In this document: in pieces, positions 1-64,000 of the stretch
How the letters are laid out: each line of letters starts with the position of its first letter
How positions within the stretch are numbered: the first letter of the stretch is position 1
Assembly (NCBI GenBank): GCA_041937175.2
Contig: CP166615.1
Coordinates: 3,648,001 to 3,712,000, forward strand
DNA length: 64,000 nucleotides
DNA from: Limnothrix sp. BL-A-16
GTDB lineage: Bacteria; Cyanobacteriota; Cyanobacteriia; CACIAM-69d
Direction of reading: 5' to 3'
Translations under genes and position numbers: made by a program
Notes under the pieces: model-generated
Seen by the model: the letters and a program-made list of their open reading frames with translations, nothing else
Databases searched by the model: none
Told to the model about the DNA's origin: nothing

Positions 1-507
1 AAGGCCAATGAGGTGGTGCAACGGGGCGTTTGCTATGTGCCGCAAATTGCCAACGTGTTTCGATCGCTCACGGTCGAAGAAAACCTGGAAATGGGCGCAT
101 TCATCCTAGAACAACCGATCGGGTCGCTGAAGGAACGGATTTTTACCATGTTCCCCCGATTGCACGAGCGCCGCCACCAGCGAGCGGGCACATTGTCCGG
201 CGGTGAGCGGCAAATGTTGGCCATGGGCAAGGCCCTGATGCTGGAACCGGCGTTGCTGGTGTTGGATGAGCCTTCCGCTGCGCTTTCGCCCATTTTGGTC
301 AACGACGTGTTTGAGCAAATTAAGGCCATCAACGGCACGGGCACTTCGATTATTTTGGTTGAGCAAAACGCCCGCAAGGCTTTGGAAATGGCCGATCGGG
401 GCTATGTGCTAGAAGCAGGGCGCGATCGCTTCACAGGGCCCGGCCAAGATCTGCTCAACGATCCAAAAGTGGCGGAACTCTACCTCGGTGGCGCTGCCGC
501 CCACTAA
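1..507 (+). CDS. Branched-chain amino acid ABC transporter ATP-binding subunit (LivF-like), 5'-truncated by window
   Basis: LSGGERQM signature, LLVLDEPS Walker B, ILVEQNA switch; LivF-type C-terminus. Confidence 0.9.
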   Translation, partial: KANEVVQRGVCYVPQIANVFRSLTVEENLEMGAFILEQPIGSLKERIFTMFPRLHERRHQRAGTLSGGERQMLAMGKALMLEPALLVLDEPSAALSPILVNDVFEQIKAINGTGTSIILVEQNARKALEMADRGYVLEAGRDRFTGPGQDLLNDPKVAELYLGGAAAH

Positions 508-842
508 CTAGGCCGCCCATGAGTTGGTTTGGGCGATCGTGATTTGGTCTCGGTCTCTCATCGCAATTTCAAGAGCCGTTGGCTGCGACCCAATGCCCGA
601 TCGATCGCCCCGCCAAGAACAGCCGTTGCTGAACCCACCGCCCCCGAACCTGGGCCTTGCACCCACAGATCTCGCCAGCCTTCTATACTGAATCTTTACG
701 AGATTTTTTCGCTGGATTTTCTGCGCTGGATTTCGCAAGGCATCACTGCGCCTTCCTCGTCAGTGTTCGCCCGCATCCATTGCATTAGCCTCCACGCATT
801 TGCATCCTTTGCATCTTTTGCATTTCATTGAGCAGCAAGCCT

Positions 843-1943
843 ATGTCGGTATTGGTGGCGATCGGTGTATTGGCGTTGCTGGTGTTCGTTCACGAATTAG
901 GACACTTCGCAGCGGCTCGGTTACAGGGCATTTACGCCAACAAGTTTTCCTTGGGTTTTGGGCCCGTCCTCTGGAAATATCAGGGGCCGCAAACGGAATA
1001 CGCCATTCGTGCCATTCCCCTCGGGGGCTTTGTGGGCTTCCCGGATGACGACGAAGACAGCTCCATCCCCGCCGATGACCCCAACTTGATGCGCAATCGC
1101 CCGATCGCCGATCGAGCCATTGTGATTGCGGCCGGCGTGGTGGCCAATTTGATTTTTGCCTATGGGGTTTTGGCGGCTCAATACGGCTTCATGGGCGTGC
1201 CCAATGGCTTCCGCTACGAAGCAGGGGTGATTGTGCCCCAAGTGCTGGCTCCTGACAATCCGGCCGGGCGAGCCGGACTGAAGGCAGGGGACATCGTGCA
1301 GGCGATCGATGGGCAACCCCTCAGCGCCGAACAAGAAAGCGTGAAGGTGTTGATGGAGCAGATCAAGGCCAGCCCCGATCGCCCCCTGAGCCTGGACGTG
1401 CAACGGGGAGCCGATCGCCTCACCCTCCGAGTCACCCCCGAGCTGGACGAAGCGGGCCAAGGACGCATCGGCGTGCAACTGGCCCCCAACGGCCGACCGG
1501 TCTATCGCCCCGCCCGCAACCCGATCGAAGTGTTGACCCTGGCGGCCGATCGATTCCAAACCATGGTGACCCAAACCGCTGGCGGCTTCTTGACCCTGGC
1601 GGCCAACTTCCGAGAAACCGCGCCCCAAGTGTCTGGCCCCGTCAAAATCATTGAATGGGGAGCCAACATCGCCCAATCCGATGCCGGGAACCTCTTTCCC
1701 TTCATGGCGCTGATCAGCATTAACCTCGCCGTCATCAACATCCTGCCCCTGCCGGCCTTGGATGGTGGGCAACTCTTTTTCCTGGCGATCGAGGCCCTGC
1801 GCGGCGGTCGGCCCTTACCCCAGGAATTTCAAGAAAACGTCATGCAAACGGGTTTGGTGCTGCTGTTGGGCCTGGGCATTTTGTTAATCGTGCGCGACAC
1901 CACCCAACTGGAATGGGTGCAACGGTTGCTGCAACAACAATAG
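843..1943 (+). CDS. rseP: RIP metalloprotease RseP (M50, PDZ)
   Basis: HELGH motif in TM1, PDZ region, NILPLPALDGG motif; ATG at 843 preferred over TTG 828. Confidence 0.92.
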   Translation: MSVLVAIGVLALLVFVHELGHFAAARLQGIYANKFSLGFGPVLWKYQGPQTEYAIRAIPLGGFVGFPDDDEDSSIPADDPNLMRNRPIADRAIVIAAGVVANLIFAYGVLAAQYGFMGVPNGFRYEAGVIVPQVLAPDNPAGRAGLKAGDIVQAIDGQPLSAEQESVKVLMEQIKASPDRPLSLDVQRGADRLTLRVTPELDEAGQGRIGVQLAPNGRPVYRPARNPIEVLTLAADRFQTMVTQTAGGFLTLAANFRETAPQVSGPVKIIEWGANIAQSDAGNLFPFMALISINLAVINILPLPALDGGQLFFLAIEALRGGRPLPQEFQENVMQTGLVLLLGLGILLIVRDTTQLEWVQRLLQQQ

Positions 1944-2051
1944 GCTCGCCAATCCAATCAGCTCGCCTAGACCACATCAGCCAACCCAGCCCAAGGATTG
2001 ACTCCATTCAGGCCCCAAAAGCCAACAGCTAACAACTCAACAGCAAAAACA

Positions 2052-2081
2052 AAACGGGGCTAACCATCGTCGGCCCCGTTT
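2052..2081. terminator. Hairpin terminator between convergent rseP and petF
   Basis: AAACGGGGC...GCCCCGTTT inverted repeat with an A-tract on the left (U-tract on the minus strand). Confidence 0.7.
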
Positions 2082-2115
2082 CGTATGGGTTGGGCATTGC
2101 TACCCGAAGAAAGGC

Positions 2116-2409
2116 TTAGTACAGCTCTTCTTCCTTGTGGGTTTCGATCGTGCAGTCTGAAGTGGGGTAAGCAGCACAGGTCAGCACATAGCCCGCTTCG
2201 ATTTGATCGTCATCCAAGAAAGACTGATCCGATTGATCCACCGAACCGGCAGTTACCTTACCAGCACAGGTCGAGCAAGCGCCCGCACGGCAGGAGTAGG
2301 GCAGATCGAGGTTTGCCTCTTCAGCCGCATCGAGAATGAACTGATCGTCGGCGCAGTTGATTACCTTTTCGCCGTCGGGAGTAATGAGCGTTACCTTGAA
2401 GGTCGCCAT
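2116..2409 (-). CDS. petF: Plant-type [2Fe-2S] ferredoxin
   Basis: [16 protein letters not shown] and VLTC motifs, EEELY terminus. Confidence 0.97.
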
Positions 2410-3044
2410 GGTTGTGACTCTCTCTCTCGCGTAAAAACAGGGGCGGTATGGGGCTAACGCAACGGATTAACCGGGTCAATGGCGCAGCTTGCACGGGGTT
2501 GCCAACTGGCGACCATAGGATTTTGACTGCTGACACAACAGTCGCGATCGGGAGTCTCAGTCAACGCGATCGGCGGGATGCCCACTGAACCCTTAGTTAC
2601 GTTTGAGGCCACCGACAATTGAAGCCATGGGGTTAAGACATGGTTCAGCTCCGGCGTAGCCAACCTCGCCTTCTGATGTTACGAGAAATTTTTATTGCTA
2701 CTACGGATGAGCACAGGGATCCGAGAACGTTATTCTTAATCGTTTTTCCAGATTCGATTCTAATTACTTATACTTATTGGATATTTTTGCGAGAATCGAC
2801 AGAGTTTTTGTGGGTTCTTGGCTTAGTCTAAAGTCTTGAAACCAATATTTTCAAGGCTTTCCAGGCTTATTGTTCCGAGACTGCTTCGATTTATAACCCT
2901 AGCTAAAGCTTTGTTTTGAAATAAGAAATTTTTATAAAAACACCTCAAATTGTCGGTTTTCCGGCCCTTCCGCCACCCGAAATCAGCGCTAGGAGACCGG
3001 GGCAAAAGGCTAAGATCGGGGGGCTATGTTCGTGATCTGTAGTC

Positions 3045-4040
3045 ATGCTATTGGGTAATCCGGTGCGCGTCGGCCTGGTGGGCACGGGCTTTGTGGCAAA
3101 GTTGCGGGCGGAGGCCCTGTTGCCGGATGCACAGGGAGACTGGTTGGCGGCCAAGCTGGTAGCGGTGGCGGGACGCACACCGGAGAAGGTGGCGGATTTT
3201 GCGGCAACTTACGGGGCGATCGCCCTGGACTCTTGGCGGGAGCTGGTTAGCCACGCGGATGTGGACCTGGTGATGGTTTGCAACACCAACGCCGAGCGAG
3301 GGGCGATCGTGCGGGCAGCCCTGGAGGCCGATCGCCATGTGGTGACGGAATATCCCTTGGCACTGGATCCCAACGAGGCGGCGGAGTTGGTGGAATTGGC
3401 CCGATCGCGCGATCGGCTGTTGCATGTGGAGCACATTGAGCTGTTGGGCGGTGTGCATCAATCCTTGCGGACTTGGCTGCCCAAAGTGGGCGAGGTGATC
3501 TCCGCTCGCTACAGCACCATCGCGCCGCAAATTCCCACCCCAGGCAAATGGACCTATAACCGATCGCTGTTTGGATTTCCGCTGGTGGGGGCCCTATCTC
3601 GGCTCCATCGCCTGGTGGATGTGTTTGAAAATGTCCGCCAGGTGGGAGCTGTGGCCCGCTACTGGCCAGCGGAGGTGGAGGATTATCACGCCTGTTGGTG
3701 CGAAGCCAGGCTGATCTTTAGCAGCGGCCCGATCGCCACGGTCACCTATGGCAAGGGCGATCGATTTCACGGTTCCCAGCGGCTGCTGGAAGTGCGCGGC
3801 AGTCAGGGCACGTTGATTTATGAAGGCAATCAGGGGCAACTGATCCAAGGCGATCAGGTGACACCGCTGGCGGTGGACGGTCGGCAGGGACTGTTTGCCC
3901 GCGACACCCACGCGGTCTTGGCCTACCTGCTGAATGGCACACCGCTGTATGTGCGCCCGGAAGAGAGTTTATACACACTGCGGGTGGCGGATGCAGCGGC
4001 GCGATCGGCCCATACGGGCCGCCCGATCGACTTGCTATAG
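3045..4040 (+). CDS. bvdR: Biliverdin reductase (Gfo/Idh/MocA family)
   Basis: VGLVGTG Rossmann motif, EYPLAL, LHVEHIELLGGVHQ, WTY...FGFPL..ALSR as in cyanobacterial BvdR. Confidence 0.85.
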   Translation: MLLGNPVRVGLVGTGFVAKLRAEALLPDAQGDWLAAKLVAVAGRTPEKVADFAATYGAIALDSWRELVSHADVDLVMVCNTNAERGAIVRAALEADRHVVTEYPLALDPNEAAELVELARSRDRLLHVEHIELLGGVHQSLRTWLPKVGEVISARYSTIAPQIPTPGKWTYNRSLFGFPLVGALSRLHRLVDVFENVRQVGAVARYWPAEVEDYHACWCEARLIFSSGPIATVTYGKGDRFHGSQRLLEVRGSQGTLIYEGNQGQLIQGDQVTPLAVDGRQGLFARDTHAVLAYLLNGTPLYVRPEESLYTLRVADAAARSAHTGRPIDLL

Positions 4041-4090
4041 AACTTGCTTGCAGAGAATTCGACAAAACCGGCAACTATCGGCAATTGTCT

Positions 4091-4825
4091 ATGTCCTCTC
4101 GTCCTGAATCTGTTAGCTCTGAATCTGTTAGCCCTGAATCTGTTCACCCTGAATCTGTGAGTGCTGAGCCTTTTAGTTCTAAATCCTTTAATTCTGGCTC
4201 CTGTGGCCCCGATCCAGAACAGCCCTATCCCATGCCAGGTCAAGGGCGCTTGGTTTATTTGAAGCCTTTAATTAAAAACCCTCAGATCGTCGTGGGCGAC
4301 TACACTTACTACGATGATCCCGCCGGGCCGGAACGCTTTGAAGCCAATGTGCTCTACCACTTTGACTTCATTGGCGACAAACTGCGAATCGGCAAGTTTT
4401 GTTCGATCGCCGCCGAGTGCAAATTCATCATGAACGGTGGCAACCATCGCACCGATTGGTTCACCAACTATCCCTTTCCCGTGTTTGGCCATGGTTGGGA
4501 AACCGCCATGCCCGACGACTGGCCCCACAAGGGCGACACAGTGATCGGCAATGACGTGTGGTTGGGCTATGGGGTGACGATTATGCCAGGGGTGCAAATT
4601 GGGGATGGGGCGATCGTGGCGACGGGGGCAGTGGTGACCCGATCGGTTGATCCTTACACGATCGTGGGTGGCAATCCGGCCCAACCCATTCGGAAGCGGT
4701 TTGATCAGGAAACGATCGCCGCGCTGCTAGAAATTCGCTGGTGGGATTGGGAGATTGCCAAAATCACCCGCAATTTGCCCGCCATCTGTGGTGGCGATTT
4801 AGCAGCGCTGCGATCGGCCCAATAG
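4091..4825 (+). CDS. Vat/CatB-family xenobiotic O-acetyltransferase (hexapeptide repeat)
   Basis: GDYTYYDD, IGKFCSIA, FIMNGGNH, YPF, KGDTVIGNDVWLG, IRWWDW; start uncertain (ATG 4091 or 4232). Confidence 0.85.
   Translation: MSSRPESVSSESVSPESVHPESVSAEPFSSKSFNSGSCGPDPEQPYPMPGQGRLVYLKPLIKNPQIVVGDYTYYDDPAGPERFEANVLYHFDFIGDKLRIGKFCSIAAECKFIMNGGNHRTDWFTNYPFPVFGHGWETAMPDDWPHKGDTVIGNDVWLGYGVTIMPGVQIGDGAIVATGAVVTRSVDPYTIVGGNPAQPIRKRFDQETIAALLEIRWWDWEIAKITRNLPAICGGDLAALRSAQ
4104..4168 (+). repeat. 15-bp tandem repeat (CTGAATCTGTTAGCY-like) x4 plus partial
   Basis: Visible repeat; encodes (P/S)ESVx at the acetyltransferase N-terminus. Confidence 0.85.
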
Positions 4826-4930
4826 CAATAGCCCAATAGCACCGGCCCAATAACCACCCTCGATCGGCTCATGGTCATGGCCATCATGGGGCGATCGCCC
4901 ACGCTGAAAACCAGAAACCGCTAAAAAACC

Positions 4931-5572
4931 TCAAGGAAGTGCGTCTTTCAGCGCCGTGCGAGCCGCCAGGTGGTTGCGCGTTGAACTCAGAATTTCGGCT
5001 TCCCGTTGCAGGCGCACCGCCGTATCTTGCATTTCCAGCAGGGCCTGTTGTTCCGCCGCCACGCCATAGAGCTTGGCCGCAACCCAGTAGGACAATTCCG
5101 TGGGCAGGGTGGGAATTTCGTCCGGTAGCTCAATTTCCCGATCGGACAGTTTGGCCGACAACCGCACCACGTCCTTCAGCAGGGTTTCCACTTCCCCGGC
5201 CAACCCATACAGATCATCACTGGGGGGATCATCTTGGATCCATTCCACCAAGCCAACGCGGTAGGGCTTGTCGCGCACATATTCCAAGAGCCGAAAGCGC
5301 TGTTGGCCGAGGGTCAACATCTTCAGCCGGCCATCGGGTAACCGTTGATAGCGCAGGACTTCCGCACAACAACCAATGGTGGCAATTTCGCCGCTTTGTT
5401 CATCGGACATCAACACCCCAAACCGTCGATCGGTTTCCAGGATGGTGTTCATCATGATCCGATAGCGATATTCAAAAATGTGCAGCGGCAGGGGTTGTCC
5501 TGGAAACAACACAAGGTCGTTAAGGGGGAACAACGGCAGTTCACGGACGGCGATCGAGGACGGAGAACCCAT
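4931..5572 (-). CDS. LON peptidase substrate-binding domain protein
   Basis: ELPLFPL..LVLFPG..LPLHIFE.RYR.M motif. Confidence 0.88.
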   Translation of the reverse strand: MGSPSSIAVRELPLFPLNDLVLFPGQPLPLHIFEYRYRIMMNTILETDRRFGVLMSDEQSGEIATIGCCAEVLRYQRLPDGRLKMLTLGQQRFRLLEYVRDKPYRVGLVEWIQDDPPSDDLYGLAGEVETLLKDVVRLSAKLSDREIELPDEIPTLPTELSYWVAAKLYGVAAEQQALLEMQDTAVRLQREAEILSSTRNHLAARTALKDALP

Positions 5573-5679
5573 CGGCAAAAAGCTGAGAGAGTGAACAAAG
5601 CCGCCGCAAACCGCAATGGCGGGCGGATGCTGGCAGCCCCTAGTCTATCGCACTGGGCGGGTACTGGACGGTTTCGCCC

Positions 5680-6300
5680 CTAGGCCTTGGCTCGTTGATA
5701 GTGCCAGATCAACACAGCCAAGGCATTGGTGGTGATGTGGGCAATGGTGGGAACCAGCAAATTACTCGTCCACCAAGCACTGCCGCAGAGAATAGCCCCG
5801 GTGATGCCGGCCCAAGCGGCATAGGGCCAGTGCTTGCGTCCTGCCAAATGCAGCCAACCAAAGCAAAGGCTAGATCCCAACAGGGCCAGCCAGTCAGCGC
5901 CCAAGCCGGGAAACATCACTCCCCGAAAGAACAGTTCTTCGCTGGCTCCGGGCAACAAGCCCACCCACAGTGCATCCCAGGGCAAGAGGGAAGGCATCAG
6001 CCAGTTGAGATAGGCCTGGGCGCTGCGACGATATCCGGGCCAAACCAGGGCGATCGCGCCGCTGAGGCCGGTGATGGCGAGGCCTAGCCCCAGCCCGATC
6101 GCCGCCTCAGACCAAGACCACACCACGGGCCAGCGCTGCACTTGGCCCAACCAGAGCCACAGTTGCGCCCCTCCCCAAAAGGCCAGGGCCGTGAGGGCGA
6201 TCGTCATCAAAAGCTGCGATCGCTCTAGGGGTTCTAGATCCAAATCCTCAAAATCATTCACAGGGCTTGACGGGGCGGGGCGGGGATGGAGCGAGGGCAA
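5680..6300 (-). CDS. CPBP (Abi/CAAX) family intramembrane glutamic endopeptidase
   Basis: EELFFRG, FGWLH and AHITTN motifs; multiple TM helices. Confidence 0.85.
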   Translation of the reverse strand: MPSLHPRPAPSSPVNDFEDLDLEPLERSQLLMTIALTALAFWGGAQLWLWLGQVQRWPVVWSWSEAAIGLGLGLAITGLSGAIALVWPGYRRSAQAYLNWLMPSLLPWDALWVGLLPGASEELFFRGVMFPGLGADWLALLGSSLCFGWLHLAGRKHWPYAAWAGITGAILCGSAWWTSNLLVPTIAHITTNALAVLIWHYQRAKA

Positions 6301-6351
6301 GGGTGCATGAAAAATGGCTCTGAAGGGCGAATCAACGGCGATGGATGGCGC

Positions 6352-7440
6352 TTAATCCCCAGGCGAATCAACCGTTGGTAATAACGGCATGATTGGACTG
6401 GATCGCAAGGCATCGGGCCAGAGGCCGGCCCGGCGGGCCGTGAGCCAACCGATCGCCTCTAAGTATGATCGCACCCGTGTGGCTCGCAAATTCAGCGCTT
6501 CGGGGGGGACTTGCATCGCTGTGGCGTTGTCGTCCACCGCGAGGATATCGGCCCCGGCAGCGGCCCAATGTAAAACGGCCGCGCCACCACAGGCACTGGT
6601 GGGCGTAATCACCACGTCGATCGAGTTGCGGGTGATGTCTAAGGGTTGCCATTGGGCCCAATCGCGCAGGAGTTGAGGCGATCGCCACAGGCCCGCCAGC
6701 ACGCAGGGCAGGAAAGTATGGCCCAATTCTTCGGCGGCCGATCGCGGGGCCAAGTCTGCCGCTGGGGGGCCGCTGACCAAGGCCGGCGCATGGGCACAGG
6801 GCACGGCAAATTCCCGCACCACCAAATGGCTGATCACCGCTTCGGCTCCAGCGATCGGATCCACTCCCCGGCCTTGACGATAGGCGGTGGTTAGGGGGGT
6901 GTCTTCGTCGGGAAAACGGGCCACCACGGCGATCGCCTCGGCTCCGGCTTCGATCGCCCGTTCCGCAGCCCTCAGCAGGCTGGCGGGCTGGGCAATGGTG
7001 CCCCAAGAGGCTCCGGAAGCGGAAATTTTGAGGGCCACTCCCAGGGGGCGATCGGTCACAATCGCCGCCATCACATCAATGCCCAAGGTGGCCCGGGCCG
7101 CATCGGCCGCTTGCAGTTGCCGCCGCTGCAATTCCGGCTCAATAGCCCGATCCAAAATCAGAGCGATCCGGTTTTGGCGCACCGGCCGCAGCCCCCAATC
7201 GCCCGCCGCGAGCCGATCGAGCGCATAGCCCTCCACATAGAGCGTATTGGGCAACGGCCAATAGAGCATGGCCCCGTTCAACACGTTGGGATGGGTGATT
7301 AAACAATCCACCGCCGAGGCCATGGCTCGCGCCACCGGTAGCCCATCGCCTGCATAACCCCCGATCGTTGCACCAATGCCGGTGGGAATCAGCAAGACCG
7401 CCGTAAACGGGCGAGTTCGGTCAACGATCGCAGATTGCAT
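6352..7440 (-). CDS. DUF3326-type conserved cyanobacterial/plastid protein
   Basis: LIPTGIGA.IGGYAGD, ITHPNVLNGA, GVDPIAGAEAVISH, AAEELGHTFLPCVL. Confidence 0.8.
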   Translation of the reverse strand: MQSAIVDRTRPFTAVLLIPTGIGATIGGYAGDGLPVARAMASAVDCLITHPNVLNGAMLYWPLPNTLYVEGYALDRLAAGDWGLRPVRQNRIALILDRAIEPELQRRQLQAADAARATLGIDVMAAIVTDRPLGVALKISASGASWGTIAQPASLLRAAERAIEAGAEAIAVVARFPDEDTPLTTAYRQGRGVDPIAGAEAVISHLVVREFAVPCAHAPALVSGPPAADLAPRSAAEELGHTFLPCVLAGLWRSPQLLRDWAQWQPLDITRNSIDVVITPTSACGGAAVLHWAAAGADILAVDDNATAMQVPPEALNLRATRVRSYLEAIGWLTARRAGLWPDALRSSPIMPLLPTVDSPGD

Positions 7441-7606
7441 CGGGCACAGCTTGCATCAGACGTAGGACATGGAACAACAACAGCTTGGCCCCGGTCTCGC
7501 GCATCGGCCGGGCTTGATCCGGGTATTTGCGGGATGCAGCCGGGAGCCAAACAAGAGCTTCCGGTCTGAAGTTTAAGGCCTGGAGTTTAAGGCCAGCGGT
7601 GCGCCG

Positions 7607-7807
7607 TTAAACGTTCGACTCGATCGGTTCGCTGGTCACCATGCCCGTGGTCACGATTGCTTCCACATTGGCCAGATCATCCTCCACCTGGGTCACAGCC
7701 CAGCGCAACGGCTCACCCCGTTTTTGCAATTCCGTTTCGATCGCCTGGGGCAGCGCGATCGGCGACTCGTTCAAGTCAATCTCAAACTCGATGAAATGGG
7801 TGGTCAT
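7607..7807 (-). CDS. Small conserved hypothetical protein (MTTHFIEFEIDL...GEPLRWAVT)
   Basis: ATG at 7807, co-oriented upstream of the DUF3326 gene; resembles a small cyanobacterial family. Confidence 0.65.
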   Translation of the reverse strand: MTTHFIEFEIDLNESPIALPQAIETELQKRGEPLRWAVTQVEDDLANVEAIVTTGMVTSEPIESNV

Positions 7808-7989
7808 AGGATTGGATGATCCAAATTGATGAGAAATCGGCAAGCACCAAGGTGGCTGCCAAGGGTATTTCAAGGAAAAGAGCCTTGGATTGATTGGCGC
7901 AAGAAGTTCCAAACATCTCGGCAATCAGTCCCAGTCGTTGTCCTCTATCCTAGGCAGCTCTTGGCCCACCTGGGTCAACCGAGGTCAAC

Positions 7990-9270
7990 CTAGGCTGACT
8001 TGCTGGCGGCATACATGGACTCGCGCACCTGCACCATGGCATCCACCAACCGATCCATTTCGTCTTGGGTATGGAGCGCGTTGGCCGTGATCCGCACCCG
8101 AGGCTTGGCAATGAACCAAATCGGAGAAACCCAAATTCCCTGCTCAGCCATCAGTTGACGGGCGAAATATTTTGGGTTCATGTCCGGTGGCAACAACACG
8201 GGCAACACATTGGTTTCGCCCATCACTTCAAAGTTGGCCGCCGTCAACCGCGATCGCAAATAGCGGGTGTTGTCTTGCAGGCGCTTCACCAGCTCTGGAT
8301 GTTGGCGCACTTGGCGAATACTCTCCAGGGCGGCGGCGGTCATGGGCGGCGGCAGGGAAATGGTTCCGATCGAGGTGGGCGACACATTCATCAGCGGCTT
8401 GAATTCCGCCACATGGGTGCTGATGGCCGCGCCGGCCGAAGCCGCAAACTTCGAGAAGGTGGTCATGATCAGGGGCACAACGCCTTTGGCGATCGCATCG
8501 CTGGGCAAAATCCCAAAATGCTCATAGATGCCGCGGCCCGTGGGCCCCAGCGCGCCGCTGGCGTGGGCTTCGTCCATCAACAGCACAGAGCCGGGATAGC
8601 GACTGAGCACCTCGATCATCTCCGGCAGAGGAGCCACGTCCCCATCCATCGAAAACACCGCATCCGACACCACAAAAATGCGATCGCCGGGCCGCGCATG
8701 GCGCTCCAGCTTGCGAGCCAAATCCTGCGCGTCGCAGTGGCGGTAAGCCTTCACCCGCACATTGGGGCTATAGCTGAAGGTTTTGCCCGATCGCGTCCGG
8801 GCGTGGGCCAGGGCCGAGATGATGCAGCCATGGTTCAACACGTCCGACATGATCAGGGTTTCGCGATCGTGGGTAAAGCCCGGCACCTGAATGGCCAAGT
8901 GGCAAAAACCATCAATCACCGCCTGCATCGCCATCCAGGCATTCATGAACAGTTGCGTGTGAGGCAAATGCTTGAAGCCGGAAATTTCATCTTCCAGTTG
9001 GCGGTGCAGATCAATCCGACCACTTAACACCGAGCAGGAACTATTCGAGGTGCCGTATTGCAAAATTGAGTCGATGGCAGCCTGGCGCACGGCCGGGTTC
9101 ATCGTTAACCCCAGTACGTCATTCGTACAAAAGGTCAGCACCTCGAAGCGTTCCCCCGTTGTCGCCTCCTCAATTTCGACCCAGTTGCCCTGCTTCTGGT
9201 GGCAAATATATTCATCTGGATCGAGATCGCTCTCATACCAGCGCTGGACGTACTCTTTGACGACTTCCAC
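7990..9270 (-). CDS. PLP-dependent alpha-oxoamine synthase family protein (BioF/Kbl/SPT-like)
   Basis: NDVLGL, D.LNHGCI, DAVFSMDGD, DEAHASG, TFSK (PLP lysine), RVRIT. Confidence 0.85.
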   Translation of the reverse strand: MEVVKEYVQRWYESDLDPDEYICHQKQGNWVEIEEATTGERFEVLTFCTNDVLGLTMNPAVRQAAIDSILQYGTSNSSCSVLSGRIDLHRQLEDEISGFKHLPHTQLFMNAWMAMQAVIDGFCHLAIQVPGFTHDRETLIMSDVLNHGCIISALAHARTRSGKTFSYSPNVRVKAYRHCDAQDLARKLERHARPGDRIFVVSDAVFSMDGDVAPLPEMIEVLSRYPGSVLLMDEAHASGALGPTGRGIYEHFGILPSDAIAKGVVPLIMTTFSKFAASAGAAISTHVAEFKPLMNVSPTSIGTISLPPPMTAAALESIRQVRQHPELVKRLQDNTRYLRSRLTAANFEVMGETNVLPVLLPPDMNPKYFARQLMAEQGIWVSPIWFIAKPRVRITANALHTQDEMDRLVDAMVQVRESMYAASKSA

Positions 9271-9619
9271 AGGTTTCTCCTCGCCTCAAATTGCTGGTTG
9301 CGATCGATCCTTATCCGACCCAGGGTGCGATCGCGTCGTTGCAGTCACTGCCGCAGATTTCCCGCCAAAACAGCGTAGGAGGGGTTAGGAGTCGGGGGGT
9401 AATGATCCGAGTCTCCTTCCCAATCACTGGGCAGGGTGTGGGATTGCGATGGTTTCGGTGTATTGCGATTTGTTGCGCTCGCAAATTGCTCTTAACTGTA
9501 TCTCAGTTCGCGCCTGCTCTTGCAAGGGGCAATGGATTGGTCATGCAACTGGGCCCCTGTTTATACCCCGCGCGATCGCGCGCAACCCCCTTTGGGACAA
9601 TTCTAAAGATTTGTATTTC

Positions 9620-9633
9620 GTAACTCTTGATAC
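9620..9633. promoter_or_regulatory. NtcA binding site
   Basis: GTAACTCTTGATAC = GTA-N8-TAC, upstream of gifA, a known NtcA-repressed gene type. Confidence 0.75.
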
Positions 9634-9858
9634 AGAAATTTGCAGGATTTTTTCATCTGCGTTACTCTCAGAAGTAGGACAACGGCCTGAAACCGACCTT
9701 GATTTCTGACCCAGCGGAGCCAGTAACCAAGGCCCGATCGGGCCAGGGATTGCCGCCCACCCGGCGCAATGCCTGCATCGCCCTCCAACAGTCCGGGAGT
9801 TAATCAACGGTTGTTGTCGCTATAACCCTCAATCAGTTTTTCCTCGGAGGTTGCTCCC

Positions 9859-10050
9859 ATGTCTAGTCTCGACCGCGCTCGTGCCCTGATGACCCAACGT
9901 CACCATGCCGTTAAGCACCGTCATCAATCCCTGCTAGGCCGCGCTAGCGTCACCATGGGTCTGACCGCCGATGCGGCCAACCGCCTGACCCACATTCAAG
10001 GCAAGTTGGTTAGCGATAGCTATGATCGCAGCCCAGCCACCATGAGCTAG
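9859..10050 (+). CDS. gifA: Glutamine synthetase inactivating factor IF7
   Basis: 63 aa; ARALM..H..K.R.QSLL.RA...G...QGK....YDRS.A.MS pattern of IF7; GGAGG RBS; upstream NtcA box. Confidence 0.85.
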   Translation: MSSLDRARALMTQRHHAVKHRHQSLLGRASVTMGLTADAANRLTHIQGKLVSDSYDRSPATMS

Positions 10051-10231
10051 GCAAACGTCACGGGGCCAGGCGATCGATCGAGCAATCGATTCAGTCGATT
10101 ACCTGATCGCCCAGTTGATCACCCAGTTGATCGCCCAGTCCTGGTGCAGACCCAACCCACCGGCCCCCTGCTCCACAACAGGGGCGACTGAGGGAACCAC
10201 CGGGTCAAGCACAAAATCAAACACAAAATCA

Positions 10232-10267
10232 GCAGCGGGGCCGGATGTTTAAATCTGGCCCCGCTGC
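10232..10267. terminator. GC-rich hairpin downstream of gifA
   Basis: GCAGCGGGGCC...GGCCCCGCTGC inverted repeat. Confidence 0.55.
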
Positions 10268-10707
10268 GCTTGGGGGCTTGGCTCCGAAACCAGCTTGACG
10301 GCGGTGTCCTTGGGTGATGATCGAAAGCGATCGATCAAATCAGCGAAATCGATTGGGCGGTCGCTGAGGCGTGTAGAATGCTCTATTGGGACGCTTGGCT
10401 TGGTATATCCAGCGATCGTTGGGATTGATTGAGATTGATTGTTTTCTCAATTAACCCCAAAATTCGGATGCCTAGTGGCGTGGTGTTGCGCTGTAGATCG
10501 CTTGCTCAAGCGGATTCTTCGGGTGATTTCACGCGGGCCATCTCGAAAACCTTGGACAGCGGGCTTGGGTTTAGTAACTGCCCGATCGGGTAGCCTGCTT
10601 GCCCCTTACGGTCGTGACCCCTCGCCGATCGCTGCCACGAGACTTGTCCCAGTCTTCTTCTAATATTCCTTGAGACCTTAGCAAGACTTTAGAGATTGAG
10701 GTTCACC

Positions 10708-11538
10708 ATGCGATACAAAGCTTTGATCGCCGCGCTTCTGGCCCTGTGCCTGAGTGTGCTAACGGCGGCCTGCGGCGATGCCTCAATGGCCAGCGATCGC
10801 CCCCTGACCTACGAAGAAATTCGGAACACCGGTTTGGCGAATAACTGCCCTGATGTCGATACCGTCACGCGCGGTTCGATCGCCCTTGAAGCAGGTAAAA
10901 ATTACAGCATTCAAGCCCTGTGCTTACAGCCCCTTAATTACTACGTAAAAGAAGAAGGCCTTAACAAGCGCAGAGAAGCGGAATTTGTGGAAGGCCGTTT
11001 GCTAACCCGCAAAACCAGCTCCCTCGACCAAATTCAAGGCTCCCTGGCCGTGAACAGCGATGGCTCGCTGACCTTCACCGAAGAAGATGGCTTTGACTTC
11101 CAGCCTTCAACCGTGCTGCTGCCCGGTGGCGAAGAAGTGCCCTTCCTGTTCACGATCAAGCAACTGGTGGCCACCAGCCAAGCCGGTCAAGCGGCCATCA
11201 CCTCTTCCACCGACTTGAAGGGTCAATTCCGCGTTCCCTCCTATCGTGGTTCCACCTTCCTGGATCCGAAGGGTCGTGGCTTGGCCAGCGGCTATGACAA
11301 TGCCGTGGCGCTGCCCGCTGATGCTGACAGTGATGAGCTGGTGAAAGAAAACGTCAAGAAATACGACATCGGCACGGGCAACATCTCGCTGCAAGTGTCG
11401 AAGGTGGACGCTGACACCAACGAAATTGCTGGCACTTTCGTTAGCTACCAACCCTCAGATACCGACATGGGTTCCAAGAAGCCGAGCGACATGAAGATTG
11501 TCGGTCGCTTCTATGCCCGTGTGGATAGCGATGCCTAG
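10708..11538 (+). CDS. psbO: Photosystem II manganese-stabilizing protein
   Basis: TYEEIRNTGLANNCP, LPGGEEVPFLFTIK, FLDPKGRG..SGYDNAVALP, QPSDTDMG. Confidence 0.97.
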   Translation: MRYKALIAALLALCLSVLTAACGDASMASDRPLTYEEIRNTGLANNCPDVDTVTRGSIALEAGKNYSIQALCLQPLNYYVKEEGLNKRREAEFVEGRLLTRKTSSLDQIQGSLAVNSDGSLTFTEEDGFDFQPSTVLLPGGEEVPFLFTIKQLVATSQAGQAAITSSTDLKGQFRVPSYRGSTFLDPKGRGLASGYDNAVALPADADSDELVKENVKKYDIGTGNISLQVSKVDADTNEIAGTFVSYQPSDTDMGSKKPSDMKIVGRFYARVDSDA

Positions 11539-11669
11539 ACCATAACGAGAAACAAGGGGCAAGTGAACGGCAAGCGCTAGGCGGGGGAAATTGAATCCCC
11601 ATGACAACGCAGCCCTCACACCAAGCCCCCTAATTCTTTGCTTGGGAACTCTTTGCTCGGAAGCCATGC

Positions 11670-12650
11670 CTAATCGGCGTGGCTTCCTTGTTTTTGCACG
11701 TTGTTTTTGGTGGGAATGGCTCCACTGCTTGAGGTTCCTGAGTTTACTGAATTGACTGAAGCGGAAGCTGAGTTGGCTGAGTTTAGAGAGTGGGCTTCGG
11801 GGGCAAAAAAGGGCGTGTATTGCTGGTGTTCGACCCGGAAGACGTTGGCATAGAGGTTGGCGGCGATTTGCTTGCCGGTTTGGGTTAGCTCCAACAGGCC
11901 AAGAGCTGGCTCAATGTACCGGTAAACCACATTCCAATAGAAGCTGGGGTATTTAGCGCGCAAATCATCGGGGCTGTGGTAGCCCAACTGCTGATTGGTG
12001 CCAATTTCCTCAAATTCGTAATAGAGGGCGGGAATTTTTTGTAAATAGCGCGGGTCGGATAGCTGACCGATCAAGTCAGCGGCTCGCACCAGGCCGGGAT
12101 AGCCCACGGTGTCGGCGTGGTCGTTGTCTTGGGGAACGGGGAAGCGGGTGAGTTCAATGTTGTCTTGCACGGCCTGGGTGTCGATGAGGCGGTGCTTTTT
12201 GAAGCGGTCTTTGATGAAGCGTTTGCCCCGATCGACGTGGTAAGGGGCCATGCTGGCATCGGTGGCTCCGGTGGGGAGGGCGATGGTTTCGTCATCAATG
12301 CCGGTGGCGTAAATCCGCTGCTGGGGGCGATCGCGGTGACAAACGCCGCGAACGTAGCCAATGTCGTGACACAGCAGCGAGACATGAAAGAGCAGCCAAT
12401 CTTCGCAGGTCACGCCGCCTTGGCGAATATGCTTGCCTTTCAGGATTTCTTGGCCCACCAGGGTGACGTACATGGTGTGCTCAACGTTGTGGTAGAGCGC
12501 GTCACTGTTGGCGATGTTTTCTAGGGCCATGTTGGCAACCCACCCGAGAATTTCCGCATAGTCCGGTTTCATACCGCCGTAGGTTTGGCGGTAGCCGTCT
12601 GCTAGTTCTCGGGTGAGTTCGTCCACGATCGACTTTGTGGGGTTGAGCAC
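11670..12650 (-). CDS. HD-domain metal-dependent phosphohydrolase (cyanobacterial family)
   Basis: YHNVEHT, LCHDIGY, YHVDR, RAADLIGQ. Confidence 0.85.
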   Translation of the reverse strand: MLNPTKSIVDELTRELADGYRQTYGGMKPDYAEILGWVANMALENIANSDALYHNVEHTMYVTLVGQEILKGKHIRQGGVTCEDWLLFHVSLLCHDIGYVRGVCHRDRPQQRIYATGIDDETIALPTGATDASMAPYHVDRGKRFIKDRFKKHRLIDTQAVQDNIELTRFPVPQDNDHADTVGYPGLVRAADLIGQLSDPRYLQKIPALYYEFEEIGTNQQLGYHSPDDLRAKYPSFYWNVVYRYIEPALGLLELTQTGKQIAANLYANVFRVEHQQYTPFFAPEAHSLNSANSASASVNSVNSGTSSSGAIPTKNNVQKQGSHAD

Positions 12651-12964
12651 GATCGCTACCTCCGCATGAGTCGGCTGAATTGAGAGGGCAAGGCACTCAA
12701 GGGGTTCAAGGCAGTGGTTAAGAAATTGACTGGCGCGAAATCAATTGGTGCGAAATCAATTAGCGCAAAATCAACCTGCATGATGTTTCTATCCTAGCGA
12801 GTGGCCAGCGGGATACGGTGACAGGGGCTGGGATGGGTGGTGATGATGGTGGGGGCCCGGGGCGATCGTATCTTGGTTGTTGCTGCGATCGAACTCGCGA
12901 TCGTTGGTGACCCATACCCCACGTCTGAATTTACACATCCGCTCAACTCCCCCCGCATCTCCCT

Positions 12965-14644
12965 ATGGCGATCGATGAGTTTTCTAGCTCCATGCCTCAT
13001 CAGCCTTCATCTTTCCCATCGCAGCCCGATCGGGATCAGTTTGCCCAGGCGGCGATCGCCCAAATCCCCAAAATTTTGACCCTGTGCGATCGCAACCCCC
13101 ATAGCCCCACCTATGGTTGCTTCGATCGCAACTACTGGCAATACAAAATCGTTGACTTTCCCAGCGGCATGAGCCAGGAATTTGTGCTGCCTCTGGCGCT
13201 GGTTTGGGCCTTGCCTTTACCGAATAATCCTTTTTATCAGCAACCTAACCTCCGGCGCTGGGTTGAAGCAGGCATTCGCTACGGGGCCCAAAGCTCTCAT
13301 CCAGATGGCTCCTGTGATGATTATTTTCCCTTTGAGCGGGCTGGGGGGGCGGCGGCCTTTTCTTTGCTGGCCTGCATTGATGCCTGTGAGCTGATTGGGC
13401 TGGACGATCCGCAAGTTTGGCAATTTTTGAGTCGGCGGGCCGATTGGTTGGCCCATCACCAAGAAAGCGGCCGACTCACCAACCACCAAGCCTTGATTGT
13501 GCTGTGTTTGGAGTTGCTGGGGCAACGGCTCCAGACCGATCGATGGCAACGGGCCAAGGTCGATCGCCTCAATCAGGTGTTGTCTTGGCAAAGTACCGAG
13601 GGCTGGTTTCAAGAATATGAAGGGTGCGATCCGGGCTACCACACCCTCACCATTTCCTGTTTGGCGCGGTTGCTGACTTTACAAGGCGACAAGGCTGATC
13701 CAAGGTTGCAACCCGCCTTAGCCCAAGCGGTGGAATTGGTGCAATGGTTTGTGCATCCCGATGGCTCTTTCGGGGGGGAATATACGAGCCGAAATACCTA
13801 TAATTTCTTTCCCCATGGCTTTGAATTGGTGGGGCAGTGGATGCCTTCGGCTCTGGCAATTAATGACCAAATCTTGCAAGGACTCGCACGGGGATTAGGA
13901 GCCTGTTATGCGGATGACCATATTGTGGGTCATCACACTTGGAATTATTTGTTAGCTTGGCGAGATTTTGTGCCCGATCGCCCGCCTATTCCAGATCCCA
14001 AGCCCCTGCGAGTTTGGCTACCGGAAGCCAGAATTTTGATCGATCGTCGCCAAAACCATGAAGGACACTGGCTGACCTTACTGTTGGCGTTGAACAAAGG
14101 CGGCACTTTCAAAATTTTCCGAAACCAAGAATTATTGGCATCCGATACCCAATTTTCACTGCAAGTTCAGCAGGGCAAAAAACTGAAGAATGCCGTAGGT
14201 CACCTAGTGGATCAATATGATCTGCAAGTGGAACCCGATCGCATTGGCATTTGTGGACAACTGGGCTGGGCAAAACAAACCCTGATGACCCCTAGCAAGT
14301 TAATGATTTTGCGGTTGGTGATGTTGAGCGTGGGGCGCTTTTTTCCGAACCTCATTCGGCGCATTTTGCAGCAGATTTTGATCGTGGGCAAGCGATCGAC
14401 CCCCTATCGCTTCATTCGTCGTTTGGAATGGGTGGAGCAAGGCTGGCGGGTGCAAGATGAGTTGGTCGCTCCCGATTGGCAACCCGTGCAGGAGGTGCAG
14501 ATCGGCACCGATCAAACTTCGATTTATGTGGTGATGAGCCGCACTTACCAAGCAGGTCAGCTCCAAAAAAGCTGGAATTTGACAGCTCAGGTTCAGCATC
14601 TCCAGCCCGGTGAACCCCTGAAGGTCGATCGCCTGTTTTCCTAA
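12965..14644 (+). CDS. Conserved hypothetical protein, probably glycan-related alpha/alpha-toroid enzyme
   Basis: 559-aa ORF with HPDGS, NH and GWFQEYEG.D.GY motifs; adjacent to a UPF0104 gene; function inferred. Confidence 0.6.
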   Translation: MAIDEFSSSMPHQPSSFPSQPDRDQFAQAAIAQIPKILTLCDRNPHSPTYGCFDRNYWQYKIVDFPSGMSQEFVLPLALVWALPLPNNPFYQQPNLRRWVEAGIRYGAQSSHPDGSCDDYFPFERAGGAAAFSLLACIDACELIGLDDPQVWQFLSRRADWLAHHQESGRLTNHQALIVLCLELLGQRLQTDRWQRAKVDRLNQVLSWQSTEGWFQEYEGCDPGYHTLTISCLARLLTLQGDKADPRLQPALAQAVELVQWFVHPDGSFGGEYTSRNTYNFFPHGFELVGQWMPSALAINDQILQGLARGLGACYADDHIVGHHTWNYLLAWRDFVPDRPPIPDPKPLRVWLPEARILIDRRQNHEGHWLTLLLALNKGGTFKIFRNQELLASDTQFSLQVQQGKKLKNAVGHLVDQYDLQVEPDRIGICGQLGWAKQTLMTPSKLMILRLVMLSVGRFFPNLIRRILQQILIVGKRSTPYRFIRRLEWVEQGWRVQDELVAPDWQPVQEVQIGTDQTSIYVVMSRTYQAGQLQKSWNLTAQVQHLQPGEPLKVDRLFS

Positions 14645-14688
14645 AGCCGCCCATCTATCCCTATCATCCTCCCCGCCTGAGACTTGCT

Positions 14689-15750
14689 ATGAAGCGTTGG
14701 GTTTCAATTGCCGTTAGCTTGCTGATTTTGATTGTGATTTACACCCGCATTGACTTTGCTGGGTTGGTGCAGGTGTTTCAGCAATGCGATCCGGTATGGA
14801 TGGCCATCAGCTTAGGAATGGTTGTGCCCTTAACCTTGCTGACCTCCTGGCGGCTGCAACAGTTAATGCCTCGGGGAATGCCCAAAAGCGGGATGCCGCT
14901 AGCCAACCCAGACAGTCGAGAGGATTCAGGATTTGCGAGATCCTCCGCGATCGATCCGGCGGCGGCTTCCGCTGCAACCTTGAGCTTTGGAGAAGCCAAT
15001 CGGCTGATTTTGGCGGCCAGTGTGTTGAATATGGTGCTGCCGTCCAAGATGGGCGACCTGGCCAAGTCCTATTTCATGCGCGATCGAGGCCATTTAGAGG
15101 GTTCCCTGGCCTTTTCGTTGGTGGTGTTTGAAAAGGCTTGCGATATGTTGTCGTTGCTGGTGTGGTGCGGGTTTGGCCTGCTGCTCTATCCCAGCAAGGA
15201 TCCGCTGTTTTGGATCATGACGTTGGCCACGATCGGGGGATTCGTGTCCGGGGTGGCGCTGTTGAGTTGGCCCGCCTTTGCCCGATCGGTCTTTGCCGCC
15301 GGTCAGCGAATCGCCCCCGGCAAGATGCGCCGCAAGCTCGATCGGCTCAGCGACTCCTGGCAACTGATGCATGACTACTTTTGGAGCGATCGCCGCCAAC
15401 TCGCGATCGTCACCCTCACCTCGATCGTGATTTGGTTTCTGCATCTTTTGCAAATCTGGTTTTTCATCTTGGCCCTGCGTGCCTTCGCGCCTTTCCTGGC
15501 TAACTTAGCCCTCTCACCGCTGGCCATTCTGGCTGGTCTGTTGCCCTTAACCTTCGCGGGCGTAGGCACTCGGGATGCGGCCCTCATTTTGTTTTACCAA
15601 CCCTACTTCGCCGCCCCGATCGGGGCCGCCCTTGGGCTGTTGTGTACCTCCCGCTACCTGCTCCCCGCGATCGGAGGGCTACCGTTTTTGGGGCAATACC
15701 TACTTCAGCTCAAACGCTGGCAGCAGCCCCCAGCCGGCCCAGACCAATAA
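14689..15750 (+). CDS. Lysylphosphatidylglycerol synthase TM / UPF0104 flippase-like membrane protein
   Basis: LN.VLPSKMGDL.K, E.ACD, LPLTFAGVGTRD; many TM helices. Confidence 0.85.
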   Translation: MKRWVSIAVSLLILIVIYTRIDFAGLVQVFQQCDPVWMAISLGMVVPLTLLTSWRLQQLMPRGMPKSGMPLANPDSREDSGFARSSAIDPAAASAATLSFGEANRLILAASVLNMVLPSKMGDLAKSYFMRDRGHLEGSLAFSLVVFEKACDMLSLLVWCGFGLLLYPSKDPLFWIMTLATIGGFVSGVALLSWPAFARSVFAAGQRIAPGKMRRKLDRLSDSWQLMHDYFWSDRRQLAIVTLTSIVIWFLHLLQIWFFILALRAFAPFLANLALSPLAILAGLLPLTFAGVGTRDAALILFYQPYFAAPIGAALGLLCTSRYLLPAIGGLPFLGQYLLQLKRWQQPPAGPDQ

Positions 15751-16276
15751 AACCCGCCCCGTTCGTCAGATGTGCCGCACACCCACTTGCAACCCCATCT
15801 TTGCAACCCCCGCCGCCAGTGAATTAGCCAACAAAGCGAATCTCGCATAGGAGCCATGCAAAGTGCGCGAAACCAACCGTCAGAGGATGCCAACAGCCAC
15901 AACCGAGATCCATCAGGCCTTTGCGCGAATTGACCTTGCCCCTTGACCGATTCGCCAGCTCTAACGGGGTCATTTCACAGCCAGGAGCCAACATCGATTT
16001 TTGTTAAAGGTTTTGACCTTTTTTAAAGGAAACATTAAGGATTTCTGACGAAATTCTAGACAATTACCGTTTTTGATCGGGGCAATTTCAGTCTCTTATT
16101 CGCCAGACTAAGTTTTTATACCTAACCTTTGCAAAAAAGCACAAAACTCAGTAAATCCCCACACCACAAAACCCTGAGTTCCCAACAGCCCAGAAATCCA
16201 CCTTCATCACCCTCAGGCTTTAACAACACGGGAGTTTCCTTAATCCTTCGTTGCTCATGCCGAACATCCCTGAAGA

Positions 16277-16322
16277 AACTTAACAACTTGTAATGACCAA
16301 ACCCCTTTTTGCGTTGTATAAA
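16277..16322 (+). promoter_or_regulatory. cpcB promoter (HLR1/RpaB-like repeat on the reverse strand plus -10 TATAAA)
   Basis: TTAACAACTTGTAAT...CGTTGTATAAAG matches the layout recalled for cyanobacterial cpcB promoters; implies a ~300-nt 5' UTR. Confidence 0.6.
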
Positions 16323-16616
16323 GAAATAGCCGAGAGGTGTTTAACAAGCAAACGTTAGTCAACGCGCTACTGCTAGGGATTTTTTTCGGTTCTCATAAAA
16401 CTTGAAAAGTCTCTCAGATTTTGAGCCATGACTGCGGTTAATTTAACCGGCAGATTTGCCATGGCTACCCATTGAGATCCCCAATTTAAGCAAAGCGTTG
16501 CTGAACTAAGACGGAGCTGAAAAACCTTCTCGCACTGCGCTAGCAGGTGAAGGCAGCGAACTGAGTTGTCTACAGCGCAAAACCACAACCAACCTCGACA
16601 AACACCTATTCCTTAG

Positions 16617-17147
<531 letters not shown>

Positions 17148-17213
17148 TCGAAGCTGCCGTGAAGTCACTTAGAATTTCAATTTTCTTTTGACTTCAATCT
17201 CGTCTCGATTTAT

Positions 17214-17406
17214 CGGAAAACAGGGTTTAAAGCCCCGCCCTTTAGGGCGTTTTAGTCGATGGATGGCCGCTAGGCTAGCGGTTTCAGTCTGCGAAGCAGC
17301 CACAAGGCCCAAGAACCTTTCGAGGTGGAGTCGGGTGCTGTGACGTAGAAACCCAAATCGTGAGGTTTGGGAATCCCCGTTCGCTTGCGGCGGGTGAAGA
17401 TGTCAA
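17214..17406 (+). mobile_element. Non-autonomous IS200/IS605 (tnpB-type) miniature element with omegaRNA-like right end
   Basis: Left-end hairpin AAAGCCCCGCCCTTTAGGGCG after TTTAT; right end CCCAAATCGTGAGGTTTGGGAATCCCCG...CGGGTGAAGATGTCAA; degenerate tnpB tail (AARLAVSVCEAATRP); no TIR or TSD. Confidence 0.8.
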
Positions 17407-17440
17407 CAACGCTAACTTTAGAGACACCTAACACGGGACT

Positions 17441-17929
17441 ATGAAGACTCCGATCACCGAAGCTATCGCAGCTGCTGATTCGCAAGGTCGTTTCCTGAGC
17501 AACGCTGAACTGCAATCGGCTCGCGGTCGCTTCGAGCGCGCTCAAGCCAGCATGGAAGCTGCTCGCGCCCTGACCACCAAGGCTGACAGCCTGGTGAGCG
17601 CTGCTGTGCAAGCTGTGTACGGCAAGTTCCCCTACACGACCCAAATGAACGGCGCTAACTACGCCTCGACCCAAACCGGCAAGGACAAGTGCGCTCGTGA
17701 CGTGGGCTACTACCTGCGCATGATCACCTACTGCTTGGTTGCTGGTGGCACCGGCCCCATGGATGACTACCTCATCGCTGGTTTGGCTGAAATCAACAGC
17801 ACCTTCGAACTGTCCCCCAGCTGGTACGTTGAAGCTCTCAAGAGCATCAAGGCTAACCACGGTCTGAGCGGTCAAGCTGCTAACGAAGCAAACACCTACA
17901 TCGACTACGCTATCCAAGCCCTAAGCTAG
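17441..17929 (+). CDS. cpcA: C-phycocyanin alpha subunit
   Basis: [35 protein letters not shown]. Confidence 0.98.
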
Positions 17930-17938
17930 TTGATGCAA

Positions 17939-18030
17939 TCCCGGAAGAGTGTCCGAGCCGGTTGTGGCTGGTTTGCCCAGCAACGGTAACCTGGTTCAAT
18001 TGGTTGGCTCCTCTTCCGGGAGCTTTTTTG
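17939..18030 (+). terminator. Stem-loop after cpcA (partial terminator/mRNA stabiliser)
   Basis: TCCCGGAAGAG...CTCTTCCGGGA with a large loop, followed by a T-tract. Confidence 0.65.
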
Positions 18031-18067
18031 TAAGCCGTGCTTGCTGTGATTTTTGGGAGATTTGTTC

Positions 18068-18934
18068 ATGGCCGTTACTGTTGCTGCTTCGCGCCTGGGG
18101 ACGGCAGCTTATGCAGATGCTGCACCCGTTGAGCTGCGGGCCTATGCTTCGGCAGATGATGTTGAACTGGTGATCCGGGCGGTTTACCGTCAGGTACTGG
18201 GCAACGATTATGTGATGCAATCCCAGCGATTGGTTAGCTCTGAGTCGCTGCTGCGCAATCGTTCGATCACGGTGCAGGAATTTGTCCGCTCCGTGGCGAA
18301 GTCCGATCTATACAAAGAGAAGTTTTTGTATAACAACTTCCAAACTCGGACGATCGAGTTGAATCTGAAGCATCTGTTGGGTCGTGCGCCCTACGATGAG
18401 TCGGAAGTGATTGAACACCTCGATCGCTACCAAAACGAAGGCTTTGATGCTGATATCGATTCCTACATCGATTCCGCAGAATATCAAAACGCTTTTGGCG
18501 AAAATATTGTTCCCTACTACCGCGGTTTCGCGACCCAAACGGGTCAGAAGACCGTGGGCTTTACGCGTATGTTCCACCTGTACCGGGGCTATGCCAATAG
18601 CGATCGGGCACAGATTGAAGGAATCAGCCCGCGTCTAGCCACGGAGTTGGGACGCAATTCCGCTTCGGCCATTGTGGGCCCCTCGGGCAGCAACATTGGT
18701 TGGGCCTTCCGTAATTCGCAAGACCTGGGCCAAGGCAGCCTCACCCCCACCTCTTTTGGCCAAAGCCAAAGCGATCGCCTGTATCGCGTGGAAGCAACGG
18801 GCCTGTTGGGCGCTGGCTATCCGGCCGTGCGTCGCAGCAGCCGCACCTTCACGGTTCCCTACTCGCGGTTGTCGGATCAAATGCAAAAGATCCAACGCCA
18901 AGGCGGCAAAATCGCCAGCGTTACCCCTGTTTAG
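18068..18934 (+). CDS. cpcC: Phycocyanin rod linker polypeptide
   Basis: [31 protein letters not shown]...FG..IVPYYRG, C-terminal CpcD-like domain (QRQGGKIAS). Confidence 0.95.
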
Positions 18935-19285
18935 GGTCTTGGCTTGAAATAAATGGAATGATGACTCAGCCCCATTGGAAGGTTGTGTTGCTTGGTCGCC
19001 CTGCCCTGTACCCAGCTCGATCGGCTTGGATTGTCGGATGGCAACGGCTGCTGACTGGGCTGATGCAGCACAGCGGTGACATGCCGCAACAGGGCCAAAC
19101 CATGAATGGCTGGGACTTGTTTGCTTGCTCCTGTTTGCTTGTAGTGGTTGCGATTGACGAGGTGCAATGATCATGATTCATTCATGCGTTGTACCTCGTT
19201 TTCTATCGTCTTGAGAAAGACAGTATTCCACAGTTAAACTGCGACATTTAACTGCGAAGTTTTTTAACAGTTTGAGGGAGAGTTT

Positions 19286-19540
19286 ATGCTCGGTCAAGCG
19301 CTTGCGGGTTCGTCGGCCAACACCACTGCTGGGGCCCGTGTGTTCCGTTATGAAGTGACGGGTTTGGCTCAAAATGACCAAACCGATCGCCAGTCCTATT
19401 CTGTGCGCAATAGCGGCAGTATCTTCATTAACGTGCCCTATAGCCGCATGAACCAAGAAATGCAACGGATTCTGCGGTTGGGCGGCAAAATCGTCAACAT
19501 CACTCCTGTGGTTGTGGGCGACGAAGGCGCGGCTGAATAG
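19286..19540 (+). CDS. cpcD: Rod-capping linker polypeptide
   Basis: FRYEVTGL, RNSGS.FI.VPYSRMNQEMQRI.RLGGKIV. Confidence 0.95.
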   Translation: MLGQALAGSSANTTAGARVFRYEVTGLAQNDQTDRQSYSVRNSGSIFINVPYSRMNQEMQRILRLGGKIVNITPVVVGDEGAAE

Positions 19541-19702
19541 TTACGGTTCTATCCCCAGATTCTCGGATCGATTCTTGAATCTGTAGGGGTTGGTTCCGGT
19601 GGGCATTAGCCCATGGATCAGGTTCCGTGACTTGCTTGCCAGTTTCATGCCTCTTCGGCATTCCTTTCAATCGCGAAGATCCATCACTACGATCCGTCTC
19701 GT

Positions 19703-19746
19703 AAGCGGGAGTCCAGCTTCAAAATCCGAAGTGGCTCCCGCTTTTT
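19703..19746 (+). terminator. Terminator downstream of cpcD
   Basis: AAGCGGGAG...CTCCCGCTTTTT. Confidence 0.6.
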
Positions 19747-19765
19747 GCATAACAAACCGCATTCC

Positions 19766-21544
19766 CTAGGCAGCTCCCAACCAGCCGGCCAGGAGTTTTT
19801 CCTGAAGCGGGCTGATGTCTTTGAGGAGGGTCACTTCATAGCGACTGGGCTTGGGATCAGCCAGTTCTACGGTGGTGGATTGGAGTTGATCTTGATGGAA
19901 ATAGGTAATGGTGAGTCGATCGCCCGGTTGATAGTCTCGGAGGCGATCGGGCAATTGTCCCGCTGCTAGGCGAATGCCATCTAAAGCCAGAATTTCATCA
20001 CCAGGATCGATACCGGCGTGATGAGCAGGTGATTGCGCTTCGGTAAATTTCACCATTTCGCGGCCCTGCTCGGTGGCCAGACGCAAGCCCAAGTAGGGGA
20101 CTGCGCGATCGACAATTCCCCTTAGCTCTAAGCCAAAGGGTTGCAGATAGGTTTGGAGTGGCAATTCTTCGGTGGTGTGCAAATAGCGCTGGAAGAAATC
20201 GCTCAGGTTTTCTTCAGCCACTTCAGCAATCATGGACTCCAATTGTTGAGTGGTGAAGCCCACTTCTGGTTGGCCAAACACTTGCCACAAGCGCTGCAAA
20301 ACATCATCAAGCGATCGAGCATTGTCAAACTTGGCCCGAATTTTTAAATCCAACAGCAAAGAAACCATTTCTCCCTTCAGGTAATAGGAAATTTGGTTGT
20401 TGCCGCTGTGGGCTTCGGCCCGATAAAGCTTAATCCAAGCATCAAAGCTCGACTCGGCCAAAGGCTGAACCAACCGTCCCGGTGTATTCAGATAGCGCGT
20501 GATTTCCTTGCTCAATTGCGTTAGGAAATCTGCTCGGTTATAGATACCCGCACGACAGGGAATTTGCAAATCATAGTAGCTAGTAGTTCCTTCGCAAAAC
20601 CACAGGGACGGCGTGTAGTTTTCCGCATCATAATCAAAGGTTTCTAGCTCTTTGGGCCGGATTCGTTTCACGTTCCACAGGTGGAAAAATTCATGGGCCA
20701 CCAGTTGCATGAACTGATGGCGCTTTTCCGTTTGCTGGAATCCATAGCGGTTATAAATCAGGGAACAGGAGTTCTTATGCTCCAGTCCGCCATAGCCCTG
20801 ACCAGTGAGATGCAAAATAAATAGGTAGCGATCGTAGGGCAGGCCGCCAAACAGGTCAGCTTCAACTTTGATGATTTTTTCAAAGTCCTCAAGAATCGAT
20901 TGAGGTTCCAGGTTGCCATCGCCCCAAATTGCTAGTTCATGGGATTTGCCCAGCACTTTAAAGCGATGTAGTTGATGGGTTCCAATTTCAAAGGGACTAT
21001 CAACCAGTTGATCAAAATTAGCAGCTTGGAAGGTTTTTTGGGTTCCTTGATCGTTGACCAAGGGCAGAGCAGTGGCCACTTGCCAGTCCGATCGGGGCAG
21101 GGCAATGGTCACTTGCAGCGGAATTTCCAACCCGCCCACGGGATAGAGGAACGTGGCTGCTCCGTTGAAGTAGGCATGGGTGCGATCGAGATGGTTCGTG
21201 CGCACGGTCAATTCATTGGCAAACAGACGATAGCGAATGGTGACCGTTTCTAGCTGCCCGATCGCCACTTGCCAGTGATTTTTAGCCAGCTTTCGCCACA
21301 GCAGTTGCTGTTGGTTTGCTCCCCAAGCACTGAAGTCTTGCAGATGCCGTTCATACTCCCGAATCAGATAGGAACCGGGAGTCCAAACGGGAAATTTGAG
21401 GTCTAAGGTGGTGCTTTGCCACCCCTCCAGCATCAGCTCAATTTCAAAGAGATGGGTTTGTGGCTCGGGCATGGCCACTTGATAGGTTAACCGTGGCAAC
21501 TGGGCTGCTCGACGATCGGGCGAAGTGGCAATTGCTTGGGTCAT
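19766..21544 (-). CDS. M61 family glycyl aminopeptidase with C-terminal PDZ
   Basis: PVWTPGSYL, GGLEH, HEFFHLWNVKRIRP, EGTTSYY. Confidence 0.92.
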   Translation of the reverse strand: MTQAIATSPDRRAAQLPRLTYQVAMPEPQTHLFEIELMLEGWQSTTLDLKFPVWTPGSYLIREYERHLQDFSAWGANQQQLLWRKLAKNHWQVAIGQLETVTIRYRLFANELTVRTNHLDRTHAYFNGAATFLYPVGGLEIPLQVTIALPRSDWQVATALPLVNDQGTQKTFQAANFDQLVDSPFEIGTHQLHRFKVLGKSHELAIWGDGNLEPQSILEDFEKIIKVEADLFGGLPYDRYLFILHLTGQGYGGLEHKNSCSLIYNRYGFQQTEKRHQFMQLVAHEFFHLWNVKRIRPKELETFDYDAENYTPSLWFCEGTTSYYDLQIPCRAGIYNRADFLTQLSKEITRYLNTPGRLVQPLAESSFDAWIKLYRAEAHSGNNQISYYLKGEMVSLLLDLKIRAKFDNARSLDDVLQRLWQVFGQPEVGFTTQQLESMIAEVAEENLSDFFQRYLHTTEELPLQTYLQPFGLELRGIVDRAVPYLGLRLATEQGREMVKFTEAQSPAHHAGIDPGDEILALDGIRLAAGQLPDRLRDYQPGDRLTITYFHQDQLQSTTVELADPKPSRYEVTLLKDISPLQEKLLAGWLGAA

Positions 21545-21638
21545 GGGTTGGGGAAATGGAAAACGTCATCAAAAGAATGCAATCACGGCCGAGGAAAGGG
21601 TCAGGGGCCAACTGACCATTCTGCTCGATAGCCTCTCA

Positions 21639-22322
21639 CTAACCTTGGCTCGCCAGTTGTCGTAACTGTGGCAAAAAGGGCAAGTGCATAATTTTTTCGT
21701 GCGGATCGATCTTCACCCAACCTTTTTCTTGCAGCTTCGCCATGATTTTGGCAGTTTCTTCGAGGGTAATGTCACTGACTTCTGCCAAATCCCTGAGCGG
21801 GATATTGAGAATGTCGCGTCCCCGATCGGCCGGTTGTCCGTAGTCATCGGCCAAAGAAGCCAAGGTGTTTGCTAATTTGACGGCGCTCGGTTTTCGGCGC
21901 AACTGTAAGCGGGTGTTGGCATTCCGAACCCGGCGCACCATGAGTTGCAGCAGTCGGTGATGCAGTTGGGAATCTTTAAACAGGGTTTGGACAAATCGTT
22001 GAGCGGAGATGCTAAATAATTCCACTTCGCTCAGGGCCAGCACATCGGTCGATCGCGGTGATTCGTCCAAGATGGCCATTTCTCCAAAAAAGTCACCCTG
22101 ACCCAAAATAGCCAAGGTCATGTCTTTGTCCCCCGAGAGCCGACGGACTTTCACCCATCCGGAGGCAATGAAATAGACCGCATTTCCCCAAGAGTCTTCC
22201 ATTAAAACGGCGCGTCCTGCGGGGTAATCATGCTCGACTGCGGCCGCCAACAGCCAATCGAGCGTTTCTTGACTGGCCGCATTGAACAATGGAAAAAGCT
22301 CTGTAAAGGTTTCAGTTTGCAT
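21639..22322 (-). CDS. Crp/Fnr family transcriptional regulator
   Basis: cNMP-binding GDFFGEMAILD..PRS motif and C-terminal HTH; ATG 22322 or 22343. Confidence 0.9.
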   Translation of the reverse strand: MQTETFTELFPLFNAASQETLDWLLAAAVEHDYPAGRAVLMEDSWGNAVYFIASGWVKVRRLSGDKDMTLAILGQGDFFGEMAILDESPRSTDVLALSEVELFSISAQRFVQTLFKDSQLHHRLLQLMVRRVRNANTRLQLRRKPSAVKLANTLASLADDYGQPADRGRDILNIPLRDLAEVSDITLEETAKIMAKLQEKGWVKIDPHEKIMHLPFLPQLRQLASQG

Positions 22323-22883
22323 TGCCGGAGAGTTAGTTGGCATGGTTCTTTGAGCCTAGCAAGATTCTGTCCTAGATGGCAGATGAAACACCCAGAGTCT
22401 TGACGAATTGCGGTTGGGTTTCGGTGGTTCGGGATGGGGCGATCGCCCCATTCTCCTAGGCTGAGTTACGAGTCTGAATTATGACTCTAAGTGCCTGGCC
22501 CCATGACTCAACGCAAGGACACTCAATCACTGGCCACAACCGACCACCATCAACCATCCGTTGAATTTAAGGCCCAACGGTTCTCTTCTGGCCATTGGTT
22601 GAATGGTGGTGTTGAATCATCTTCTATGACGTTCTGAAGCAGCATTCGGGCCAGCCTGAATTAACCCTAGTTGCTGAGGGTTAATTCCCGTTAATCATCT
22701 CTTCCTTAGGATCTTCGTCGTTGAACGAGGAAAATCCTCCCAAAACCGAACAAAATTCCGGTCTTTTGGGCGAAGCACCGATTAACAATCTTCAGGACAT
22801 CTTGGGGCTGACGAGGCTTGCGCGATCGCCCCCATCGTGATGCACTAAAGGGTGTCGTTGCGTTCTGTAAAGAAATCTGTTCT

Positions 22884-23639
22884 GTGAAGATTTCTGTATT
22901 TCATACCCCGGAGTTAACCCCCCAATTTTCGGGGAGCGAGTCGCCGACGACCCCAGCGCCGGACTGTGCGATCGCCATTGATGTGTTGCGGGCCACGACC
23001 ACGATCGCCACAGCGCTAGCCGCCGGAGCGGAATCGGTGCAGGCCTTTTGCACCCTTGAAGAATTGATGACCACCAGCGAGGCTTGGCCGGCTGATCGCC
23101 GCATTCGGATTGGCGAGCGGGGCGGCAAAACCGTGGAAGGCTGTGATTTGGGCAACTCTCCCCTAGACTGTACCCCCGATCGGGTGGCGGGCAAACGTCT
23201 GTTCATGAGCACCACCAACGGCACGCGGGCCCTGCAAACCATCCAAAACGCCCCGGTTGTTTTGGCGGCGGCCCTGGTGAATCGACGGGCGATCGTGGAT
23301 TTTGTGTTGGCCCAACAACCCGCCACCCTCTGGATGACCGCTTCCGGCTGGGAAGGCAGCTTTTCCCTGGAAGATACGGTCTGTGCGGGGGCGATTATTT
23401 CTGCCCTGTTGGAAAAACTGGGTCAGGACGCAGATTGGTTCGGCAACGATGAGGCCGTGGCGGCGTTGGCGCTCTATGACCAATGGCGCGATCGACTGCT
23501 GCAACTGTTTCACCAGGCAAGCCATGGCCAACGCTTGCTGCGGCTAGGTTTGCTGGAGGATTTGGAATATTGCGCCAGTCAGGATCGGCTGGACGTGGTG
23601 CCCATTCAAACGGCTCCGGCAGTATTAACCCGTGCGTAG
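22884..23639 (+). CDS. comB: 2-phosphosulfolactate phosphatase family protein
   Basis: [36 protein letters not shown] start at 22884. Confidence 0.9.
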
Positions 23640-23708
23640 GTCGCGTCCAGGTCGCGCTTAGTGCGGCTTGAGTTCGTGCCGAGTTGACCAAAACCAGCGC
23701 CCAGTTAG

Positions 23709-24281
23709 CTATCGGCCCCGGCTGATGGCTGGCTGCACCATGGACAGGGCCAATTCACTAAAGATCTCATCCACATTGCTGCCACTTTTGGCGGAAGTCC
23801 AATAGAGGGAGTAGGTCACGCCGGCCAGGAGGGTTTCCACCTGAAGCTGGAGATGATGTTTATGGGACTCGTCCATCAAATCGACTTTGTTGATGGCCAA
23901 AATCACGACACTGGTGGGCGAGACCGATCGCACCAAATTGGCATGGTCACGCAGATGACTCACCGTGTCGGGGCGGGTGGCATCGGCCACCACGATCGCC
24001 CCAGAGGATCCTTGAAGATAGCTGGGGGCAATTCGCTGAAACTTGGTTTGGCCCTCCACATCCCAAATCAGCAACTGCAATTCCATCGGCTCCGGCCGCT
24101 CAGCAGCCCGATCGAGGGACATCTCTGGCAGCGGCACGGGCACAATCTTCCGCGAAATCTTCACCCCAATGGTGGACAAGTAGCGATCGCTAAATTGCCG
24201 ATCCACAAATCGACGAATCAGGCTGGTTTTGCCAACTGCATAATCACCGACCAAACAAATTTTTTTTGAAAGGGTTTGCAT
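23709..24281 (-). CDS. Rab/Ras-like small GTPase (prokaryotic Rup type)
   Basis: G1 GDYAVGKTS, G2 STIGV, G3 WDVEGQ, G4 NKVD, G5 TSAK; no prenylation cysteine motif. Confidence 0.9.
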   Translation of the reverse strand: MQTLSKKICLVGDYAVGKTSLIRRFVDRQFSDRYLSTIGVKISRKIVPVPLPEMSLDRAAERPEPMELQLLIWDVEGQTKFQRIAPSYLQGSSGAIVVADATRPDTVSHLRDHANLVRSVSPTSVVILAINKVDLMDESHKHHLQLQVETLLAGVTYSLYWTSAKSGSNVDEIFSELALSMVQPAISRGR

Positions 24282-24704
24282 GGCTTTAGGGGGTTGGCAA
24301 ACGCACCGGCGACTGGGCCGATTGTAGAAGACAGGATGGAAACTGGCCTAAATTCAACGGCAAAACTCCCGATTTTCGGGCCCCCTGGCGATCGCTGATC
24401 AGCAATTCAGCGGTCAGGGTTTGCCGCTTGTGAACAGTTGATTAGCCCTCGCCCACCAAGCCTCTGCAACCCATCCATGGACTTGGGGGATTGTGGGGAA
24501 ATGATGGGGATTGTTCAAAGCAAGGCGATCGCCCTGCAGCGGCATTCCAGCCGGTTAATGATCCAAAGTTGACGATCCCAATCGGACGCATCAGGGGACT
24601 TGGGCCAGCCGGGTCAACCGGAGCAATCACCCATTAACCGTTGAGTAGGGGAAAAACATCGTAAACGGATTGGCTTCACGATGGATGGGGAATGGATCAG
24701 AAAT

Positions 24705-27158
24705 TTAAGGCGCTGGGATTGCTTCAAAGCGCACGCAACGACTCATCCATTCCCCATCGCCTTGGGTCACGTCTGGCGGAGGCCCAACCTGGGCGCTAGG
24801 CACTAACCGCTGGGCCGAAATGCCTCGGCTAATGAGGGCCGATCGCACCAATTGTGCTCGCTGCAAGGCCAGGGCCGACGCATTGGGTTCGGTGGGGGCG
24901 CTGTGACCCACCACGCGCAGGTTGAGATCCGGATAGCTTTGCAGGAATTGGCGAATGGGGTCGATTTTGCCAGCGATATCGATATCGACAAACCGATCGG
25001 CTCCTAACTCAAAGTACAACCGAACGGTCAGACTCGGAATCACAATTTGCAACGAATTGACGACACGGTTGGTGCCGGGCACTCGCTCAAAGGCCGCCGC
25101 GATCGCGCTGGCTTCGGCCCGGCTGCGGGCCGAGCCGGTGACGGTGACCGTTCCGCCGGATTGCGCATCAATGCTGTAGCTGGCGTTGACCACATTGCCA
25201 TCCCGGTTCAAGGTTTTGGCAATCCGCTGCACCTCAGCAGCAGCCAGAATGGGATCCGTGGGCAACTGCACAGCAATGATTTGATTTTTGGGGGGTGTGG
25301 CTTGCTGAAATCGTTTTGGATCGATCGCCCGATAGGTGTCGGTGGCCGTGCGTTCGGCCTGGAATCGCAGCCAAGGATAGGGAACTTTGCCCCGCAATCG
25401 CAGTTGATCGCCTTGTAAGTCAACGGAGAGGTTATACACCGCCAATTGGGGAGAGGTATTCAAGGCCCCTTGCACAGCCGCCAACAGGCTCCGGTTGCGC
25501 TGGTTTTGATAGTTCCACCAAATCCAAGGGGCCGCGATCGCCGCACTCAGCACCAAAATTAGCCCCGTCAAAGCCCAAGGAAACCCACCCCGCCGATTCA
25601 GGTACGAACGCTGTTGGATGGGGCGCACCAAGCCGGTCACGGCCGTGTGAACGGGGGCCGGCAGGGTGCGGGAGTCGCCATCAAAGGATTGCAGGGGGCG
25701 ATCGTACCGTTCCACCAACCGCTCCAGGGTCGATCGCAACTGGCGGTAAAACCCCTTGGAGGGTTGCCCTTTTACAATCACCGCTAAATAGCAGTAGCCG
25801 GCCACCTCCATGGCAATTTGCGAATCGTTGTACTGAATTTCGTGCAGTTCGGACACGTTGTCGCCTTGCACCATGCAATCATTCACGAAACTGCGAATGG
25901 CCGTGAGCATTCCCGCCAGCATGTCCCCTTCGAGGGGATCTTGGTCAGCGGATTGACATTCGCTCATCACCAGGCCCGAGGCCTTGTGAATCAAAAAAGC
26001 CGCCTGAACCCGATAGGGCATGGCTTCCCGCAAAATCAGCTCCGCTTCGGATACCCCTTGCACTTTGGCTCGCATCTTGCGGCTTACCCCTTCCATGCTC
26101 AGGGTGTTATGCACCTTTTCGTTGATGGATTCGATCGCGTCTTTCATGTACTTGGCGATCGTATTGCCAATGACGGGATAGAGCGCATCCACCATGGCAT
26201 CCCGTTCTAGGGCAATTTGCTCTTTAATCGAAGCGCCCATCATCGGCCCGAGAGCTTGAATCATCGAGTCCGAATCAAGCTGGTATTGCTCCCGCATGGC
26301 GGAGGCGGTTTCGGGAGCAATTGCATGGGCGATCGCCAGGGCCAAATCAGCGGGCGCATCCTGCATTCGCTGCACGATCGCCGCATCCAGCACCGGGGCG
26401 ATCGCCTCGGCCATGGCTTGTCGATCCTGAAGCGATCGCTCGTAAATCAGGCGATCGATCGTGGGCAACAGGGCTTGGCAAATTTCTTCGCGGGCATCCA
26501 GCACCCGCCGTTCAATCAACCGGGCAATCAGGGGCGACAGGTGCGCCACCAGTTGATCGGCATTTTGCAGCAGGGACTCAATCGCATCCACCTGCTGCTG
26601 AACCCGTTGCATTTTGCCGCGCAGGGCTTCCACCCGATCTTCCACGCGGACAAAGTTGTCACCAATCAACAGGGACTGCAACTGCTCCCAGGCATCTTCC
26701 CCCGAGCTGCCGCTACCTTCGGAGGGTGCGCCGTTGCCGTTGGCCCCGTTAGCCGCTTTTGGGGTGGCGGTGTCTGGCCCCGATCGCTCGGCTAGGGGCG
26801 ATCGACCCGTCGCGGGCAAAGGCGGGGTCAACAAATCCGGATCGGCCCCAAACGGATTGATCGGTGGCTGATTACGGTCTGCCAAGTTGTCTGCCAAATT
26901 TTCTGCCAAATCGGCTGCTAAGTCGGCGGCCAAGTCGGCTTCTACCAAGATCGAGCGAGATCCTGTTAAGTCGGATCCCGCTCGATCTTGAGGTGTTTCA
27001 TCAGGAGCCGCGAGACGACTCGCCACCGAACCTTGGGGTTGCGGGGCGATCGAACTGGGCGGCCGCTCCGTGGGCGACTGAGACGATCGGCCCAACTGAC
27101 TCAGCAGATCTAGCCAATCCTCCACCGGCTCCGACTCGGAATGATTGCGATCGGGCAT
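24705..27158 (-). CDS. Multidomain membrane protein: disordered N-terminus, helical region, longin/roadblock-like domain, TM, BON-like domains, OmpA-like C-terminus
   Basis: AFLIHKASGL...LAGMLTAIRSF (longin-like), TM WALTGLILVLSAAIAAPW, LRVVGH...LALQRAQLVRSALISRGI...RCVRF (OmpA-like). Confidence 0.75.
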   Translation of the reverse strand: MPDRNHSESEPVEDWLDLLSQLGRSSQSPTERPPSSIAPQPQGSVASRLAAPDETPQDRAGSDLTGSRSILVEADLAADLAADLAENLADNLADRNQPPINPFGADPDLLTPPLPATGRSPLAERSGPDTATPKAANGANGNGAPSEGSGSSGEDAWEQLQSLLIGDNFVRVEDRVEALRGKMQRVQQQVDAIESLLQNADQLVAHLSPLIARLIERRVLDAREEICQALLPTIDRLIYERSLQDRQAMAEAIAPVLDAAIVQRMQDAPADLALAIAHAIAPETASAMREQYQLDSDSMIQALGPMMGASIKEQIALERDAMVDALYPVIGNTIAKYMKDAIESINEKVHNTLSMEGVSRKMRAKVQGVSEAELILREAMPYRVQAAFLIHKASGLVMSECQSADQDPLEGDMLAGMLTAIRSFVNDCMVQGDNVSELHEIQYNDSQIAMEVAGYCYLAVIVKGQPSKGFYRQLRSTLERLVERYDRPLQSFDGDSRTLPAPVHTAVTGLVRPIQQRSYLNRRGGFPWALTGLILVLSAAIAAPWIWWNYQNQRNRSLLAAVQGALNTSPQLAVYNLSVDLQGDQLRLRGKVPYPWLRFQAERTATDTYRAIDPKRFQQATPPKNQIIAVQLPTDPILAAAEVQRIAKTLNRDGNVVNASYSIDAQSGGTVTVTGSARSRAEASAIAAAFERVPGTNRVVNSLQIVIPSLTVRLYFELGADRFVDIDIAGKIDPIRQFLQSYPDLNLRVVGHSAPTEPNASALALQRAQLVRSALISRGISAQRLVPSAQVGPPPDVTQGDGEWMSRCVRFEAIPAP

Positions 27159-27331
27159 AGGGCCAGCACTCCAACCAACTCAATCCAACAGTGACAACGG
27201 GTTCCATCCAGTCTAGGAAATCTTCCTAAGAAAAACCCACCGTTGGCCCAATGCCCGATCGGCCAGGATTGGCGAACCGGCCCGCATGATGGTTGCGCCT
27301 CAGTCCGGTTAACCATTGATTAACCCTCTGA

Positions 27332-27925
27332 TTAACCCTCCGGCGACACCAGTTCCACCGACAGGGCACTTGGCGGATCGATCGCCGCTTGCAACGCCGG
27401 AACCACATCCTGACCCTTCAGGCGCATTCCCAGCTCAAACATCAACTCCGCCAACGTTTCGCGCTCCACCTTGTTATCGCGCAAGGACGAGAACCGCGCA
27501 TCCAGCTCCTCAAAAATTTGAGCACGCAGGGTGCGGATGTCCTCTTGCAGCTTGTCGCGGCTTTCGTTCAAGCGACCATCGATCGCCGTGGTTTTTTCCT
27601 CAAAGGCCCGATCCAGCTCCTCAAAGATGGCCTGAACCCGCCGCCCCAAGCGATCGTTCTGTTGTTGCAAGTCCGTTGTTTCCTCTTGCATCTTGGTGGT
27701 GAACCCCTTCAAACGCTTATCCAGCGCCTCCAGGGAAGCTTGCAATTGGGTTGAGAGGGAAACCTTCACCTCCTCAATCCGATCCTGCAAATCCTGATGC
27801 ACCAGATTGAGTTCCGACTCCATTTGCGCAAAGCGATTTTCATAGTCGCGAAGCTGGGAGCCGACCAAGATGTCGCGGATTTGATCAATGTTGCCTAACC
27901 GTTCCCGAATGTCTTGGCGATCCAT
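27332..27925 (-). CDS. Coiled-coil (apolipoprotein-like) protein
   Basis: Heptad-rich, IDQIRDIL.G motif, first gene of the GTPase module. Confidence 0.75.
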   Translation of the reverse strand: MDRQDIRERLGNIDQIRDILVGSQLRDYENRFAQMESELNLVHQDLQDRIEEVKVSLSTQLQASLEALDKRLKGFTTKMQEETTDLQQQNDRLGRRVQAIFEELDRAFEEKTTAIDGRLNESRDKLQEDIRTLRAQIFEELDARFSSLRDNKVERETLAELMFELGMRLKGQDVVPALQAAIDPPSALSVELVSPEG

Positions 27926-28215
27926 GGCTTGCCTCGCTGTTGCTGATACCTAAAAACAAACGACAGAGCTTGTCAGAAAAAGAGGGTGGGTGTGGTTCGG
28001 CAGGAGCGCGCTGCAAAAGCCGATCTGTGATGGCACAGGGTGCGATGGCACAGAAATAGCCCCGAACGGCCTGATTGTATCTCGATCGCCCCCTAGGGCC
28101 GGCCCCAGATTCGTTAACCATGGGTGCAAAACCACAGGTTTAAAACCACTTTATGGGCTGCTGCATAGGCTCAGGCAGCGCCAGAGCGAATTAAAGGGAG
28201 ATCGACTAAACCGGC

Positions 28216-28425
28216 TTAAACACTCAGCTTCAGGGCCGCCACGGGCACATCGTCCCAGGAATCCACGGTGCGCATGGTTACCACCCAACCCTCCTGGCGC
28301 TGTTCATCGGTCAGATTTTCTTGAAAAGACTCATAGCAGGCCTGGGCCTGTTCTTCGCTGGTAGAAGCAATGCAAGCGTGGGAAATGCCTGCGGGGTCAA
28401 TTTGTTCGTTTACCCAAATGGTCAT
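28216..28425 (-). CDS. Small conserved cyanobacterial protein (MTIWVNEQIDP...)
   Basis: 69-aa ORF with plausible composition, resembles a known small cyanobacterial family. Confidence 0.7.
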   Translation of the reverse strand: MTIWVNEQIDPAGISHACIASTSEEQAQACYESFQENLTDEQRQEGWVVTMRTVDSWDDVPVAALKLSV

Positions 28426-29140
28426 GACGACTGATTCTCAATGGCTGCAAGGAGTAGCAATGGATAGATTGCAATATCCGCCTCCAGTCTACTCATTCCC
28501 ACCCAGCGCCCTGGGGAATGTGTCAGGTCGGCAATGCAAGGGTTGGGGCGATCGGGGCGCTTCCCCAGAAAATCAACCGTCCGGAAATTTTGACAAAAAT
28601 TTGAGTTGGGGACTAGAAAAATAACGAACGTTCGATTTAAAATAAATTCGAGTTCAGAACCCCAACCCTCAACTCATCAACCGGCAGCCTGCGACCCCAT
28701 GCGGAGGGTTCGAGTCCTGAAGATGCAAATTGAATGCAAATTGAATGCAAATCTTTTGGTCTGGAATCTTTCGGCTGAGGATTCGTCCCAAGTTGCCACC
28801 ATTTCGGTTACAAGATTCAGTCATCCAAGCCTGAAAACAATGACCAACCATCCTTAACCGTCTCTTGATCGTAATTCCTAACAATCATGATCAAGAATTA
28901 TCGAGAGAGTTAGTCAATAAGTCGTTTGTAATTCCGTTGGTGATCCCATTGATGTAACCCTTGGTTCAGCATCAATTTGGCACCGATTCGGCATGAACAC
29001 GGCATTCATCGAGCATTGATCGACCCCCTGATCATGCATTACAAAATGTCGATTTCAATGCCAGTTCCAGTGCCAATTTTGCGCAGGTGAGGTAGTGTGG
29101 CTGCACAAAAACCGATTAAAAACACTTGCGTATTGAGCCA

Positions 29141-29758
29141 ATGCCCAAAATTGTTGATCACGAAAGCTATCGCCAAGAACTCCTGAGTCGTTGCTTTGCT
29201 TTGTTTGCCGAACGGGGCTACCACGCACTCACGATTCGGGAAATTGCAAAGGGACTCGGTGTTTCCACCGGAACCCTTTACCACTACTTCGAGAGCAAAG
29301 AAGACCTCTTCATCCAACTCATGGACTACCTGAGCTTGGAGGATACGGGAGAGCAAGCGCTCAGCCAGTTGAGCCATCCGCTGACCCTCGCTGAACGAAT
29401 TGTGGTGGTGATGGATTGCGTGATGGACAACGAGGAATATTTTCGCCAGCAGGATCTATTAATTGCGGAGTTTTGCCGCCACCAAGGGGAAGTGGTGCGC
29501 AAAAATCCCTTGATTCAGGGGGCCCACGATCGCTATGTTCAGGCGCTGGCAGACTTTTTGGGAATTCACGATCGTCCGGTTTTGGAGTGTTTTTTGGCTT
29601 GGGTGAGTGGCTTGCTGTACCGCCGAATGCTTTTGGGTGAGCAGTTGGATTTGGCGGAACAGGCAGTTTTGATGTCCAAAATGCTAGCGGGCTACTGGGA
29701 GCAAACCAATCGTGATTGCAAAGTTCAGGAATTTCAACACGCTGGCTCTGGCGGCTAG
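29141..29758 (+). CDS. TetR/AcrR family regulator
   Basis: MPKIVDH, F..RGY...TIREIA..LGVS.GTLYHYF.SKEDL HTH. Confidence 0.92.
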   Translation: MPKIVDHESYRQELLSRCFALFAERGYHALTIREIAKGLGVSTGTLYHYFESKEDLFIQLMDYLSLEDTGEQALSQLSHPLTLAERIVVVMDCVMDNEEYFRQQDLLIAEFCRHQGEVVRKNPLIQGAHDRYVQALADFLGIHDRPVLECFLAWVSGLLYRRMLLGEQLDLAEQAVLMSKMLAGYWEQTNRDCKVQEFQHAGSGG

Positions 29759-31010
29759 CGCGGCGGCGGCTAGCATTGCCCTCGGGGCGATCGGGCTGTC
29801 GCAGTGGAACCGGGCGACGGCGGAACAACAGGCCCAAAGCGCAACCCCGGGGCCAGTGGTGCGATCGGGCGTGACGGCCCTGGGGCGGCTGGAGCCGGAG
29901 TCGGAGGTGGTGCGGTTGGCGGCTCCCTTGGCGCTGGATGGCGATCGGGTCAGTGAGTTGCGTGTGCGGGAGGGCGATCAGGTGCGGGAGGGGCAAGTGG
30001 TGGCCTTGTTGGCTTCGGAAACCGTGCTGGCCGCCGAATATAACGAAGCGAATCGCCAACTACAGGTGGCTGAAGCGCGCCTGGCCCAAGTGCGAGCCGG
30101 AGCCAAAACCGGCGACATCAACAGCCAGCGGGCCGCCGTGAACCGAGTGCAAGCCGAATGGCAAGGGAACACCGATGCTCAACGGGCCCAGCTCAGTCGG
30201 TTGCGGGCCCAGTGGCAAGGGCAGTTGGCCCAACAGTCGGCCGCTGTTCGCCGCTTGGAAGCGGAGTTAGCCAATGCCCAATCGGAATATCGGCGCTATG
30301 AGGCGCTTTATCAGGAAGGGGCGGAATCTGCCTCCCGGTACGATTCCAAGCGGCTGTCGGTGGAAACCTTGTTTCGGCAGCTTCAGGAAGCCCGGGCGGA
30401 ACTGAACCGGCTCGATCGCACCGGTCGCCAGGAAGTGCAAGAGGCCACGGCGGTGCTGAGTCGGGTTGAGCGGGCGGGCCAACAACAATGGCAAGAGGCC
30501 AAGTCCACCCTCAGCAGTGTGTCGGAAGTGCGGACGGTGGATGTACGCACGGCGTTGGCGGAAGTGGCGGCCGCCCGGGCCGCACGCGATCGGGCGGCGG
30601 CGGCCTTGGAACGGGCTTATCTGCGGGCCCCCAGCGATGGGCAAATTTTGAAGATCCATGCCCGGGCGGGCGAAAAGATTGGTGAGAGCGGCCTGCTTGA
30701 TCTGGCTCAGACCGATCGAATGGTGGCCGTGGCAGAGGTTTACCAAACCGATGTGGGGCTGGTGCGCGTTGGTCAACCGGCAACCGTTGTGGGTCAAGCT
30801 GTTCAGGGTAGCTTGCGCGGCACGGTGACCCAAGTGGGGCTGCAAGTGTTGCAACAAAACGTGTTTAGCAATCAGCCGGGCGAAAACCTTGATCGGCGGG
30901 TGGTGGAAGTGCGCATTTTGCTCGATCCCGCCAGCACGGCCCGCGTGCGATCGCTCACCAATTTGCAAGTGGAAGTGAGCATCGAAACCGGCACGGGCAA
31001 CGCTCGCTAA
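29712..31010 (+). CDS. devB: DevB-family membrane fusion protein
   Basis: VTALGRLEP, coiled coil, RAP.DGQIL, AEVYQTD, D.RVVEV.I. Confidence 0.88.
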   Translation: MIAKFRNFNTLALAASAAAASIALGAIGLSQWNRATAEQQAQSATPGPVVRSGVTALGRLEPESEVVRLAAPLALDGDRVSELRVREGDQVREGQVVALLASETVLAAEYNEANRQLQVAEARLAQVRAGAKTGDINSQRAAVNRVQAEWQGNTDAQRAQLSRLRAQWQGQLAQQSAAVRRLEAELANAQSEYRRYEALYQEGAESASRYDSKRLSVETLFRQLQEARAELNRLDRTGRQEVQEATAVLSRVERAGQQQWQEAKSTLSSVSEVRTVDVRTALAEVAAARAARDRAAAALERAYLRAPSDGQILKIHARAGEKIGESGLLDLAQTDRMVAVAEVYQTDVGLVRVGQPATVVGQAVQGSLRGTVTQVGLQVLQQNVFSNQPGENLDRRVVEVRILLDPASTARVRSLTNLQVEVSIETGTGNAR

Positions 31011-31133
31011 CTCGCTAATTCGTAGTCACTGGATTAATAATCATTTGATTAATGGTCACCTGATTAGCGGTCATTTGATTGTGATTGAATCAATTCTTTT
31101 GCCAGCGCGCTCACTAGCGTTGCAACCGACCCC

Positions 31134-32291
31134 ATGCCCAAAAAAACTCCCCTTTCCTGGCTATTATTGGTGCGCCAGAAAAGTCGCCTCATTGTAGCCA
31201 CCGCTGGCATTGCCTTTGCTGATATTTTGATGTTCATGCAGTTGGGGTTCCAAAGTGGCCTGTACGACGCAGCCATCAAGCCTCACCGTAACCTTGACGC
31301 GGATTTAATCCTGATTAATCCTCAGTTTCGGACACTGTTTTCGGTCAAAAGCTTCCAACGCGAACGGCTCTATCAGGCTCGAGCATTGCCCGACGTGAAA
31401 GAGGTCAGTTCCATTTACATCAACACCGGTCAATGGCGTAATCCAGAAACCCGTGAAAGTCGCGCCATTTTGGTTTGGGGCGTGGAACCTGGAAAGCCCA
31501 GTTTCAAGCTGCCGGAAGTGGAACAGCAACTCACCGAAATTACCCTGCTGAAAACAGTTTTATTTGATCAGGCGGGACGACCAGAATATGGCACGGTGGC
31601 CGATTGGTTAGCCCGATCGCCCCAGGGCTTAGAAGTGGAGTTGAGCGATCGGCTCTTGAATGTCAGCGGTACTTTCACCCTGGGGGCATCGTTTGCGGCG
31701 GATGGCAACACGATCGTCAGTGATTCCACCTTTTTGCATTTGTTTCCCGATCGCTCCGCCAGCAACATTGAAGTGGGTTTGATTCAACTGCAACCGGGTA
31801 GCGATCCGGTGGTAATGCAACAAAAACTATCTGCCTTTTTGCCCAAAGATGTGCGAGTTTTGACCGTTGAAGAATTTGCCAACGTTGAAAAGCAATATTG
31901 GGCTGAAGGAACCGGCATTGGTTTCATTTTTGGGCTTGGGGCCATCATGGGCTTCATTGTGGGCATCGTAATTGTTTATCAGATTCTCTATTCTGATGTG
32001 TCCGATCACTTGTCGGAATTTGCCACCATGAAAGCCATGGGCTACAGCAACGTCTTCCTGGTGCGAGTCCTGATCACTGAAGCCTTGATTTTGGCAGTGA
32101 TTGGCTTTTTACCCAGCGTGGTTTTGGCAATGGGTTTATATCAAATCACCTATTCCGCAACCCTTTTGCCAATCTTCATGCAGATCGATCGGGCCATCAC
32201 CGTTTTTGTGTTGACCGTTGCCATGTGCAGCGCCTCCAGTGTGATTGCCATGCAAAAGCTTTATCAAGCGGATCCAGCGGATATTTTCTAA
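31134..32291 (+). CDS. devC: DevC-family ABC permease
   Basis: GIAFADILMFMQLGF, IVYQILYSDV..HL.EFAT.KAMGY, ADPADIF. Confidence 0.92.
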   Translation: MPKKTPLSWLLLVRQKSRLIVATAGIAFADILMFMQLGFQSGLYDAAIKPHRNLDADLILINPQFRTLFSVKSFQRERLYQARALPDVKEVSSIYINTGQWRNPETRESRAILVWGVEPGKPSFKLPEVEQQLTEITLLKTVLFDQAGRPEYGTVADWLARSPQGLEVELSDRLLNVSGTFTLGASFAADGNTIVSDSTFLHLFPDRSASNIEVGLIQLQPGSDPVVMQQKLSAFLPKDVRVLTVEEFANVEKQYWAEGTGIGFIFGLGAIMGFIVGIVIVYQILYSDVSDHLSEFATMKAMGYSNVFLVRVLITEALILAVIGFLPSVVLAMGLYQITYSATLLPIFMQIDRAITVFVLTVAMCSASSVIAMQKLYQADPADIF

Positions 32292-32338
32292 GGATTTTGC
32301 CCACTTTTGGAGAGATCAATCTAGCGGAGGGTTAGGTT

Positions 32339-33079
32339 ATGGATCAGGTCATGGATCAGGTTACGAATCAAGTCCTTGGGCAATCATCTAACCAAGCCGG
32401 TGCCATTACGATTCAGAATTTGAATCACTATTTTGGCAATGGTGATCTCAAAAAACAGGTGCTTTATGACATTAACCTGATCATTCAAGCGGGTGAAATT
32501 GTGCTGCTGACGGGCCCATCCGGCTCTGGAAAAACCACCCTGTTGACCCTGTTGGGAGGGTTACGATCGGCCCATGAAGGAAGCTTGAAAATTCTGAATC
32601 AGGAAATGTGTGGAGCCAGCAAGGAGCAACTCCTAAAAATCCGTTGCAACATTGGCTATATTTTCCAAGCCCATAACTTGTTGAGCTTTTTAACAGCTCG
32701 CCAAAATGTCCGTTTGTCCTTGGAATTGCATGATCATTACACCGATGCAGAGTGCGATCGACTGGTGGATGAAATGTTAACGGCGGTGGGCTTGGGAGAA
32801 CGATTGGACTATTATCCCGAGCAGCTTTCGGGGGGACAAAAACAGCGGGTGGCGATCGCCCGGGCCCTGGTGAGTTCGCCCAAAATTGTGTTGGCCGATG
32901 AGCCAACGGCTGCGCTCGATCGCAAGTCGGGGCGAGATGTGGTGGAAATTTTGCAACGCTTGGCCAAGGAGCGAGATTGCACCATTTTGCTGGTTACTCA
33001 CGATAACCGCATTTTGGATATTGCCGATCGACTGCTGTATATGGAAGATGGGCGATTGGTGAAGGATAAGACGGAGTAG
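32339..33079 (+). CDS. devA: DevA-family ABC ATP-binding protein
   Basis: GPSGSGKTT, LSGGQKQR, LADEPT, VTHDNRI. Confidence 0.92.
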   Translation: MDQVMDQVTNQVLGQSSNQAGAITIQNLNHYFGNGDLKKQVLYDINLIIQAGEIVLLTGPSGSGKTTLLTLLGGLRSAHEGSLKILNQEMCGASKEQLLKIRCNIGYIFQAHNLLSFLTARQNVRLSLELHDHYTDAECDRLVDEMLTAVGLGERLDYYPEQLSGGQKQRVAIARALVSSPKIVLADEPTAALDRKSGRDVVEILQRLAKERDCTILLVTHDNRILDIADRLLYMEDGRLVKDKTE

Positions 33080-33115
33080 ACCGGCAAGGAATTAAACTGG
33101 GCGATCGGGCCCTAA

Positions 33116-33272
33116 GAGGATGTCTGAAAAGTCGAAACTGCTACCTTTTGGCTCCCATTCATCGGCGAGAATAAGGGGCTTAATTAATCGGCGAAAACAA
33201 GGGGCTTAAGCCCCTTGTCCCAACGACTACTAGCGCTTTGTAAGCATCCCAGTTTACTTTTCAGACATCCTC
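33116..33272. mobile_element. MITE (157 bp) with perfect 17-bp TIRs and TAA target duplication
   Basis: GAGGATGTCTGAAAAGT / ACTTTTCAGACATCCTC; TAA at 33113-33115 and 33273-33275; internal CAAGGGGCTTAAGCCCCTTG. Confidence 0.88.
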
Positions 33273-33776
33273 TAAGTTGTGCAAAATTCGATGGAAATCT
33301 GCTGCAATTTGCGCTTGATTTTCAATCGTCAAAATAGGCACATGGATAAACAGAGCCTTGGCTAATTGGCGATGGAGCAACAACCATTGCAAGACTCGGT
33401 AATAGAGCGCATTACAAACAAAATTGCCCGCATCAAAGCTGATTTCAGAACACTGAGTACCCGCCAAAAGTTGCGACAAATTGAAACCCGTTGCCAATCG
33501 ACTGCCTTCTTGGCTGGCTTGGGCTTCTAGGGATAGGTGCGATCGCCCCTCAGCCATGCCACACAACAGAATTTTACGGGGACGATGTTGCTCGATCGCC
33601 CCGATCACCCGCCGAGGAGCCAGATCAAAATCAACGGGTAATTGCCGCAAGCAAATCACCTGCGGGGGTAGCTGCCGTTGTTCGATCAACAAAGCCAGCA
33701 AATCATCGGAGGCATTGGATTTCTGATGGGGCAACCAAGTTTGAAAGGAGGTGATCAGCCATGGAGATTGCGCCAT
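33261..33776 (-). CDS. Pyroglutamyl-peptidase I (C15)-like protein
   Basis: ITSF, SNAS, CGMA, LE, DAGNFVCN, FIHVP. Confidence 0.82.
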   Translation of the reverse strand: MAQSPWLITSFQTWLPHQKSNASDDLLALLIEQRQLPPQVICLRQLPVDFDLAPRRVIGAIEQHRPRKILLCGMAEGRSHLSLEAQASQEGSRLATGFNLSQLLAGTQCSEISFDAGNFVCNALYYRVLQWLLLHRQLAKALFIHVPILTIENQAQIAADFHRILHNLEDV

Positions 33777-33906
33777 TTCAAACCTATAATTTCAGTGGTT
33801 TCGATCGTTTGAATGATTTTGATAATTACGATCGCTTTTGATCGCCCATCATTCAATTTCAGTTTTAGTCAACACAATTGCAGCAATTGCAGGGGTTTGG
33901 TGTCCT

Positions 33907-34563
33907 ATGACAACGATTGCCGTGGTCGATTACGACATGGGCAACTTGCATTCCGCCTGCAAGGGGCTAACCCAGGCGGGAGTTGAGCCGATCGTGACTG
34001 ACTCGGCAACGGTGATCGATCGCGCCGATGCGATCGTCCTGCCGGGAGTTGGGTCTTTTGATCCGGCGGTGCAGCAACTGCGTGCTCGGGGATTGGAAGC
34101 GCCCATTCGCCAGGCGATCGCCCAAGGGAAACCCTTTTTGGGCATCTGTTTGGGTCTACAAATGCTCTTTGAAACCAGCAGCGAGGGCCGGGAACCGGGC
34201 CTGGGCATCGTGCCCGGCTCCGTGCGGGCATTCCAACCAGAACCGGGAATTACTATTCCCCATATGGGCTGGAATCAGTTGACCCTCACCCAACCCACAT
34301 CCCTGCTGTGGCAAGGGCTGGAGCCGTTGCCCTGGGCCTATTTTGTCCATTCCTACTATGTGGATCCGGCGGATCCAGGGGCGATCGCCGCCACCACCAC
34401 CCACGGCAGCCAAACGGTGACAGCAGCCATTCACTGCGAAGCGCTCGGCTCCGGTCGGCCCAATGTGATGGCGGTGCAGTTCCACCCGGAAAAGTCAGCG
34501 GCGGCGGGTCTGCGGATTTTGGCGAATTTTGCCACCACCGTTCGATCGAGGGTTCCCTGCTAG
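33907..34563 (+). CDS. hisH: Imidazole glycerol phosphate synthase glutaminase subunit
   Basis: DYDMGNL, LPGVG.F, GICLGLQ, PHMGWN, YFVHSY, QFHPEKS. Confidence 0.96.
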   Translation: MTTIAVVDYDMGNLHSACKGLTQAGVEPIVTDSATVIDRADAIVLPGVGSFDPAVQQLRARGLEAPIRQAIAQGKPFLGICLGLQMLFETSSEGREPGLGIVPGSVRAFQPEPGITIPHMGWNQLTLTQPTSLLWQGLEPLPWAYFVHSYYVDPADPGAIAATTTHGSQTVTAAIHCEALGSGRPNVMAVQFHPEKSAAAGLRILANFATTVRSRVPC

Positions 34564-34598
34564 GGCGGTTTGGTCAGTTAGTTCGCAAGATGAGTGCA

Positions 34599-35639
34599 TT
34601 AAAGCTGAACGGAGCGTAGGTGCGATCGGGGATCGGCCGATCGCGCGGCCCGCACCTGTTCATAGGCGGCCCGCTCGGCCGCCGTGGGCGAACTGGGCAA
34701 GGTCACCGCCACCCGCACTAACAGATCCCCCCGCTTGCCGCTGGGTTCAACCCAACCCTTACCCCGCAGCCGCAGGGTTTGACCCGACTTAATGCCCGCT
34801 GGCACATTCATGGTCACCAACCCATCGGGGGTGGGCACGTCGGCCTTGGTTCCCAACACCGCCTCATCGGGGGCGATCGGGATTTCGCAAACCAAGGTCT
34901 CGCCGTCAAACTGGAAAAAGCTGTGGCTATTGAGACTGACCTTCAGGTACAGATCTCCCCGTTGACGGCTGTAGGGGTCGTATTGCCCCTTGCCTTTGAG
35001 GCGAATTTTGCTGCCCGGCTTGGCCCCGGGAGGAATGCGCACGGTAATGGTTTCGGCTCCCAGGCTCAGGCGCTTTTGCGTGCCGTTAAAGGCTTCCGCA
35101 AAGGACAGGGCCAAGGTGGCTTCCCGATCGCCCGCGGCCGATTGGGGGCCAAAGCCGCCCACATCCCCAAAGCCAGAGAAGCCGCCGCCAAAATTGCTGT
35201 TGTTGTAATTGCCGCTGTAGTTGCTGCCCGTGCCGCTGCGATAGTTGTAGCTGCTCGATCGCGTTCCGGCGGCCCCTGAGCCCCCAAATCGTCCCAGCAG
35301 CTCATTAATAAATTCATCAAAGCTGCCGTAGCGGCCAAATTCAAAATCATCAAACCCGGCTCCCCCGGCCCCGGTTCCTCCCCAGGCTTGGCCGGCGCGA
35401 TCGGCCTGCTGCCAATATTGACCAAAGCGATCGTACTTTTGGCGCTTGTCCGCATCGGACAGGACTTCATAGGCCTCGTTCACTTCCTTGAACCGCGCCT
35501 CCGCCTGTTTGTCGCCCGGGTTCAAGTCCGGGTGGTATTTGCGCGCCAACCGTCGATAGGTTTTCTTGATTTCCTCGGCACTGGCGGTTTTGGTCAGACC
35601 CAGCACCGCATAGTAATCCTTAAAATCTGTCGCGGCCAT
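34599..35639 (-). CDS. DnaJ class II / CbpA-like co-chaperone
   Basis: J domain (KYHPD), G/F-rich linker, DnaJ C-terminal domain, no zinc finger. Confidence 0.92.
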
Positions 35640-35898
35640 GCGCTACCACCTTAATTTTGCTGCGATCGATCGGGATGGGTTTAGCCTAACGAAGTCTAGC
35701 GTTGGCTGGAGATCGGGTGAGATCGCGCTGATTGGTGCAATTCCCGAACCTACCCCGATTTTTGCCGCCGATTGGATCCTGATCCTCAACCACTCCCAGC
35801 CCCTCTCCGGCCATGGGCAAGGGGCTAGGGCAAACCAAAGTTGATCAACTTTTGATCAGCGGTTGATCAGCAGTTGATCAACACCTGAGGGGTAGAAC

Positions 35899-36957
35899 TT
35901 AGGGATAGAACGCCAACTGGGGCAACCCGATCGTTTCATCCAAGCCCAACATCAGGTTCATGCACTGCACCGCCTGACCCGATTGGCCCTTCATCAGGTT
36001 ATCGATCGCCGACAACACAATCACCCGATCGGTGCGTGGATCAACCTCCACGCCCAAGTAGCAAAGGTTTGTTCCTAGGGCCCACTTGGTTTGGGGATAG
36101 ACCCCACTGGGCAACACCTTCACCCAAGGGCTGTTGCGATAGAAGGCGTTGTAGATGGTCAGCAGGTCTTCGCGCACCAGGCCCGGATCGCGGAGGGTGG
36201 CATAGACGGTGGACAAAATGCCGCGCGGCATCGGCACCAGGTGAGGCGTGAACTGAATTCGCACTTCATGGCCCGCCAAATCCGTGCAAATTTGTTCAAT
36301 TTCCGGCGTGTGGCGATGGCGACCGACCCCATAGGCAGAAAAGGAACCGCCCGCTTCCGCCAACAGCATGTTGGTTTTGGCCTGGCGACCGCCGCCGGAC
36401 GTGCCGGACTTGGCATCAATGATCGCCGTTTCCGGAATGATAATCCCCTGCTTCAAAAGGGGCAGCAGGGCCAACAGGCTGGCCGTGGGATAGCAGCCGG
36501 GACAACCAATTAGGTTCGCCTCCGCGATCGCCTCACGATTCAGTTCCGGCAGCCCGTAGACCGCCATGGCCGCCACTTCCTGATCGCTGCGACTTTTGCC
36601 ATACCAGTCTTCATAGGTGTTTAGATCCCGGAACCGGTAATCCGCCGACAGATCCAGCACCTTGCAGCCCCGATCGACCAGTTGAGGAGCCAAGTCACAG
36701 GCAATCCCGTTGGGCAACCCCAAAAACACCACCCGACAGCGCCGGGCAATCTCATCCAGGTCGATCGACTCCACCTTCAGGGAAATGCGGTGGGCCAGGT
36801 GAGGATAAACTTGCCCATAGCTTTGGCCGGCACTGCTTTCGCCGCCCAAATAGGTCAGTTCCACATGGGGATGATCTAACAGAATTCTGACCAGTTGCAC
36901 GCCGCCGTAGCCCGATGCGCCAACGATGCCAACTGGAATCTTGTCTGTATTACTCAT
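35899..36957 (-). CDS. argC: N-acetyl-gamma-glutamyl-phosphate reductase
   Basis: GASGYGG, DLSADYR, PGCYPT, SGTSGGG, HRHTPE, IDNL.KG. Confidence 0.96.
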
Positions 36958-37289
36958 AATCCGGCTTCTGATTCCCTTTGCTTGTGTGGGTGCCTGTGTC
37001 TGTGGACGGGCGCGGTGCTGCTGGGTGCGGGCCAGCCGGCGGGTGCGCGCGGCTTGTTGCCATGCATTCTAGTACCGTTTGCCGGTGTTCCTGCGTTCGG
37101 CCGTAGGGGGTCTCACCCCTAGTGAATCCAGGGCGATCGCACAGGATCAGAAAAGCCGCAATTGGCCGCCGGGTGAAACTGCTACAGGAGATACAATAGG
37201 AACCATAAGTTAAGAACTGTAACTGTTTATTAGCGTCCGTACCGGCCTCTGGCTGACGGGCGCGCCGTTCGCCTTTGGTTGCTGCCGCA

Positions 37290-38975
37290 ATGACCCACCA
37301 CACTGTCCCCCAGTCTGTTCCCGCGTTTGTGTTTGACACGATTCCCGCCATCCTGGCAGACCTGAAGGCCGGGCGGCCCGTGGTGATTGTGGATGACGAA
37401 AACCGCGAAAACGAAGGGGACATCATCTACGCCGCCGAAAAGGTGACGGCGGATGCGGTGAACTTCATGGCCACGGAAGCGCGGGGGCTAATTTGTTTGG
37501 CCATGACGGGCGATCGGCTCGATGCGTTGGAGTTGCCCCTGATGGTGACCAACAACACGGACAGCAACCAAACGGCCTTCACCGTCAGCATCGATGCCTC
37601 GCCGGCCTTGGGAGTGAGCACGGGCATTTCTGCGGAAGACCGCGCCAAAACGATCCAAGTGGCGATCGACCCACGAACCCGGCCGGAAGATCTGCGGCGA
37701 CCGGGGCATATTTTCCCCCTGCGATCGCGCGAAGGGGGGGTGCTGAAGCGGGCGGGGCACACGGAGGCGGCCGTGGACTTGGCTCGCCTGGCGGGGCTTT
37801 ATCCAGCGGGCGTGATTTGCGAAATTCAAAACCCCGACGGTTCCATGGCCCGATTGCCGCAACTGATTGACTATGCCCAGCGCTACGACCTGAAAATCGC
37901 CACGATCGCGGACTTAATTAGCTATCGGCTGCAACATGAGCGATTTGTGATTCGGGAAACGGTCACCAAACTGCCCACGGAGTTTGGCCTGTTTGAGATC
38001 TATGGCTATCGCAACGAAATTGACGGTTCCGACCATGTGGCGATCGTCAAGGGCGACCCGGCCAGCTTCCACGATCGCCCGGTGTTGGTGCGGGTGCATT
38101 CGGAATGTCTGACGGGGGATGCCCTGGGATCCTTGCGCTGTGACTGTCGATCGCAACTGATCGCGGCCCTGAAAATGATTGAGCAGGCCGATGAAGGGGT
38201 GGTGGTTTATTTGCGCCAGGAAGGTCGCGGCATTGGCCTGATTAATAAGCTCAAGGCCTATTCCTTGCAAGATTTGGGCTTTGACACGGTGGAAGCCAAC
38301 GAAAAGCTCGGTTTCCCAGCGGATTTGCGCGATTACGGCGTGGGCGCACAAATTTTGAACGATTTGGGCATTAGCCAAGTGCGGCTGATTACCAATAACC
38401 CGCGCAAAATTGCCGGTGTTCGTGGATATGGGCTGGAAGTGGTCGATCGCGTGCCCTTGTTAATTGAGTCCAACTCCTTCAACACGCGCTATCTGACCAC
38501 CAAGGCGGCCAAGCTGGGGCATCTGCTGCTGCAAACCTATCTGGTGACGCTCGCCCTCCATTGGACTGATCACCCCACCACCAGCGAAGCCTACGAGCGG
38601 TTGGCCCAGTTGCGACAATTGGTGAGCGATCGGGATTTGCGATTGCGGGAAGAGGCTCGGCCGGTGGCGGTGGCCCTGTTTGGCAATCCGGCGCTGATTG
38701 TGCATTTGGGCTTTGACCAATCCAATTTGGCCATGGCCGGTTGGTATCGCGAGCCGGGCCATCCTTACCTGGAGGCGATCGCCCAACTCTTAGATCAAGT
38801 GGCGGACTGGCAAGCGGTGCAGCGGCTGGAATTTTTGGTCAGTGAAGGGGGTGACCCCATGGCCGGGCTACAGGTGAAGCTCGATCGCCTGACCTACAAG
38901 CTGTCGAGCGGGCATCGACCGTCAACCATTTGCCAAGATGTGGAAAGCCAGCAGATTTATAGCTTCCTGCGCTAG
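37290..38975 (+). CDS. ribBA: Bifunctional DHBP synthase / GTP cyclohydrolase II
   Basis: [47 protein letters not shown]. Confidence 0.96.
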
Positions 38976-39115
38976 CGGCCTGCGTTAGGGCTGTCGGGGC
39001 GATCGTCCTGCGCTAAAGTGCCTTTGTTGCGAACTGCGGGCCGCCGATCGGGAAACGTCCCCTAGCCAGCGGTTCCCCGGCGGTTTGGCAACGGTTTTTC
39101 AGGGCAGGACAGCGC

Positions 39116-40933
39116 GTGCAACAGGAACCGGGCCATCAACCCCCTCAGGCCATTCAGGCATTTTGGGCACAAGTTTGGATCGTTCTTTTCCAGCCGATCG
39201 CCCATGGGCGCGATCGACGGCTCTGGTTTTGGGGCGGCCTCTGCGGAGCCGTAGCCCTGGCCTATGGCGGGTTGGCCTTGCAACAGGCCCTGGCGGGCCC
39301 CTACGTGATCCAAGATGATGCCCGCCAGCATGTGTTTTGGATGCGACGCTTTTGGGATCCAGCGGCCTTTCCCCAAGATCTAATTGCCGACTATTTCCAG
39401 TCCGTGGCCCCGGCGGGCTACCAATGGCTCTATGGCTTGGCGGCCAAGCTGGGGCTAGATCCCTTGCTGTTTAACAAATTTGTGCCCCTGGGGTTAAGTC
39501 TGCTGGCGGCGGTGGGGGCCTATGGCTTGGCGGTGACCCTCTGGCCGATTCCGTTGGCGGCGGGGTTGAGCGGGCTGCTGGCGGTGCAGGCCCTCTGGCT
39601 GCGGGATGATTTGGTTTCCGGTACGCCCGCGGCCTTTGCCGGGCCCCTGTTGCTGTGGGGGTTGTGGGCGATCGCCCGGCGGTGGTTGGGGCTAACGGTG
39701 GGGGCGATCGGGCTGTTGGCCCTGTTTTATCCGCAAGTGGCCCTGGTGTTGGGCGGCGCGTTAGGCCTGCAATTGCTGCGATCGGGGCGATCGGTTGCTT
39801 GGCGCTGGCGGGCGGCCTGGGAACGCCCGGAGGTGCGGGTGGCCTTGGCAGGCTTGGGGGCGCTGGTGGTGACCATGGTTCCCTACCTGTTGCGCGATTC
39901 TCCCTTTGGGCCGGTGCTGTCCGTGGACGTGGCGCGATCGATGCCCACCTTGGCCGATAAGGGTTGGTCTGCCTTTTTCACGCGGGATCCTTGGAACTAT
40001 TGGGCCTGCGGCCAACGCAGTGGCTTTTTGCCCACCGAATGGTGTCGGATCATGGCCTTCCATTCGGTGCTGGTGTTGCCGTTGGCCGTTTGGTTTGGCC
40101 TGTTGTGGCCCCTGCTGTGGTGGCAGCGCGATCGCTTCCCCCTGGTACGATCGGCCCAAGGAGCCTTGCCCCTGTTGGGCGATCTGTTGCTGTCCTCCGC
40201 GATCGGGTTCGGGGCGGCCCATGGGTTGCTGTTTAAATTGCACCTGCCCAACCGGTATGGGGAACATTCGGTGCGGCTGGTGGCGGCGCTGGTGGCGGGT
40301 TTGGCGATCGCGGCGGTGCTGGAGCGGGCGGTGCAATGGCTGCGGCGGGGCGGATCCCGAGCGATCGGGGCTGGGCTGGGGGCGGGCCTGTTGGTGTTGT
40401 GGTTTGTGGCCTATCCAGCGGCCCTGAAGGCGCAAAATTACGCCTTTCCGGTCACTAACTATGTGCCGGGCAATGCTCCGGGGCTTTACGCGTTTTTGCA
40501 ACAACAACCGCGTGATACCTTGGTCGCGTCCTTAGCTCGCGAGGGGGATAACTTACCCGCCTTCGCAGGGCGATCGATCTACGTGGGCGGCCAAGGCTAT
40601 CTGCTGCCCTATCACTTGGGGTTTTATCAAGAACTGGTGCGGCGACTCGATCGACTCGTGAGCGCCCAATTTGCCCCCAGTTGGGCCCCCATTCGCCGGT
40701 TTTTGGCGGAAACGGGCGTGGATTTTTGGTTAGTGGAGCGATCGAGCTTTCAGCGGGATTTTTTGGATAGTCGTCGGTTTCGCCAATTCAACATTGGTGC
40801 AGCCCCATTGGCCCAGCTCGATCGAGGCGAACAACCGGTTTTACCCAGCGCGATCGACCGTTGCGCCCAATGGCAAGCGGGCGATTTAGCGCTATTGGAG
40901 GCGAAATGCTTAATGGCTGGCTCCGCGCCCTAG
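39116..40933 (+). CDS. GT-C-like integral membrane glycosyltransferase, paralog 1
   Basis: TM followed by QDDARQH acidic loop, many TM helices, soluble C-terminal domain; start uncertain. Confidence 0.65.
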   Translation: MQQEPGHQPPQAIQAFWAQVWIVLFQPIAHGRDRRLWFWGGLCGAVALAYGGLALQQALAGPYVIQDDARQHVFWMRRFWDPAAFPQDLIADYFQSVAPAGYQWLYGLAAKLGLDPLLFNKFVPLGLSLLAAVGAYGLAVTLWPIPLAAGLSGLLAVQALWLRDDLVSGTPAAFAGPLLLWGLWAIARRWLGLTVGAIGLLALFYPQVALVLGGALGLQLLRSGRSVAWRWRAAWERPEVRVALAGLGALVVTMVPYLLRDSPFGPVLSVDVARSMPTLADKGWSAFFTRDPWNYWACGQRSGFLPTEWCRIMAFHSVLVLPLAVWFGLLWPLLWWQRDRFPLVRSAQGALPLLGDLLLSSAIGFGAAHGLLFKLHLPNRYGEHSVRLVAALVAGLAIAAVLERAVQWLRRGGSRAIGAGLGAGLLVLWFVAYPAALKAQNYAFPVTNYVPGNAPGLYAFLQQQPRDTLVASLAREGDNLPAFAGRSIYVGGQGYLLPYHLGFYQELVRRLDRLVSAQFAPSWAPIRRFLAETGVDFWLVERSSFQRDFLDSRRFRQFNIGAAPLAQLDRGEQPVLPSAIDRCAQWQAGDLALLEAKCLMAGSAP

Positions 40934-42678
40934 ACCCCACCGGCCCCAGAGGCGATCGCGCGGGCCGCTGGGCCTTGGCGCTCAGTTTAGCCGTGGCGAT
41001 CGGCTGTGCCCTGCCCGCCCTCTTTCAGGCCTTCAGCGGCCCCTACGTGGTGCAAGACGATGCTCGCCAACATGTGTTTTGGATGCAACGGTGGCTCCAT
41101 CCCGATCGCTTTCCCAATGACCTGATGGCGGACTATTTCCAATCCGTGGCCCCCTGGGGATATCAAGGTTTATATCGGTTGGGCAGCATCCTCGGCTTGG
41201 ATCCGATGGTTTTCAATAAATTGCTGCCGATCGGCCTAGGAACCCTGACCACGTTTCTGTGTTTTCAAGTGGTTTGGCACCTGTTGCCTGTGCCCTTGGC
41301 AGCCTTCAGCGCTTGCGTCTTTTTAAATCAGAATTTATGGATTGCCGATGATCTGGTTTCCGGTGTACCCGTTGCCTTTATTTATCCCCTCTTTTTCCTA
41401 TTTTTAAAGGGTTGGTTAACCCGATCGCCCTGGCAACTCTTCAGCGCGATCGGACTTTTAGCCGGCTTCTATCCCCATGGCGTTTTATTAGGATCTTCCT
41501 TGATTGGTCTAGATTTAATTGGGCAAATTTGGCTAATTGCTCAGCGATCGCCTTTTCAGGTGCAGTCGCTGCTGAAAACCCTATGGAGTCAGCGTCGATT
41601 AGAACTCAGTTTGCTGATCTTTTCAGGACTGGTTTTATTGCCCTTTCTCGGGAAATCAAGTCAATATGGCCCGGTGCTGACCGCCGCTGAAGCCAAAACC
41701 TTTTGGGCCCAATTTTTCCAGGTAGAACCGGCTTGGGCCTATTGGTTCAAGCATCGACGCACAGGGCTGATTCCAATCGATTGGTGGGAAATTGACTTCG
41801 CCTTTCCGCAAATTATTTTGACGGCACTCTTTCCGATTTTGTGGTGGCAGCGCGATCGGTTTCCCCTGGCCCAAGCCACGCGATCGAGCCTAGTCTTTGT
41901 GCCGCAATTATTAATCGTCTCTGGGGCTTGGTTTACTGTTGCCCATCTTCTACTCTTTCGGTTGCATTTGCCCAACCGCTATTCAGAACATTCCCTACGC
42001 ATCATTGTGGCCATTTTGGGTGCAATCGCCCTGAGTTGGCTGGTGCAAAAGGCTTGGCAATGGGCAAAATCGCGCCCACCCACTGGAAGATTGAGCACCC
42101 CAACAGCCAAGGGATTGGTGCTGTTGATTACCGGTTTATTGTTGATTTATCCCTTCACTTTTCCCGGTTTTCCTGCTACCCAATATGAAATTGGCAACCA
42201 TCCCCAACTCTACGAATTTTTTCAACAACAACCGGTCACCATTCGGATTGCTTCCACCACCCGAGAAACGGATAATTTACCCAGTTTTGCCCAGCGCTCC
42301 ATTGTGGTCGGCCCCGGGTTCACCATGCGCTACCATCGTCGTTATGCCACGGAGCTATTGCGGCGGGCAACGGATTTGATGGTGGGTCAATATACCCCAA
42401 ACCCCGATCGCTTGCGGGAGATTTTGAACCGCTATCAGGTAGATTTTTGGTTGCTCGATCGGGCAGATTTTGACCCCAATCAGCTCCAGAAAATGGGCTG
42501 GGTTCGTTGGTTCCGTGCCAGTCCCCAAGAACCCCTAGCGATCGCCCATCGCCAAGCGATCGAACAATTACGGCGAGGCGAAGTGCCCGTGATGCAAGCG
42601 CTGCTCGATCGTTGTCAGCAATTCACCGATCAATCGTTGGTTGTTCTGAATGGTAATTGCTTAAGATCATCCCTTTAA
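40906..42678 (+). CDS. GT-C-like integral membrane glycosyltransferase, paralog 2
   Basis: Shares QDDARQHVFWM, ADYFQSVAP, LHLPNRY.EHS with the upstream gene. Confidence 0.65.
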   Translation: MLNGWLRALDPTGPRGDRAGRWALALSLAVAIGCALPALFQAFSGPYVVQDDARQHVFWMQRWLHPDRFPNDLMADYFQSVAPWGYQGLYRLGSILGLDPMVFNKLLPIGLGTLTTFLCFQVVWHLLPVPLAAFSACVFLNQNLWIADDLVSGVPVAFIYPLFFLFLKGWLTRSPWQLFSAIGLLAGFYPHGVLLGSSLIGLDLIGQIWLIAQRSPFQVQSLLKTLWSQRRLELSLLIFSGLVLLPFLGKSSQYGPVLTAAEAKTFWAQFFQVEPAWAYWFKHRRTGLIPIDWWEIDFAFPQIILTALFPILWWQRDRFPLAQATRSSLVFVPQLLIVSGAWFTVAHLLLFRLHLPNRYSEHSLRIIVAILGAIALSWLVQKAWQWAKSRPPTGRLSTPTAKGLVLLITGLLLIYPFTFPGFPATQYEIGNHPQLYEFFQQQPVTIRIASTTRETDNLPSFAQRSIVVGPGFTMRYHRRYATELLRRATDLMVGQYTPNPDRLREILNRYQVDFWLLDRADFDPNQLQKMGWVRWFRASPQEPLAIAHRQAIEQLRRGEVPVMQALLDRCQQFTDQSLVVLNGNCLRSSL

Positions 42679-42777
42679 TTCAGTGCATTCAGCCTGCCTA
42701 ATCACGGCTTACCGATCAATCTCATCCATCGATTTGATTCACGCCCTCCATTCAATTTCAGATCAATTTTCATCAAG

Positions 42778-44526
42778 ATGATTAACCCAAAAATTAGCCA
42801 AAAAATTCTGACCAATTTAAAAAAGGGATTTCAAACAAGTTTCCAAAGTCCCCGCCAAGCACCCCACTGGACTATTTCTTGGCCCCTATTAGGTTTGATT
42901 TTGTTAAGTGGCGCGATCGCCCTCTACGGCATTAACTGGGGATTGCCAGACTGGAAAGGTTGGGCCGCCGATGAGCTAACCCCAGAACGGGTTTTAGAGG
43001 CGATCGATCAAAAATTCGCCAACGGTTGGCACTACAAATATCCACCTTTTCACTATTACTTATTAACCCTGCTTTATTCCCCCCTGTTGGTGCTGAAACA
43101 ACTGGGCTGGATTTCCTTTGAAGATCTAAAAACCTATAGCCTTTTGTTCTATCTCAATCGGCTACTTTGCGTGGCCATGGGCATGGGAACCATGGTCTTG
43201 ATGGTGCGGTTGGGAGAAATGATCTTCGATCGCAAAACCGGCTGGTTAGCGGCTTTGGCCATGGCCCTCACGCCCCTTTATGTCTACTACGCCAAAATTG
43301 CCAACTTAGATATTCCCGTTTTGTTTTGGTCGATCGGCTTTTTGATTGTCTATGTGGAAATTCTGAATCATCACCGCTTTCGCGACTATATCATCGGCGC
43401 AGTTTTAGCCGCGATCGCCGTTTGCACCAAGGATCAGTTTTATGGATTTTGTATCCTCACCCCATTTTTCGTCATTTGGCACTATTGGCAAAAACAACGG
43501 CTCAACGATTCTCAATTCACCCTTTGGCAAGCGGTGCGCGATCGACGGGTGGGCTATGGGCTTGGTGCAGGTGTTTTGGCATTTTTGATTCTGCAAAATG
43601 CCCTCTTTAATTTCCAAGGGTTTATCGATCGATTCAACTTAATTTTGTACGGAGGAGCCAGCATTCGCCCTCGCTACGAAGAAAGTTTGCAAGGGCAGTG
43701 GGAAATGCTGGGCCAAAGTTTTGGGCATTTGCAATTTTCCTTTGGTTGGCCCCTTTGGTGGCTGGCTTGGGTCGGTGTGGCGCTCTATGGCTGGCGATTG
43801 ATTCGATCGCTCCGAGGCCATTCCCAACCGGGCTGCACCTCTCTTCATCCCACCGATCGCCAATGGTTGCCGCTCTATCTTTGGGTTCCTGGCGTTTCCT
43901 ATTATCTGTTTTATATTGCGCCTATTTTGTATAACGATGTGCGCTATTTAATGCCCTTGATGCCCCTCTTTGCCTTCTTTGCTGGCTCTGCCATGGCCCA
44001 GTTGAGCGATCGACTGAAACCTTGGTTTTTTCCCGGCGCTTTTATTACCACCCTCGCCTTGAGTTACAGCCTGGGTTATAGCTGGACAGTCAATAGTTTA
44101 ATGACCCATGATTCACGGTATTTCGTTGAAGAATGGATGCGATCGCAAATTCCCGCCAATGAATTAATTCTGGAAGTGGGCATTGAGAAATATTTGCCCC
44201 GCACCACAGGATTTCAAGCCAAATTGCTCGAAGAACCGGACTTGGGCCAGGTAAACGCCCTCAAACCCCAGTGGATTATTGTCAGCAGTGGCTATGACCA
44301 ACGCCGGTTTCCACAAAATTCTCCAGGTCACCAATTTTTTGAGCAGTTACAATCAGGAAAATTGGGCTATGAACTAGCGTTGCAATACCAAACCAAGCCC
44401 AAGTGGTATTGGTTCGATCGCCCCACGGTGACCTATCGACTGTTGGATGACATGAAAATTTATTCCAACTTCGACAAAATCGACCCTGAAATCACAATTT
44501 ACCGATCGAATAAACCGATTAAATAA
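42778..44526 (+). CDS. ArnT/PMT_2-type (GT83/GT39-like) glycosyltransferase
   Basis: WGLP...ADE, YPP..Y, TK motif, RYLMP; many TM helices. Confidence 0.75.
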   Translation: MINPKISQKILTNLKKGFQTSFQSPRQAPHWTISWPLLGLILLSGAIALYGINWGLPDWKGWAADELTPERVLEAIDQKFANGWHYKYPPFHYYLLTLLYSPLLVLKQLGWISFEDLKTYSLLFYLNRLLCVAMGMGTMVLMVRLGEMIFDRKTGWLAALAMALTPLYVYYAKIANLDIPVLFWSIGFLIVYVEILNHHRFRDYIIGAVLAAIAVCTKDQFYGFCILTPFFVIWHYWQKQRLNDSQFTLWQAVRDRRVGYGLGAGVLAFLILQNALFNFQGFIDRFNLILYGGASIRPRYEESLQGQWEMLGQSFGHLQFSFGWPLWWLAWVGVALYGWRLIRSLRGHSQPGCTSLHPTDRQWLPLYLWVPGVSYYLFYIAPILYNDVRYLMPLMPLFAFFAGSAMAQLSDRLKPWFFPGAFITTLALSYSLGYSWTVNSLMTHDSRYFVEEWMRSQIPANELILEVGIEKYLPRTTGFQAKLLEEPDLGQVNALKPQWIIVSSGYDQRRFPQNSPGHQFFEQLQSGKLGYELALQYQTKPKWYWFDRPTVTYRLLDDMKIYSNFDKIDPEITIYRSNKPIK

Positions 44527-44543
44527 ACCCTTAGCGTTCAATC

Positions 44544-45323
44544 ATGATGCCCCTCCCTGCCACGCCCCGTGCTTCCCGTCGCTCCCTGACTTTCGCACCC
44601 GTCCTGGCTCGCTCTGGGTTGGTGGGCTGGGGATGTTTGGCCTGCTTGCTAATCGGCTGTGGCAATGGGAACCGCAGCGACGCAGCAGTCACCACCGAAG
44701 CTCCGGCGGCCCCAGCGACTCAGCCTGTGGCCTTGAACAACGAGACCGGTTCGGCTCCGGGGGCGGGCCAGTCGCCCACCGTGAATCGGGTGGCGGCGGT
44801 GGATGCCAACCGCGAAATCGCCAACGGTCGCCTAGGGCGGGTGCGGCTGGGCATGACCCTCGCGGAAGCCAAGCGACTGATGGGGCCCAATGTGCGCTGG
44901 GAAAATGTGCCGAACCTGTTGGTGGACTTTGGCGGCATCGCGGCCAAGTCGGGATCCCAAACCCTGTTTTATGTCATTTACGAAGCAGCAGGCGGAGCAC
45001 CACGCGATCGCGACCCGATTTCCATGCTAATGACGGAGAACGCAGCCTATAAAACCGCTGAAGGCATTGGCCCCGGCAGCTCGATCGCCCAAGCCGAAGC
45101 AGTCTATGGCAAAGCCACCCTCAGTTTCAATTGGGATGATGAAGCGCGGGAATATGTCAAATTTGCCAGCCAGCCGGTGGGTCTGATTTTTCGCACCCAA
45201 GGTCAGCCCAATGACTTCGATGGCAACTATCCCACCACCCAAGGCCAAAGCGACAGTTTTTACAGCACACAACGTTATCACCCCACCGCAGCGATCAAAG
45301 CCGTGTGGGTCGCTTCGCCCTAG
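44544..45323 (+). CDS. Putative lipoprotein
   Basis: Signal peptide ending in a LIGC lipobox, P/A-rich linker, GIGPGS repeat-like domain. Confidence 0.65.
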   Translation: MMPLPATPRASRRSLTFAPVLARSGLVGWGCLACLLIGCGNGNRSDAAVTTEAPAAPATQPVALNNETGSAPGAGQSPTVNRVAAVDANREIANGRLGRVRLGMTLAEAKRLMGPNVRWENVPNLLVDFGGIAAKSGSQTLFYVIYEAAGGAPRDRDPISMLMTENAAYKTAEGIGPGSSIAQAEAVYGKATLSFNWDDEAREYVKFASQPVGLIFRTQGQPNDFDGNYPTTQGQSDSFYSTQRYHPTAAIKAVWVASP

Positions 45324-45346
45324 TCGCGCGACAGGCTTAATGTATT

Positions 45347-46249
45347 AGACCTCTTGCACGAATAAAGCAGTAGTGTAGAAAGTCGTCGTCACCCTGATCG
45401 GGAGATGCTCTACAAAAGCCTCGCCTCGCTGCCCCCATCACAGTTTCGCCGTGCCTGTGGCTTCAGTCGCTCCACCTTCCAAGCCATGCTGGAAGTCCTC
45501 CGCCCCGCCCTAGACCGGAGTGGCAAACGCGGGGGCCAAAATAGTCTGAGTGTTGAGAATCAGCTTCTGCTAACCCTGCAATACTGGCGCGAGTATCGCA
45601 CCCAATTCCACATCGGTCTCGATTTCGGGGTCTCAGAAGCCACCGTCTGTCGGATCATCAACCGTGTTGAGACCGTCTTGGTCAAAAGTGGTCGGTTTGC
45701 CTTGCCCGGCAAACGCCGTCTCTTAGACCCCGAAACCGACGAGTCAGTGGTGGTGATTGATGTGACCGAAGTCGCCATTGAACGCCCAAAAAAAACAGCG
45801 AGCTTACTACAGCGGTAAGCAAAAGCGGCATACGTTGAAAGGGCAATTGGTGATTGATTGGCGCTCCGGTCAATTCCTAGCGGTGGCAATCGGTCGAGGT
45901 CGCACCCATGACCTGCGACTTTGGCGTGAGAGCGCGTTTCGCCTAGCCCCAGACCGGCTGTGTCTAGCGGATAGTGGGTATCAAGGGCTAGCTCGTCACC
46001 ATGAAGCCACGATCCTTCCGAAACGGAAACCACCTCGAAAGTGCCTGCCTGACGAGGAAAAAGCTTGCAATCAGGCGTTAGCGGCGGTGCGCATTCGGAT
46101 TGAGCACGCCATTCGTCGCTTGAAGCGATTTCGGATCTTCTCAGAACGCTATCGCAATCGTCGTCGCCGTTTTGGCTTGAGGCTCCATCTGTTAGCTGGG
46201 TTGCTCAACTACCAAGCGGCACATCCAATTTGATTCGTGCAAGAGGTCT
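45347..46249 (+). mobile_element. IS5-family insertion sequence (ISL2-like), 903 bp
   Basis: Perfect TIRs AGACCTCTTGCACGAAT / ATTCGTGCAAGAGGTCT; ATT target duplication; split DDE transposase. Confidence 0.92.
45405..46233 (+). CDS. IS5 transposase in two overlapping frames (45405-45818, 45778-46233), probable -1 frameshift at A8 (45788-45795)
   Basis: HTH + IDVTE..IERPKK in ORF A; YSGK.K.HT.K, ADSGYQG, RIRIEH in ORF B. Confidence 0.85.
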
Positions 46250-46366
46250 ATTGGGTCAAAGCGGCAAAGGCAGTCGTGGTAACAAGGGGCTGAAGCCCCC
46301 TGCTGCCTAACGGTTTGGGGGCGACAATAGTCAGTTGACTTGGCCTATCACGTTCAGGCAGCCGCG

Positions 46367-46891
46367 CTACTGGGGTTCCGGGCTGTCCGCCAACTCCGAA
46401 AACCGCTTCGCTCCGGCCGCCCGCAAGCGTTCCGCTCCCTCGGGCCAATCCATCAACAGTGCCAAATCCAGATGGGTGAAGTCGGGGCCATGGTCACCGA
46501 TCCGGTTGGGGTCGGCTCCGGCCGCCAACAAGCGGCCGATTGCGCCGGCCTGTCGCCAAGCCACGGCAAACCCAAGGGGCGTTTCCGAATCATCTGTGAC
46601 GGCGTTGGGATCGGCTCCCCGTCGCAATAACAAATCGATCATCGGCAAGTCCCCTTCAACCACAACATTGAGCAGAGGGGTGCAGCCAAAGTTACCGGGC
46701 GGGCCATCCACGGGAGCGCCCCGATCGAGCAACCAAGTCACCATCGATCGGTTGTGCCAAATGGCGTAGTCCAGCAACAGGGCTTCATCGGACTGGTAAA
46801 GCTCGGGATGTTTGCCCAACAACAATCGCAGCCGCCGCCGATTGCCGCGTTGAATGTAGCTATGTGCTCGACGAATGAGACCACGACCCAT
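46367..46891 (-). CDS. Ankyrin repeat protein
   Basis: TPL..., LLRRGADPN, LLAAGADPN repeats. Confidence 0.8.
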   Translation of the reverse strand: MGRGLIRRAHSYIQRGNRRRLRLLLGKHPELYQSDEALLLDYAIWHNRSMVTWLLDRGAPVDGPPGNFGCTPLLNVVVEGDLPMIDLLLRRGADPNAVTDDSETPLGFAVAWRQAGAIGRLLAAGADPNRIGDHGPDFTHLDLALLMDWPEGAERLRAAGAKRFSELADSPEPQ

Positions 46892-47026
46892 GGGCGATCG
46901 ACCTGCTGAGATGATGGGCTGAATTTAGGGGGCGATCGGCTGGCAGGTTAACGGTTCGCTTAAAGGGCTGAAAATAACCTTCAACTCAGCACCAAGTTTC
47001 TTTCTCTGTCCAATTCAAGCAAATTG

Positions 47027-47119
47027 TGGTAGTGCCTGTGAGGTGATGATTTTCGGTAACTGATCGCTTACACCGCAAGACTTTCACCAGCCCATCATTA
47101 CTGAATTACGGCACTACCC
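47027..47119. mobile_element. Small MITE-like element (93 bp)
   Basis: Ends (t)GGTAGTGCC / GGCACTACC(c), flanked by direct repeat AAATTG (47021-47026, 47120-47125). Confidence 0.6.
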
Positions 47120-47184
47120 AAATTGTTAAACATTACTTAACTTGTAGTATATCTGCAAGGTTTAGAAAGCAACTTCCAGAAAAA

Positions 47185-49776
47185 TCATACTTGAATTTGC
47201 TGTTGTACTTGTAATGAGGCTTGAGCTTTGACAAATGAACTGTAAATAGAAATTTCCGAATTTATGATTTCAAAACTAACAGCTAGAGCATAAGGCACTT
47301 GAGCCGTTAAATCGTTATTCCAACCTTTATGAGCTACAACTGCTATACAAAAAGTATCTCGCAAGTCGAAAGATTTGACTACTGCCCAATCTTTCTGAAT
47401 TGTCCCAACTCCTCTAGAAGTATCTTTTACCCGTCTACTATGATTTTTCTGCTGTCCAAGTGTCCAGTCGAATAATCCAGATCCATCCTCCTGATCCTCA
47501 GAAGCTTCGTATTTTTCAAGAACCCTAGCTAAAAATCTATCTGGTGATTCTTCTTTTTGACTACATTCCCAATGTAACCAAGTGGATAAATATTTGCGTT
47601 TATTACGCCGTGTTCGACGTGGTTCAGCTTTATAAGAAAGTGTAATCTCAATAAGAATATCAAAAGCTTCTGCTGGAGATTGTAGTTCTTCCGGAATGAT
47701 CACTTGATAAATATGTGCTTGTCGGGCTTGGATTAGACTATCCCCATTAGTGATCAATGTCACACGATTAGGTGCATTACCAAGCGCACGCTCAAGATTA
47801 GGCAAACCGTATCCCATCATACGGATAGCTGAGGAAAGATCGGGTTCATCATTAGCCCATGCAGGTAATCTTGCTGATTGCACAATCAAAGCTTTATAGA
47901 GCAAGCAACTTTCCTGTGGGAAATTAGATGCCAAGGCTGCTGCAATATGAGTCACTTTAGGTGCTGCAAAGGAAGTGCCAATATTATCCGCTGCAACTGC
48001 TGGCGCTCCCCCTATCGTCGTCCTTACTAACTCGGGGCAAACATCCGTAGGTGTAGAAAAGCTAGGCGGATTCCCCTCGTCCTTGACTAGATCTCCGCCA
48101 TACTCAACGACTTCAGGCTTTATCGAATCCCAAATGCCATAGCCTGTGCAGGAAAATGCTGAAGGATAGTCTTGTAATGCCACAGAAGTACTCGGTGGAC
48201 GATTATAGGTACAATGAGCGATCGAGCCTACAGTTAAAGCTTGAAAGCTTTGGGCAGGATTAGCGATCCGAGACGAATCCTTTAGTAAAAAATCTGGATA
48301 TGCACACCCTTCCTCAAAGTGCTCTGTGAGAGCCTTGCGAGTAATACTCAGTCCTGGAAGTCGAACAGTAGGGAGGTTTCCGGCTGAAACAATAAAAAGA
48401 ATGTCCTTTTGCCAAGCAAGGTAATCTATTTCAGCAGCCCAAGCACTCATGTAAGTTCTTCGACAAGGAGCTGAACTATTAATTGAGTGATTAAAGATGC
48501 GAGTACCTGCTTGGGAATGATAGAAATCTACAATGTCATTTAAGACTTCTGGTATGTATAATTTGTCTGGAAACTTGCAATCTTGTCCTAAAACCCTAGC
48601 GTTTTGAAGCCAACAGATTGCTGTTTGCCGACCAGTACGTGGAACTCCTTGAGGATATAAAACTGCTCCAGCGACTCGTGTACCATGCCCACCACCTGAT
48701 ACACGATCTACTTTTTGATCAGTCTCATTAGGAACCCATGATCGCGAATTACTGCTATCTACGGCAACGCGTAAGAAACGATGGCTTTCTTGGATACCAC
48801 TATCAATGATGCAGACCTTTGGAGCTAATGGTGGTGGCGGATCAAGTGTAAATGAAGGTTGATCACTTGTTGCTATAGTACGATCAGTTAATGGTTCAGC
48901 TATTTGATCTGGTTCGCTAACCTCAAAAACGTAGGGATAATTGGCAACTAAATCTTTCAAGCCCTTGCCAGAAATCTCAATGCGACTAGAGAAACTATCG
49001 GGCAAAAGTGCAAGATGTGAGCGATCATCATGATCACCAAGCAAAAGGAATGTTCCATCAAGCTTTCTTATAAAGTCTTCAAAATCATTTTCTCTATCAA
49101 GTTGTAGCCTTTCCCATTCCTGCAAAGTTTGGTCACGCCTATCAGTCCATCTGGCAACCTTACGAGCGTATCTCTCAGGGTCTTCATTCTCTTGTTGGCG
49201 TGGATAGTCTGAAAATTTAGAATTGAGACCTACACAGGCAATGCTGATATCAACTGTGTAAATGTGATCATCTAGGATCTGATCCCATAGAGCAAGCAAA
49301 TCTGGTGACAGAATGTATTCCAGGCGCTTAAACTTACCTTCTAGAATTTCCCAGATCTCAGCGACCTTCCCTCCACCATGTTCTTCAGCAATAAACTTCT
49401 CAATCTTTTCCTGGAGTTTAGTCAATTCAGCATCAACCGATGCCCCAAGGATGTAACCATCCTCAAGTTCAAGAATAACTTCAATCCCAAAGCTCTTGAG
49501 GGCATCCGCATCAAAGGATTTTGGATCTACTTGAAGTAAGAATGAAGGAACATTTGGAATGTCTGGCATTCCTTCTTGCTGACGTTTTTCAAGGGTATCC
49601 TTCCAATCAGAAATAATGGAGGATACAGAAGATTTGAGCCTCCCGCCATGACCACCTGCATCTCCTCGATTAGCATTAGAGCGATCAGAACGTCGGGGAG
49701 GTCTTCCAGGGCGGGCAAAATCTGTTTTTGTCAGCCTCAAGGGAATATGCTTGAATTGTTCAGGTCGCTCAGACAT
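47185..49776 (-). CDS. ietS: S8 family serine peptidase (IetS/Y4bN-like toxin)
   Basis: Triad IIDSG, HGTRVAG, GTSFAAP; SAGN oxyanion; KPEVVEYGG; GYGLP; no signal peptide. Confidence 0.85.
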   Translation of the reverse strand: MSERPEQFKHIPLRLTKTDFARPGRPPRRSDRSNANRGDAGGHGGRLKSSVSSIISDWKDTLEKRQQEGMPDIPNVPSFLLQVDPKSFDADALKSFGIEVILELEDGYILGASVDAELTKLQEKIEKFIAEEHGGGKVAEIWEILEGKFKRLEYILSPDLLALWDQILDDHIYTVDISIACVGLNSKFSDYPRQQENEDPERYARKVARWTDRRDQTLQEWERLQLDRENDFEDFIRKLDGTFLLLGDHDDRSHLALLPDSFSSRIEISGKGLKDLVANYPYVFEVSEPDQIAEPLTDRTIATSDQPSFTLDPPPPLAPKVCIIDSGIQESHRFLRVAVDSSNSRSWVPNETDQKVDRVSGGGHGTRVAGAVLYPQGVPRTGRQTAICWLQNARVLGQDCKFPDKLYIPEVLNDIVDFYHSQAGTRIFNHSINSSAPCRRTYMSAWAAEIDYLAWQKDILFIVSAGNLPTVRLPGLSITRKALTEHFEEGCAYPDFLLKDSSRIANPAQSFQALTVGSIAHCTYNRPPSTSVALQDYPSAFSCTGYGIWDSIKPEVVEYGGDLVKDEGNPPSFSTPTDVCPELVRTTIGGAPAVAADNIGTSFAAPKVTHIAAALASNFPQESCLLYKALIVQSARLPAWANDEPDLSSAIRMMGYGLPNLERALGNAPNRVTLITNGDSLIQARQAHIYQVIIPEELQSPAEAFDILIEITLSYKAEPRRTRRNKRKYLSTWLHWECSQKEESPDRFLARVLEKYEASEDQEDGSGLFDWTLGQQKNHSRRVKDTSRGVGTIQKDWAVVKSFDLRDTFCIAVVAHKGWNNDLTAQVPYALAVSFEIINSEISIYSSFVKAQASLQVQQQIQV

Positions 49777-50815
49777 GAGAAGCTAAAACGTCTTGAATTG
49801 ATTCTTCTAAATGTTCTTGAATGACTAACTCTTCTCGATCTAGAATAGCACGCTTCGCTGCATCTTGAGCAACCCTGACCACCTGTGCAGCCGAGAAATT
49901 GAGCATCTTTTGTATAATCGAGTTCCAATCAATTGACCCAACCTCAACCGAAGAGAGTGTCTGTTTTAAGATAACTTCAATTTCCCGCTTTGTCGGCTTT
50001 GGTACTTCAATAGCATCATCAAATCTTCGCCATACAGCTTCATCTAAAAATTTAGTTAGATTAGTTGCAGCAACAAGTAACCCATTTGAGACTTCATACT
50101 CGTCAAGTAGCTGAAGGAACGTATTAACTACCCGTTTAATTTCACCAACTTCCTGGCTATCTTCACGAGATTTTGCCAATGCATCACATTCATCAATAAA
50201 GAGCAAACATGGAAATGCAGCAGCAGTCTCAAATACTTCGCGTAGGTTAGTAGCAGTTTCTCCTAAATAGGAAGATACCATTGCATCGAAGCGAACTTTG
50301 ACCAAAGTTAAACCTGTATTCCAAGCAATACGCTCGGCTCCCATCGTTTTGCCGCACCCTGGAGAACCGTAAAGCAAAATCTTTTGGCGATAGCGCAACC
50401 CATGATGGGCAAGTCGATCACGAGCAGCATATTCCCGTTCAATACGGCGAAGTCGTGTTTCTACGGCATCGGCAAGGATCATATGATGCCGAAGACTATC
50501 ACGGGAAATTGTAACAATAAATGAGTGATTGAATCTATGTTTACTTGATAAGAGCGTGAGAGATTGTATATCTGACGATTTGGACGCGGCTCTCTCTAAG
50601 GATATTGGAGAACTTTCTCGTACAAAAGCTGGTAATGGATTTTCGGACTTGGCAAGATGCACACTTTTTCGCAGAATGCTTTCAAGTTGATTAGCAAGAT
50701 TGGTATGCCCTAGCTTGCGCTCTTCATCTACCACAATGGACAACATGCTCTGTATTGCCTGCGAATCATCGCTGGCAACAGCTCGGAATAAACGCTTTAG
50801 CACCTCTCCTTTCAT
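49769..50815 (-). CDS. ietA: AAA+ ATPase (IetA-like)
   Basis: GSPGCGKT, SSYLGET..NL, LFIDECD, EIKRVVNTFLQ, AATN...LD.A.WRRFD; overlaps the S8 gene by 8 bp. Confidence 0.88.
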   Translation of the reverse strand: MKGEVLKRLFRAVASDDSQAIQSMLSIVVDEERKLGHTNLANQLESILRKSVHLAKSENPLPAFVRESSPISLERAASKSSDIQSLTLLSSKHRFNHSFIVTISRDSLRHHMILADAVETRLRRIEREYAARDRLAHHGLRYRQKILLYGSPGCGKTMGAERIAWNTGLTLVKVRFDAMVSSYLGETATNLREVFETAAAFPCLLFIDECDALAKSREDSQEVGEIKRVVNTFLQLLDEYEVSNGLLVAATNLTKFLDEAVWRRFDDAIEVPKPTKREIEVILKQTLSSVEVGSIDWNSIIQKMLNFSAAQVVRVAQDAAKRAILDREELVIQEHLEESIQDVLASHV

Positions 50816-51018
50816 TCTTTGACCTATTGCCTACGGCCGCATGTTCCATCCTTACGATACCTAAATTTTCCGGAACCTTATAAAAACTTTACAAAATTAG
50901 AACATGGTCTCTGTGGTTTGGGTTGACAACCGCGGTCTAACTATGGATTTAGATCGCGGTTGCAAGATAACACCATACTGAGGGGAGTTACACTGAAGCA
51001 GTCAACTCTAGTACGCGA

Positions 51019-52599
51019 TTAGTGCAGTTGCGGATCGCGCCAGAGGGTGAGTTGATCGCTCATGGGTTGCAGTTGGGTTCCAGGGTAATAGAACTGCAAA
51101 ATTCGGCTGGCATTCCAACCCAGTTTGGCTAACTTTTGCGATCCCGCTTGGCTCAGGCCCGCGCCGTGGCCCCAACCGCCGCCCACGAAGGTGTAGCCTC
51201 GCAACGGTTGCGCGCCACCCCTGATCGGCTCCAGGTAAAACAATGTGCTGCGCGGAGCCATGAAGGCGCTGCGAACCGCATCTTTTTCGAGCACTAGGGG
51301 CCCGCGATCGGTCGCTACGGTCAACTTGCGCACCCGACCACCGGGCGATCGCTCCGTCACCGTCAGGCTTTGGATAGTTTTCAGGTTGGCGCAATCACTG
51401 TTTTGGGCCCGGCAATAGCGCTGCAAACCCTGGGCAATTTCCGGCAGGGTGCTGCTGCGTCGCCAGCGGAAATCGCGCCAACCCAGCTCGTTCCAACCTT
51501 GGGCGATCGCCAGGAATTGCCGCAGGTTGCGCTCATCGGACAGGGGCCGCGCCGCCAAGTCCCAAATCGGTTGATGGGCATCGACCACGGGCCGCAGGTA
51601 GGGGCGATCGGGCCCGTCCCACACATCCGTAAAGTGGGCCGTCACGCCGCCGGAGGTGGAAAAGTAGAGCGCGTCGATCAGCTCGTTTTGGTAAGTGAGC
51701 ACTTGGCCGTTGGTGGCGGCGATCGCCCGATCGACCCGGGCCGTAGCCGCCTTTAGGCCGCGATAGACCTGGCAATGGGTATCGGCACAGAGCTGGTAGC
51801 CATCGATCGCAAACCGCCGCAAATTCCGCAGGGCATAGGTACGCGCCAAAATTGCCTGGGCTTGCAAGGCGGATTCCGGTGCGCCGGCCCCAATTTCGTA
51901 GGGCACTACGCCGCGCAGATAGGTTTCCGTGGGTACAGCATTGACGATCGTATAGCTGCCATAGGCATTGCGCTGGAGTTTCAGGGAACCGGCAAATCGA
52001 TCGCGTCCCACCTCGATCGCCCCTTTGCCCGCCGAAATGGTCAACCGCTCACTGGCAAAGGATTGACCCCCGATCGCCCCGCTCACCAACAGGTTGCGAT
52101 CGCGCCGCTGACTGAACAAATTAGGCTGGCCACCGGTTGTGGCGGGCGGGTTGGCTCGAACGCTATCCAATAACAGTCGCCGCAACAGGGGCTGGTGATA
52201 AATCTCCCGCTTGGCCCACACCTGCCACCGCTCCGACGGTTGGGCCAACTCCACCTGAATCCCCCGCGATCGCCATTGGTTCGCCGCCGCCTCCGCCGTT
52301 TCAAAGCTGCGGTAAGTCCCCAAGACCACCCGCTCATCAACAACGGGTTCCGGCAGGGGTTGGGCGATCGGTTGCAACACCAAGCGATCGCCCGTCAAGG
52401 TTTGGGTGCGATCAAGCAAATCCACTTGCACTGTCAGCCGATCGCCCGGTTGCGCCTTCAGCTCCAAGGTTCCCGGCTGTTCCCCAAACCGTTGCACAAT
52501 CCCAATTTGCAGCACCGGATTGGTCGCCGCGATCGCTTCCGGAGCCATCACCCACAGCAGCGCTCCCACCCAAAAAACTTGCCGCATTGTTCCCCTCAA
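51019..52599 (-). CDS. SpoIID/LytB domain protein
   Basis: ETYLRGVVP.E, QAILARTY, CQVY, GGGWGHG.GLSQ; start may be 52587. Confidence 0.9.
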   Translation of the reverse strand: MRGTMRQVFWVGALLWVMAPEAIAATNPVLQIGIVQRFGEQPGTLELKAQPGDRLTVQVDLLDRTQTLTGDRLVLQPIAQPLPEPVVDERVVLGTYRSFETAEAAANQWRSRGIQVELAQPSERWQVWAKREIYHQPLLRRLLLDSVRANPPATTGGQPNLFSQRRDRNLLVSGAIGGQSFASERLTISAGKGAIEVGRDRFAGSLKLQRNAYGSYTIVNAVPTETYLRGVVPYEIGAGAPESALQAQAILARTYALRNLRRFAIDGYQLCADTHCQVYRGLKAATARVDRAIAATNGQVLTYQNELIDALYFSTSGGVTAHFTDVWDGPDRPYLRPVVDAHQPIWDLAARPLSDERNLRQFLAIAQGWNELGWRDFRWRRSSTLPEIAQGLQRYCRAQNSDCANLKTIQSLTVTERSPGGRVRKLTVATDRGPLVLEKDAVRSAFMAPRSTLFYLEPIRGGAQPLRGYTFVGGGWGHGAGLSQAGSQKLAKLGWNASRILQFYYPGTQLQPMSDQLTLWRDPQLH

Positions 52600-52680
52600 A
52601 ACGAACCCATACTAAGTGATTTTACTGATCTCCATTTGCCCAAGGTCAAGGGATCAGCAGGCTGCATCCATCCCCAGAGT

Positions 52681-52695
52681 TGAGAATAATTTGCA
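52681..52695. promoter_or_regulatory. Possible Fur/PerR box upstream of dps
   Basis: TGAGAAT-A-ATTTGCA resembles a 7-1-7 Fur-family repeat. Confidence 0.4.
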
Positions 52696-52802
52696 TATTG
52701 CAACTCGAAATCAATATGACTATGATAAAGACAACCCGATCGCGCCCCTCCGTTTCCCCAGCCCCTGTCTTAAAGTCGTTTCATCAAGTTGGGTAATTCA
52801 CC

Positions 52803-53285
52803 ATGGCTGTTTCTGCTCCCATCATTAATATCGGCATTCCCGAAGCCGATCGCGCCAACATCGCCGCCGGCCTTTCCCGCGTCCTGGCCGACACCTACAC
52901 CCTCTATCTCAAAACCCACAACTTCCATTGGAACGTGACGGGCCCCATGTTCAACACCCTGCACCTGATGTTCGAGGCGCAATACACCGAACTGGCCCTC
53001 GCAGTGGATTTGATTGCGGAACGGATTCGATCGCTTGGCTTCCCGGCTCCCGGCAGCTACAGCGAATATGCCAAGCTAACCTCCATTCCCGAGGCCGAGG
53101 GCGTTCCCAGCGCCGAGGTGATGATTGCCCAGTTGGTGGAAGGTCAAGAGGCCGTCGTTCGCACGGCGCGGGCGGTGTTCCCCCTGGCCGATGCGGCGAA
53201 TGATGAACCCACGGCCGATCTGTTAACCCAGCGCCTGCAAATCCACGAGAAGAACGCTTGGATGCTGCGGAGTTTGTTGCAGTAG
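52803..53285 (+). CDS. dps: Dps family DNA protection / ferritin-like protein
   Basis: [31 protein letters not shown]. Confidence 0.96.
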
Positions 53286-53334
53286 ATTCCAGTCGATCGC
53301 CCCTCCCGATCGCGCTAAGGGCGATCGACCACCG

Positions 53335-53379
53335 CGCGAGAACCCCGATCCTGCCAGCACTGGATCAGGGTTTTTCGCG
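53335..53379 (+). terminator. Hairpin after dps
   Basis: CGCGAGAACCCCGATCC...GGATCAGGGTTTTTCGCG imperfect inverted repeat. Confidence 0.55.
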
Positions 53380-53451
53380 TTAGTTTTGAACTGTTCCACC
53401 TTGACCCATCAGGGCGATCGCTCCTCCTTCGCACCCTAGGAGTTACGCACC

Positions 53452-54561
53452 ATGCTCCAAAGCCTAGAAATCGAAAACTTCCGCCAGTTTTCCCACTTCA
53501 CCATCCCCAAACTGGGCCGCATCAACCTGCTCACCGGCAAAAACAACAGCGGCAAAACCTCAGTCCTAGAAGCGATTTACTTGCTCATGACCCAGGAGCA
53601 TCCCGCCCAGATCATGACTGAGTTGCAACTCAGTCGAGGTGAAATTTCTCCGGCTGCTGATCCTCAGAAGTATGCTTCGGAAATCATTCATTTTTTTCAT
53701 AATCGAAAGACTACTTCTCAAAACATCATCAAAATTTCAGGTTTATCCAACACCTATCAAAAAGAGTTGACTATACAACTCGTGATGGATGATCACAAAA
53801 CGGATTCAATCATTACTTTTGATGCCTTTTCAAAAGATTTTCAAGAATCAACGAGACCCAAGATCTTAATCAACAGAAAAAAAACAGGATCGAAAGATAC
53901 TCAATACGGAGGAACTCTATCTCCTGATCGCGAAATTGTCTTTCAAAAATCAGGTGGCATTCAAAGTCCTCTTCATCAGGATCAGGATGTTGATTTCATG
54001 ATCTCAACAAAAGCAACATCTCAAGAAGCAGCTTATCTTTACAATGAAGTAGTTTTGCAGCCGACAGAGAATTTAGTCTTAGAGGCAGCAAAAATTCTAG
54101 AACCCAAAATTCAAAGAATTGCTCCAAGGTACGTTGATATTGAGAGAATTGGCTCAATCCCTAAGCAAGGCTTCTTTGCCAAGGTAGAAGGGTTTGATGA
54201 AATCATTCCACTTGCGAGTATGGGTGATGGATTATGGCGCATCCTAGGTCTTGTTTTGGTGCTGGTCAGTGCTAAAAATAAGATCTTGTTAATTGATGAA
54301 ATTGACACTGGCTTCCACTACAGCGTTATGGTGCAACTCTGGAAGTTAATTTGGAAAAGTGCCAAGGAGTTAGACATCCAGGTCTTTGCAACAACTCATA
54401 GTCGCGATTGCTGGGAAGCTCTAGGAGAGCTGATCGAAACAGAGGAAATTTATGGTGATGAAATCATGATTCATCGAATTGATGCGAAACACGATCACAG
54501 CGTCAGCTATGACACGGATAAAATCGTGATTGCTGCTGAAGACCAGGTTGAGGTTCGGTAG
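53452..54561 (+). CDS. AAA_15/AAA_21-type ABC-fold ATPase
   Basis: IENFR, GKNNSGKT, MGDG, LLIDEIDTGFH, ATTHS. Confidence 0.88.
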   Translation: MLQSLEIENFRQFSHFTIPKLGRINLLTGKNNSGKTSVLEAIYLLMTQEHPAQIMTELQLSRGEISPAADPQKYASEIIHFFHNRKTTSQNIIKISGLSNTYQKELTIQLVMDDHKTDSIITFDAFSKDFQESTRPKILINRKKTGSKDTQYGGTLSPDREIVFQKSGGIQSPLHQDQDVDFMISTKATSQEAAYLYNEVVLQPTENLVLEAAKILEPKIQRIAPRYVDIERIGSIPKQGFFAKVEGFDEIIPLASMGDGLWRILGLVLVLVSAKNKILLIDEIDTGFHYSVMVQLWKLIWKSAKELDIQVFATTHSRDCWEALGELIETEEIYGDEIMIHRIDAKHDHSVSYDTDKIVIAAEDQVEVR

Positions 54562-54563
54562 AG

Positions 54564-55241
54564 ATGAGTTCAGCAAGTCGCAAATCGAGAATTTTGTTTG
54601 TCGAAGGAAGTAGCGACAAAACAATCGTTAGCGAAATTCTCAATATCTATCTACCGCACTGGAAAATAACCAAAAAAAGATCGGGATCATCACAGCCACA
54701 GATCGATATTCAAGATCAACAAGGAATTAGCAATATAACGCCAGACAAAATATTTAACCAGCTAGCTGATCCTAATGTGTCTGCTCTAGGGGTTATGGTT
54801 GATGCTGACGGTAGCGCCTCAGATCAGTGGCAGGAAATCTGTAGAATCTGCCAATTTGTTAAACAATTGAATTCGATTTCATTCCCTGAGCAAATTCCGG
54901 AAAATGGGTTTGTTTGTTCAGTCACTGATAATCAAAAATTTGGTATCTGGATGATGCCAGATAATCGATCGCCTGGAATGCTGGAAACCCTGTTATCCTG
55001 TCTAATTCCCAGCGATCGCGAGAATCTATGGATACATTTACAGGCATCCGTTGATCAAGCAAAACGATTAGGCGCGCCATTCAGTGATCATCATTTAGAT
55101 AAAGCACGGATCTACACATGGTTGGCTTGGCATCATAAGCCTGGTGCATGGATCAAAACGGGAGAACGTGCTGTTTTTAATTTTGATCATCCTCAAATTC
55201 ATGCCTTTGTAGATTGGCTAAAGGCACTCTATGACTTATGA
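54564..55241 (+). CDS. DUF3226-type TOPRIM-like protein
   Basis: LFVEGSSD, GVMVDAD, GIWMMPDN...GMLE, DKA..Y.WLAW. Confidence 0.75.
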   Translation: MSSASRKSRILFVEGSSDKTIVSEILNIYLPHWKITKKRSGSSQPQIDIQDQQGISNITPDKIFNQLADPNVSALGVMVDADGSASDQWQEICRICQFVKQLNSISFPEQIPENGFVCSVTDNQKFGIWMMPDNRSPGMLETLLSCLIPSDRENLWIHLQASVDQAKRLGAPFSDHHLDKARIYTWLAWHHKPGAWIKTGERAVFNFDHPQIHAFVDWLKALYDL

Positions 55242-55314
55242 GCCGGTAATCTGTAGGGCGGGATTGCACCCCAAAATTGATTCAACCAATTGATTCATAG
55301 GATGGATTGGCGCT

Positions 55315-56466
55315 GTGGCTGACCGGATGCGGATTTGTGTGACGATCGGGACTCGACCGGAAGCGATCAAGATGGCTCCGGTGGCGCGGGCGTTCTTGCA
55401 GGACGATCGCTTCGAGACCCAGATTCTGCTGACGGGCCAGCATAAGGAAATGGTCGAGCAGGTGATGAGCCTGTTTGAGTTGCAGGGCGATCGGGACTTG
55501 GCGATTATGCAGCCGGGGCAAACCCTGACGGATATTACATGCCGCAGCTTGACCGGCTTGGGGGCGCTGTTTGCAGAGCTTCAGCCCCAGTTGGTGTTGG
55601 TGCAGGGCGACACAACGACGGCCTTTGCGGCGGCCCTGGCGGCGTTTTATCAGCAAATTCCCGTGGGGCATGTGGAGGCGGGTTTGCGGACAGACAATCT
55701 CTACAGTCCGTTCCCCGAGGAGGCAAATCGGCGGCTGATTTCCCAGGTGACGCAGTTGCACTTTGCGCCGACGGATTTGGCGGTGGCGAATTTGCAAAAG
55801 TCGGGGGTGATGGGCGAGGTTCACCAAACGGGCAACACGGTGATCGATGCGCTGTTGGCGGTGGCGGCGAAAAATCCCCCTTGCCCGATCGCCCCCTTGG
55901 CCGGAACCGCAACGGCCGGGCGATCGCTCGATTGGTCAGCAGGGCCGGTGATTTTGGCAACGGTGCATCGCCGGGAAAATTGGGGCGACCCGCTACACGA
56001 GATTGCCGATGGGTTCTTGGGGCTGCTCGATCGCTTCCCGGATCTGTCGTTGGTGTTGCCGCTGCACCGTAACCCGACCGTGCGCGAGCCGCTGATCGGC
56101 AAGCTGGGGCCCCATGATCGGGTGTTTTTGACGGAGCCGCTGGACTATTCGGCGCTGATTGGGGCGATGCAGCGATCGACCCTGATCCTCACGGACTCCG
56201 GCGGTTTGCAAGAGGAAGCGCCGAGCCTGGGCAAGCCGGTGCTGGTGCTGCGGGACACGACGGAACGACCCGAGGCGATCGCGGCGGGCACGGCCAAACT
56301 GATCGGCACGGCCACGGCGGATATTGTGCGGGAAGCGAGTCTTTTGCTGAGCGATCGGGCTGCCTACGAGGCCATGGCCCACGCAGCTAATCCCTTTGGG
56401 GATGGTCAGGCGGCGGCACGAATTGTCCAAGCGGTGGCCGCTTGGTTGGCGCAGCGATCGAGTTAG
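55315..56466 (+). CDS. wecB: UDP-N-acetylglucosamine 2-epimerase (non-hydrolysing)
   Basis: GTRPEAIKMAP, QGDT, HVEAGLR, HRREN, TDSGGLQEEAP. Confidence 0.96.
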   Translation: MADRMRICVTIGTRPEAIKMAPVARAFLQDDRFETQILLTGQHKEMVEQVMSLFELQGDRDLAIMQPGQTLTDITCRSLTGLGALFAELQPQLVLVQGDTTTAFAAALAAFYQQIPVGHVEAGLRTDNLYSPFPEEANRRLISQVTQLHFAPTDLAVANLQKSGVMGEVHQTGNTVIDALLAVAAKNPPCPIAPLAGTATAGRSLDWSAGPVILATVHRRENWGDPLHEIADGFLGLLDRFPDLSLVLPLHRNPTVREPLIGKLGPHDRVFLTEPLDYSALIGAMQRSTLILTDSGGLQEEAPSLGKPVLVLRDTTERPEAIAAGTAKLIGTATADIVREASLLLSDRAAYEAMAHAANPFGDGQAAARIVQAVAAWLAQRSS

Positions 56467-57195
56467 GTAGCGGAGACACTGAGCAGTTCGATCGCTCTGG
56501 GGCAGTTAGCGACCACAGAGCGAGCGCATCACTGAAAATCACGACAGATGGGAGCAAACCATCGTGGCGGCCACTTGGCTTGCTCCCAGTTTGTTTACGG
56601 AATATCAGGTATGAATTAGCACAGTTGTTTACGTTTTTCTGAGTCTAGCGTTGGCGGTCGCGTATTTTTTTTAACCAATCAAAGGGACTCAGTAAACCTT
56701 GGTTGAGCGCTAATTTTCTGGTGATGAAGCTGGGTGATTTTTTTGACCTCTAAAACTGCTTTTTCAATAGTTATTAAGATTTCCCGATCGCGCTGTGGGA
56801 TTGGTCATTTTAATCGCGATATTTAGAGTATCCTCAAAAGCCCACAGATCCTTGATCCCCGAGATCAGGTCTGAACTTCGCTGAATTTTGCAGCAATCAG
56901 CGCGGGTGGTACTGTTGATGACCGTTTGTTTCGGTCAGATCAGGAGCCTGGTTTCAAAGGCCGTTTCTCAGATCCTTGAGCAAATGGTTATGATTTGATC
57001 CCCGCGCTCCCGCGCCGATCGCCCCTTGAGGATCAACCTCAGATGCAGCACTGTGACTCCTAGTCCAGATCATGGATTTGTTCATAATGAAATCCATGAA
57101 TTTTGGGTTGTGCAGATGCCAATTTTGGGGTTGAGCCGTCACTGTGTATGGGGCATTTGGGATGGTTAATTTTCTTAAAAAAAGTCATAAAGACC

Positions 57196-57402
57196 ATGGC
57201 TAATGCTGTGAATTTATCGGATGCAACCCTGATGGAAATTTATGCAGATGCGATGACTTCAGGGGTCATTACAGAGGATCAATGCGAGCGACTCCATGAG
57301 GCGCTGGTGGACAGTGACTTGACGGAGCACGAGCAACAGGCGTTGAATCGAATTTTCCATTCGGTTTGGCGAGGATGGCTCCGTTATGGCGATCGCTCCT
57401 GA
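57196..57402 (+). CDS. Small conserved cyanobacterial hypothetical protein
   Basis: 68 aa; SG.IT..D...L..AL....L...E...L.R...V.RG pattern. Confidence 0.65.
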   Translation: MANAVNLSDATLMEIYADAMTSGVITEDQCERLHEALVDSDLTEHEQQALNRIFHSVWRGWLRYGDRS

Positions 57403-58729
57403 GCACGCCCCCCGATCGACTCATGCAGCACCGTTGTTGGGCAATCCATTTCGATGGTCAATCAAACGACCAAGGGGATGGGTAATGCCATGGTTCACCC
57501 GATCGCGCCGTTGGCTGGTGGCGATCGGGTTGGGGTTCCTGTTGGGGTTGGGTTGGTTGCTGGGGTCGGTTGCCCTGGCCCGATCGCAGTCCTTGCCGGA
57601 GTTGCGCCAACAGCAACAGCAACTGAACCAGCAGCGGCAAACCGTTAAGGAACAGCGGCAAACCGTCCAGCAACAGCAACAGGCAACCCAGGAACAGATG
57701 AAAACCCTGGAGCAGTCGCTTGATCGCACCGAAGCCGAAGCCGATCGTACCCAAAGCCGTTTGGATACGGCGGTGGATCAGTTGGCGATTTTGGAGCGCG
57801 ATTTAGCCCTTGCGGAACAGAACTACCAGCGCAAACGGTTGGCGATCGTGGCGCGGCTGCGGTTTTTGCAACAACAGTCGCCCCAGTGGGGATTGGCGGC
57901 ATTGCTCCAGAGCAAGTCGATCGAACAGTTTTTTGATCATCAACACCGACTGCAAGCGGTCTATGGAGCCGATCGCCGACAACTGAAGGAACTCGATCGC
58001 GCTGCGGATCAGCTCAGTTTGCAGCGCAGTCAATGGCAAGAACGCCGTCGGGAATTGGCCAGCCTCAGCCAAGATCTGAGCCTGGAGGAGTTGGAATTGC
58101 GTCGCCGCACCCAAGCAGAGCAGGCCCGGGCGGCCGCCTTGCGGGCCGACCAAGCCCGCTTGCAAACGGAACAGGCCCAGCTCGATCGGGACTCGGCCAA
58201 CCTCACGCGCCTGATTCAGCAGCGCATTACCGAACAGCAACAGGCCGAGGCGATCGCCCGTTTAAATCGCATGGCCGCCTTTCGCGTACCGGGCCAGTTT
58301 GGGAGTCTGAATGCCGGTGAACCCAAAATTTTGAAGTTACCGGGCGGCATTTTGGCTACGCCCGTGGACGCGCTGATCACCAGTGGGTTTGGCTGGCGGG
58401 TGCATCCGATTTTGGGCTACGGCCGACAGCACAATGGGATTGATTTTGGGGCAGCCTATGGAACCACGGTGCGATCGGCCCATGGCGGAACCGTGGTGGT
58501 GGCCGGCTCGTTTGGGGGCTATGGCAACACGGTGGTGATCGATCGGGGGGATGGCCTGTCCACCCTCTATGGTCACAACAGCGAACTCTATGTGCGGGTG
58601 GGGCAAACGGTGCAAAAGGGCGAGGCGATCGCCGCCGTTGGTTCCACGGGGCTGTCCACGGGGCCCCACTTGCATTTTGAAGTGCGGGAAAATGGCAATC
58701 CAGTGGATCCAGTGCCCTATCTGCGCTAA
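57386..58729 (+). CDS. Murein hydrolase activator EnvC / M23 peptidase
   Basis: Signal/TM, long coiled coil, H.GID, YGH, STGPHLHFE; start may be 57485. Confidence 0.9.
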   Translation: MAIAPEHAPRSTHAAPLLGNPFRWSIKRPRGWVMPWFTRSRRWLVAIGLGFLLGLGWLLGSVALARSQSLPELRQQQQQLNQQRQTVKEQRQTVQQQQQATQEQMKTLEQSLDRTEAEADRTQSRLDTAVDQLAILERDLALAEQNYQRKRLAIVARLRFLQQQSPQWGLAALLQSKSIEQFFDHQHRLQAVYGADRRQLKELDRAADQLSLQRSQWQERRRELASLSQDLSLEELELRRRTQAEQARAAALRADQARLQTEQAQLDRDSANLTRLIQQRITEQQQAEAIARLNRMAAFRVPGQFGSLNAGEPKILKLPGGILATPVDALITSGFGWRVHPILGYGRQHNGIDFGAAYGTTVRSAHGGTVVVAGSFGGYGNTVVIDRGDGLSTLYGHNSELYVRVGQTVQKGEAIAAVGSTGLSTGPHLHFEVRENGNPVDPVPYLR

Positions 58730-58747
58730 AGCCATGTCCGAGGGTTC

Positions 58748-59034
58748 GGGCCTGTCGTTATTTTCTAGGATCAAGTGAAAATGGTTGATCCTCAACGCCC
58801 TAGCCAACCTAGACAAGGGGCTTAGGGACTGTCGTCGTTTAACCCGAAACCCTAGATCTGCCGTTAGCGGATCGTGAGGGACAAGGGGCTTAAGCCCCTT
58901 GTTACGACGGTTAGGACACAGAAGATCAACCGTTCTAGCATCACCTCGAAAAATGACGACACCCCCTAAGCCCCTTGCCCCCCACGATCTGCTAGCGGTG
59001 GAACCAGGGTTTTAGGTGATTTAACGACAGGCCC
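58748..59034. mobile_element. Outer MITE with 13-bp TIR, interrupted by an inner MITE
   Basis: GGGCCTGTCGTTA (58748) / TAACGACAGGCCC (59034). Confidence 0.75.
58825..58966. mobile_element. Inner MITE inserted at the TA of the outer element's palindrome
   Basis: Imperfect TIR GGGACTGTCGTC / GACGACACCCCC; TA duplication; removal restores CAAGGGGCTTAAGCCCCTTG. Confidence 0.75.
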
Positions 59035-59064
59035 CCAGCGAGATCCACCGTTGATTAACCCTAT

Positions 59065-59676
59065 TCAGCTCACCCCTAGGGTCGCGAGGCGATCGAGTAA
59101 CGGTTGGGCTGCCGTTTCCAAATCTTGGCCAAAGGACAACACCCCATCCTCATGACCCGCCATCACCAAAATGCGGCATTCCGGTAAGGGACTTTCGGTA
59201 AACAGCCGCGCCATTTCCCGCGCCATGGCCGGTGTGCCGTAGGGAACCGTTGCCCGAGTGGTGGGCAGGCGATCGCGCTCTTGATCCCAAAGGGCGGGAC
59301 AGTGACCGTGAATAATCGCCTGAATGTTTGGATCCAGTTGGTAGATGGCCGCATGGGTCAGGGACTCCGATGAGGCGCAGATCGGCCCCCGGCAGTGCAG
59401 CCAGTTGCGATCGATCTCCCAGCGATCGACCAGGGTGTAATGCTCGGGGCCGGTGGTGGTGAGGTGGCCCGTCTGCGTACCGGAAATCAGAAATCGATCG
59501 ATCCCCAGACGAATGCTGAGGTTGCCGTAGCCAATGCCGTTGGGATACACCCCGATCGCCCCCCACTGAAACAGCCGATCGCGCCAGGTGATCAGCGCCT
59601 GCAACGCCACCGGGTCAAGGGCGATCGGGGGAGCCTGTTCCCAATCGCAGGCAAATTTAATTACGCCCTCATCCAT
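59065..59676 (-). CDS. Class II aldolase/adducin family protein
   Basis: GNLS.R, ISGT, SSE..THAAIY, IIHGH, MAGH..G; overlaps the mtnA stop. Confidence 0.85.
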   Translation of the reverse strand: MDEGVIKFACDWEQAPPIALDPVALQALITWRDRLFQWGAIGVYPNGIGYGNLSIRLGIDRFLISGTQTGHLTTTGPEHYTLVDRWEIDRNWLHCRGPICASSESLTHAAIYQLDPNIQAIIHGHCPALWDQERDRLPTTRATVPYGTPAMAREMARLFTESPLPECRILVMAGHEDGVLSFGQDLETAAQPLLDRLATLGVS

Positions 59677-60790
59677 GATTTTGGGTCTCCTGTTCGGGAA
59701 ACAGGCCCAGCAAGCCCGCCTCGGAGGCCGCGCAAAGACCGCGCTCGGTGATCAACCCCGTGACCAACCGGGCCGGGGTCACATCAAACCCATAGTTCGC
59801 CGCCGGAGAGTCTTCTGGGCAGATCAGCACAGAGGTGATCGCTCCCGATTCCGTGCGGCCGTCCATATATTTCACTTCCCGATCGCTCCGTTGTTCGATC
59901 GGAATTTCCCGCACCCCGTCCCGCAAGGTCCAATCGATCGTGGAAGACGGCAGCGCCACGTAAAACGGCACCTCGTTATCCTTCGCGGCCAAGGCCTTGA
60001 GGTAAGTGCCAATTTTGTTGGCCACATCGCCACAGCGCGTGGTGCGATCGCTCCCCACAATCACCAAATCCACCAAACCATGCTGCATCAAGTGGCCGCC
60101 CGTGTTGTCCGCAATCAGGGTATGGGGCACGCCATGTTGGCCCAACTCCCAAGCGGTCAGCTTTGCACCCTGGTTGCGTGGGCGGGTTTCGTCTACCCAC
60201 ACATGAAGCGGAATCCCCTGATCAAAGGCTTGATAAATGGGAGCGGTGGCGGTTCCCCAGTCCACGCAGGCCAACCAGCCCGCATTGCAGTGCGTCAACA
60301 CATTCACAGGGCGGCCGGTGCGGCCATAGATGTCTGCAATCAGGCGTTGGCCGTGGTGGCCAATTTGGGCACATTGCTGCACGTCGGCCTCGATGATTTC
60401 GGCGGCCCGCAGCCGCAGCCGATCGAACGCGGCCGCCCCAGACTGACAATCGGCCACCGCCGCCAACTGCTGAGCGATCGCCCAATGGAGGTTCACGGCC
60501 GTGGGCCGCGTTTTCAGCAGCCGTTGGGCCGCCTCCGCGATCGCGCCCTGAAAGTCCGCCGCCGATCGCGCTGCCATACCCGCCAGGGCCATCCCCACCG
60601 CCGCCGTGGCCCCAATCAGCGGCGCACCGCGCACCACCATTTCCTCGATCGCCCAAGCGGCCGTTTCCAAATCCGGCAGCGGTTGCCAAACCAGTTGATG
60701 GGGCAATTGCCGCTGGTCAATCACCGCCACCGTTTCCGGGCGATCGGGATCAAACCGAATGGTTCGGGTCGCAACACCAGCAATTTTCAT
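59669..60790 (-). CDS. mtnA: S-methyl-5-thioribose-1-phosphate isomerase
   Basis: IDQR.LP, VRGAP.IG, RPTAVNL, THCNAG, ETRP..QG, NKIGT, FDVTP. Confidence 0.95.
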   Translation of the reverse strand: MKIAGVATRTIRFDPDRPETVAVIDQRQLPHQLVWQPLPDLETAAWAIEEMVVRGAPLIGATAAVGMALAGMAARSAADFQGAIAEAAQRLLKTRPTAVNLHWAIAQQLAAVADCQSGAAAFDRLRLRAAEIIEADVQQCAQIGHHGQRLIADIYGRTGRPVNVLTHCNAGWLACVDWGTATAPIYQAFDQGIPLHVWVDETRPRNQGAKLTAWELGQHGVPHTLIADNTGGHLMQHGLVDLVIVGSDRTTRCGDVANKIGTYLKALAAKDNEVPFYVALPSSTIDWTLRDGVREIPIEQRSDREVKYMDGRTESGAITSVLICPEDSPAANYGFDVTPARLVTGLITERGLCAASEAGLLGLFPEQETQNHG

Positions 60791-60891
60791 GAACCACCAC
60801 CACAATCCAAAGGGCGATCGTCATCTTGGCATTGAGGGTTGGCCTGGCTCAAGCCAAGGGTGCATCCACAGCCGGGAGAACCCGTCGGCAA

Positions 60892-62019
60892 CTATTTCAC
60901 CTCCGGATGCGGAAACAACGTCGTGGCAGGCTGAAATTGATTGATTTGGTGAATTAACTGGTGCAACCGACCCAAATCCCGTTGGTTAAACGTCATCACC
61001 AAGCGCGGCAACCCTACCGTAGGGCTGTTGCGTTCTGCGGGCAGGGCGGCGGATTTTTCGATCGCCCCATGAACCAAAATGTCACTGAAGGTTTCGTTCA
61101 GGTTGGCTAACCACTCATCCGACAGTTCCGTTCGCAATCGCAACACCAGCCGATCGCCCACATAGCGGCTGGAGTGATAAATCCGATAAAAGTCCGCGAT
61201 GTAGTCACAGGCGGCGGCCGGGCGATCAGTCATGAAATACAAATTCAAATCTTCAGGGCTGATCAGGCCACGGCGCAGCAGGTGGTCACGGTGGTAGGCT
61301 TCCCAGGTTTGCCAATAGTCTCCACCGGGGCGATCGAGCAGCACAATGGGCGCTGGGCCAAACTTGCCCGTTTGCGACAGCGTGAGGCACTCAAAGGCCT
61401 CATCCTGCGTGCCAAAGCCCCCGGGAAACAACGCCACCGCATCGCTTTCGCGCAGGAAGAATAGCTTGCGCGTAAAGAAATACTTGAAGTTCACCAGCTT
61501 GGGATCCCCGTCAATGTGGGGATTGGAGGTTTGCTCAAAGGGCAACTGGATATTGAGGCCAAAGGACTTTTCCCGGCCGGCCCCCTCATTGGCCGCCTGC
61601 ATGATGCCCGGGCCGGCTCCCGTGATGGCCATGAAGCCCCGGGCCGTGATGCAACGGGCGAAGGTCAAGGCCGCCTCATATTCTGGCTCTTGCTCGGGCG
61701 TGCGGGCTGACCCAAAGATGGCCACCTTCCGCACATGGCGATAGGGATAGAACACCTCGATCGCCCGTTGCATGTCGATTAGAGCACCGTTCAGGATTTT
61801 CCAATCCAGGCGATCGGCGTGGCTGTCGGCCAATTCCAACACAGTTTCGAGGGCTAACTGCACCAGGCCGCTGTTGGGAAGGGTTTCCAGGCGATCGAGC
61901 AAATCCACCATCTGATGGCGCAACCGTTCTCCGCTGTTCCGACGGTCTACGGATAATGACGAAAAGGCCACAGTCCCTCCCTGGCTTGCTTGGGCCAGCG
62001 CAATCTGTCTTTTTTTCAA
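60892..62019 (-). CDS. LOG family (lysine decarboxylase-like) protein
   Basis: FGSAR, TG.GPGIM.A.N, LPFEQ, YFF.RK, PGGFGT.DE; start uncertain. Confidence 0.88.
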   Translation of the reverse strand: MKKRQIALAQASQGGTVAFSSLSVDRRNSGERLRHQMVDLLDRLETLPNSGLVQLALETVLELADSHADRLDWKILNGALIDMQRAIEVFYPYRHVRKVAIFGSARTPEQEPEYEAALTFARCITARGFMAITGAGPGIMQAANEGAGREKSFGLNIQLPFEQTSNPHIDGDPKLVNFKYFFTRKLFFLRESDAVALFPGGFGTQDEAFECLTLSQTGKFGPAPIVLLDRPGGDYWQTWEAYHRDHLLRRGLISPEDLNLYFMTDRPAAACDYIADFYRIYHSSRYVGDRLVLRLRTELSDEWLANLNETFSDILVHGAIEKSAALPAERNSPTVGLPRLVMTFNQRDLGRLHQLIHQINQFQPATTLFPHPEVK

Positions 62020-62147
62020 TATCTCACTTCACGATCCCCGGCGATCCCCCCTTAAATTGCCGTTAACGTTCCTTTGGTACAAAACCAATCAAAACCGGTC
62101 AACTTAGGCCAAAACCAATCAAAACCGATCGAATCAGACCAAAACAA

Positions 62148-62172
62148 AAGAACCTGGCCAAGCCAGGTTCTT
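62148..62172 (-). terminator. Terminator downstream of trxA
   Basis: AAGAACCTGGC-CAA-GCCAGGTTCTT with a U-tract on the minus strand. Confidence 0.7.
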
Positions 62173-62372
62173 CGTACTTACCAATTTCTGTTCAGGTTCA
62201 GGGGCTTTTGGAACATCTTTTGAAGGTTGCTAAAACGTTTTCAGCACCCCGAGTGAACCCTAAACTACTCGCAACAGGAACGATCAAACCACCACCGAGG
62301 AGCTGACCCCATCGCTGATTCGGGGTTCCCAATCAAGCGAGCCTGGGCCAGCATTCACTCCTTAGCTTTGTG

Positions 62373-62708
62373 TTACTTGGTCTCATCGATGTACTTAGCG
62401 AGGGTGCCGGCCAAGGTGGTCTTTGGCACTGCGCCCACAACCATATCCACGCGATCGCCGCCCTTGAAAATCATGAGGGTGGGAATGCTGCGAATACCGT
62501 ACTGGCTTGCAATGCCAGGGTTTTCATCGGTATTCAGCTTCACAACCTTCACTTTCTTGTCAAATTCTTGAGCGATTTCATCAACCACCGGCGCTACCAT
62601 CCGACAAGGCCCGCACCAGGGTGCCCAGAAATCTACCAATACTGGGACTGTGCTTTGGAGCACTTCTGCCTCGAAGTTTGCGTCGGTAACTGCCGTTGCT
62701 GCCGCCAT
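62373..62708 (-). CDS. trxA: Thioredoxin (m-type)
   Basis: [25 protein letters not shown]. Confidence 0.96.
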
Positions 62709-63209
62709 GCTGACCTATCCTCTAAACCGTTACTAAATCAGTCTTTTGACTCAGACCAATCTTGACATCTTTCCTCGGCCAAAACATGGAAAATTTCCCA
62801 AAGCCAAGGTTAGTTCCTGAACCGCCGTTCCCCTGCCTAGACAAGTCCTTGAGGGATTTGGCACGCCATGCTTGATACGAGGCAAATCCAGATTACCACA
62901 AGCAAAACTCCAGCTCTGACGATTTGACCGATCGCTCAGAAACTTTACGAGATCGGGTACGAGATCGCGGCGGATCAAGCGAAATCACAGCGGAACTACT
63001 GGGGATCCGGTCTGTTTCGGGGCTGCGCTTGGGCGATCGCTGGCGGTGGCTAAGTTAGGGCGCGATCGGGTCGGAGAACCTAGTGATTGCTCCAATCCCG
63101 ATCGGGCGATCGGCCTGGTTGTTGACTAACTAGTTTTGCCTATGGCCCGCATCAGCCACCTGCATTAGCCACCACAGCGAGACCCATTCCTAAGCTAGCC
63201 AGCCTTGGG

Positions 63210-64000
63210 TTAGTCGGCCTTCTTGCCCTTGCCCTTCTTGGCCGCGCCCTTTTGACCGGCTGCCTCGGTGTCGTCGGTGTCGTCGGTGTCGGTGGCGCTC
63301 TCAGCGGTCACATCGACCGTGGCTTCAGCGGCAGGGGTTTCCTCCGCTTCGGTTGCTTCGGTTGCTTCGGCTGCTTCTGACTCTTCCGCCTGGCTCAGGG
63401 AACCGGGTTCCAGCAGCTCAAAGCTGTTATTTTCCTTCAACCAAGTCAGCACCTTGCCCCGGTACAGGTCTTCGTAAACCACGGATTCCAACCGAGCGCG
63501 ATCGACCTTTTGGCCAGAAAGGGCAGCCTTCAACTCCTTCGCGCGGGCTTGCACTTCCTCATCGCTGACCTCGATCGACTCTTTGCGACCCACAGCCCGC
63601 AGCACCAAATCCGTCTTCACTTGCCGAACGGCATCCGGGCGCGCCGTTTGCTGCATGTTGGCCATCAGTTCATCGTTGATGAACTTGCGCACATCAATGC
63701 CCTGGCTTTGCAGTTGATACATGGACTGGTTCACAATCCCGCGTACCTCTTGCTGCACCAGGCTTTCGGGCAAATCCACATCCACATTGTCAATCAAAGC
63801 GGCAATCAGGGCCGCTTCCTTGTTCTGTTCGGTTTGCTCGTCGGCTTCCTGTTGGTACTGGGACTCAAAATCGGCCCGCAGCTCCGCCAGGGTTTCGTAT
63901 TTGCTGATTGATTTGATGAACTCATCAGTCAGCTCGGGCAGTTCGCGCTCTTTGATGTCATGCAGGGTGATCTCAAAGGTGACTTCGCGATCTTGCAGGT
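63210..64000 (-). CDS. tig: Trigger factor, C-terminal part (N-terminus outside window)
   Basis: KERELPEL.DEF and C-terminal domain with acidic tail. Confidence 0.88.
   Translation of the reverse strand, partial: LQDREVTFEITLHDIKERELPELTDEFIKSISKYETLAELRADFESQYQQEADEQTEQNKEAALIAALIDNVDVDLPESLVQQEVRGIVNQSMYQLQSQGIDVRKFINDELMANMQQTARPDAVRQVKTDLVLRAVGRKESIEVSDEEVQARAKELKAALSGQKVDRARLESVVYEDLYRGKVLTWLKENNSFELLEPGSLSQAEESEAAEATEATEAEETPAAEATVDVTAESATDTDDTDDTEAAGQKGAAKKGKGKKAD

Follow-up and report, generated by a model that had tools for sequence, protein, structure and literature searches.

Introduction

Palindrome-associated transposable elements (PATEs) were defined in Haloquadratum walsbyi, where they are described as carrying subterminal palindromes, having no terminal inverted repeats and no transposase, and producing no target duplication (PMC3119063). 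A PATE-like element of 271 nt from Halanaerobium hydrogeniformans is laid out as left end, last part of tnpB and right end (PMC7290912). PATEs often encode omegaRNAs that need the TnpB of other IS elements in trans, as described for ISGst elements of Geobacillus stearothermophilus (PMC10055086), and PATEs carrying omegaRNAs dependent on TnpB in trans had thus already been published (Meers 2023). The element described here lies between the phycocyanin genes cpcB and cpcA of Limnothrix sp. BL-A-16, within a window of 64,000 nucleotides (contig CP166615.1, positions 3,648,001 to 3,712,000), by which we mean the whole stretch of DNA analysed. It shares with the H. walsbyi PATEs the subterminal palindromes and the absence of terminal inverted repeats, target duplication and transposase, and with the H. 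hydrogeniformans element the order of its parts. Unlike those PATEs, it is cyanobacterial, has TTAT as its target, lies in a core photosynthesis operon and occupies one site in three species-level genomes.

Three further systems invite comparison. Stand-alone omegaRNAs of the OMEGA class resemble the element in being mobilised, in having no effector or transposase of their own and in taking their guide from flanking host DNA; their function in trans was demonstrated with a compatible effector encoded in the same genome, whereas no such effector was found here (PMC10691335). The G. stearothermophilus genome likewise holds cognate TnpB/IscB and TnpA, while neither turned up in the present host, whose copy of the scaffold is eroded (PMC10055086). 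In ISDra2 the TnpB omegaRNA scaffold overlaps the tnpB 3' end, as it does here, and right-end positions -5 to -3 pair with an upstream triplet at -105 to -103, the corresponding triplet here being at -101 to -99; ISDra2 belongs to another family with a TTGAT rather than a TTAT target, and the helices of the present scaffold are predictions drawn from covariation, not a solved structure (PMC10097598). In TldR repressors, too, a transposon-derived scaffold stands beside host sequence, but the present locus has no adjacent nuclease-dead gene, no such gene among five TnpBs and no TAM-flanked promoter target (10.1101/2023.11.30.569447).

The lack of a target duplication, the subterminal palindromes, a length (193 bp) that leaves no room for a transposase gene, the related copies at further sites and the filled/empty polymorphism mark this element, judged from its sequence, as a PATE carrying an omegaRNA-type scaffold, which is a kind of element already known. 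In its present state it represents that class cleanly, with exact boundaries; the cpcBA setting, the natural pair of filled and empty alleles and the mosaic spacer are of modest added value, and they make the question of homing testable. A literature search that covered few subscription journals returned no report of such an insertion in a cpcBA spacer and no paper on the spread of a protein-free omegaRNA by TnpB in trans in cyanobacteria. Our reading of the locus, which we consider likely, is that of an old insertion of a pre-formed PATE of ~190 bp that is now passive, stranded and drifting between cpcB and cpcA.

Results and discussion

A precisely bounded insertion in the cpcB-cpcA spacer

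The open reading frame of 172 amino acids at positions 16629-17147 (+ strand, as are all features of the locus described below) is presumably cpcB, encoding the phycocyanin beta subunit, a name taken from family knowledge and from a first-pass annotation of this DNA; the alpha gene follows its homologues across cyanobacteria. The phycocyanin alpha subunit gene cpcA (162 amino acids) occupies 17441-17929, leaving a spacer of 293 bp between the end of cpcB at 17147 and the start of cpcA at 17441. This length and the sequence motifs named in the first-pass annotation were all found in place. Spacers were compared at 30 loci obtained from a search of 41 genomes, among them the genome of the window (G000) and two congeners (G001 and G002). 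The spacer is 293 bp in G002 and 291 bp in G001, and the other 27 beta-alpha spacers span 42-199 bp.

Metagenome contigs were scanned by pattern with the cpcA leader, and four of the 42 hits proved to be phycocyanin loci. One (L090) is a filled allele that differs little from the window, one (L067) has a 73-bp spacer of another genus, and two (L075 and L095) are empty: in both, TTTAT is joined straight to CAACG, TTAT occurs once, and there is no target-site duplication. The other-genus spacer (G003, 73 bp) did not align at this junction, and the spacers of L111 and L113, which duplicate those of G002 and G001, were counted once. Because two empty alleles show the exact junction, the element can be placed at exactly 17214-17406, or 193 bp. 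Within the host genus the spacer is thus 291-293 bp when filled, against 83-89 bp when empty. An empty TTTAT|CAACG site in relatives had been predicted from the window alone, and L075 and L095 bear this out; the predicted target word stands as the location of the junction, but the target of the family is the tetranucleotide TTAT and not TTTAT.

The native 5' part of the spacer (17148-17213, 66 bp), delimited by aligning filled and empty alleles, includes ~17 extra bases that are common to the filled alleles and missing in L075 (~12 are missing in L095). These correspond to a duplication-like insertion of ~17 bp at 17175-17209, in which the word CTTCAAT is repeated; it lies just 5' of the target and marks every filled allele. 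The possibility that L075 is a product of precise excision was considered and rejected, as the filled alleles have in common, upstream of the junction, five substitutions as well as the extra bases, and this allele has none of these.

The target TTAT, which is host DNA and would serve as the TAM if an RNA were used, lies at 17210-17213 and is present as a single copy in the empty alleles. The element that follows (17214-17406) is a gene-less derivative of the PATE type from the IS200/IS605 group (IS1341-type tnpB family), as delimited by the filled and empty alleles and by its length. Its left end contains the DNA guide AAAG at element positions +16 to +19 (17229-17232) and a subterminal hairpin at 17236-17249 with a 5-bp stem, followed by a T-rich run that makes it terminator-like. 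The remainder, from 17266 to 17406, is an omegaRNA-type scaffold made up of the old tnpB 3' end and the right end, assigned by a covariance model score of 93.3 bits and the covarying structure of the family. A reading frame that opens at 17266 as AARLAVSVCEAATRP reaches a stop after 25 codons and is a remnant of the tnpB frame. Within the scaffold, direct folding gives a GNRA-capped hairpin, CCCAAA...TTTGGG, at 17352-17371 (-11.2 kcal/mol). The right end (17371-17406) consists of the DNA guide GAAT, a subterminal hairpin at 17374-17400 and the terminal TCAA, a layout that matches family right ends. The last bases of the element are GATGTCAA, ending at 17406, and its two termini are non-complementary, so that there are no terminal inverted repeats. 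Directly beyond, the would-be 16-nt guide (17407-17422) is host sequence from the cpcA leader and runs into TTTAGAGA, a motif ahead of cpcA that is conserved among the spacers of the family. The 5' strand of a putative pseudoknot, GGC at 17306-17308, was positioned by analogy with the ISDra2 structure (PMC10097598).

Family, target rule and mode of insertion

The congener G001 has an intact tnpB (L049), and positions 17264-17382 align with its 3' end at 76% identity (E 3e-16). This gene encodes 391 amino acids, matches Pfam OrfB_IS605 and NCBIfam guided_TnpB, and has no tnpA between the ends of its element. A search of 151 genomes of the class recovered the cognate tnpB family in 21 at E<=1e-100, with no matches in G000 or G002. 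The ends are of the IS200/IS605 type, with insertion 3' of TTAT, GAAT ahead of the right hairpin and a terminal TCAA. The first-pass annotation had proposed an IS200/IS605 element that lacks a gene, retains an omegaRNA-like scaffold and lies in the sense direction of the operon, and the left hairpin, the tnpB 3' end, the TCAA terminus and the empty alleles all agree with it; its expectation of related copies and of a full-length tnpB member was likewise borne out, by copies in G000, G002 and G003 and by the full-length member in G001.

Pairing between the left-end DNA guide and the target is a rule of IS608, and its application to this family was checked here by a table of 34 left ends alone. 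The correspondences GAAA/TCAT, AAAA/TTAT, AAAG/TTAC and CAAG/TGAC held in 27 of the 34. By this rule the AAAG of the window copy predicts TTAC, which mismatches the actual TTAT site in G000 and G002, and the AACA of the G001 copy fits TTAT. The pairing principle itself is stated in PMC6006769. The left end of the window copy closely resembles those of the TTAT-branch members L100, L102 and L143, and the element appears to derive from the TTAT-targeting branch of this cyanobacterial family of tnpB-only (IS1341-type) elements.

The insertion 3' of TTAT left no scar; a Y1 TnpA supplied in trans would have carried it out, with the mini-element as single-stranded DNA. The insertion was presumably tolerated because the 34-bp cpcA leader, that is, the sequence between the landing site and the cpcA start, was left intact.

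Three near-identical intact tnpB genes at 1042.5k, 3504.5k and 3988.6k of contig C1 of G000 (L001-L003) have ends unlike TCAA-type right ends, and we take these ends to be IS607-like. A short relic at C1 589.5k, common to G002, consists of a left end of the L001-L003 type fused to a TCAA-type right end.

A pre-formed mini-element or deletion in place

Two histories would give a gene-less element at this site. The first-pass annotation had assumed that the interior of tnpB was deleted in place, that is, that a full-length tnpB element inserted between cpcB and cpcA and lost its interior there. PATEs arising by internal deletion are described in PMC3119063, and no sibling more than 80% identical to the window copy was seen at other sites, the nearest being 69-75% identical. 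Copies with a common layout nevertheless occur at other sites, namely at C1:287.5k (195 bp) and C1:1441.1k (with a degraded left end) in G000, in G002 and in G003, a member of another genus. All have the left hairpin, a linker of 15-16 nt and the scaffold beginning at the same base, with 69-75% identity to the window copy, and the same breakpoint and linker recurring at other sites and in another genus count against loss in place, as does the absence of any longer-insert allele among three genomes, one filled metagenome locus and four runs. Deletion in place is therefore improbable. Since a family of ~190-bp mini-elements occurs at other sites, the element probably arrived already gene-less, as a mini-element of about this size.

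The genome of the window gave at least 16 hits to the family model, 11 of the 16 without an intact tnpB; this is a lower bound, as 150 of 1015 candidates were scored in the genome-wide search. G002 holds further minis with different breakpoints. For a PATE of another family, the site is empty in G002 and yet a 99% identical copy lies elsewhere in that genome, so that PATE-type elements have moved recently in this genus. When five PATE sites of G000 were checked, the cpcBA site alone was also filled in G001; two of the other four are common to G002, and in G001 no filled version of these four was seen, one of them lacking synteny there. That the cpcBA site stands apart in this way counts against a mere passenger.

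Independent minis of two tnpB families were noted in G000 (C1 2102.6k-2102.9k, 3639.8k-3640.0k, 3909.0k and 1228.9k) and in G002 (L045, L047 and L050). Their breakpoints lie just 5' of the omegaRNA scaffold, as though this part were kept preferentially, a pattern that is biased by the use of the scaffold as the query for minis; the relics at C1 1071.5k, 2848.8k and 3587.4k keep less.

The omegaRNA-type scaffold and its wear

The likeness to an omegaRNA scaffold first noticed by eye holds under a covariance model built from the family, which scores 17266-17406 at 93.3 bits (E 1.4e-22), the next hit in the 1.5-kb region reaching 7.5 bits. An Rfam scan of 16000-18500 returned no relevant family, and single-sequence folding gave a modest z of -1.97 against shuffles. 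The model alignment comprised 31 tnpB-linked ends: 33 of 34 such ends were used, L122 not having been captured, and two of the 33 (L131 and L135) were dropped from the alignment as indel outliers. The consensus structure comprises 28 predicted pairs, 16 of which show double changes across these 31 ends, and 96.6% of cells are paired in the family alignment, as opposed to 37-51% in slid controls.

Measured against its family, the scaffold of the window copy is worn. It scores 93.3 bits and the G002 copy 90.1 bits, against 118.5 bits for G001 and 143-154 bits for the best family copies. Near-invariant positions are changed at 12 of 59 in the window copy, 11 of 59 in G002 and 4 of 59 in G001, whereas the 33 tnpB-linked ends have a median of one such change (range 0-8, with one outlier at 21). 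The putative pseudoknot triplet of the family is GAC in 33 of 33 ends and can pair with the terminal GTC; being invariant, it has no support from covariation. In the G002 copy this triplet is AGC, so that one pseudoknot pair is lost, and P2 has lost a pair as well. In G000 a G-U pair would still allow the GGC at 17306-17308 to join the GTC at 17402-17404, and all core pairs can form (P0 6/6, P1 5/5, P2 5/5, pseudoknot 3/3), three of them as new G-U pairs, which counts against a scaffold adrift. The nearly intact scaffold of G001, in a genome that holds the family TnpB, counts in turn against regarding the element as a passive passenger.

Rates of change were compared with those of the flanking genes. 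For G000 versus G001, differences occupy 26 of 191 element positions, 32 of 173 four-fold sites of cpcB and cpcA (p=0.25) and 5 of 100 positions of the native spacer (p=0.03); the corresponding values between G000 and G002 are 7 of 193, 6 of 186 and 1 of 100. Near-invariant columns are not significantly spared between G000 and G001 (8 of 58 versus 18 of 81, p=0.27), and a faster change on the G000 branch was not significant (16 versus 9 derived changes, p=0.23). These neutrality tests have low power, and four-fold sites are not an ideal neutral reference in a gene expressed at a high level. The values show no sign of purifying selection and fit a scaffold that would be drifting roughly as fast as synonymous sites.

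The 3' end of an intact TnpB gene elsewhere in G000 (L004, C1 673230-673389) is without the GAC triplet at the position of the putative pseudoknot. Three gene-less siblings of L004 (C1 2102.9k, 3909.1k and 1228.9k) keep it.

Partner proteins and guide targets

G000 holds five intact TnpBs (L001-L005), the best of which is 45% identical to the cognate family and, by the guide rule, belongs to an element that targets TGAC. The RNA ends of these five resident TnpBs score 28-44 bits on the family model, compared with 143-154 bits for the best family copies. A cognate full-length parent was sought in G000 and only tails of 32-33 codons were found, at two sibling minis. A TldR in G000 was also considered and rejected, as all five TnpBs keep the RuvC I, II and III acidic residues (D-E-D triad); the search used the zinc-finger profile PF07282 and tblastn, which a very distant truncated TldR could escape. 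The search for a Y1 TnpA gave one PF01797 hit in G000, scoring 56 bits as a REP-associated tyrosine transposase versus 22 bits as an IS200 TnpA, both below cut-off, and the hits in G001 and G002 look similar by inspection (REP-associated type).

The 16-nt would-be guide is single-copy in G000 and identical in the filled alleles and the empty L075. With six TAMs tried, no TAM-flanked target in G000 had a contiguous seed match of more than 8 nt, and no promoter target was found; the empty junction would thus be the only target of this guide. The first-pass annotation had envisaged an abundant working guide for a TnpB or TldR supplied in trans, and for a resident protein of this kind the idea finds no support, given TnpBs at no more than 45% identity, ends of 28-44 bits, intact triads and an eroding scaffold. 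Since neither a cognate TnpB nor a clear TnpA was found and the left guide misfits the target, the element would now be stranded and inactive in G000.

The gene of the Y1/REP-type transposase (L006, C1 1720028-1723369) adjoins further ORFs. Two of these resemble, and we take them to be, genes for a prenyltransferase of the cyanobactin pathway and a subtilisin-type protease.

Spacer ancestry, recombination and homing

The element is present at the cpcBA site in all three congeneric genomes (G000, G001 and G002), and the ancestry of the spacer differs from that of the genes on either side. Of the informative flanking sites, 23 group the filled G001 with the empty L075, three group G000 with G001 and three show the third pattern. 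In the spacer, all five informative sites and the ~17 shared extra bases group G000 with G001 (p=0.0003 versus the flanks). Since this ancestry conflicts with that of cpcB and cpcA, a recombination tract over the spacer is needed, in either direction: homologous recombination has moved filled and empty spacer alleles from one lineage to another. Spacer length that depends on a transposon, with an ancestry that disagrees with cpcB and cpcA, means that spacer-based typing can mislead in this genus; a distortion of PC-IGS typing had been foreseen in the first-pass annotation, and the spacer is indeed longer and in conflict with its flanking genes.

A conflict of this kind, with the spacer grouping G000 and G001 and the flanks grouping G001 and L075, is also the tract that TnpB-guided homing would leave. 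In that case the scaffold, produced in abundance by the cpc promoter, would work, or would recently have worked, as a guide in trans, a family TnpB would cut empty TTAT|CAACG alleles, and repair from filled alleles would spread the spacer both inside a species and from one species to the next. The would-be guide is the same in filled alleles and in the empty L075, G001 combines an almost intact scaffold with an intact family TnpB, and the use of stand-alone omegaRNAs in trans is documented in PMC10691335 and PMC10055086. Against this stand several observations. A cognate-clade TnpB was not found in G000 or G002; the element of the G001 family TnpB has the guide GAAA, and its relatives target TCAT, not TTAT; the G000 and G001 elements are 13.6% apart, so that any transfer between those lineages is old; and five discordant sites lie inside cpcB. 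The exchange may also have run the other way, with an empty spacer passing into L075. We regard homing as unlikely. Because cpcB itself has five discordant sites, ordinary recombination would be sufficient to account for the spacer mosaic.

In its boldest form, homing would need no protein of the element's own: a guide driven by the cpcBA promoter, which is probably among the strongest of the cell, would direct the cutting of empty cpcBA spacers whenever a TTAT-branch TnpB passes through a lineage, and the element would drive its spacer from species to species. This version, too, we consider unlikely. If it were true, homing would have left its trace in the mosaic ancestry of the spacer, the wear seen in G000 and G002 would be its aftermath or an escape of the host from cutting in the cpcA leader, and the locus would offer a natural filled/empty pair on which the spread of omegaRNA elements by TnpB in trans could be tested.

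Among the gene products, CpcA of the window differs from those of G001 (L009), L075 and L095 at 13-16 of 162 residues, and CpcB at 5 of 172. The changes between the cpcA genes of G000 and G001 cluster at cpcA nt 127-236.

Transcripts and possible effects in cis

The locus is contained, as assembled contigs throughout, in 18 runs from 12 studies, 12 of the runs being recorded as RNA. In three RNA-library runs, from three studies, single contigs with 0-1 differences span the whole element and continue into cpcA. These contigs agree with read-through transcription, by which the element would be passively co-transcribed with cpcBA. In four of four runs there was no joint that skips 17214-17406; contigs drop rare variants, and absence is not shown by this result. 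No sigma-70-type promoter was found in or near the element (16300-18100). In run X2, two short contigs at 17347-17393 with depths of 1388 and 211 match the right-end hairpins with 4-5 differences, and beyond these their sequence is that of a family right end. Their likely source is not the cpcBA locus but a related element of some other organism, whose omegaRNA ends would be abundant.

A further possibility is exaptation of the element for a role in cis within the mRNA, its hairpins attenuating, stabilising or processing the cpcB-cpcA message. The presence of the element at the same site in 3/3 congeneric genomes speaks for such a role, as do the terminator-like left hairpin and T-run, which are kept in all filled alleles, and the pairing of the GNRA hairpin, which is maintained through the changes in G001. 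Yet close relatives have empty alleles, and the divergence of the element overall is not below the synonymous rate. The predicted accessibility of the cpcA leader hardly changes between the sequences with and without the element, the mean unpaired probability being 0.57 versus 0.60. Five terminator-like sites were found, the hairpin and T-run at 17236-17249 among them, versus 2.2 +/- 1.6 in shuffles, a count not far above chance; the 5-bp left-end stem is weak, and the T-rich run after the left hairpin is also found in full-length family members and may simply be inherited. A cis-acting role therefore seems to us quite improbable, and a passive insertion remains the preferred reading of the element.

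Elsewhere in the window, at 23709-27158, a small GTPase gene on the minus strand is divergent from the gene for an 817-aa protein. From their translations we take the former to be Ras-like and the latter to have an OmpA-like C-terminus.
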